Assembly (NCBI GenBank): GCA_045544235.1
Contig: JAZPYQ010000001.1
Location: forward strand, 1-24,000
Length of the DNA: 24,000 nucleotides
Source of the DNA: Agathobacter sp.
GTDB taxonomy: Bacteria; Bacillota; Clostridia; Lachnospirales; Lachnospiraceae
Direction of reading: 5' to 3'
Below the pieces are notes generated by a model, which ran no database searches, was not told the origin of the DNA, and was given only the letters and a program-made list of their open reading frames with translations. Position numbers and translations under genes: made by a program. How positions within the stretch are numbered: position 1 is the stretch's first letter; the number at the start of each line of letters is the position of its first letter. Below are positions 1 to 24,000 of this stretch, piece after piece.

Positions 1-257
1 CCTAACTCTTTTGCAAGTTTGATAAGACGTGGATTTGTTGAATCGATTGGATCGTACCACTGATGCATTTCATCTGATTTACCGAAACTGATAAGTGGGA
101 AACCTTCTGTTCCTGCAATCTGTCCTGGTGTATATGCTTTCCAGAATGTACCACCAGTTACTTCTGTCATCTCTACATTGTAAGATAAAAGCATTGGATT
201 AACTGTGCGGAGAGTTTTTAAATTCTCTACAGCTTTTAAGTTTACGTTCTTTGCCAT
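1..257 (-). CDS. 5' part of an unidentified CDS that runs off the left edge (possibly glycoside-hydrolase-like)
   Basis: The reverse strand reads ATG (257..255) MAKNVNLKAVENLKTLRTVNPMLLSYNVEMTEVTGGTFWKAYTPGQIAGTEGFPLISFGKSDEMHQWYDPIDSTNPRLIKLAKEL, with no stop down to position 1. An AAAGGGGA Shine-Dalgarno lies just upstream (262..269 on +). It is absent from the ORF track because it is truncated. The GH79/heparanase-like guess rests only on remembered family patterns. Confidence 0.55.
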   Translation of the reverse strand, partial: MAKNVNLKAVENLKTLRTVNPMLLSYNVEMTEVTGGTFWKAYTPGQIAGTEGFPLISFGKSDEMHQWYDPIDSTNPRLIKLAKEL

Positions 258-355
258 AAAATCCCCTTTCTATTGCGTCAAAAAAGTTTTTGATTTATAC
301 TATGGGTAGATTATACAACGCTGAGTTGAGAAACTCCACATACATATTCAATAAA

Positions 356-371
356 AAGTTGAATAATCAAC
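356..371. promoter_or_regulatory. candidate operator palindrome in the divergent intergenic region
   Basis: AGTTGA-ATAA-TCAACT has perfect 6-bp arms. It overlaps a second inverted repeat, ATTCAA-N7-TTGAAT, and sits between the minus-strand CDS and the TetR gene. TetR regulators usually bind palindromes of this kind. Confidence 0.25.
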
Positions 372-407
372 TAAAATAGAAAAAGAGTTGAAAAAAGGTC
401 GAAAGAT

Positions 408-896
408 ATGGATTTAAGAGTTATTAAAACGAAGAAAAACATTCGAGATGCATTCTTAGAACTTCGGAAGAAACATTCTTTGGATGAAATTAAAGTAAAT
501 GCATTATGTGAAAAGGCGATGGTAAATAAGACCACATTCTATAATCATTATCAGGATGTTTATGAGCTTTCTGATGAATTAGAGACAGAGGTGCTGGATA
601 GCTTTTTCAAAAACTTTACAGATATTGATATGATGCTAACGGATGCAAACCGTTTTATCAACGGAATGCATGCTGCATTAGAAGCAGAAAATGATATGCT
701 TCGTATCATATTTATAGACAAATTAGATGAACTAATAGAACGCATAGAAAAACGCATCCGAAAGTATTATGCAAAAGAAGACCAGATGCTTATCTCATTT
801 TTAATCGGTGGTTCCATACATTTGATGATGAAATCAAAGAATAAAAATGAGGATGTGGAGCAGTTTTTGGTTGAGGTTATTACGAAGATTATGTAG
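408..896 (+). CDS. TetR/AcrR-family transcriptional regulator
   Basis: 162-aa ORF. The N-terminal HTH signature (KNIRDAFLELRKKHSLDEIKVNALCEKAMVNKTTFYNHYQDVYEL) is typical of TetR_N. The gene is divergent from the neighbouring gene. Confidence 0.85.
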   Translation: MDLRVIKTKKNIRDAFLELRKKHSLDEIKVNALCEKAMVNKTTFYNHYQDVYELSDELETEVLDSFFKNFTDIDMMLTDANRFINGMHAALEAENDMLRIIFIDKLDELIERIEKRIRKYYAKEDQMLISFLIGGSIHLMMKSKNKNEDVEQFLVEVITKIM

Positions 897-1018
897 AGCT
901 ATTAGCCAAAAACGAAAAAATGTCAAAAATACTAATGAACGAGGCGTAAAGGGGAAGAAATAAATTTACTTTTCTAACACTTCATGTTATAGTAGTTATC
1001 GGCCATTTGCTAAAAATT

Positions 1019-1037
1019 GGTACGTAGCTGGTACGTA
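1019..1037. repeat. two GGTACGTA boxes 11 bp apart, inside an AAATTGG...CCAATTT inverted repeat
   Basis: GGTACGTA occurs at 1019..1026 and 1030..1037, one helical turn apart. The flanking arms are AAATTGG (1014..1020) and CCAATTT (1040..1046). Function is unknown. Confidence 0.3.
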
Positions 1038-1086
1038 AACCAATTTAATAATTTACAGAATGCAGTATTTACAAGCCTTAAAGGCA

Positions 1087-1117
1087 AAAGGAGATAGAAA
1101 AATGAAATTAGGTATCG
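1087..1117 (+). repeat. left copy of the direct repeat (pseudo 5' end of ychF; candidate attL)
   Basis: ATAGAAAAATGAAATTAGGTATCG (1094..1117) is identical to 10089..10112. Similarity extends through AAAGGAG (1087..1093 vs 10079..10085) with a 3-nt indel. The left copy encodes only MKLGIEIG-stop. Confidence 0.8.
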
Positions 1118-1124
1118 AAATCGG

Positions 1125-1153
1125 TTGACGATTTTTACATAGTTTCATATAAG
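1125..1153 (+). promoter_or_regulatory. weak candidate sigma-A promoter just inside the left island edge
   Basis: TTGACG (1125..1130), a 17-nt spacer, then TATAAG (1148..1153). The -10 element lacks the conserved final T. Confidence 0.3.
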
Positions 1154-1244
1154 TCGATAAATCTCCGCAAGACCTTATAAATCAAGTGATTAGAGAATTG
1201 CTTCCAAACATATATGTTTATGTAAGTTCATATAAGTTTTAGAA

Positions 1245-1268
1245 AAATGGCACAGTAAATGGCACAGT
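1245..1268 (+). repeat. tandem 12-mer AAATGGCACAGT x2
   Basis: Copies lie at 1245..1256 and 1257..1268. A third exact copy is at 10021..10032. An inverted copy with one mismatch is at 9959..9970, and a partial inverted copy (GCCATTTGCT) is at 1002..1011. Confidence 0.8.
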
Positions 1269-1321
1269 TGAGATGGAAAGAAGTAAGCTCTGAAATAGCA
1301 AAAAAGAATATTGAAGTTTGT

Positions 1322-1360
1322 AAAGAGGTTGTCCGCGAGGGCAACCTCTTTGATTTATTT
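1322..1360 (+). terminator. intrinsic-terminator-like hairpin
   Basis: AAAGAGGTTG (1322..1331) pairs with CAACCTCTTT (1342..1351). The stem extends by U.G, C-G and C-G pairs to a GCGA tetraloop (1335..1338) and is followed by the T-rich GATTTATTT. It lies inside track ORF 1259..1450, which argues that the ORF is not real. Confidence 0.55.
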
Positions 1361-1384
1361 AACTACACCAAATATTATTTTAAT

Positions 1385-1410
1385 TTAGTCATTTTGCTAA
1401 AAATGACTAA
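1385..1410. promoter_or_regulatory. inverted repeat upstream of the operon -35 (candidate operator)
   Basis: TTAGTCATTT-TGCTAA-AAATGACTAA has perfect 10-bp arms. Confidence 0.4.
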
Positions 1411-1417
1411 ATTAAAA

Positions 1418-1446
1418 TTGACTTTTGTTAAGTTGTGGATTATAGT
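1418..1446 (+). promoter_or_regulatory. sigma-A-type promoter of the fic-hsd operon
   Basis: TTGACT (1418..1423), a 17-nt spacer, then TATAGT (1441..1446). This is 58 nt upstream of the Fic ATG. Confidence 0.6.
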
Positions 1447-1453
1447 TTAATTA

Positions 1454-1475
1454 GGTCATTATATTTAATATGACC
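1454..1475. promoter_or_regulatory. second GTCAT/ATGAC inverted repeat at the predicted transcription start (candidate operator)
   Basis: GGTCAT-N10-ATGACC lies immediately downstream of the -10. It shares the GTCAT...ATGAC core with the repeat at 1385..1410. Confidence 0.35.
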
Positions 1476-1503
1476 AAGTTGAAAATTAAATGAGGTAATT
1501 GAA

Positions 1504-2565
1504 ATGAGAGAATTTGATTACGGAAAAAAATGGAAAAAATTACTAACACCAGAAATTGTTGGTTATCTTACAACAATTCATGAATATAAAGGAGAGCAGC
1601 GCTTAATAGCAGAGCGCCATGCGGATGTATTAGAAAGTCTTGTTGAAGTAGCAAAGATTCAAAGTACAGAGAGTTCTAATAAAATTGAGGGTATTTATAC
1701 ATCTGATGAGCGATTGAAGAAGATCGTTTTGGATAAGACAATGCCAAGGACAAGAAACGAGAGAGAAATTGCGGGATATAGAGATGTGTTAAATACAGTG
1801 CATGAGAATTTCAATCATATTCCGATTCGTGATACTTTCATATTACAACTTCACAGAGATTTGTATAAATTTGAAAATGCTACTGATGGTGGAAAGTTCA
1901 AAAACGTTGATAATGTGATAGAGGAAGAAGATGCAAAAGGTAATAAATTTGTTAGATTCAAACCGTTGCCAGCATGGGAAACACCAGAGGCAATAATGAA
2001 TCTATGTGCTGCATATAATGAGGCTATTAATAGAAGTGAGGCAGATCCGTTACTGATTATACCGATGTTCATAATAGATTTTCTGTGTATTCATCCGTTT
2101 AAGGATGGTAATGGGAGAATGAGCAGATTATTGACCTTGTTATTGCTCTATCAAAATGGCTACATTGTAGGAAAATATATCAGTTTGGAAAAATTGATAG
2201 AGCGTACAAAGGATAATTACTATGATGCTTTGCAGGAGAGTTCTCAAGGTTGGATGGAAGACAAAAACGATTATGAATCATTTGTTAAATATATTCTTGG
2301 GATTATTACAGCAGCATATAGAGAGTTCTTTGATAGAGTGCAGATTGTTGAGGAAAAGAAAGTGTCTAAGCCTGATAGAATTGAGGAATTAATCAAGAAT
2401 CATTTAGGTACTATTACTAAGTCTGAAATTGTTGAAGCAACACCGGGAATTAGTACCACAACAGTTCAGAGAACATTAACTGATTTGGTAAAAGCCGAGA
2501 AGATAATCAAGATTGGAAATGGACGCTATACAAAATATAAATGGAACTGGGATAAGGAGAATTAG
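1504..2565 (+). CDS. Fic/DOC-family protein (Fic_N + Fic + C-terminal winged HTH; SoFic-like, class II auto-inhibited AMPylase type)
   Basis: Catalytic motif HPFKDGNGRMSR matches HxFx(D/E)GNGRxxR. The N-terminal inhibitory motif SNKIEG matches (S/T)xxxE(G/N). The C-terminal ITKSEIVEATPGISTTTVQRTLTDLVKAEKIIKIGNGRYTKY is wHTH-like. A GAGGT ribosome-binding site lies 8 nt upstream. Confidence 0.9.
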   Translation: MREFDYGKKWKKLLTPEIVGYLTTIHEYKGEQRLIAERHADVLESLVEVAKIQSTESSNKIEGIYTSDERLKKIVLDKTMPRTRNEREIAGYRDVLNTVHENFNHIPIRDTFILQLHRDLYKFENATDGGKFKNVDNVIEEEDAKGNKFVRFKPLPAWETPEAIMNLCAAYNEAINRSEADPLLIIPMFIIDFLCIHPFKDGNGRMSRLLTLLLLYQNGYIVGKYISLEKLIERTKDNYYDALQESSQGWMEDKNDYESFVKYILGIITAAYREFFDRVQIVEEKKVSKPDRIEELIKNHLGTITKSEIVEATPGISTTTVQRTLTDLVKAEKIIKIGNGRYTKYKWNWDKEN

Positions 2566-2568
2566 AAA

Positions 2569-4065
2569 ATGATTACAGGTGACTTAAAAAATAAAATTGA
2601 TAGTTTGTGGGATATCTTTTATACAGGTGGCCTTACAAATCCGTTGGATGTTATTGAGCAAATGACTTATCTTATGTTTATTCATGATTTAGATGTATCA
2701 GATAATATACATGCGAAAGAAAGTGCAATGCTGGGACTTCCTTATGAAAGTGTTTTTTCAAAGGAAGTAAAAATCGGAGAAAGAGTTATTGATGGTACAC
2801 AGCTTAAGTGGTCTGTATTTAGAGATTACCCTGCAGACAGAATGTATTCAGTGGTTCAGGAAATGGTATTTCCATTTATAAAGAATTTGCATGCAAATAA
2901 GGACAGTGCTTTTTCCAAGTATATGGATGATGCAATTTTTAAACTTCCAACACCACTTATGCTTTCAAAGGTTGTTGATGCAATGGATGAGATTTATGCG
3001 CAAATCGCAAAATTGAGTGATTCTGACGGCAAAGGCGATGTATATGAATACTTGCTTTCAAAAATTTCAACAGCCGGAGTAAATGGTCAGTTTAGAACAC
3101 CACGTCACATTATTAAAATGATGGTAGAACTTATGGACCCTAAAGCTGATGATGTAATCTGCGATCCTAGCTGTGGTACAGCGGGATTTCTTGTAGAGGC
3201 CGGAGAGTACTTGTGGAACAACAAGAAAGAAGAGATTTTTTATGACAAGAAGAAAAAAGAACATTTTATGAATCACATGTTCCATGGTTTTGATATGGAC
3301 AGAACGATGCTTCGTATTGGCGCTATGAATATGATGAATCATAGAGTGGAGAGCCCGTTTATCGAATACAGAGATAGTTTATCTGACCAGAATCCAGATA
3401 AGGATAAGTACTCATTAATTCTTGCAAATCCACCTTTTAAGGGAAGTTTGGATGCTGATATTGTATCTGCGGATTTGCTTAAAGTATGCAACACAAAGAA
3501 GACGGAGCTTCTTTTCCTTGCGTTATTTGTTCGTATGCTTAAAGTTGGTGGACGCTGTGCTTGTATCGTTCCGGATGGAGTATTGTTTGGTTCGTCTAAA
3601 GCACATAAGGATATTCGAAAAGAATTAATTGAAAATCAGAGATTGGAAGCAGTTATTTCCATGCCTTCAGGTGTGTTCAAGCCATATGCAGGAGTTTCTA
3701 CGGGAATTCTTATCTTTACAAAGACAAATTATGGTGGAACAGATAATGTATGGTTCTACGATATGCAGGCCGATGGATACAGTTTGGATGATAAACGTTC
3801 AGCTGTAACGGAAAATGATATTCCTGATATCATTGAACGATTCCGTAATCGTGATGCAGAGATAGATAGAAAGAGAACAGATAAGTCATTTATGGTGGCT
3901 AAGCAGGAAATTGTAGATAATGATTATGATTTATCTATTAACAAGTATAAGAAGGTTGAGTATGTTGCAGTAGAGTATCCACCTACATCTGAGATTATAG
4001 ATAGAATCATGGAATTGGATGCAGAAGCTACAGAGGCAATAAAAGAGTTGAAGAAAATGTTATAG
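2569..4065 (+). CDS. hsdM: Type I restriction-modification N6-adenine DNA methyltransferase subunit M
   Basis: 498 aa. AdoMet motif I is DPSCGTAGFL and catalytic motif IV is NPPF (ILANPPFKG). The N-terminal region is HsdM_N-like. The start is 3 nt after the Fic stop, with an AAGGAGA ribosome-binding site. Confidence 0.93.
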   Translation: MITGDLKNKIDSLWDIFYTGGLTNPLDVIEQMTYLMFIHDLDVSDNIHAKESAMLGLPYESVFSKEVKIGERVIDGTQLKWSVFRDYPADRMYSVVQEMVFPFIKNLHANKDSAFSKYMDDAIFKLPTPLMLSKVVDAMDEIYAQIAKLSDSDGKGDVYEYLLSKISTAGVNGQFRTPRHIIKMMVELMDPKADDVICDPSCGTAGFLVEAGEYLWNNKKEEIFYDKKKKEHFMNHMFHGFDMDRTMLRIGAMNMMNHRVESPFIEYRDSLSDQNPDKDKYSLILANPPFKGSLDADIVSADLLKVCNTKKTELLFLALFVRMLKVGGRCACIVPDGVLFGSSKAHKDIRKELIENQRLEAVISMPSGVFKPYAGVSTGILIFTKTNYGGTDNVWFYDMQADGYSLDDKRSAVTENDIPDIIERFRNRDAEIDRKRTDKSFMVAKQEIVDNDYDLSINKYKKVEYVAVEYPPTSEIIDRIMELDAEATEAIKELKKML

Positions 4066-4077
4066 GGGGACTAATCC

Positions 4078-4824
4078 ATGAAAGGTATAGATTTAGTAAA
4101 CCATCCAAATTTCGCAGGGAGAAAAGAGGATCTCGATCCAAACCAACCTGGACTGTTGAAGATTACAAAGAAACATGAAGAAAAGAAGAAAACGGGTAAT
4201 GCTTTTGAAAAATATGTGTCATCACAGATTAGGAATGCTTTTACAGATGCAATTTTATTGGATGATGTCTATTTTGAGACTGGAGTATATAACACAAAAT
4301 TGTGTATGTATGAATCTATGCAGATAGATCATATTTTGATTACCTCAAAAGGTGTTTTGGTTTTGGAGGATAAATATATTGATGATGAAAAATATTTAAG
4401 TGTATCAGGTGGAGCGTTATCTAAAACTTGGTTACTCAAAAAGCGATTTGGAAGTATATCTGAGACTAATGGTTTAAAGCAGAATTATCGACATATGCAA
4501 TTTATCAAGGAAATACTAAATTATATTGGATTAGATATACCTGTTCTTCAAATGACTGTAATTGGTGGAATTGTTCGTGATAAAATAAGAGTGCAACAAT
4601 TTATCGATGCAAATCTAGTTACTGAAGAGGAGGCTATTGATCGAATAGTATATTTATTGAAAAGGCAAGCTAACATGGATGTTTCAACACAGAAGGTATT
4701 GGAAGAATTAAGTAAGTGGATTTGCACGGTACCGGATATTGAGAAATCACATATTGCGTTTGTTCGAAACAAGGAAAAGAATAGATTGCCTGCACGATGT
4801 AAAAAGGTAATGAGAAAATTGTAG
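4078..4824 (+). CDS. NERD (nuclease-related domain) protein embedded between hsdM and hsdS
   Basis: 248 aa. The NERD-like layout is GNAFEKYVSSQI ... QIDHILITSKGVLVLEDKY, i.e. D...E-x-K PD-(D/E)xK-like residues. There is a 12-nt gap after hsdM and a GGGGGA ribosome-binding site. Confidence 0.75.
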   Translation: MKGIDLVNHPNFAGRKEDLDPNQPGLLKITKKHEEKKKTGNAFEKYVSSQIRNAFTDAILLDDVYFETGVYNTKLCMYESMQIDHILITSKGVLVLEDKYIDDEKYLSVSGGALSKTWLLKKRFGSISETNGLKQNYRHMQFIKEILNYIGLDIPVLQMTVIGGIVRDKIRVQQFIDANLVTEEEAIDRIVYLLKRQANMDVSTQKVLEELSKWICTVPDIEKSHIAFVRNKEKNRLPARCKKVMRKL

Positions 4825-4867
4825 AAAGGAATAATAAATCAAATTCGGATTTGTAGGGATGATATAA

Positions 4868-6043
4868 ATGCAAAAAACATTTGATGAAGTTGTGATATTT
4901 GCAAGAACAGGATTAAATCCAAGACAAAATTTTAAGCTTGGACAAGGAAATAATGCATACATAACTATAAAAAATATTAAAAATAATAAGCTTGTTATAG
5001 ATGATAATACAGATGTTGTAGATGATGATGCAATCAGGTTAATTCATAGGCGTTCTCAGATTAAAAAAGGAGATATTCTATTCGCATCTATAGGTAGAAT
5101 GGGAGATATGTTTATTATTGAAGATGAGCCTGATGGGTGGGATATTAATGAATCTGTTTTTGCTTTCACACTAGATACGAATATAATCAGACAAAAATAC
5201 TTTTATTACATTTTTAAAGTAAAATCTACTTTGGATTATTTGTCATCAAATAGTTCAGGAAGTACTTTTAAAAGTATCAAGATGAATCAGCTAAAAAAAA
5301 TGGTGTTTGATATACCGTCTTTAGAGGTTCAAGACCAGATTATAAGAGGATTGGATAAAGTAAGTAATATCATTGAATTAAGAAAAATGGAATTGCAAAA
5401 TCTAGACAATCTCATCAAAGCCCGATTTGTCGAACTGTTTGGTAGTATGGAAAGTAAAATTCCTATTAGTGAAATGTGTAATGTTACTGGGGGATATTCA
5501 TTCAAGAGTGGTGACATTTCTGACGATGGCGCAATAAAGATTTTGCAGATAGGAAATGTGTATTTAGACAATGTGAGTTGGGAAACAACCAATTATTTGC
5601 CTGAAGGATTTGACGAAAAATATTCCAAATTTATGTTAGATGAAGGCGATATTGTTGTCGCTCTAACCCGTCCAATAATCCAATCATTAGGAAATGTAAA
5701 GGCTTGTATTGTTAAATCAAGTGATTTGCCTTGCCTTTTAAATCAACGAGTTGGTAGAATTGTTGCGAAAAAAGAAAAATCAGTTTTTCTTGAGTTTATT
5801 TATGGTTGCTTAATGACAGATGATTTTACAAGATATGTTGAGTCTTGCAGTATTGGATGTTCGCAACCTAATATAAGCACAAAAGATATTGAGAACTATT
5901 TAATTCCAAATGCTACATACGAAGAACAAAAGGCATATGTGGAATTTAAGAAACAGACCGACAAATCAAAATTTGCGGTACAGAAATCACTTGAAGAAGC
6001 ACAACTTTTGTTTAATAGCTTAATGCAGAAATATTTTGGATAG
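4868..6043 (+). CDS. hsdS: Type I restriction-modification specificity subunit S (two target-recognition domains)
   Basis: 391 aa with two TRD-like halves. They are separated by a conserved central helix (LQNLDNLIKARFVELFG), and the protein ends in the matching C-terminal helix (EEAQLLFNSLMQKYFG). Confidence 0.9.
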   Translation: MQKTFDEVVIFARTGLNPRQNFKLGQGNNAYITIKNIKNNKLVIDDNTDVVDDDAIRLIHRRSQIKKGDILFASIGRMGDMFIIEDEPDGWDINESVFAFTLDTNIIRQKYFYYIFKVKSTLDYLSSNSSGSTFKSIKMNQLKKMVFDIPSLEVQDQIIRGLDKVSNIIELRKMELQNLDNLIKARFVELFGSMESKIPISEMCNVTGGYSFKSGDISDDGAIKILQIGNVYLDNVSWETTNYLPEGFDEKYSKFMLDEGDIVVALTRPIIQSLGNVKACIVKSSDLPCLLNQRVGRIVAKKEKSVFLEFIYGCLMTDDFTRYVESCSIGCSQPNISTKDIENYLIPNATYEEQKAYVEFKKQTDKSKFAVQKSLEEAQLLFNSLMQKYFG

Positions 6044-6056
6044 GAGGGAGTAAACA

Positions 6057-6581
6057 ATGAGCTTGTCTGTAGATAATTTGGCTGAAAAAGCATTTGATAA
6101 TTTTAAGAAGATAACACCTGCACTGGTAGCAATTGCTTTATTGACAGGTATGCTCTTATTTCTTCCGGACAGCATATTGAGAAAGATGTATTTAGACAAT
6201 CTTCCAGTGCTTTGGAGCAGGATTATTGGGATTGCATTTTTGTTGAGTGTGGCTCTGATAGGAACTATTGGAGTTTCGTCTGCTATTTCATACATAACCT
6301 CGAAAAGGCGCAATAAGAGAATACGAGAAAATTTGAAGAAAAAGTTAAAGATACTAAGTCCACAACAAAGAAGTATTATTTTGAAGGTATTAAGGAGTAA
6401 AGAAAAATCAATTTCATTAGACAAGAACTCTGGTGATACAGTATATCTTGTGAATAATATGTTCTTGTATATGCCACAACAAGTATTAACACTAGGATGG
6501 GACAATGAAATGATTTTAACATATGTTCCCCACCCTTGGTTATTAGATTTGTATAACGAAGAACCTGAGTTGTTTATATGA
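6057..6581 (+). CDS. small 2-TM membrane protein, tentatively SieB-like (superinfection exclusion)
   Basis: 174 aa. Two hydrophobic helices (ITPALVAIALLTGMLLFLP and IIGIAFLLSVALIGTIGVSSAISYI) are followed by a basic stretch (KRRNKRIRENLKKKLK) and a soluble tail (LSPQQRSIILKVL...). There is a GGAGGGA ribosome-binding site. The stop overlaps an ATG of the hsdR frame (ATGA at 6578..6581). The SieB resemblance is from memory and was not searched. Confidence 0.7.
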   Translation: MSLSVDNLAEKAFDNFKKITPALVAIALLTGMLLFLPDSILRKMYLDNLPVLWSRIIGIAFLLSVALIGTIGVSSAISYITSKRRNKRIRENLKKKLKILSPQQRSIILKVLRSKEKSISLDKNSGDTVYLVNNMFLYMPQQVLTLGWDNEMILTYVPHPWLLDLYNEEPELFI

Positions 6582-6595
6582 GAAATGAGGGTATT

Positions 6596-9500
6596 ATGAC
6601 AAATTTTGATTATCTAAAGAAAGAGCCAAAATTTAATAGTTTTTCAGATGTAGCAATAGCCGCGGAGAAGATTCTTAAGATTGATATGGAATCTAGTGTG
6701 ATTAACTGCCGTCGTGCAATGGAGTTCGCAATAAAATGGATGTACTCTGTGGACAAGTCGTTAGAGATGCCATATCAGGATAATTTGATAAGTCTTATGA
6801 GTACAGAAGCGTTTCATGATCTTGTAGATGATGCTTTGTGGAAACGTCTTGATTTAATTCGTAAGATTGGTAACCGAGCTGCACATAACGGAAGAAAGAT
6901 AACAGAGGATGAAGCTATTTTATGCTTACAGAATTTGTTTATCTTTATGGATTATGTGTCATATTGCTATTCTGATTATTACGAAGAACGACAATATGAT
7001 GTGAGCTTATTGACTGAGACTCATAAGGAAACTACTGCAGTAAAATCTTCAGATGATGATGTGAATTTGCAAGCGTTAATTGCAGAGAATAAAGCCCTTA
7101 AAGAAGAACTTACAGCAAAACGTGCAGAACAGCAGCAGACATATGTTCCAAAGCCCCTTGATTTATCAGAGTATAAGACAAGAAAAATCTACATTGATGC
7201 TATGCTTTTAGATGCTGGCTGGACAGAAGGAAAAGATTGGATTAACGAGGTCGAACTTCCGGGTATGCCTAATAAATCAGAAGTGGGATTTGCAGATTAT
7301 GTTCTTTATGACGATAGTCATAGACCACTTGCTGTTGTAGAAGCAAAGAGAACTTGTGTAGATGTTGCCAAAGGAAGACAGCAGGCGAAACTATATGCTG
7401 ATTTGCTTGAAGCACAGTATAAGAGAAGACCGGTAGTATTTCTTACTAACGGTTTTGAAACAAGAATTATTGATAACCAGTATCCGGAGAGAAAGGTTGC
7501 TGTTATTTACTCTAAAAGAGATTTAGAGAAGCTTTTTAATCTTCAGACAATGAAGACAAGTCTTAACCATATCTCTGTAGATAAGGAAATTGCAGGTCGT
7601 TATTATCAGGAAGGTGCTATCAAGGCTGTATGTGATGCGTTTGATAATCGCAATCGTAGAAAGGCACTTCTTGTTATGGCTACCGGTTCCGGAAAAACAA
7701 GAACTGTTATAGCATTATGCAAAGTTCTTTTAGATGCAGGATGGGTTAAGAATATATTGTTCCTTGCGGATCGTAATTCGTTAGTTACACAGGCAAAAAG
7801 AAATTTTGTGAATCTTTTGCCTGATTTGTCATGTTCGAATCTTGTGGAAGAAAAAGATAATTATACTGCACATTGTATTTTTTCTACATATCAGACCATG
7901 ATGAACTGTATCGATTCTGTTAAGGATGACAATGGTAAGCTATTTACTTGTGGTCATTTTGACCTTGTTATCTGTGATGAAGCACATAGATCAATTTATA
8001 ACAAATATAGAGATATATTTAATTATTTTGACGCTCCGCTAGTGGGGCTTACGGCAACGCCTAAGGATGAGATTGATAAGAATACTTATGGAATATTTGA
8101 TTTAGAAAATGGTGTGCCTACTTATGGATATGAGTTAGCGCAAGCTGTAAAGGATGGTTATCTTGTAGACTTTACTACGGTTGAAACAAAACTGAAATTC
8201 ATAGAAGAAGGTATTGCTTACGACGAGTTGTCAGAAGAAGATAAGGCAGCTTATGAAGAAACTTTTGAATTTGAAGATGGAGAATTGCCAGAGAGAATAA
8301 ATTCGTCCGCTTTAAATACATGGATTTTTAATGAGGATACAATTAAACAAGTTCTTCATGTCTTTATGCGGGATGGTCTTAAGGTGGACTATGGGCAGAA
8401 AATAGGTAAGACGATTATCTTTGCCAAGAATCATGACCATGCAGAGAAGATTTTGGAGATATTTAATAAGCAGTATCCAGAATTGAGTAAAAATGGACAG
8501 CCGTTTGCAAAGGTTATAGATAACTATATGACATATGCACAGAGTGCAATTGATGAATTTTCTGATCCAAAGAAAATGCCTCAGATTGCGATTTCGGTTG
8601 ACATGCTTGATACGGGTATTGATGTACCGGAAGTGTTGAATCTTGTGTTTTTTAAGAAGGTTATGAGCAAAGCTAAGTTCTGGCAGATGATTGGTCGTGG
8701 TACCAGACTTTGTCCAGGTCTTATGGATGGAGAAGATAAAGGAAAATTCTATATTTTTGATTTCTGTGGTAACTTCGAATTTTTCCGTATGAATCAAGGA
8801 AGACCTACGGCTAATATGATTGCTCTTCAGGGAGCTATTTTCTCTCTCAAATTCGAAATAGCATATAAGCTTCAGAGTATTGAGTATCAGATTGACAGAC
8901 TTATTGCATACAGAAAGAAGCTTGTTGAAATGATGTCCGGCAAGGTGCAGGAGTTGAATCGTGAAAACTTTGCAGTAAGGCAACATCTTAAGTATGTAGA
9001 CACTTATTCTGTCGAGGCGAATTATCAATCGATTACCTTTGAAGATACTTTGATGGTTCGAGAAGAATTAGCACCGCTTATTATGCCTGATGGGGATGAA
9101 GCAAGCGCGGTTCGTTTTGATGCTTTGATGTATGGAATGGAATTGATATTTTTAGCGGGAAAAGGATATGGTAGACACAGAAGTGACCTTTTTAAAAAGG
9201 TGGAAGGAATTTCCAGTGTTGCCAATATTCCTGAAATACAGATGCAGTCAGAACTTATTAATAAGATTTTGCATACAGACTATGTAGATAATGCCGGAAT
9301 TGATGAGTTCGAGCATATCAGAGTAAGTCTGCGTAATCTGATGAAGTACCTTCCAAAAGGTATCATCAAGTACGATACAGATTTCACAGATGAGATTTTG
9401 TCTACAGAGTGGAATGATTCTGAACTTGAAAATGATGAATTAAAGAACTATAAGGCAAAGGCTGAGTTCTATATTCGTCAGCATCAAAATAATATTGCAA

Positions 9501-9901
9501 TTGCTAAACTTAAGACCAATCAGCCATTGACGGAGACAGATGTTAAAACTCTGGAACAGATTCTTTGGAAGGAAGTTGGGTCTAAAGATGATTATGAAAA
9601 GGAATACGGTCATAAACCATTGGGAGAGTTCGTTCGAGAGATTGTGGGACTGGATATGAATGCTGCAAAAGAAGCTTTCTCAGAGTTCCTTAATGATACA
9701 AATCTTGATAGTAGACAGATTTACTTTGTGAATCAGATTGTTGAGTATATTGTACACAATGGTATGATGAAGGATTTATCAGTGTTACAAGAATCACCAT
9801 TTATTGATAAGGGTAGTGTGGTAGAGATATTCACTGACTTGACAGTATGGATGGGAATCAGGAAGGTTATTGATAGGATTAATGCAAATGCGGCAGCGTA
9901 G
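6596..9901 (+). CDS. hsdR: Type I restriction endonuclease subunit R (DUF4145-like N-terminus, PD-(D/E)xK nuclease, SF2 DEAH motor, EcoEI_R_C-like tail)
   Basis: The nuclease motif is FADYVLY...VVEAKR. The helicase motifs are MATGSGKTRT (I), VICDEAHRS (II), LTATP (III) and QMIGRGTR (VI). I prefer the ATG at 6596 (MTNFDYL..., GAGGG ribosome-binding site 6 nt upstream) over the track start at 6578. Confidence 0.93.
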   Translation: MTNFDYLKKEPKFNSFSDVAIAAEKILKIDMESSVINCRRAMEFAIKWMYSVDKSLEMPYQDNLISLMSTEAFHDLVDDALWKRLDLIRKIGNRAAHNGRKITEDEAILCLQNLFIFMDYVSYCYSDYYEERQYDVSLLTETHKETTAVKSSDDDVNLQALIAENKALKEELTAKRAEQQQTYVPKPLDLSEYKTRKIYIDAMLLDAGWTEGKDWINEVELPGMPNKSEVGFADYVLYDDSHRPLAVVEAKRTCVDVAKGRQQAKLYADLLEAQYKRRPVVFLTNGFETRIIDNQYPERKVAVIYSKRDLEKLFNLQTMKTSLNHISVDKEIAGRYYQEGAIKAVCDAFDNRNRRKALLVMATGSGKTRTVIALCKVLLDAGWVKNILFLADRNSLVTQAKRNFVNLLPDLSCSNLVEEKDNYTAHCIFSTYQTMMNCIDSVKDDNGKLFTCGHFDLVICDEAHRSIYNKYRDIFNYFDAPLVGLTATPKDEIDKNTYGIFDLENGVPTYGYELAQAVKDGYLVDFTTVETKLKFIEEGIAYDELSEEDKAAYEETFEFEDGELPERINSSALNTWIFNEDTIKQVLHVFMRDGLKVDYGQKIGKTIIFAKNHDHAEKILEIFNKQYPELSKNGQPFAKVIDNYMTYAQSAIDEFSDPKKMPQIAISVDMLDTGIDVPEVLNLVFFKKVMSKAKFWQMIGRGTRLCPGLMDGEDKGKFYIFDFCGNFEFFRMNQGRPTANMIALQGAIFSLKFEIAYKLQSIEYQIDRLIAYRKKLVEMMSGKVQELNRENFAVRQHLKYVDTYSVEANYQSITFEDTLMVREELAPLIMPDGDEASAVRFDALMYGMELIFLAGKGYGRHRSDLFKKVEGISSVANIPEIQMQSELINKILHTDYVDNAGIDEFEHIRVSLRNLMKYLPKGIIKYDTDFTDEILSTEWNDSELENDELKNYKAKAEFYIRQHQNNIAIAKLKTNQPLTETDVKTLEQILWKEVGSKDDYEKEYGHKPLGEFVREIVGLDMNAAKEAFSEFLNDTNLDSRQIYFVNQIVEYIVHNGMMKDLSVLQESPFIDKGSVVEIFTDLTVWMGIRKVIDRINANAAA

Positions 9902-9928
9902 GACATATAGTTAGAACGAAAGATTTTA

Positions 9929-9957
9929 TTGAAGAAGATCTGGTTTTGTGATATAGT
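9929..9957 (+). promoter_or_regulatory. extended -10 sigma-A promoter at the right end of the island, facing ychF
   Basis: TTGAAG (9929..9934), a 17-nt spacer, then TG-A-TATAGT (TG 9949..9950, -10 9952..9957). It begins 28 nt after the hsdR stop. Confidence 0.55.
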
Positions 9958-10034
9958 TACTGTGCTATTTTTGGGGATTCTTCTAGGTAGGAATAATCAA
10001 TGTTGTCTAATTGATACAGCAAATGGCACAGTAG
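9957..10034. repeat. imperfect inverted repeat built from the 12-mer motif, with nested small hairpins
   Basis: TACTGTGCTATTT (9958..9970) pairs with AAATGGCACAGTA (10021..10033) with 1 mismatch. Inner hairpins are GATTCTTC/GAATAATC and TCAAT/ATTGA. Confidence 0.6.
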
Positions 10035-10053
10035 CAAAAGAAGCAAACACCAC

Positions 10054-10076
10054 AAACCCTTAAAGATCAAGGGTTT
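10054..10076 (+). other. hairpin abutting the ychF ribosome-binding site (weak terminator or leader structure)
   Basis: AAACCCTT (10054..10061) pairs with AAGGGTTT (10069..10076) around a 7-nt loop. It is followed by TGAAAGGAGA, which contains the ychF Shine-Dalgarno sequence. The U-tract is short, so terminator function is doubtful. Confidence 0.35.
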
Positions 10077-10078
10077 TG

Positions 10079-10112
10079 AAAGGAGAATATAGAAAAATGA
10101 AATTAGGTATCG
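10079..10112 (+). repeat. right copy of the direct repeat (true 5' end of ychF; candidate attR)
   Basis: 10089..10112 is identical to 1094..1117. It contains the functional ribosome-binding site and ATG of ychF. Confidence 0.8.
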
Positions 10113-11197
10113 TAGGCCTACCAAACGTAGGAAAAAGTACATTATTCAACGCATTAACAAAAGCAGGAGCAGAATCAGCAAACTATCCATTCTGTACCAT
10201 CGATCCAAACGTAGGAATCGTTCCAGTACCAGACCATAGATTAACACTTCTTGGCGATTTATATAAGACAAAGAAAGTAACTCCAGCGATTATCGAATTC
10301 GTAGACATCGCAGGTCTTGTAAAAGGTGCTAGTAAGGGTGAAGGTCTTGGAAACCAGTTCCTTGCAAATATCCGTGAAGTAGACGCAATCGTACATGTAG
10401 TAAGATGTTTTGAGAACTCGAACATTGTTCATGTTGACGGAAGCATCAATCCAGTACGTGATATTGAGACAATCAATCTTGAACTTATCTTCTCAGACTT
10501 AGAAATCTTAGAGCGTCGTATTGCTAAGGTTGCAAAACAGGCTCGCATGGATAAAACTCTTGCAAAAGAAATGGAACTTCTTGAAGCAATCAAGGCTCAT
10601 TTAGAAGACAGCAAGATGGCTCGTACATTTGAAGTGCCAGACGATGAAGATATGCAGGCTTGGTTTGCTGGATACAATCTTCTTACAGCAAAATCTACTA
10701 TCTACGCAGCGAACGTAGAAGAAGATGATCTTGCAGATGATGGTGCAAGCAATGCAAATGTAGAAGCTGTTCGTAAACTTGCAGCAGAAGAAAATAGTGA
10801 AGTTTTTGTTATCTGTGCACAGATTGAACAGGAAATTGCTGAATTAGATGATGATGAAAAGGCAATGTTCTTAGAAGACCTTGGATTAAAAGAATCTGGT
10901 CTTGAAAAACTCATCAAAGCAAGCTATAGCTTACTCGGTCTTATCAGTTACTTAACAGCTGGTGAAGATGAATGTAGAGCTTGGACTATTAAGAAAGGTA
11001 CAAAGGCTCCACAGGCAGCAGGTAAAATCCATAGCGACTTTGAACGTGGATTTATCCGTGCAGAAGTAGTAAACTACAAAGACCTTCTTGAATTAGGTAG
11101 CCTTTCCGCTGCAAAAGCAAAAGGTGTAGTTGGTACAGAAGGTAAAGAATACGTTGTTAAAGATGGCGACGTTATGTTGTTTTTATTCAATGTATAA
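10097..11197 (+). CDS. ychF: ribosome-binding ATPase YchF (Obg-family GTPase-like)
   Basis: MKLGIVGLPNVGKSTLFNALT contains the P-loop. A DIAGLV motif is present, and the C-terminal TGS-like end is KEYVVKDGDVMLFLFNV. I chose the ATG at 10097 (AGGAG ribosome-binding site) over the track's upstream TTG at 10076. Confidence 0.95.
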   Translation: MKLGIVGLPNVGKSTLFNALTKAGAESANYPFCTIDPNVGIVPVPDHRLTLLGDLYKTKKVTPAIIEFVDIAGLVKGASKGEGLGNQFLANIREVDAIVHVVRCFENSNIVHVDGSINPVRDIETINLELIFSDLEILERRIAKVAKQARMDKTLAKEMELLEAIKAHLEDSKMARTFEVPDDEDMQAWFAGYNLLTAKSTIYAANVEEDDLADDGASNANVEAVRKLAAEENSEVFVICAQIEQEIAELDDDEKAMFLEDLGLKESGLEKLIKASYSLLGLISYLTAGEDECRAWTIKKGTKAPQAAGKIHSDFERGFIRAEVVNYKDLLELGSLSAAKAKGVVGTEGKEYVVKDGDVMLFLFNV

Positions 11198-11210
11198 GCC
11201 TGCAAAAATA

Positions 11211-11263
11211 GCCGTAAGAATGGGCGTGAATTTATTCACATGCACATTCTTGCGGCTTTTTTT
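11211..11263 (+). terminator. rho-independent terminator after ychF
   Basis: GCCGTAAGAATG (11211..11222) pairs with CATTCTTGCGGC (11245..11256), with one G.U pair. A T7 run follows at 11257..11263. Confidence 0.8.
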
Positions 11264-11395
11264 ATTGGCGGATACGCCACTCAAATGAGTGAACTCCGTT
11301 GGAACAACGGAAATTTTACGAAGTAAAATGTGGTTCACGAATTTGTGTCGCAGGCTTATATGAGTGCATATCATAACAAAAAAAGGTCTATATCT

Positions 11396-11647
11396 ATGCG
11401 TTTTTTAGATTTATGCGATAGGGAAGTCATTAATATCAATGACTGTAGGTATTTGGGACATGTTAGAGATGTGGAATTTGACCAGTGCACGGGCTGTATA
11501 TGTGCGATTATTGTTCCAGGACCTGGGAAGTATATGGGATGTTTTGGTAGAGAGAGTGAGTTTGTAATTCCGTGGTGCAATATTATCCGAATAGGACCAG
11601 ATATTGTACTTGTGAACTTAAAAGATGAAATGTGCCACAAAATTTAG
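11396..11647 (+). CDS. YlmC/YmxH-family PRC-barrel sporulation protein
   Basis: MRFLDLCDREVININDCRYLGHVRDVEFDQCTGCICAIIVPG...VIPWCNIIRIGPDIVLV matches the YlmC/YmxH pattern. I chose the internal ATG at 11396 over the track start at 11330, based on family length. Confidence 0.8.
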   Translation: MRFLDLCDREVININDCRYLGHVRDVEFDQCTGCICAIIVPGPGKYMGCFGRESEFVIPWCNIIRIGPDIVLVNLKDEMCHKI

Positions 11648-11657
11648 TATGTCTTAG

Positions 11658-11686
11658 TTGACAAGACTTGTCCGTATAGTTATACT
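11658..11686 (+). promoter_or_regulatory. sigma-A promoter upstream of nrdR
   Basis: TTGACA (11658..11663), a 17-nt spacer, then TATACT (11681..11686). Confidence 0.6.
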
Positions 11687-11731
11687 TTAAGTATATTATT
11701 ATGCGTGAATAGGCAGAAGCGGAGGTAACTT

Positions 11732-12181
11732 ATGAAGTGTCCATTTTGTAGCAGTGAAAATACGAGAGTAATTGACTCACGTCCAGCGGATGATAACAAC
11801 TCTATCAGACGCCGTAGATTATGTGATGATTGTGGTAAACGTTTTACTACTTATGAAAAAGTAGAGACTATTCCACTTATCGTAATTAAGAAAGATAATA
11901 TTCGTGAACAGTATGATCGTTCAAAGATTGAAGCTGGTGTACTTCGTGCATGTCATAAGCGTCCAATTTCTGCAGATCAGATTACAAAATTAGTAGATGA
12001 TGTAGAAGTAGAAGTATTCAACAGAGAAGAAAAAGAAATTCCAAGTACTGTTATCGGTGAAATCCTTATGGATAAATTAAAAGACTTGGATTCTGTTGCA
12101 TATGTTCGTTTTGCGTCTGTATATCGTGAGTTCAAAGACGTAAATACATTTATGAACGAATTGAAGAAAATGTTAGGTTAA
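11732..12181 (+). CDS. nrdR: transcriptional repressor NrdR
   Basis: The N-terminal zinc ribbon is MKCPFCSSENTRVIDSRP...RRRRLCDDCGKRFTTYE, followed by an ATP-cone. There is a GGAGG ribosome-binding site. Confidence 0.95.
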   Translation: MKCPFCSSENTRVIDSRPADDNNSIRRRRLCDDCGKRFTTYEKVETIPLIVIKKDNIREQYDRSKIEAGVLRACHKRPISADQITKLVDDVEVEVFNREEKEIPSTVIGEILMDKLKDLDSVAYVRFASVYREFKDVNTFMNELKKMLG

Positions 12182-12196
12182 TTACAAGGAGCGAAA

Positions 12197-12442
12197 ATGT
12201 TCGTATCGGGAGTTCGTCCAAGCGAAGAAATTTATAAATATAATTCCATAAGATTAAAAGTGCTTCGCAAACAGATGATTGAAGCGGATGAGGTTAATGT
12301 AAAAGTTGATATTAAAAAAGTCATGTCAGATATGGCGAAAGACTTTACATTGCAGCAGTATCAGTATTTTGTGGGAAGTCCATCTCAGACGGATGATGAT
12401 TCGAAGGTTGCACTTTGTACAGGCGAAAGATTTGCTTTATAA
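12197..12442 (+). CDS. hypothetical 81-aa protein co-transcribed with nrdR
   Basis: An AAGGAG ribosome-binding site lies 6 nt upstream. The start is 15 nt after the nrdR stop, and a terminator-like hairpin follows. I recognise no family. Confidence 0.5.
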   Translation: MFVSGVRPSEEIYKYNSIRLKVLRKQMIEADEVNVKVDIKKVMSDMAKDFTLQQYQYFVGSPSQTDDDSKVALCTGERFAL

Positions 12443-12451
12443 GAATGAATA

Positions 12452-12487
12452 GGGAAAGGTCTTGACATGAGGTCTTTTCCTTTTTTC
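12452..12487 (+). terminator. probable intrinsic terminator
   Basis: GGGAAAGG (12452..12459) pairs with TCTTTTCC (12473..12480), including two G.U pairs. A T7 run follows. Confidence 0.45.
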
Positions 12488-12528
12488 ATGAATAGGAACT
12501 GGACATGTTTTTTGAGAAAGGATAGAGT

Positions 12529-13065
12529 ATGGCTATTTTTTTCCCAGGTGAATATTTAGATTCGACCTATGATATTGACTTTGACAAACTTTATAATAAT
12601 GGTTACCGTGCGGTTATTTTTGACGTGGATAACACATTAGTTCCACATGGCGAGCCAGCAGATGAGAGAGCAAAAGAATTATTTGCCCATTTGAAAGAGT
12701 TGGGGTATTCTTGTATGCTTTTGTCAAACAACAAGGAACCTCGTGTAAAAATGTTTAATGATGTGGTTCAGGTGAACTACATTTTCAAGGCAAATAAGCC
12801 CCTCCCAGCTAATTATAAGAAGGCTATGGAAATTATGGGAACTACAAAAGAAAATACATTATTTGTAGGAGACCAGATTTTCACAGACGTAATGGGTGGC
12901 AATCTTGCGGGAATCCGTACGATTTTGGTAAAACCTATTCATCCAAAGGAAGAAATTCAAATTGTGTTAAAACGAATTCCAGAGAAATTGATTTTATTTT
13001 TCTATAAGATTACAAGAAAAATCTTTGGTGAAAAATACGAATCATCTGCGAAAACGAAGGCATAA
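12529..13065 (+). CDS. YqeG-family HAD-IIIA phosphatase
   Basis: The HAD motifs are VIFDVDNTLV (motif I DxD), LLSNN (motif II) and FVGDQIFTDV (motif IV). Size and layout match YqeG. Confidence 0.85.
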   Translation: MAIFFPGEYLDSTYDIDFDKLYNNGYRAVIFDVDNTLVPHGEPADERAKELFAHLKELGYSCMLLSNNKEPRVKMFNDVVQVNYIFKANKPLPANYKKAMEIMGTTKENTLFVGDQIFTDVMGGNLAGIRTILVKPIHPKEEIQIVLKRIPEKLILFFYKITRKIFGEKYESSAKTKA

Positions 13066-13102
13066 TGAAAATAGAACAACAAAGAAATGAGGAGAAAATA
13101 TT

Positions 13103-13540
13103 ATGAGAATTGCAATTGGTAACGATCATGCAGCTACAGCACTTAAGTTTGAAATTATGGAATATGTAAAAGAACTTGGACATGAAGTAGTAAACTTTGG
13201 TACAGACACAAACGAAAGCTGTAATTATCCAGAAATCGGCGCTCGTGTGGGACATGCCGTAGTAGAAGAAGATTTTGACTGTGGTATTCTTATTTGTGGT
13301 ACTGGCGTAGGAATTTCTATTGCAGCAAATAAAGTAAAAGGTGTACGTGCAGCGGTATGCTCTGATGTAGCTACAGCTCACCTTGTAAAAGAACACAATA
13401 ATGCAAATATCATTGCATTTGGTGCTCGTATTGTTGGTAGTGAACTTGCAAAAGATATCGTAAAAGCATATTTAGATGCTGAGTTCATGGGTGGAAGACA
13501 CCAGATTCGCGTAGATATGATTTCAGATTTGGAAGTATAA
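13103..13540 (+). CDS. rpiB: ribose-5-phosphate isomerase B
   Basis: MRIAIGNDHAA...GILICGTGVGISIAANKVKGVRAA...HNNANIIAFGARIVG is the canonical RpiB/LacAB signature. There is a GAGGAG ribosome-binding site. Confidence 0.93.
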   Translation: MRIAIGNDHAATALKFEIMEYVKELGHEVVNFGTDTNESCNYPEIGARVGHAVVEEDFDCGILICGTGVGISIAANKVKGVRAAVCSDVATAHLVKEHNNANIIAFGARIVGSELAKDIVKAYLDAEFMGGRHQIRVDMISDLEV

Positions 13541-13593
13541 GGCGCTAAAAGGTTGATTTTAAGGCTTTTTCTTGAAATAAAGGGAAAAAAGCA

Positions 13594-13622
13594 TTGAAAT
13601 ATATAAGGTTTTATAGTAGAAT
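13594..13622 (+). promoter_or_regulatory. sigma-A promoter upstream of efp
   Basis: TTGAAA (13594..13599), a 17-nt spacer, then TAGAAT (13617..13622). Confidence 0.5.
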
Positions 13623-13668
13623 ATTCGGAGACTTGTGATTAACACAAAAATTAAGGAGGAAGAATCGA

Positions 13669-14226
13669 ATGGTAACAGCAGGCGATTTTAAAAATGGTAT
13701 TACATTAGAATACGATGGAAACATCTGTCAGATTATTGAATTTCAGCATGTTAAACCTGGTAAAGGTGCAGCATTCGTTAGAACAAAATTACGTAACATC
13801 ATCAGTGGCGGTATCGTAGAAACATCTTTCCGTCCAACAGAAAAATTCCCATTAGCTCGTATCGAAAGAAAAGATATGCAGTACTTATATGGCGATGATG
13901 ATTTCTACAACTTCATGGATGTAGAAACATATGACCAGATTAGCTTAACAAGAGAAGCTGTAGGTGATGCTCTTAAATTCGTAAAAGAAAACGAAATGTG
14001 TAAAATCTGTTCACACAATGGTAACGTTTTCGCAGTAGAACCACCATTGTTCGTAGAACTTGAAATTACAGATACAGAACCTGGTTTCAAAGGTGATACA
14101 GCTACAGGTGCTACAAAACCAGCTACTGTTGAAACAGGTGCAAAAGTTATGGTTCCATTATTCGTAGAAATCGGAAACGTAATCAAAATCGATACTAGAA
14201 CAGGTGAGTATTTATCACGTGTATAG
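13669..14226 (+). CDS. efp: translation elongation factor P
   Basis: 185 aa. [37 protein letters not shown] carries the conserved KPGKG loop. There is an AAGGAGG ribosome-binding site. Confidence 0.96.
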
Positions 14227-14246
14227 TCAAGCGCATGGATAAAATA

Positions 14247-14286
14247 AGCGTCGTACAAGTTTACTTGTAACGACGCTTTATTTTTG
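14247..14286 (+). terminator. rho-independent terminator after efp
   Basis: AGCGTCGTACAAGT pairs with ACTTGTAACGACGCT (one bulge), followed by TTTATTTTT. Confidence 0.8.
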
Positions 14287-14297
14287 TCCATGAGATT

Positions 14298-14403
14298 GGG
14301 CGGTCACGCCCAAAGCGAGAGCCGAGTCGCTTGTAAAGCGACGGAAAGTCACGAAGTGACGTGGGTCGAGCTGCTTGACTATATATAATGCGAGCCTACT
14401 CGG
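14298..14403. other. GC-rich cluster of short consecutive hairpins between convergent genes
   Basis: The hairpins are GGGCG-GTCA-CGCCC (14298..14311), GTCGCT-TGTAA-AGCGAC (14326..14342), GTCAC-GAA-GTGAC (14348..14360), GTCGAG-CTG-CTTGAC (14365..14379, one G.U) and CGAG-CCTA-CTCG (14391..14402). The composition contrasts with the AT-rich surroundings. Confidence 0.5.
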
Positions 14404-15732
14404 TTACCCACACTTCTTCTTCACCACCCACACCAATTCCGCCGTCACCACTATGGCAGCCACAATCATAGAGATGATATAAGCATACATTCCGTACACA
14501 GGCACTAAAAACCATATGGCGAGAATACGAACTGCACAGCCGGTTAGATTACATACCAAGGTTAAAGAAGCATGCCCTAATCCATTTACAATGCTGCTAA
14601 GTAAACCAGAAGTATACATAAAAGGACAAAGAATACTCAGGATACGGATATAGAATCCTGCTAATGTATTGTCAAAGATGTATGTACCAAACCAGTCTGC
14701 GGACAATAGGAATACAAATGTACATAGGGAGCCCAATGCTACACCACAGCAAATGGCTCCTTTTATTGTGTCCAAAACCAGGCACATATCCCCTTTTGCC
14801 TTGGTCTCTGAGATGCGAGGTAAAAGCAAAACGGAGAGGGAATTGGTAATAGCCGATGGAAAAAATATGACAGATAATGCCATACCAGTCAAAATCCCAA
14901 AATGGCCAAGAGCTTCATCTGAGCTATATCCAAAAGAAACCAGTTGTTGTGGTAGTAAAAGGTTTTCCAAGCTGTGACTTAAGGTCATGAGCACATGATT
15001 TAAGGTCAATGGTATTGCCATAAAAGTCAAGGGTGGAAGCGTGTCTTGAAAGAGCTCTTTAGGTGAGAAAATACGTGGTTTGCTAACTGTTTCCGAAGTA
15101 GATGGATTCTCAAAACCTAAATATGCAGTAACATTAAATAGAAAACCTACAAGTTCGCTAATAACAAGACCCCACACAGCATGAATTGGCTCAAGAGGTA
15201 GTCCTTGTTCCGTCAATACTTTATAGATAAGCAGGGTTCCAAAAACTCTTGCTAATTGTTCTATAATCTGACAAGAAGAAGGGATTACAGAATTCTTTTT
15301 CCCATAATAGTACCCGTTAAAACAGGAATGAATACATGCTGGAGGAATTGCGTATACCAAAATTTGGAGCAGATCGGATGTTCGAGGCTCTTTTAATATT
15401 GTCGTAGCAATCCAAGGTGCAAGAAAATAAATTCCTAGTGAAATCAAACCGGATAAAAGACAAGAAAGGAACAATCCTACATATAGATATCGTTTTCCAG
15501 CTTTTTCAGAGGCTACAAAACGGGAAATGGATGTCTGAATTCCACTGGCAGCAATTGCCAAACACAGTGAAAATACAGGAAAAATCAGTTGATAAAGACC
15601 TAGTCCACTAGCACCAATAGTTCGAGATAAGAATATTCTATAAAAGAAGCCCAGTATTCTACTAAAGAAACCAGCACCAGTTAAAAGAAGGGTGCCCAGG
15701 ATTAAGGGGTGTTTTTTTATTTTCGATAAGAT
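14404..15732 (-). CDS. SpoVB/MurJ-like MOP-superfamily flippase (polysaccharide/peptidoglycan precursor export)
   Basis: The track ORF 14404..15561 starts at a TTG, but the frame stays open upstream to a stop at 15784..15786. That upstream stretch encodes the conserved family N-terminus KKHPLILGTLLLTGAGFFSRILGFFYRIFLSRTIGASGLGLYQLIFPVFSLC. It contains no ATG, GTG or TTG. An ATC at 15732..15730 lies 7 nt after a GGAGG, so the 5' end is uncertain. Confidence 0.7.
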   Translation of the reverse strand: MLSKIKKHPLILGTLLLTGAGFFSRILGFFYRIFLSRTIGASGLGLYQLIFPVFSLCLAIAASGIQTSISRFVASEKAGKRYLYVGLFLSCLLSGLISLGIYFLAPWIATTILKEPRTSDLLQILVYAIPPACIHSCFNGYYYGKKNSVIPSSCQIIEQLARVFGTLLIYKVLTEQGLPLEPIHAVWGLVISELVGFLFNVTAYLGFENPSTSETVSKPRIFSPKELFQDTLPPLTFMAIPLTLNHVLMTLSHSLENLLLPQQLVSFGYSSDEALGHFGILTGMALSVIFFPSAITNSLSVLLLPRISETKAKGDMCLVLDTIKGAICCGVALGSLCTFVFLLSADWFGTYIFDNTLAGFYIRILSILCPFMYTSGLLSSIVNGLGHASLTLVCNLTGCAVRILAIWFLVPVYGMYAYIISMIVAAIVVTAELVWVVKKKCG

Positions 15733-15787
15733 AGGAATACCTCCAAGAAGGGGCTTTATTATTAGTATATGTGGAGGGGTTAATTAT

Positions 15788-16963
15788 ATGAACAACAGAA
15801 TTTATCTGGATCATGCGGCAACCACAGATATGCTGCCAGAGGTTACTTATGCAATGGAGCCCTATTATGTGAAAAAGTATGGGAATGCATCAGCCACATA
15901 TGAGCTGGGGGTTGAGGCAAGAAAAGCAATAGAGAAGGCAAGAGAGCAGATAGCAGCAAGTATCAATGCAAAGCCTCATGAGATATTTTTTACCTCAGGG
16001 GGAAGTGAGTCAGATAACTGGGCGGTAAAAGTGATGGCAGGAGAACGGAAAAAGGAATGTAAACATATTATCACTTCTCAAATTGAGCATCATGCTATTT
16101 TGCATTCCTGCGAACATCTGGAACGATTGGGATATCCAGTGACTTATTTGGATGTAGATAAAGAGGGTGTCGTGGATATGGTGCAACTAGAGAAAGCGAT
16201 AAAGCAAAGTAGTTATACGACTAATCCAGAAGAAAAAATAGCCCTCATATCTATTATGTATGCCAACAATGAGATTGGAACGATAGAACCAATTGAAGAA
16301 ATAGGAAAGTTGGCAAGAAGAAATAAAATCGTTTTTCATACTGATGCAGTCCAGGCAGTAGGACAATTGCCTATATCGGTACGAAAACTACCTATTGATA
16401 TGCTTAGTGCCAGTGCACATAAGTTTCATGGACCGAAAGGAGTAGGATTTTTGTATGTAAGAGATGGAGTACAGTTACCATCCTTTATACATGGTGGAGG
16501 ACAGGAAAGAGGTAAAAGAGCTGGGACTGAAAACGTAGCAGGAATTGTTGGTATGGCAAAGGCGCTTACGATTGCACAAACGGAAATCACGCGAAAAGGA
16601 AAAGAACTGGTTAGTTTACGAAACTACTTTATGAAACGAATAATGAATGAAATTCCAGATACAAGAATTAATGGGCATAAAGAAAAGAGGTTACCAGGAA
16701 ATGTGAATGTATCTTTTAAAAAAATACCTGGGGTAGCGCTTTTAGTGTTATTAGAGGAAGAAGGAATATATGCCTCTGCTGGATCTGCTTGCAGTGCAGG
16801 GACAACAAATCTTTCCCATGTGATAAGAGCAATTGAGGTTCCAAAAGAATACGCCTATGGAACAGTGCGTTTTTCTCTTGGTAAGGAAAATACCAAGAAA
16901 GAAATTGACAGAACCATAAGCGTACTAAAAAAATCTGTAAAAATTCTTCGTCAAGAAGATTAA
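15788..16963 (+). CDS. cysteine desulfurase (NifS/IscS family, class V aminotransferase)
   Basis: MNNRIYLDHAATT...SGGSESDN...SAHKFHGPKGVGFLYVR contains the PLP lysine. The active-site loop is SAGSACS. I chose the ATG at 15788 (GGAGGGG ribosome-binding site) because the track start at 15692 would overlap the flippase N-terminus. Confidence 0.9.
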   Translation: MNNRIYLDHAATTDMLPEVTYAMEPYYVKKYGNASATYELGVEARKAIEKAREQIAASINAKPHEIFFTSGGSESDNWAVKVMAGERKKECKHIITSQIEHHAILHSCEHLERLGYPVTYLDVDKEGVVDMVQLEKAIKQSSYTTNPEEKIALISIMYANNEIGTIEPIEEIGKLARRNKIVFHTDAVQAVGQLPISVRKLPIDMLSASAHKFHGPKGVGFLYVRDGVQLPSFIHGGGQERGKRAGTENVAGIVGMAKALTIAQTEITRKGKELVSLRNYFMKRIMNEIPDTRINGHKEKRLPGNVNVSFKKIPGVALLVLLEEEGIYASAGSACSAGTTNLSHVIRAIEVPKEYAYGTVRFSLGKENTKKEIDRTISVLKKSVKILRQED

Positions 16964-16977
16964 AAATGCATATTCTA

Positions 16978-17817
16978 TTATGGGATGAATTTTTTGATGG
17001 CTTCACCTACACCATCTTCTTCATTAGAAGTAGTAATGTAATCTGCGATTGCTTTGATGTCATCAGATGCATTTCCCATAGCAACCCCAAGGCCTGCGGC
17101 GTTAATCATAGAGTAATCATTTTCGGAATCGCCCACTGCCATGGTCTCCTCCATGGTGACGCCAAGTAGAGCGGTCAGTGCTTTTAAGCCAGTGCTTTTG
17201 GTTACACCAGCTTTACTAATTTCAAAGTTGTCAAAACCGCCGCAAACAACTTCAATCGCAGATTGGGACTTAAGAAACTTTATGGTTTCATCACGGTAAA
17301 GGCGAGTTCCATCTGGCTGTGGATAGAAATTCAGGTTGATTTTTTGAATTTTTTTGCCACAGTCGTCTACATAGGCACGTAAATCCTCCACTGGAGTTCT
17401 GGTTGCAATCATATATTTTCTTAAAGATTCTGGTACATCAAGTTTTCCGATATTTTCTCTGCAACGAACAGGTGTAAATCCTTCGCCATCAATATACAGA
17501 TCAATATGAATATTCCTGCTTAAAATATAATCTAAAATAGGTTGTAACATCTCTAAATCCATGGTGTTGTCATAGAGACATTCTTTGTTTTTTATGCGAT
17601 AAATAGCAGCTCCGTTTGTAGTTAAAGCGTATTCAATAGCAGTGTCTTTAATCTGCTCAAATGGAAGTCCGTTAAAAGGACGTCCAGTAGAAATAACTGT
17701 GTGTACGCCTTTGGCAGCAGCTCTATTTAGTTCTGCAATAGTCATTGGTGTGATTTTGCCGTTGTGATTGAACAGCGTGCCGTCCAGGTCAAGGGCGATT
17801 AGTTTGATATCCTGCAT
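16978..17817 (-). CDS. Cof-type HAD-IIB phosphatase
   Basis: MQDIKLIALDLDGTLFN carries the DxD motif, followed by ISTGRP and MAVGDSENDYSMI. I prefer the internal ATG at 17817 (GAGGAG ribosome-binding site) over the track start at 17883. Confidence 0.85.
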   Translation of the reverse strand: MQDIKLIALDLDGTLFNHNGKITPMTIAELNRAAAKGVHTVISTGRPFNGLPFEQIKDTAIEYALTTNGAAIYRIKNKECLYDNTMDLEMLQPILDYILSRNIHIDLYIDGEGFTPVRCRENIGKLDVPESLRKYMIATRTPVEDLRAYVDDCGKKIQKINLNFYPQPDGTRLYRDETIKFLKSQSAIEVVCGGFDNFEISKAGVTKSTGLKALTALLGVTMEETMAVGDSENDYSMINAAGLGVAMGNASDDIKAIADYITTSNEEDGVGEAIKKFIP

Positions 17818-17927
17818 ATTTTTGTATGCTCCTCTCAATTTGCATATATATTCTAGAAAAATGTTTCCAAATTCATTTAACATAGGTTATTATATAGGAA
17901 AGTGTTTTTTAAGAAAAGAGAAAAATT

Positions 17928-20306
17928 ATGACAAAACAGGAATTTAAAAGATTAATTGAAAATGGACCAATTATATTGGATGGAGCTATGGGTACAGGTC
18001 TTATGAAGGCAGGCATGTCAGTAGACGAGTGTACAGAAAAATGGGCCGTAGAGCATCCTGACGTGGTGATGAATATTCAGAAAGCCTATATCGAGGCCGG
18101 TGCACAGATCATTTATGCGCCTACTTTTGGTGCAAATCGTATCAAATTAAAAGAATATGGATTGGAAAACGAAATTGAATTTTTAAATAAAGAATTGGTT
18201 GCCTTATCTAAAAAGGCTGCAGATGAAAAAGCCCTTGTAGCAGGTGACTTAACCATGACCGGACAGATTCCATATCCTGTAGGAGATGTGCCATTTGAAG
18301 TATTTGTGGATACTTATAAGGAACAGGCACGTCTTTTGGTGGATGCAGGTGTAGACCTGATGGTAATAGAAACTATGATGAGTTTACAGGAATGTCGTGC
18401 AGCAGTGCTTGCTATTCGTGAAGTGTGTGATTTGCCAATTATGGCAACACTTACCTATAACGAAGATGGCAGAACTCTTTATGGTACGCCACCAGAAGTA
18501 GCTATCAATGTATTGCAGTCTCTCGGAGTAGATGCAGTGGGTGTAAATTGTTCCACAGGTCCAGAAGGGATGGTTCCTATTGTGGAAAAAATGGCTGAGT
18601 ATGCCACAGTTCCACTTATTGCAAAACCAAATGCAGGACTTCCAGAACTAGATGGTATGGAAACGGTTTATCGTATGTCTCCAGAAGAATTTGCCCGTAC
18701 TGGTAAAAAACTTATCGAAGCTGGTGCAAGTATGGTGGGCGGCTGTTGCGGTACCACACCAGAACATGTAAAAGCCCTTGCAGAAGCGGTAAAGGGTATG
18801 GAGATTCGTAAACCACTAGAACAGCACAGACGAATTCTTACATCAGAACGTGCCATGGTAGAAGTAAAATTAGATGGCAATTTCCTCGTGGTCGGGGAAC
18901 GTATCAATCCTACAGGCAAGAAAGCACTTCAGGCAGAACTTCGCGAAGGAAAACTGGACATGGTTCGCAAATTTGCTATGGAACAAGAAGCGGCAGGTGC
19001 AGCACTTTTAGATATCAATACAGGCATGAATGGTATTGATGAAATGGCTATGACCAAAGAGGTGATTTATGAAGTATCCTCAACAGTAGACTGTCCACTA
19101 GTATTGGATACCAGTCACATTGATGTTATGGAAGAAGCACTTCGCATTTATCCTGGACGAGCATTGATTAACTCTATTTCCTATGAGTCGGCGAAATGTG
19201 ATGCCATGCTTTCTCTTGCAAAAAAATATGGTGCTATGTTTATTTTGTTACCATTATCAGATGCAGGACTTCCAAAAGACAACGAAGAAAAGACAGAAGT
19301 TTTAGAAAAAATTTATCATAAAGCCATGGAAATGGGGATTGCCCATGAAGATATTATTGTAGATGGTTTGGTAACCACCGTTGGTGCAAATGCAGCAGCA
19401 GGCGTGGAATGTTTTGATACCATCGCATACTGTAAGGAAGTGAAAAAACTTCCTACCATCTGCGGGCTTTCCAATATCTCCTTTGGCTTACCAGAAAGAG
19501 GAACTGTAAACGCAACATTCCTTACCATGGCTATGGCAAAAGGTATGACCATGGCTATTGCAAATCCTTGTCAGGAACAGCTTATGCATGCTATGTTTGC
19601 TGCAGATATGCTTCTGCATCATCCAAATGCAGACGTTAATTTTGTAGACAAAATGAATGCGGCAAATGCCACTGAAGATGAGACGCATCATCCAATTCAT
19701 CGTCATGTAGTAAAAGGAAATGGCATTGCGATTTTAGATGCCGTAAAAGAGGAATTAGCTCTAGGTACAAAGGCAGAATTAATCATCAATGAATACCTGA
19801 TTCCTGCGATTAACGAAGTGGGACAGTATTTTAATGATGGAAAATACTTCCTTCCTCAATTAATCCGTAGTGCAAACACTATGAAAATGGCTATTGATCA
19901 TGTGGAACCATTGTTAGAGAAAAAGGAAACCGGAGAAGCACTTCCTGCTATCGTAATTGCAACTGTAAAAGGTGATATCCACGATATCGGCAAAAATTTA
20001 GTTGTTCTTATGTTAAAGAACTATGGCTACCCAGTTATTGACCTTGGAAAAGACGTGCCAGCAGAAGAAATTGTACGTGTTGCTATGGAAGAAAATGCAG
20101 CAGTCATCGGTTTATCAGCCCTTATGACAACTACCATGATGCGTATGCAGGATGTAGTAGACGAATGTCGAGCAAAAGGCTGTAAGGCGAAGGTTGTAAT
20201 CGGAGGCGCATGCATTACAGAAGATTTTGCAACAGAAATCGGTGCAGATGCGTATGCAAAGGATGCAGCAGACACTGTTAGAGTGGTGCAGAGATTGCTT
20301 ATCTAA
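17928..20306 (+). CDS. metH: cobalamin-dependent methionine synthase, short form lacking the AdoMet reactivation domain
   Basis: The Hcy-binding domain is ILDGAMGT...GGCCGTTPEH, and the pterin-binding domain contains VGERINPTG. The B12-binding motifs are DIHDIGKN (DxHxxG) and GLSALMTTT. At 792 aa it is shorter than the ~1200-aa E. coli-type enzyme. Confidence 0.93.
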   Translation: MTKQEFKRLIENGPIILDGAMGTGLMKAGMSVDECTEKWAVEHPDVVMNIQKAYIEAGAQIIYAPTFGANRIKLKEYGLENEIEFLNKELVALSKKAADEKALVAGDLTMTGQIPYPVGDVPFEVFVDTYKEQARLLVDAGVDLMVIETMMSLQECRAAVLAIREVCDLPIMATLTYNEDGRTLYGTPPEVAINVLQSLGVDAVGVNCSTGPEGMVPIVEKMAEYATVPLIAKPNAGLPELDGMETVYRMSPEEFARTGKKLIEAGASMVGGCCGTTPEHVKALAEAVKGMEIRKPLEQHRRILTSERAMVEVKLDGNFLVVGERINPTGKKALQAELREGKLDMVRKFAMEQEAAGAALLDINTGMNGIDEMAMTKEVIYEVSSTVDCPLVLDTSHIDVMEEALRIYPGRALINSISYESAKCDAMLSLAKKYGAMFILLPLSDAGLPKDNEEKTEVLEKIYHKAMEMGIAHEDIIVDGLVTTVGANAAAGVECFDTIAYCKEVKKLPTICGLSNISFGLPERGTVNATFLTMAMAKGMTMAIANPCQEQLMHAMFAADMLLHHPNADVNFVDKMNAANATEDETHHPIHRHVVKGNGIAILDAVKEELALGTKAELIINEYLIPAINEVGQYFNDGKYFLPQLIRSANTMKMAIDHVEPLLEKKETGEALPAIVIATVKGDIHDIGKNLVVLMLKNYGYPVIDLGKDVPAEEIVRVAMEENAAVIGLSALMTTTMMRMQDVVDECRAKGCKAKVVIGGACITEDFATEIGADAYAKDAADTVRVVQRLLI

Positions 20307-20337
20307 AAATTGAAATTTAAGAAGATGAGTTCATATG

Positions 20338-20371
20338 AAAAAAGACTCTTGATTTCTCAAGAGTCTTTTTT
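20338..20371. terminator. bidirectional intrinsic terminator (metH on +, tRNA operon on -)
   Basis: AGACTCTTGA (20343..20352) pairs with TCAAGAGTCT (20357..20366) around a TTTC loop. An A-run precedes the stem and a T-run follows it. Confidence 0.85.
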
Positions 20372-20373
20372 AG

Positions 20374-20447
20374 TAGCGAGAGGGGGATTCGAACCCTCGA
20401 CACTACGGGTATGAACCGTATGCTCTAGCCAACTGAGCTATCTCGCC
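20374..20447 (-). tRNA. tRNA-Met (anticodon CAT), elongator-like; tRNA-Ile2 (lysidine) cannot be excluded by eye
   Basis: The reverse complement is GGCGAGATAGCTCAGTTGGCTAGAGCATACGGTTCATACCCGTAGTGTCGAGGGTTCGAATCCCCCTCTCGCTA. It folds as a cloverleaf with anticodon loop TTCATAC and T-loop TTCGAAT. CCA is not encoded. The T-stem has one A-C mismatch. Confidence 0.85.
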
Positions 20448-20478
20448 ATATTTAATTTATTACGATTATCTCGTAAAG

Positions 20479-20551
20479 TGGGACCAACAGGGCTCGAACC
20501 TGTGACCCCCTGCTTGTAAGGCAGGTGCTCTCCCAGCTGAGCTATGATCCC
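20479..20551 (-). tRNA. tRNA-Val (anticodon TAC)
   Basis: The reverse complement is GGGATCATAGCTCAGCTGGGAGAGCACCTGCCTTACAAGCAGGGGGTCACAGGTTCGAGCCCTGTTGGTCCCA. The anticodon loop is CTTACAA. CCA is not encoded. Confidence 0.92.
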
Positions 20552-20582
20552 ATGTTCGTCGCTGTTTTCCAGCGACTTGATT

Positions 20583-20611
20583 AGTATAACTTGTACTAGA
20601 AGAAATGTCAA
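20583..20611 (-). promoter_or_regulatory. strong sigma-A promoter of the tRNA-Val/tRNA-Met operon
   Basis: On the minus strand: TTGACA (20611..20606), a 17-nt spacer, then TATACT (20588..20583). A leader hairpin GTCGCTG/CAGCGAC lies at 20557..20575. Confidence 0.75.
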
Positions 20612-20687
20612 CAACTTTTTTTAAAAAATTTAATTTGATTGACAAACACGATATATTCTTATTTCTATTCTAAAAACATTATTTCTA

Positions 20688-20696
20688 TGCTATAAT
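20688..20696 (+). promoter_or_regulatory. extended -10 promoter element upstream of the sugar transporter
   Basis: TGCTATAAT (TGnTATAAT) lies 44 nt upstream of the transporter ATG. There is no good -35 at 17 bp. Confidence 0.45.
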
Positions 20697-20739
20697 TTAA
20701 AATAAGTTTTAAATATAAAGGATAAAGGAGTTTTTTACT

Positions 20740-22209
20740 ATGGATGAACAAAAGACACTAAAGAAGAATCTATGGTTTTTCCCACTGGGAACCGTAGGAC
20801 GAGATATGATGTACAGCTTGGTTACAAACTTCCTGCTGACATACATTCTTTTTACAAAAGGACTTAACGCTGCACAGCTTGCAGCAATTACAGCTATTAT
20901 GGTAGCGGCTCGTGTGTTCGATGCATTAAATGATCCTATCATGGGCAATATCATCGAAAACACACATACAAAATGGGGTAAATTTAAACCTTGGATGGTG
21001 ATCGGTACAGTACTTTCTTGTATCGTAGTATTTATGGTATTCTCAACCAATTTAAAAGGATGGGCATTTGTAGGATTATTTGGAGTGTTTTATTTCTGCT
21101 ATAGTATTGCATACACCATGCATGATATTTCGTACTGGGGTATTGTACCTGCCCTTAGCTCTGATGCTGGAGCGAGAGATGCATTTACTTCACGTGCAAC
21201 ACTTTTCGCAGGCGTAGGTGGAACATTGGCATCTATCGTTATTCCTATGTTTACTACAGGTGCTACAGCTATCGGTGGTAACGCAAGTACAGCATACGCA
21301 GTAGTTTCGTTAGGTATTTGTATTGTAATGCCAGCATTTTTCCTTTTTACTATTTTAGGAGTAAAAGAACACAGAGAAACGGAAAAGCCACAAAAGGCAG
21401 AAGGTGGAGTGTTCAAGAAGATGATTAGCGCTGTAAAACACAATGATCAGCTTCGCTGGATTGCAGTGATTTTCTTGATTCAACAAATCGGAAATAACTT
21501 CGTATTAGGTGGAATCGGTTCTACATACATTTACTTACAGTACGGATACGAAGGTGGATTATATTCTCTCTTCTCTACGGTAGGGGTGGCTGCCACAGCG
21601 TTCCTTATGATTTTCTATCCAGCGATTTCGAAGAGAATCAATCGTAAACCACTTATGAATATTATGGTAGTGATTTCTACTGTAGGTTTTGTATTTATGA
21701 TTTTATCTAGAATCATTCCAAGTATCGGTTTTGTATTATTGACCATTGGTTATATGGTTTCCAACTTTGGTTTGTATTCTTATTATCTTATTATGATGAT
21801 TTCTATTATCAATACGGTAGAATACAATGAATATAAAACTGGTGATCGTAACGAAGCGATTGTAGCTTCTGTTCGTCCACTTATTACAAAGATGAGTTCT
21901 GCGCTTGTAGTAATGATGACAACCGCAACTTATATGATTTTTGGTGTAACCAATTATACAAATCAGATTTCTGATTTGGAAAGTGCAGCTGCAGCTGGAA
22001 CAATTACTGATGTGGAAAAATTAGATGCTATTAGCAAAGTGATTCAGGGGGTTGACCAGGGACAAACCTTAGGACTTCTTGTTCTTATGGTTGTAGTTCC
22101 ATATGCAATGATGCTTCTTTCAAACTTCTTATACCAGAAGAAGTATAAATTAGATGAAGCCGAATATGACCGCATTTGTAAAGAATTAGAGGAAAGAAGA
22201 CAGGCATAA
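20740..22209 (+). CDS. glycoside-pentoside-hexuronide (GPH):cation symporter (MelB/LacS-like sugar transporter)
   Basis: 489 aa and polytopic. The GPH signature is RVFDALNDPIMGNIIENTHTKWGKFKPWM. There is an AAAGGAG ribosome-binding site. Confidence 0.88.
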   Translation: MDEQKTLKKNLWFFPLGTVGRDMMYSLVTNFLLTYILFTKGLNAAQLAAITAIMVAARVFDALNDPIMGNIIENTHTKWGKFKPWMVIGTVLSCIVVFMVFSTNLKGWAFVGLFGVFYFCYSIAYTMHDISYWGIVPALSSDAGARDAFTSRATLFAGVGGTLASIVIPMFTTGATAIGGNASTAYAVVSLGICIVMPAFFLFTILGVKEHRETEKPQKAEGGVFKKMISAVKHNDQLRWIAVIFLIQQIGNNFVLGGIGSTYIYLQYGYEGGLYSLFSTVGVAATAFLMIFYPAISKRINRKPLMNIMVVISTVGFVFMILSRIIPSIGFVLLTIGYMVSNFGLYSYYLIMMISIINTVEYNEYKTGDRNEAIVASVRPLITKMSSALVVMMTTATYMIFGVTNYTNQISDLESAAAAGTITDVEKLDAISKVIQGVDQGQTLGLLVLMVVVPYAMMLLSNFLYQKKYKLDEAEYDRICKELEERRQA

Positions 22210-22231
22210 GTTTTCATTTTTGGAGGGGAAA

Positions 22232-24000
22232 ATGAGTACAGTAAATAAGATTACAAAACAGAGCAAAATAGGAGAATTGTATAGCACAACAGTAGGTCAT
22301 GATGCTTTAGAAAAAGTGCTTTTACAACTTAATATTCCAACATCTGCTATTACAAATCCAATCGTATCTAATATCAAAATAGAAGGTTTGGAAAAGGTGA
22401 TTGGAAAGCAGTTTGGAGAAGGCTTTTTCGATTCTATATTGAAATTGGTAAATTCAGATACAGAAGCACCATTTGTAAGTAAAGAACCTGTGACTGAAAA
22501 GTGGTGGAAAGAAGCTGTTATTTATCAGATTTATCCTAGAAGCTTTTACGATACCAACGGAGATGGCATCGGCGATCTTCGCGGTATTATTGAGAAATTA
22601 GATTATTTGCAGGATTTGGGAGTGACAGCAATTTGGATGTCGCCTATTTATGATTCGCCAAATGATGATAATGGTTATGACATTCGTGATTATCGCAAGA
22701 TTATGACCGAGTTTGGCACCATGGAAGATTTTGATGAGCTTTTAGAAAAGACTCATGAAAGAGGAATGAAAGTTATCATGGACTTAGTTATTAACCATAC
22801 CTCTGATGAGCATGAATGGTTCCGGAAAGCATTAGAAGATCCAGATGGCGAATATGGCGACTATTATTTCTTCCGTGATGGAAATGGTGGTAAGAAATAT
22901 CCAAATAACTGGACAAGTTTCTTCTCAGGACAAGCTTGGAATTATTATGAAGATATTGATAAATATGCCCTTCACCTTTTCTCAAAGAAACAGATGGATT
23001 TGAATTGGGACAATCCAAAACTTCGAGAAAACTTAATCGAAATGATTAACTGGTGGCTGGAAAAAGGTGTAGACGGATTCCGTATGGACGTTATTAATTA
23101 TATTTCCAAGTCAGAAGGACTTCCAAATGGAGATGATACAATTGGACAGCTGATGGGCTATCCTGGCATTGAAACTTACTATTACGGTCCAAATCTTCAC
23201 AAATACTTACACGAAGTACGCACAAAAGCATTTGACCTTCATGGCGCATTCTCTGTAGGTGAAACACCTGGTGTAGGAATGAAGATGGCGCAGATGCTGA
23301 CTGGTGAAGAACGTAAAGAATTGGATATGGTATTCTCATTTGACAACTTGGAAACACCAGGTCATGTGCGTTGGGACGACTATGAATATGATTTGAACTA
23401 TTACAAGAAATATATTACAGACTGGATGTTAAACTATGGCAACAACTGTTGGATGTCACTTTTCTACAACAACCATGACAATCCACGTATGGTTAGCAAG
23501 ATTAGTTTGGACCCACAGTACACAGAAGCAATCGAAAAGCTTTTGGCCGTTATGCAGATGACGTTAAAGGGAACACCGTTCATTTATCAGGGTGATGAGA
23601 TGGGACTTGTAAACTATGAATTTATCAGTCCCGATGAACCAACAGATGTAGAAGCAAAAGGTCTTGTAGCAGAACTTCGTGAAAAGGGAAAAACAGAAGA
23701 AGAAATTCTAAAGACTATTAATGCTGGCACCAGAGAACATACTCGTATTCTTCTTCCATGGAATGAATATCCAGCAGATTTCCGTGATGGTTTGCGTCAG
23801 GAAATCAATGAAGAAATTACAAATACATACAAAGAACTAATTGCGCTTCGTAAGGGTGATAAGGCTCTTGTATACGGTGATTTCAAATTGATTAATGATA
23901 AAAAAGACAGATTTGTTTATAGCCGTACACTTAATGGGACAACATATATTGTAGACTGCAACTTAGGAAAGAAACAGCAAAAAGCCTATATTCCAGAAGG
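22232..24000 (+). CDS. GH13 alpha-glucosidase / oligo-1,6-glucosidase-like enzyme (3' end outside the window) with an N-terminal extension
   Basis: The frame is open from the ATG at 22232 (GGAGGGG ribosome-binding site) to the window end. GH13 motifs are WWKEAVIYQIYPRSF, DLVINHTSDEH, GFRMDVINYI (nucleophile Asp), VGETPG (acid/base Glu) and FYNNHDNPR. It is absent from the ORF track because no stop lies in the window. Confidence 0.9.
   Translation, partial: MSTVNKITKQSKIGELYSTTVGHDALEKVLLQLNIPTSAITNPIVSNIKIEGLEKVIGKQFGEGFFDSILKLVNSDTEAPFVSKEPVTEKWWKEAVIYQIYPRSFYDTNGDGIGDLRGIIEKLDYLQDLGVTAIWMSPIYDSPNDDNGYDIRDYRKIMTEFGTMEDFDELLEKTHERGMKVIMDLVINHTSDEHEWFRKALEDPDGEYGDYYFFRDGNGGKKYPNNWTSFFSGQAWNYYEDIDKYALHLFSKKQMDLNWDNPKLRENLIEMINWWLEKGVDGFRMDVINYISKSEGLPNGDDTIGQLMGYPGIETYYYGPNLHKYLHEVRTKAFDLHGAFSVGETPGVGMKMAQMLTGEERKELDMVFSFDNLETPGHVRWDDYEYDLNYYKKYITDWMLNYGNNCWMSLFYNNHDNPRMVSKISLDPQYTEAIEKLLAVMQMTLKGTPFIYQGDEMGLVNYEFISPDEPTDVEAKGLVAELREKGKTEEEILKTINAGTREHTRILLPWNEYPADFRDGLRQEINEEITNTYKELIALRKGDKALVYGDFKLINDKKDRFVYSRTLNGTTYIVDCNLGKKQQKAYIPE

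Follow-up and report, generated by a model that had tools for sequence, protein, structure and literature searches.

The window analyzed here, a 24,000-nucleotide stretch of Agathobacter sp. DNA, contains a Type I restriction-modification (R-M) operon in which genes for a Fic protein, a NERD nuclease and a protein with two transmembrane helices (the 2-TM protein) are placed among the hsd genes. Do these six genes form one composite defense system, as the initial annotation had supposed, or does the R-M operon carry independent genes? Our analysis favors, with moderate confidence, an R-M scaffold with exchangeable, autonomous defense cargo and a promoter controlled by Fic. Embedding of defense genes in Type I operons is already known from PrrC and from Payne et al. 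(2024; bioRxiv 10.1101/2024.01.29.577857). What is new is that the partnerships of Fic and of a SieB-like protein with this R-M system, undescribed so far, recur in relatives.

All six ORFs lie on the forward strand, in the order Fic, HsdM, NERD, HsdS, 2-TM protein, HsdR. The fic ORF (1504-2565) encodes a SoFic-like class II Fic protein and is followed by hsdM (2569-4065), encoding a Type I N6-adenine methyltransferase, by an ORF for a NERD-family PD-(D/E)xK nuclease in the hsdM-hsdS slot (4078-4824) and by hsdS (4868-6043), encoding a specificity subunit with two target-recognition domains. The sieB-like ORF (6057-6581) encodes the 2-TM protein, which has two transmembrane helices at its N-terminus and, in the cytoplasm, a winged-helix-like domain, and hsdR (6596-9901 with its likely start) encodes an EcoAI/EcoEI-like subunit with an N-terminal DUF4145. 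Pfam calls (Fic; N6_Mtase/HsdM_N; NERD; two Methylase_S; ResIII/EcoEI_R_C) agree with the identities originally given to five of the proteins, and the 2-TM protein additionally matches Pfam SieB. The catalytic motif NPPF of HsdM and the motifs GSGKT, DEAH and D..EAK of HsdR are intact, and purifying selection acts on all six genes (dN/dS 0.04-0.26 in the three passengers vs 0.02-0.05 in HsdM/HsdR). The operon encodes a complete, probably active EcoAI/EcoEI-like Type I R-M system with a DUF4145-HsdR. Together with the domain calls, PADLOC matches to MTase_I (3.3e-182), REase_I (7e-157) and SoFic bear out the description of a Type I R-M operon with embedded defense-like genes; the NERD and SieB-like proteins, in contrast, match no PADLOC v2 model, PDC candidates included, in which they differ from the cargo of Payne et al. 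(2024).

The first five genes are separated by gaps of 3, 12, 43 and 13 nt, and the sieB-like gene meets hsdR either in a 4-nt ATGA overlap or across 14 nt. The 14-nt gap, originally offered as an alternative, is the likelier, because the ATG at 6596 (MTNFDYL...) has GAGGG upstream and agrees with the N-termini of homologs, whereas the ATG at 6578, which overlaps the sieB stop codon, lacks a Shine-Dalgarno sequence. The earlier statement that every ORF has such a motif thus holds for the five other starts and for 6596, but not for 6578. A sigma-70-type promoter (TTGACT-17-TATAGT; 1418..1446, forward strand) is the top forward-strand match in the region (10/12), although promoter-like matches overall were not above chance (32 found vs 41.7 expected); its position is kept in relatives, across which the promoter region is 75-91% identical. 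Directly upstream of this promoter, a terminator-like hairpin with a 14-bp stem (1321..1352, forward strand) may shield the operon from transcription entering from upstream. A hairpin scan found no terminator-like site in the intergenic gaps and only three 5-bp stems inside the operon, all within hsdM or hsdR. Coordinates, gaps and scan agree with the layout first reported, six same-strand ORFs behind one promoter and no intergenic terminator, and this promoter would co-transcribe all six genes.

In Fic, the catalytic HPFKDGNGRMSR and the N-terminal inhibitory SNKIEG are intact, and the protein has a C-terminal winged helix. Both motifs are intact in 15/15 loci, and Fic opens every IB-like related locus of the same R-M lineage with a recovered 5' end. 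The PADLOC SoFic model is matched over nearly its full length (3.6e-43), and the NCBIfam SoFic equivalog at 61 bits, far under its cut-off of 550. Fic shares with SoFic (Millman et al., 2022; Sofic/AS1, PMC12249575) the Fic motif, an N-terminal inhibitory helix motif and a C-terminal domain, but differs in this low equivalog score, in heading an hsd operon and in the DNA-binding regulatory role proposed here; the small downstream AS1-like gene is also absent, hsdM beginning 3 nt past the fic stop. Two operator-like palindromes flank the promoter: AGTCAT-N10-ATGACT (1387..1408) stops 9 nt short of the -35 hexamer, and GGTCAT-N10-ATGACC (1454..1475) lies just past the -10 hexamer, about where transcription is expected to start. 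Both are conserved in relatives, where the two arms change together and track the recognition helix of Fic: TTVQRTL pairs with the arm (A/C)GTCAT, RITVERxL with (G/A)CATCA and Q(I/V)T(I/V)QRAL with (T/G)TATCA, a co-variation of three classes that is confounded by phylogeny. Since its winged-helix tail co-varies with the two promoter-flanking palindromes, Fic is probably both an autoinhibited AMPylase and a regulator of the operon. The winged helix would bind the two 6-N10-6 palindromes and control the promoter, in a manner resembling the C-protein controllers of R-M systems.

The composition of the operon was compared with that of ~50 related loci, for whose retrieval NERD or SieB served as the query. 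Many of them share the four-gene backbone Fic-HsdM-HsdS-HsdR, and the hsdM-hsdS and hsdS-hsdR gaps are cargo slots whose content varies. The former holds NERD, an Mrr-type nuclease, a STAND-like ATPase, Bro-N/DUF3800 or nothing; slot cargo across the relatives also includes GmrSD_N-HNH, DUF3990/DUF3791, an EEP-like protein and recombinase plus hsdS' shufflons. L051, the closest of the relatives (Fic 96%, HsdM 98% and SieB 93% identical), lacks NERD and keeps a deletion scar consisting of the NERD 3' end, and the NERD-bearing loci L005, L048 and L042 lack SieB; HsdM and HsdR are intact in all four. NERD and SieB are combined in none of the ~50 retrieved loci, from which the order hsdM-NERD-hsdS-TM-hsdR, put forward for a survey of its conservation, is likewise absent. 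Both slots hold alternative defense cargo, and NERD and SieB-like genes occur outside R-M loci. Judged from these sequence comparisons, the locus is not a fixed six-gene system, and the single three-passenger composite finds no support. Across the related loci the three passengers behave differently, Fic being a constant leader, the SieB-like gene an hsdS-hsdR occupant and NERD exchangeable. They are also not random insertions, which would have spoken against any association with the hsd genes, since no transposase is present at the hsd locus and the same slots are reused in many relatives.

This modularity, together with mosaic identities such as those of L001 (SieB 72% vs HsdR 93%), argues against obligate coupling of the cargo to R-M, and the cargo is probably autonomous. 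Restriction would form the first defense layer and Fic, with AMPylase activity autoinhibited as in SoFic, an autonomous further layer. The SieB-like protein would be an autonomous effector of abortive infection at the membrane, like that of P22, and NERD would be an autonomous DNA nuclease, possibly in the role of the Mrr/GmrSD-type genes that occupy the slots of relatives. Embedding would give Fic, SieB-like and NERD co-expression and co-transfer without the need for contact with the R-M complex. The arrangement resembles the "guilt-by-embedding" of Type I R-M, BREX, DISARM and Hma loci (Payne et al., 2024) in its same-strand non-R-M genes nested among hsd genes, and resembles both that work and TgvAB of Vibrio cholerae VPI-2 (PMC11411939) in defense-type cargo that varies between related loci and in embedded genes that can function independently of the host system. 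It differs from the loci of Payne et al. (2024) in that three slots are occupied simultaneously and that Fic is a constant leader and putative regulator, not variable cargo.

The 2-TM protein matches Pfam SieB (PF14163) at 1.6e-16 and 60.7 bits (cut-off 26; P22 SieB, 101 bits), a profile-to-sequence alignment gave E = 9e-5, and the top structural hit in BFVD (viral protein models) is P22 SieB (probability 1.0). Both proteins begin with transmembrane helices and continue into a soluble domain, but identity to P22 SieB is only ~17%, and the gene here is chromosomal and R-M-embedded, not prophage-expressed as in P22/lambda, with no sign of an Esc-like internal product. A tblastn search of 50,697 phage genomes gave no match. 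The SieB-like clade is found between hsdS and hsdR in about 20/22 distinct contexts, which span 42-94% identity and two unrelated Type I families (the other represented by L027, with a 682-aa HsdM and a 1068-aa HsdR), always with tight spacing of 1-33 nt to hsdS and hsdR. Such regularity exceeds what hitch-hiking alone would produce, and functional coupling could lie behind it.

The recurrence of hsdS-sieB-hsdR in two unrelated families keeps alive for SieB the idea of a PrrC-like guard, in which SieB-like and/or NERD would be latent on HsdM2S/HsdR2M2S and freed when Ocr, ArdA or an Stp-like protein disables the enzyme. PrrC, whose role as a guardian is documented, is likewise encoded by an accessory gene nested in a Type IC locus (EcoprrI, the E. 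coli prr locus), where hsdS (prrB) and hsdR (prrD) flank it just as they flank the SieB-like gene here. The short SieB-flanking gaps and a NERD that at just 50% identity is still in the hsdM-hsdS slot (L042) also favor a guard. However, the masking of PrrC by its R-M complex and its activation by Stp have been demonstrated, whereas for SieB-like and NERD such behavior is a proposal, and the ABC-ATPase regulatory domain that PrrC combines with an anticodon nuclease was found by domain search in neither the 2-TM SieB-like protein nor the PD-(D/E)xK NERD. According to PMC3458546, prrC is always R-M-linked; genes for SieB-like and NERD proteins, in contrast, can be found without R-M neighbors. One SieB-clade gene stands alone in a Neisseriaceae MAG, beside two small ORFs read by eye as a HEPN/nucleotidyltransferase toxin-antitoxin; another is a moron in a siphophage tail module (prophage), and distant family members are solitary on plasmids. 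NERD homologs are found in a non-R-M defense island and, in another case, adjoining a HATPase_c_3 protein. Moreover, R-M loci survive loss of NERD or SieB, hsdR stays intact behind SieB remnants or truncated copies (L035-L039), the identity of SieB does not follow that of HsdR, and P22 SieB acts from a prophage without an R-M partner. We regard a guard as unlikely and prefer autonomous cargo.

For NERD, a second alternative is a stand-alone Type IV-like nuclease against modified or non-self DNA, which would complement the Type I enzyme and would not be an abortive-infection effector; we consider this improbable. Its catalytic core is intact (D84..E97-x-K99), the D-ExK core is invariant, and the predicted model is confident (pLDDT 92), with matches that are all PD-(D/E)xK nucleases, including McrC. 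Mrr_cat fills the same hsdM-hsdS slot in L022 and L028 and GmrSD_N-HNH the hsdS-hsdR slot in L021 and L030, and genes of these types may likewise complement restriction in the relatives; TgvAB, which does so in V. cholerae, provides a precedent. The fold matches are weak, however (E at least 0.007), and a domain search detected no modified-base reader (SRA, EVE, DUF262 or similar). In HEC-02 (Payne et al., 2024), likewise a multi-gene defense system containing a NERD nuclease with a conserved (D/E)xK, the NERD protein acts together with an ABC ATPase, which is absent here; HEC-02 is also embedded in Hma, not Type I R-M.

Very doubtful is a role of the SieB-like protein as an R-M accessory, a membrane tether or regulator placing or restraining HsdR where foreign DNA enters the inner membrane. 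The constant position directly before hsdR in two Type I families and a membrane-anchored cytoplasmic domain, whose top PDB matches are weak and of MarR/RTP-type winged helices, are in keeping with it, but the family prototype is a phage abortive-infection protein, clade members occur in the prophage tail module and alone, and HsdR homologs at 95% identity are found in loci without a SieB-like gene. Selfish hitch-hiking or decay of the embedded genes, without present function, which the turnover of cargo and the deletion scars and truncated sieB copies of relatives might suggest, is highly improbable for three full-length passengers with intact catalytic or family motifs, a Shine-Dalgarno sequence before each and the low dN/dS given above.

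The locus is flanked by a 29-nt direct repeat on the forward strand, whose copies are identical at 27/29 positions with an exact core of 24/24. The right copy (10084..10112) holds the start of the intact ychF (10097-11197). The left copy (1089..1117), which carries the ribosome-binding site of ychF with its start codon and the codons next to it, marks the left border of a ~9 kb hsd island.

The window carries a complete Type I restriction-modification (R-M) system, as shown by Pfam, PADLOC, NCBIfam and motif evidence, and the system is probably active. HsdM (2569-4065, + strand) matches Pfam N6_Mtase (1.3e-63) and HsdM_N as well as PADLOC MTase_I (3.3e-182), and its NPPF motif is intact at residue 287. 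HsdS (4868-6043, +) possesses two target-recognition domains, seen as two Methylase_S stretches by Pfam, with full-length Specificity_I matches in PADLOC. HsdR (+, ending at 9901) contains ResIII, Helicase_C and EcoEI_R_C domains in Pfam, matches PADLOC REase_I (7e-157), and is EcoAI/EcoEI-like with DUF4145 at its N-terminus; the GSGKT, DEAH and D..EAK motifs of an SF2 helicase and PD-(D/E)xK nuclease are intact. Because it scores 264 bits against the NCBIfam EcoAI equivalog, below the cut-off of 550, its subtype is given only as 'IB-like'. The identities that the initial annotation had assigned to HsdM, HsdS and HsdR thus stand in the Pfam and PADLOC searches.

Three other genes are interleaved with the hsd genes on the + strand: Fic (1504-2565), a NERD protein (4078-4824) and a "2-TM protein" (6057-6581), here called SieB-like. 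The positions of all six ORFs agree with those first read from the sequence. Gaps of 3, 12, 43 and 13 nt separate the first five, and sieB and hsdR share an ATGA overlap if HsdR starts at ATG 6578. This codon overlaps the sieB stop codon and lacks a Shine-Dalgarno sequence, whereas ATG 6596 is preceded by GAGGG and yields an N-terminus (MTNFDYL...) that agrees with homologue N-termini. HsdR therefore probably starts at ATG 6596, and the 14-nt gap, originally listed as an alternative to the overlap, is the likelier one. Similarly, the statement that each ORF has its own Shine-Dalgarno sequence holds for the other five starts and for ATG 6596, but not for ATG 6578. The promoter at 1418-1446 is the top + strand match in the scan (10/12), and a terminator hairpin with a 14-bp stem (1321-1352) lies directly upstream of it. 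A terminator scan detected no terminator-like site in any gap between the operon genes, in line with the first reading. All six genes would be carried on one shared transcript; their GC and GC3 resemble the remainder of the window.

Related loci were gathered by exact-protein look-ups and by species-level genome, metagenome and viral scans, the genome and metagenome scans being seeded with narrow SieB alignments, and all were annotated uniformly. The comparison shows that the operon has two cargo slots with turnover. In the hsdM-hsdS gap, which holds NERD in the window, relatives carry an Mrr_cat nuclease (L022, L028), a STAND-like ATPase (L025) or Bro-N with or without DUF3800 (L017, L019), and in some the slot is empty. 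The hsdS-hsdR region, which holds the SieB-like gene in the window, also accommodates DUF3990/DUF3791, DUF6414-like, EEP-like and other genes. Many relatives additionally have a tyrosine recombinase and a second hsdS gene or fragment within the operon (L001 7536-8504, L005 5612-6580, L017 10761-11729, L048 11367-12335), an arrangement resembling a shufflon for phase-variable specificity; neither gene is present in the window.

The locus had been proposed to be a composite defence system with three passengers. The survey does not bear this out: the six-gene order recurs in no other retrieved locus, so that a fixed six-gene system is rejected, and NERD and SieB are found together in none. The nearest relative, L051, is closely similar in Fic (96%), HsdM (98%) and SieB (93%) and is without NERD. 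Positions 3521-3612 of this locus correspond, over ~68 nt at ~85% identity, to window 4800-4870, that is, the last NERD codons and the NERD-hsdS spacer. This stretch is a deletion scar, implying that the loss of NERD was recent and tolerated. Conversely, L048 and L005 (HsdR 95%) have NERD and lack SieB. Identities are mosaic within single loci, with 72% for SieB and 93% for HsdR in L001, and 64% for Fic and 93% for HsdM in L005. Insertion of the passengers by transposons or IS elements is rejected, as neither transposase genes nor terminal repeats were found around the single genes. All genes are under purifying selection, with dN/dS values of 0.02-0.03 (HsdR), 0.03-0.05 (HsdM), 0.04-0.08 (Fic), 0.08-0.26 (NERD) and 0.09-0.23 (SieB); these ratios are rough because the more distant pairs approach or exceed saturation at synonymous sites, and some were not computable.

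The NERD protein scores 48.6 bits against Pfam PF08378 (cut-off 22.1), and its core residues D84, E97 and K99 are invariant among 24 homologues. Its predicted structure (pLDDT 92) has weak matches in the PDB (E >= 0.007), all of which are PD-(D/E)xK nucleases (R2 endonuclease, Can2, McrC and Hjc). It matches no PADLOC v2 model and no PHROGs family, a PDB sequence search returned nothing meaningful, and the IMG/VR scan contained none. Only 28 homologues were found. Four distinct loci have the gene in the hsdM-hsdS slot (the window, L005-8, L048 and L042-44, the last at only 50% identity), and in two contexts it lies outside R-M. In one of these (L009 7801-10756, also L010-L012), a homologue of ~50% identity follows a 700-aa HATPase_c_3 protein with a weak, sub-threshold HSDR_N_2 match, and no R-M locus is present; the two genes may form a two-gene defence candidate. 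In the other (L045), NERD lies within a defence island with GmrSD_N, AAA_15/21 and MC6/MC7 genes. The known HEC-02 system combines NERD with an adjacent ABC ATPase, whereas the window operon has no ATPase gene and its NERD protein no PADLOC match.

The 2-TM protein is a member of the SieB family. It matches Pfam PF14163 with 60.7 bits (1.6e-16, cut-off 26); P22 SieB scores 101.4 bits against the same model. A profile of the clade aligns with P22 SieB in hhalign (probability 59%, E = 9e-5), and the predicted structure (pLDDT 92) has P22 SieB as its top BFVD match (probability 1.0, E = 0.014, TM-score 0.41). The protein consists of two hydrophobic helices, a basic stretch and a soluble domain of ~90 residues, for which the best PDB matches are weak and are MarR/RTP winged helices. 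No PADLOC v2 model matches it, tblastn against 50,697 phage genomes returned nothing, and PHROGs gave a single weak match of unknown function. The family is small, with 278 clusters at 50% identity among 1.84 billion representatives.

In ~20 of 22 dereplicated contexts, the SieB clade is placed between hsdS (upstream) and hsdR (downstream), in some of them with a 104-112-aa TM/coiled-coil gene before it, or with a recombinase plus hsdS' shufflon or GmrSD_N-HNH after it. The 104-112-aa protein, with one TM helix and a coiled coil, is often encoded directly ahead of sieB in relatives and abuts its start, as in L017 and L021 (9686-10000 in both) and L025 (9662-10000); its gene is not in the window. 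One of these loci (L027, SieB 44% identity) belongs to a different Type I family, in which HsdM has 682 aa, HsdR has 1068 aa and Fic is missing. Truncated sieB genes precede an intact hsdR in gut metagenome loci (L035 4386-4589, L036 6008-6211, L037/L038 10147-10365, L039 909-986), where what is left is either ~67-72 codons of the C-terminal part or the initial 26 codons; other cargo appears to have displaced these genes. The 185-aa and 92-aa proteins before hsdR in SieB-less loci were checked as divergent SieB and ruled out.

Both cargo families are found outside R-M loci as well. A solitary SieB-clade gene (54% identity) lies between metX and metW in a Neisseriaceae MAG (L026 3741-5082), next to two small ORFs that by eye read as a HEPN-like/nucleotidyltransferase toxin-antitoxin pair and to a 195-aa TM/zinc-ribbon-like protein. 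An IMG/VR siphophage contig (L055 8001-8531) carries a SieB-clade moron (43% identity, Pfam SieB 1.1e-19) between tail genes (Sipho_tail, Prophage_tail) and a GH18 protein, which links the R-M-embedded clade to phages. More remote members of the family, on plasmids of Carnobacterium and Bacillus cereus, stand alone. In P22 (L041 29349-30336), the prototype sieB adjoins ral, a restriction-alleviation gene acting on Type I systems; the lambda record (L040) annotates ral and no sieB. This adjacency echoes the SieB-Type I linkage and may be coincidence.

These distributions bear on how the embedded genes might work. The phage SieB exclusion protein is still poorly understood. P22 SieB, which halts macromolecular synthesis mid-cycle, is encoded by a prophage and excludes superinfecting phage, whereas the SieB-like protein of the window is chromosomal and lies inside an R-M operon. 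We suggest that restriction would be the first defence layer, and that the SieB-like protein (acting at the membrane to cause abortive infection, in analogy to P22 SieB), NERD (as a nuclease) and Fic (as an autoinhibited AMPylase, by analogy with Sofic) would each add one further layer; these three would be mechanistically autonomous and tied to R-M by co-expression and co-transfer. Alternatively, SieB could be a latent effector tied to the R-M enzyme, as PrrC is. PrrC is likewise embedded in a Type I hsd locus, between hsdS and hsdR as is the SieB-like gene here, and the fidelity of SieB to this slot across two R-M families is the reason why the model is kept for SieB. However, cargo and R-M are independent in both directions, sieB remnants exist and identities are mosaic, which makes a guard role the less likely reading. 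Furthermore, PrrC has an ABC-ATPase N-domain and an anticodon-nuclease C-domain, which are absent from the three passengers, and it is reported to be linked to an R-M locus in every case (PMC3458546), whereas homologues of the SieB clade and of NERD are also found with no R-M genes nearby. In its most far-reaching form, this model would make the SieB clade a guardian analogous to PrrC but mechanistically unrelated to it, which at least two unrelated Type I families encode between hsdS and hsdR. Such a guardian would remain latent as long as the restriction complex is whole and would cause membrane-level abortive infection once a phage anti-restriction protein disables the enzyme. At the same time, the Fic-winged-helix protein would represent a novel type of R-M controller, through which transcription of the operon is coupled to an AMPylase toxin. 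We regard this combination as improbable.

Fic has been shown to be the constant leader gene of this R-M lineage, being first in every locus with a recovered 5' end. Its catalytic motif HPFKDGNGRMSR, of the type HxFx(D/E)GNGRxxR, is at residue 197, a class II inhibitory motif (SNKIEG) is present, and both are intact in 15 of 15 loci. Sofic has been reported as an autoinhibited AMPylase (PMC12249575). The window Fic shares the catalytic motif with SoFic and matches the PADLOC SoFic model (3.6e-43), but differs in its score of 61.4 bits against NCBIfam NF046030 (cut-off 550), which is below equivalog similarity to Shewanella SoFic. The C-terminus is a winged helix with weak, sub-threshold matches to DIP2311-like_C and AbiEi_4. 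The 135 nt 5' of fic are 75-91% identical among relatives, and two palindromes of one geometry (6-N10-6) surround the operon promoter and are kept in relatives: AGTCAT-N10-ATGACT (1387-1408) ends 9 nt ahead of the -35 hexamer, and GGTCAT-N10-ATGACC (1454-1475) is directly past the -10 hexamer. Their arms vary jointly across loci, and the half-site class follows the recognition helix of the Fic winged helix: TTVQRTL with (A/C)GTCAT, RITVERxL with (G/A)CATCA, and Q(I/V)T(I/V)QRAL with (T/G)TATCA. From this co-variation, a correlation confounded by phylogeny, we infer that Fic may be the autoregulator of the operon.

Looking for defence genes embedded in Type I R-M operons is an established way to new immune genes. 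Campylobacter rlo genes are one precedent. PrrC and TgvAB (PMC11411939) are others, and Fic/DOC genes located between hsd genes have received passing mention before. A systematic screen listed 17,432 embedded genes (Payne et al., 2024, bioRxiv 10.1101/2024.01.29.577857), and PADLOC includes its PDC candidate models. SieB/PF14163 does not appear in the portion of its data covered here; the PADLOC HMMs, which are the better test, gave no match. The present locus adds two cargo families absent from PADLOC v2, the solo NERD and the SieB-family clade. Within the portion of the literature covered, no earlier work was found that describes a SieB-family gene embedded in Type I loci, a NERD standing alone between hsdM and hsdS, or a Fic protein as an R-M controller. 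If only the ordinary reading is true, the operon is one more case of a known pattern. Three leads emerge from it: a chromosomal, R-M-embedded relative of phage SieB that recurs at the position of PrrC; a Fic fixed as the first gene of an R-M lineage, which is probably its controller as judged by operator/helix co-variation; and near-isogenic loci whose slot contents differ, a natural series for asking whether embedded genes work together with their host R-M or independently of it.

The island lies among housekeeping genes (ychF, a PRC-barrel gene, nrdR, a HAD hydrolase, rpiB and downstream genes). A 29-nt direct repeat (1089-1117 and 10084-10112, 27/29 identical) flanks the hsd block of ~9 kb. 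It comprises the ribosome-binding site and the start and first codons of ychF, and its left copy is a dead 8-codon stub. Islands of relatives occupy the same site upstream of ychF in L001, L003, L004, L042 and L043, of which L042 (1563-1596) and L043 have the ychF 5' duplicate on the left and the other three do not; in further relatives, the island is elsewhere in the genome. The direct repeat and left duplicates suggest integration at the ychF 5' end, site-specific or illegitimate; no integrase is encoded inside the window's island. Two tRNA genes detected with Rfam (20374-20447 and 20479-20551, - strand) are not related to the hsd operon. At the left end of the island, the 12-mer AAATGGCACAGT is present in two tandem copies (1245-1268), and near the right end there are one exact copy and one inverted copy with one mismatch (9959-9970, - strand, and 10021-10032). 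The 24 kb contain no exact copy elsewhere. This 12-mer could be a recombination or regulator site.

Follow-up and report, generated by a model that had tools for sequence, protein, structure and literature searches.

Gene organization of the operon

The window (the whole stretch of 24,000 nt analysed here) contains an apparent six-gene operon on the + strand, consisting of a Fic-domain gene, hsdM, a gene for a NERD-family PD-(D/E)xK protein, hsdS, a SieB-like gene and hsdR. Its 5' boundary is marked by a strong terminator-like hairpin (1321..1352, 14 pairs plus a T-run), which closes the upstream unit, and the best promoter-like site (TTGACT-17-TATAGT, 10 of 12, 1418..1446), a candidate operon promoter by consensus match only, is located 58 nt 5' of the Fic gene. 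From position 1352 to the end of the operon no terminator-like site with more than five stem pairs was found, and co-transcription of the NERD gene with the restriction-modification (R-M) genes is plausible from this arrangement. The Fic-domain protein carries a C-terminal wHTH (1504..2565; PADLOC SoFic, E 3.6e-43), and this SoFic-like gene is the conserved first gene of the operon family. It is followed by hsdM, encoding the type I methyltransferase subunit of 498 aa (2569..4065; N6_Mtase E 1.3e-63, PADLOC MTase_I E 3.3e-182), and, downstream of the NERD gene, by hsdS (4868..6043), whose product of 391 aa contains two target-recognition domains (Methylase_S, E 1.1e-28) and shows merely 25-41% identity across related operons, as expected for hsdS. 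A conserved hsdS-leader motif, the small palindrome AAATTCGGATTTGT (4841..4854), precedes every hsdS in the operon family, and the NERD insertion lies upstream of this motif. The second embedded gene, SieB-like (6057..6581; PF14163, E 1.6e-16), overlaps with its stop codon the start of hsdR (ATGA), which encodes an EcoAI/EcoEI-like (type IB-like) subunit of 1107 aa (6578..9901) with an N-terminal DUF4145, a domain belonging to the HEPN superfamily.

A NERD-family gene between hsdM and hsdS

The NERD gene (4078..4824, +, ATG start, 248 aa) is present between hsdM and hsdS as the first-pass annotation had described it, including the quoted motifs QIDHILITSKGVLVLEDKY (residues 82-100, nt 4321-4377) and KEKNRLPARCKKVMRKL (the tail, residues 232-248). 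Gaps of 12 nt and 43 nt separate it from the hsdM stop codon and from hsdS, respectively, and its ATG is preceded by a Shine-Dalgarno sequence of its own (GGGGGA). Since hsdM, NERD and hsdS do not overlap, translational coupling is unsupported, and the stoichiometric co-expression proposed earlier over-reads these gaps. The sole Pfam match in the ORF is NERD (PF08378; E 1.3e-12, 48.6 bits with a gathering score of 22.1), covering residues 40-159 and model positions 2-107 of 111, and all 30 members of our wide alignment A2 match the same Pfam family.

Homologues of the ORF form 28 clusters (clustered at 90% identity) with 46-97% identity, and approximately 20 representatives of the narrow family were found at E < 1e-30. 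The dN/dS values of the NERD gene range from 0.13 to 0.25, with 0.55 in the closest pair, all below 1, while those of hsdM and hsdR are 0.02-0.05; the NERD gene is thus under purifying selection yet fast-evolving, 3-14x faster by dN/dS than these two neighbours. Based on the homologue clusters, the dN/dS values and the AlphaFold score, it is a real gene and not a chance ORF. The NERD protein was matched by no model of PADLOC-DB 2.0, NCBIfam or PHROGs, and raising the PADLOC limit to E <= 10 returned one unrelated short-model match (PDC-M13C, E 0.023), so validated defence families do not vouch for it. In tblastn searches of phage and plasmid collections, all that appeared were marginal NERD matches over part of the length (coverage 28% and 56%, identity 24-34%), and there is no clear sign that phages or plasmids carry the family.

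Conserved residues and predicted structure of the NERD protein

Three parts of the protein can be distinguished. The N-terminal extension (residues 1-39, 4078..4194), with the pattern NHPN..R..DLDPxQxGL, is conserved in the narrow family and stands where many distant NERD proteins have a transmembrane helix. The NERD core (residues 40-159, 4195..4554), delimited by Pfam, alignments and AlphaFold, comprises helix 1 (G40, E44), three strands (D84 in strand 2, E97-x-K99 in strand 3), a beta insert and helix 2, which contains N131-G-L-K-Q135-N136 plus H139. The C-terminal extension (residues 160-248, 4555..4821), delimited by alignments and AlphaFold, contains strand 4, short strands, four helices and the basic tail. 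According to the alignments, the catalytic signature D84 ... E97-x-K99 (4327..4374) is invariant together with E44 in 24 close sequences. In the wide alignment A2 of 30 sequences, whose identities fall as low as 22%, D84 and E97 never vary, and E44, K99 and H225 are at least 90% conserved. Invariant or near-invariant there are G40, E44, D84, E97, K99, W118, N131, Q135, N136, H139 and H225.

The AF2 model of the protein shows one compact fold (pLDDT 92.1, pTM 0.89) with the secondary structure H31-54, E59-72, E77-88, E93-100, H132-150 and E156-163, an alpha-beta-beta-beta-alpha-beta order that corresponds to the restriction-endonuclease-like fold. Foldseek matches against the PDB (R2 RLE, AF1548, Can2, McrC, VC1899 and Hjc) are uniformly PD-(D/E)xK proteins, even if weak, the best having an E of 6.6e-3 and every one lying above 1e-3; in BFVD, a 'Nuclease-related domain protein' from a phage matches best (E 2e-6, 211 columns). 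A PDB sequence search with the family profile returned noise only (FEZ-1 beta-lactamase, E 0.16). Taken together, the Pfam score, the conserved residues, the fold and the structural matches uphold the intact NERD core with a PD-(D/E)xK signature that had been read from the sequence.

The C-terminal part requires a different description from the one first given. Instead of an unrecognised C-terminal region of ~110 aa, Pfam leaves uncovered the first 39 aa of the protein and the last ~89 aa (160-248), and a distinct novel domain does not fit the observation that the C-terminal region can be aligned with other NERD proteins of 200-280 aa to approximately residue 235. Modelled alone with the family alignment, residues 174-248 reached a pLDDT of 69 and a pTM of 0.45, with a secondary structure unlike that in the full-length model, and a separate domain was rejected. 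Other small NERD proteins share this C-terminal extension of ~90 residues, which forms an integral part of the fold. Features found only in the narrow family are the invariant W214, C216 and C241 and the at least 90% conserved R240, K242 and K243. C216, H225 and C241 might bind zinc, although C216 and C241 are unconserved beyond the narrow family. The basic character of the tail was correctly recognised: the last 19 residues of the protein include nine K/R and one D/E, and the pI of the whole protein is 9.1. Distant NERD relatives carry a topoisomerase-type zinc ribbon at the position of the basic tail.

The position between hsdM and hsdS in related operons

NERD genes within hsd loci were found in the window and at L001-4, L008/9, L012, L024/25 and L030-35. 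Three deep lineages share the exact slot at NERD identities of 50-53% and hsdM identities of 79-87%. Among the loci with at least 72% NERD identity and a retained flank, L030-L034 have the gene between hsdM and hsdS, and at L035 only hsdS is visible; across these embedded loci the NERD gene is located 12-22 nt 3' of the hsdM stop codon.

In a sample drawn blind to NERD, comprising 11 places from four hsdM clusters at 83-89% identity to the hsdM of the window, NERD was absent from all 11 places and all four clusters. There, hsdS follows hsdM directly (L014/15, L016, L018, L020-23), DUF3791/DUF3990 genes lie between the two (L017, L019), or the slot is occupied by an unrelated ORF of 246 aa (L013), for which we rejected a divergent NERD protein (no similarity, E 0.89). 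The hsdM-hsdS spacer of the NERD-less operons is homologous to the NERD-hsdS spacer, as the conserved leader motif confirms. Direct repeats or target duplications flanking the NERD gene were not found. The hsdM family comprises more than 8000 clusters, compared to 28 NERD clusters. NERD thus occupies a cargo slot after the hsdM stop codon in operons of the form Fic-hsdM-[slot]-hsdS-[slot]-hsdR, and it is not an obligatory fourth Hsd component, as it is missing in close operons and found without hsd genes elsewhere.

NERD relatives outside hsd loci

Approximately half of the NERD lineages are found outside any hsd locus, i.e. with no hsd genes within 6-10 kb (L005-7, L010, L011, L026-28, L037-47). 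These relatives, with 46-51% identity, retain every conserved motif, including those of the N- and C-terminal extensions, and occur in islands with Hachiman-like, PARIS-like, GmrSD-like, PLD-nuclease and toxin-antitoxin (TA) genes. Their neighbours include HATPase_c_3, GmrSD_N with AAA_15/21, AAA_15 with DUF4435, AAA_21 with RloB, RelB/ParE, a PLD nuclease, and HamA with a helicase. For the ATPases near some of the relatives, a Toprim partner (DUF4435 or RloB) is already present and completes the pair, and among the loci examined no conserved partner was found beside the NERD relatives. Some of them adjoin the housekeeping genes ruvAB, LMWPc and BPL, which here represent the edges of variable islands also holding TA, Hachiman-like and PLD-nuclease genes. 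In the tree, embedded and non-embedded members interleave, and the embedded P0019 is sister to the island-borne P0016. A special functional tie of NERD to HsdM and HsdS, as the first-pass annotation had implied from the position, is not supported in view of this interleaving, the hsd-free lineages and the NERD-less operons with closely related hsdM.

Comparison with known systems

Most of the genes that lie within type I R-M loci as embedded genes serve defence (Payne et al. 2024, 10.1101/2024.01.29.577857), and TgvAB (PMC11411939) and DarTG2 (PMC12255303) are tested defence modules within type I R-M operons. With PrrC, TgvAB, DarTG2 and the survey of Payne et al. 2024, embedded defence genes are well documented, and the arrangement seen here is therefore less surprising than first assumed. 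TgvAB (V. cholerae VPI-2) and DarTG2 (EPEC RRDM island) are independent modules within a type I R-M operon which act alone and broaden protection, as would be expected here; they are, however, two-gene GmrSD-like or TA systems, with DarTG2 located between hsdS and hsdR, whereas the window contains a single putative NERD nuclease between hsdM and hsdS. PrrC, co-expressed with hsd, is the paradigm of a second defence line tied to type I R-M (PMC12707154; PMC3710099) and likewise an effector nuclease encoded among hsd genes. It is an ABC-ATPase plus HEPN tRNA nuclease from a type IC hsd locus, physically masked by EcoprrI, and its fold is unrelated to NERD; neither an ATPase nor a HEPN domain was matched in the NERD protein by Pfam, PADLOC or NCBIfam. 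Moreover, PrrC is hardly ever seen outside type I R-M loci (10.1101/2024.01.29.577857), in contrast to the NERD family, of which about half of the lineages are embedded.

With respect to the domain itself, it has been suggested that standalone NERD REases back up Dnd and BREX systems as effectors. HEC-02, for which defence was shown experimentally, consists of an ABC ATPase and the NERD protein HEC-02B and is embedded in Hma (10.1101/2024.01.29.577857). It shares with our protein the discovery of a NERD protein through embedding in a multi-gene defence system and a (D/E/Q)xK motif. The NERD gene described here differs in being located in a type I R-M operon, with no conserved partner and no adjacent ATPase gene in the window, and the HEC-02B model of PADLOC did not match the protein at E <= 0.01. 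ZwsA (Zowangsin), a NERD-domain RNA endonuclease of P. aeruginosa (bioRxiv 10.64898/2026.04.06.716636), is a single-protein stand-alone defence effector whose E/D/E-x-K NERD residues are required for activity, yet it is large and multidomain (VHS, DUF647, NERD, S4) and targets RNA-phage genomes, in contrast to the 248 aa and the NERD fold only of our protein. The protein further resembles the small stand-alone Pfam NERD (PF08378) proteins (Grynberg & Godzik 2004), which share the E ... D ... ExK core, the NxxQN..H helix, a length of 200-280 aa, and a C-terminal helical extension with a conserved His followed by a basic or Zn-ribbon C-terminus. Compared to these, the 248-aa protein lacks the N-terminal transmembrane helix and has NHPN..R..DLDPxQxGL, and W214/C216/C241 and the LPxRCKK tail are peculiar to its narrow family.

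Discussion

Considering the position within the R-M operon and the defence-island settings of the relatives, the earlier suggestion of a defence effector is the most reasonable reading. The features expected from 'guilt-by-embedding', namely nesting among the genes of a multi-gene defence system, a gene of neither mobilome nor housekeeping kind, and homologues in defence contexts, appear in the genomic data, and the NERD gene at hsdM-hsdS is most likely an additional predicted member of the known embedded-defence-gene type. More specifically, we consider it fairly probable that NERD is an optional, self-contained accessory defence gene for a soluble single-domain PD-(D/E)xK phosphodiesterase. 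Co-transcribed with the R-M genes, the protein would serve as a second-layer effector independent of the Hsd complex, cutting nucleic acid at its D-ExK site in a metal-dependent reaction, and the basic C-terminal tail may aid substrate binding. DNA would be the likelier substrate, and RNA is possible because the NERD protein ZwsA has been reported to cleave RNA. Since an antitoxin-like partner is not conserved nearby, self-damage would presumably be averted by substrate selectivity or auto-inhibition. An unregulated stand-alone nuclease without a visible inhibitor is mechanistically awkward, and the exact slot shared by three deep lineages could instead reflect a functional link to HsdM.

Such a link is the core of an alternative modelled on PrrC, an EcoprrI-embedded nuclease that T4 Stp activates (PMC12707154; PMC3710099). 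Here contact with HsdM2S or the full Hsd complex would hold the NERD nuclease inactive until a phage anti-restriction protein of the Ocr, ArdA or Stp type disables the type I enzyme and so unleashes it, leading to abortive infection via DNA or RNA cleavage. The constant slot, which three deep lineages and all six flank-retaining loci with at least 72% identity show 12-22 nt 3' of the hsdM stop, would fit, as would the fast amino-acid evolution of NERD beside the slow hsdM and hsdR, which is compatible with an engagement with phage factors, and a link to Hsd would account for the missing dedicated antitoxin in the embedded copies. Nevertheless, about half of the lineages keep all conserved motifs with no hsd genes within 6-10 kb, the embedded P0019 has an island member (P0016) as sister, embedded and free members are indistinguishable by sequence, and the four hsdM clusters at 83-89% identity (11 places) all do without NERD, which makes this alternative unlikely. 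A similarly low probability applies to a variant in which the protein docks to HsdM/HsdS, e.g. via its N-terminal extension or its Cys/His basic C-terminus, an anti-restriction protein distorting or sequestering the complex turns it into an indiscriminate nuclease, and the island relatives guard other partners or sense the same phage factor directly. Improbable as well is that NERD complements the type I enzyme as a restriction enzyme of the type IV or type II sort, cleaving invader DNA that the type I enzyme misses, e.g. modified DNA. It parallels the GmrSD-like TgvAB and BrxU embedded in type I R-M or BREX loci, tested embedded genes often being modification-dependent nucleases (PMC11411939; PMC12707154). 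Restriction enzymes classically have the PD-(D/E)xK fold, DNA binding is suggested by the basic tail as well as by the topoisomerase-type Zn ribbon of relatives, and an antitoxin would be needless if host DNA is a non-substrate. However, Pfam shows NERD only and no modified-base reader such as SRA, EVE, YTH or winged helix, stand-alone copies have no cognate methyltransferase, and one characterised NERD effector cleaves RNA.

We give little credence to a selfish homing-type endonuclease, or to a non-defence passenger or a housekeeping role in DNA repair. The T4 seg and mob genes insert themselves between conserved genes, and the polymorphic presence of NERD at a precise intergenic site in operons that are otherwise 83-94% identical, its clean boundaries and own ribosome-binding site, and the location of some relatives near ruvAB, LMWPc and BPL would be in line with this. 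Against it, unrelated genes fill the same slot in other operons, and the hot spot is therefore the site and not the NERD gene; flanking repeats or target duplications were not found, the housekeeping neighbours are margins of variable islands with TA, Hachiman-like and PLD-nuclease genes, and the sustained purifying selection over deep divergence is atypical of the decay cycles of homing endonucleases.

If the accessory defence nuclease is validated, the NERD protein would be among the smallest single-gene NERD defence effectors, would represent an effector missing from the PADLOC-DB 2.0 and NCBIfam model sets, and would extend the cargo catalogue of type I R-M operons in abundant human-gut Firmicutes, organisms in which transformation is difficult and at which phage-based microbiome editing is aimed. 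As both the embedding of defence genes and a defence role of NERD nucleases are already established, the advance remains incremental as long as no PrrC-like coupling to the R-M complex is demonstrated. The operon family itself, Fic - hsdM - slot - hsdS - slot - HEPN-hsdR, in which two cargo slots are interchangeable and a conserved motif flanks hsdS, offers a compact natural system to study the swapping of defence genes into R-M loci. Within the sampling, the narrow NERD family occurs in human-gut Firmicute metagenomes only, and a scan of the genome collection for NERD returned a single locus, in uncultured Eubacterium sp. UMGS965.

The NERD gene and its operon

A 248-aa ORF between hsdM and hsdS had been proposed in the first-pass annotation, and both the ORF (4078..4824, +, ATG start, in the ORF listing of the window) and its site, with flanks assigned by Pfam and PADLOC, were borne out. 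That it is a gene rather than a chance ORF follows from 28 clusters of homologues (46-97% identity), from dN/dS values below 1 in all comparisons and from the AlphaFold2 model built with the family alignment (pLDDT 92.1, pTM 0.89). It lies in an array of six closely spaced genes, all on the plus strand, comprising a Fic protein resembling SoFic (1504-2565; PADLOC SoFic E 3.6e-43), hsdM (2569-4065; N6_Mtase E 1.3e-63, PADLOC MTase_I E 3.3e-182), NERD, hsdS (4868-6043; Methylase_S E 1.1e-28), a 174-aa SieB-like protein (6057-6581; PF14163, superinfection exclusion protein B, E 1.6e-16) and an hsdR resembling EcoAI (6578-9901; EcoEI_R_C, N-terminal DUF4145). On the 5' side of the array come a strong hairpin of terminator-like form (1321-1352, +) and then, at 1418-1446 (+), the best promoter-like site, and because only three minimal 5-pair hairpins occur inside the array, no more than expected from shuffled sequence, co-transcription of the six genes is plausible. 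Translational coupling, and the stoichiometric co-expression with HsdM and HsdS suggested earlier, go beyond this, the genes being separated by 12 nt (hsdM-NERD, with a GGGGGA Shine-Dalgarno inside) and 43 nt (NERD-hsdS) with zero overlap.

Family membership and fold of the NERD protein

Pfam NERD (PF08378) covers residues 40-159 (48.6 bits, above the 22.1 cut-off; E 1.3e-12), and the protein belongs to NERD, carrying every defining feature that could be tested. Its active-site signature is intact: G40, E44, D84, E97, K99, N131-G-x-K-Q-N136 and H139 are invariant in 24/24 family members, as are W214, C216, H225 and C241, with residues 82-100 reading QIDHILITSKGVLVLEDKY. A profile search run exhaustively over 1.84 billion representatives returned 505 proteins at E <= 1e-3, just 20 of them at E <= 1e-30; the kin of the window protein thus form a small subfamily within the large NERD family. 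When 29 representatives from this search (22-47% identity) were aligned with the window protein, D84 and E97 were still invariant, G40, E44, K99, W118, N131, Q135, N136, H139 and H225 were kept in at least 90%, and Pfam NERD was matched by 30/30.

The order of secondary structure in the model is that of the restriction-endonuclease alpha-beta-beta-beta-alpha-beta core: a helix with E44 (31-54), strand 1 (59-72), a strand with D84 (77-88), a strand with E97-x-K99 (93-100), a beta insert, a helix with Q135/N136/H139 (132-150) and a further strand (156-163). Foldseek matches in the PDB were weak (best E 6.6e-3), and all were PD-(D/E)xK nucleases, named as the R2 RLE domain, AF1548, Can2, McrC, VC1899, Cdn1 and Hjc; the best match among viral models was a phage 'Nuclease-related domain protein' (E 2e-6, 211 columns). 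A sequence search of the PDB found nothing, and none of the PADLOC, NCBIfam and PHROGs models matched. At the N-terminus, close homologues share a conserved soluble extension, while distant relatives often start with a hydrophobic helix.

The C-terminal region, previously described as ~110 unrecognised residues, spans ~89 (160-248), and its reading as a separate domain was rejected: distant NERD proteins of 200-280 aa align to about residue 235 and share H225, the full-length model is a single compact body, and the fragment 174-248 alone gives pLDDT 69 and pTM 0.45 with altered secondary structure. W214, C216, C241 and the LPxRCKK tail are found in the narrow family of close homologues only. 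The tail (residues 232-248, KEKNRLPARCKKVMRKL) is basic, with 9 K/R versus 1 acidic among the last 19 residues (pI 9.1 for the whole protein), and because in distant relatives its place is taken by different basic tails or by a zinc ribbon, it may serve in nucleic-acid binding; 2/30 sequences of the wide alignment carry a C-terminal zinc ribbon of topoisomerase type.

The NERD gene as cargo

Close relatives of hsdM fall into over 8000 clusters (E < 1e-100), versus 28 for NERD, and at 11 places from four hsdM clusters (83-89% identity) picked regardless of NERD, a NERD gene was found at none (0/11), so that NERD is cargo in this operon. At these places hsdM is followed directly by hsdS, 24-42 nt on (L014/15, L016, L018, L020-23), by DUF3791/DUF3990 genes (L017, L019) or by an unrelated 246-aa ORF (L013), which was rejected as a NERD relative (BLASTP E 0.89). 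We likewise rejected NERD as a core Hsd subunit, since it lacked defining features of one when tested. Since operons lacking NERD have an hsdM-hsdS spacer that is homologous to the NERD-hsdS spacer (e.g., AAAGGAAAAGCAAATTGAGATTTGTxGGGGA matches AAAGGAATAATAAATCAAATTCGGATTTGTAGGGA of the window), the gene is a cassette with its own ribosome-binding site that follows the hsdM stop and precedes a conserved hsdS leader; a search for repeats flanking the cassette found none.

NERD was embedded in a Fic-hsdM-NERD-hsdS...hsdR operon in the window and in L001-4 (75% identity), L012/L031 (uncultured Eubacterium sp., human gut, 76%), L030 and L032-35 (72-79%), L024/25 (53%) and L008/9 (50%). No hsd genes were found within 6-10 kb of the other loci, where NERD follows a HATPase_c_3 protein of 700 aa on an island that also has PLD and helicase genes (L005-7), lies near GmrSD_N and AAA_15/21 genes (L010) or near AAA_15 and DUF4435 (L011), adjoins AAA_21 and RloB (L026/27), or follows a RelB/ParE pair, its variable island also containing a PLD-type nuclease, HamA with a DEAD helicase, an integrase and a HEPN_Swt1-like protein (L028, L037-47). 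NERD thus occurs in defence islands as well. No partner gene was kept across these non-embedded contexts, and no sequence feature told embedded from free members in the 24-member alignment. Because embedded P0019 is sister to island-borne P0016 in the neighbour-joining tree, the embedded arrangement has arisen or disappeared in the course of the family's evolution.

The NERD gene is under purifying selection yet evolves several-fold faster than its neighbours: its dN/dS (Nei-Gojobori) runs from 0.13 to 0.25, with 0.55 for L001/L012, the closest pair, against 0.02-0.05 for hsdM and hsdR. Identities to the window for hsdM, hsdR and NERD, respectively, are 94%, 95% and 75% in L001, 87%, 82% and 50% in L008, and 79%, 81% and 53% in L024. 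The fast rate suits a protein caught in an arms race, or just one under looser constraint.

Function and alternatives

Type I R-M loci are well known to carry embedded genes, e.g., PrrC in EcoprrI (PMC12707154, PMC3710099), TgvAB in V. cholerae VPI-2 (PMC11411939) and DarTG2 in EPEC (PMC12255303). Payne et al. formalised 'guilt-by-embedding' and reported that type I R-M systems often hold embedded genes, mostly neither mobilome nor housekeeping, of which more than half were left unassigned (10.1101/2024.01.29.577857). NERD itself has already been linked to defence in four contexts, namely HEC-02, an ABC ATPase with NERD whose defence was tested (10.1101/2024.01.29.577857), the NERD-REase found in PglW and DndF, standalone NERDs that have been put forward as backup effectors at Dnd locus edges, and ZwsA. 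The window protein belongs to neither HEC-02 nor PrrC, lacking defining features of each when tested.

On balance, we favour as probable an optional, self-contained accessory defence nuclease in a recombination-prone slot, which would be transcribed with the R-M operon and would act without dependence on Hsd proteins. The earlier view of a nuclease-fold protein and likely defence effector thus stands, without the special stoichiometric HsdM/HsdS partnership or a novel C-terminal domain. We lean towards DNA as substrate, because relatives bear topoisomerase-type zinc ribbons and the usual interpretation of NERD is an REase-type DNase; against this, ZwsA, the one biochemically characterised NERD defence effector in the literature covered, cleaves RNA (10.64898/2026.04.06.716636). 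A PrrC-like guardian, held by the Hsd complex and freed upon anti-restriction, would fit the constant position beside hsdM and has its precedent in PrrC, but free-standing relatives and the many operons without NERD make it rather unlikely. A complementary type IV-like or type II-like restriction nuclease seems quite improbable, and we give very little credence to a selfish homing-type endonuclease or non-defence passenger. For specialists, the accessory nuclease that we favour is an expected example of embedded defence cargo, a small partner-less NERD effector.

Further features of the operon family and its surroundings

The Fic protein (353 aa, C-terminal wHTH) scores below the NCBIfam SoFic cut-off; its gene leads every operon of the family seen and ends 0-6 nt 5' of hsdM. 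Its identity to the window is mosaic (L008 83%, L030 89%, L001 64%), although hsdM of both L030 and L001 is 93-94% identical. The SieB-like gene, whose stop codon overlaps the hsdR ATG (ATGA), is a second embedded gene, in the hsdS-hsdR slot, whose cargo differs in related operons: DUF3644/EC042_2821, an integrase with a second hsdS, a HAD-like gene, or small ORFs of unknown kind. Because DUF4145 (residues ~29-119 of HsdR, E 1.1e-15) is assigned to the HEPN (RNase) superfamily, with fusions to REase and SF2-helicase modules noted (PMC3710099), HsdR may carry its own putative backup RNase module.

Larger defence islands surround operons of this family at L013, L014 and L016-19, with HamA and a helicase (Hachiman-like) upstream (L013, 4369-7521), CBASS-like SMODS and E2/ThiF genes after hsdR (L014, 15411-17033) or type III-A CRISPR-Cas with Csm6 directly 5' of Fic (L016-L019, 1-7955). 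The free NERD gene of P0022 type is always preceded, by ~140 nt, by an overlapping RelB-antitoxin/ParE-toxin pair of 98 and 104 aa (L037/L038/L040/L042-L044, e.g., L037 5185-5785); the flanks on both sides vary (PLD nuclease, Hachiman-like HamA and helicase, or integrase), and the site may mark a defence hot spot.

In L008, an extra 87-aa Cys-rich ORF (5322-5585, +), missing in the window, lies between NERD (50% identical) and hsdS. A 14-nt motif forming a small palindrome, AAATTNRGATTTGT, occurs in the window at 4841-4854 (+) and 5961-5974 (-), in L001 at 4320-4333 (+), 5483-5496 (-), 6579-6592 (+) and 7705-7718 (-), and in L014, L016 and others. In most loci of the family it precedes the start of hsdS by 10-25 nt, second copies behind an integrase included, and it lies further upstream where more cargo follows it (L008, L017/L019); with an inverted copy within the 3' end of hsdS, the pair brackets the hsdS cassette. 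Two matches in the window alone are not significant (10/100 shuffles reach two), and it is the recurrence across loci that stands out; the motif may be where recombination shuffles hsdS, or may serve as a regulatory leader.
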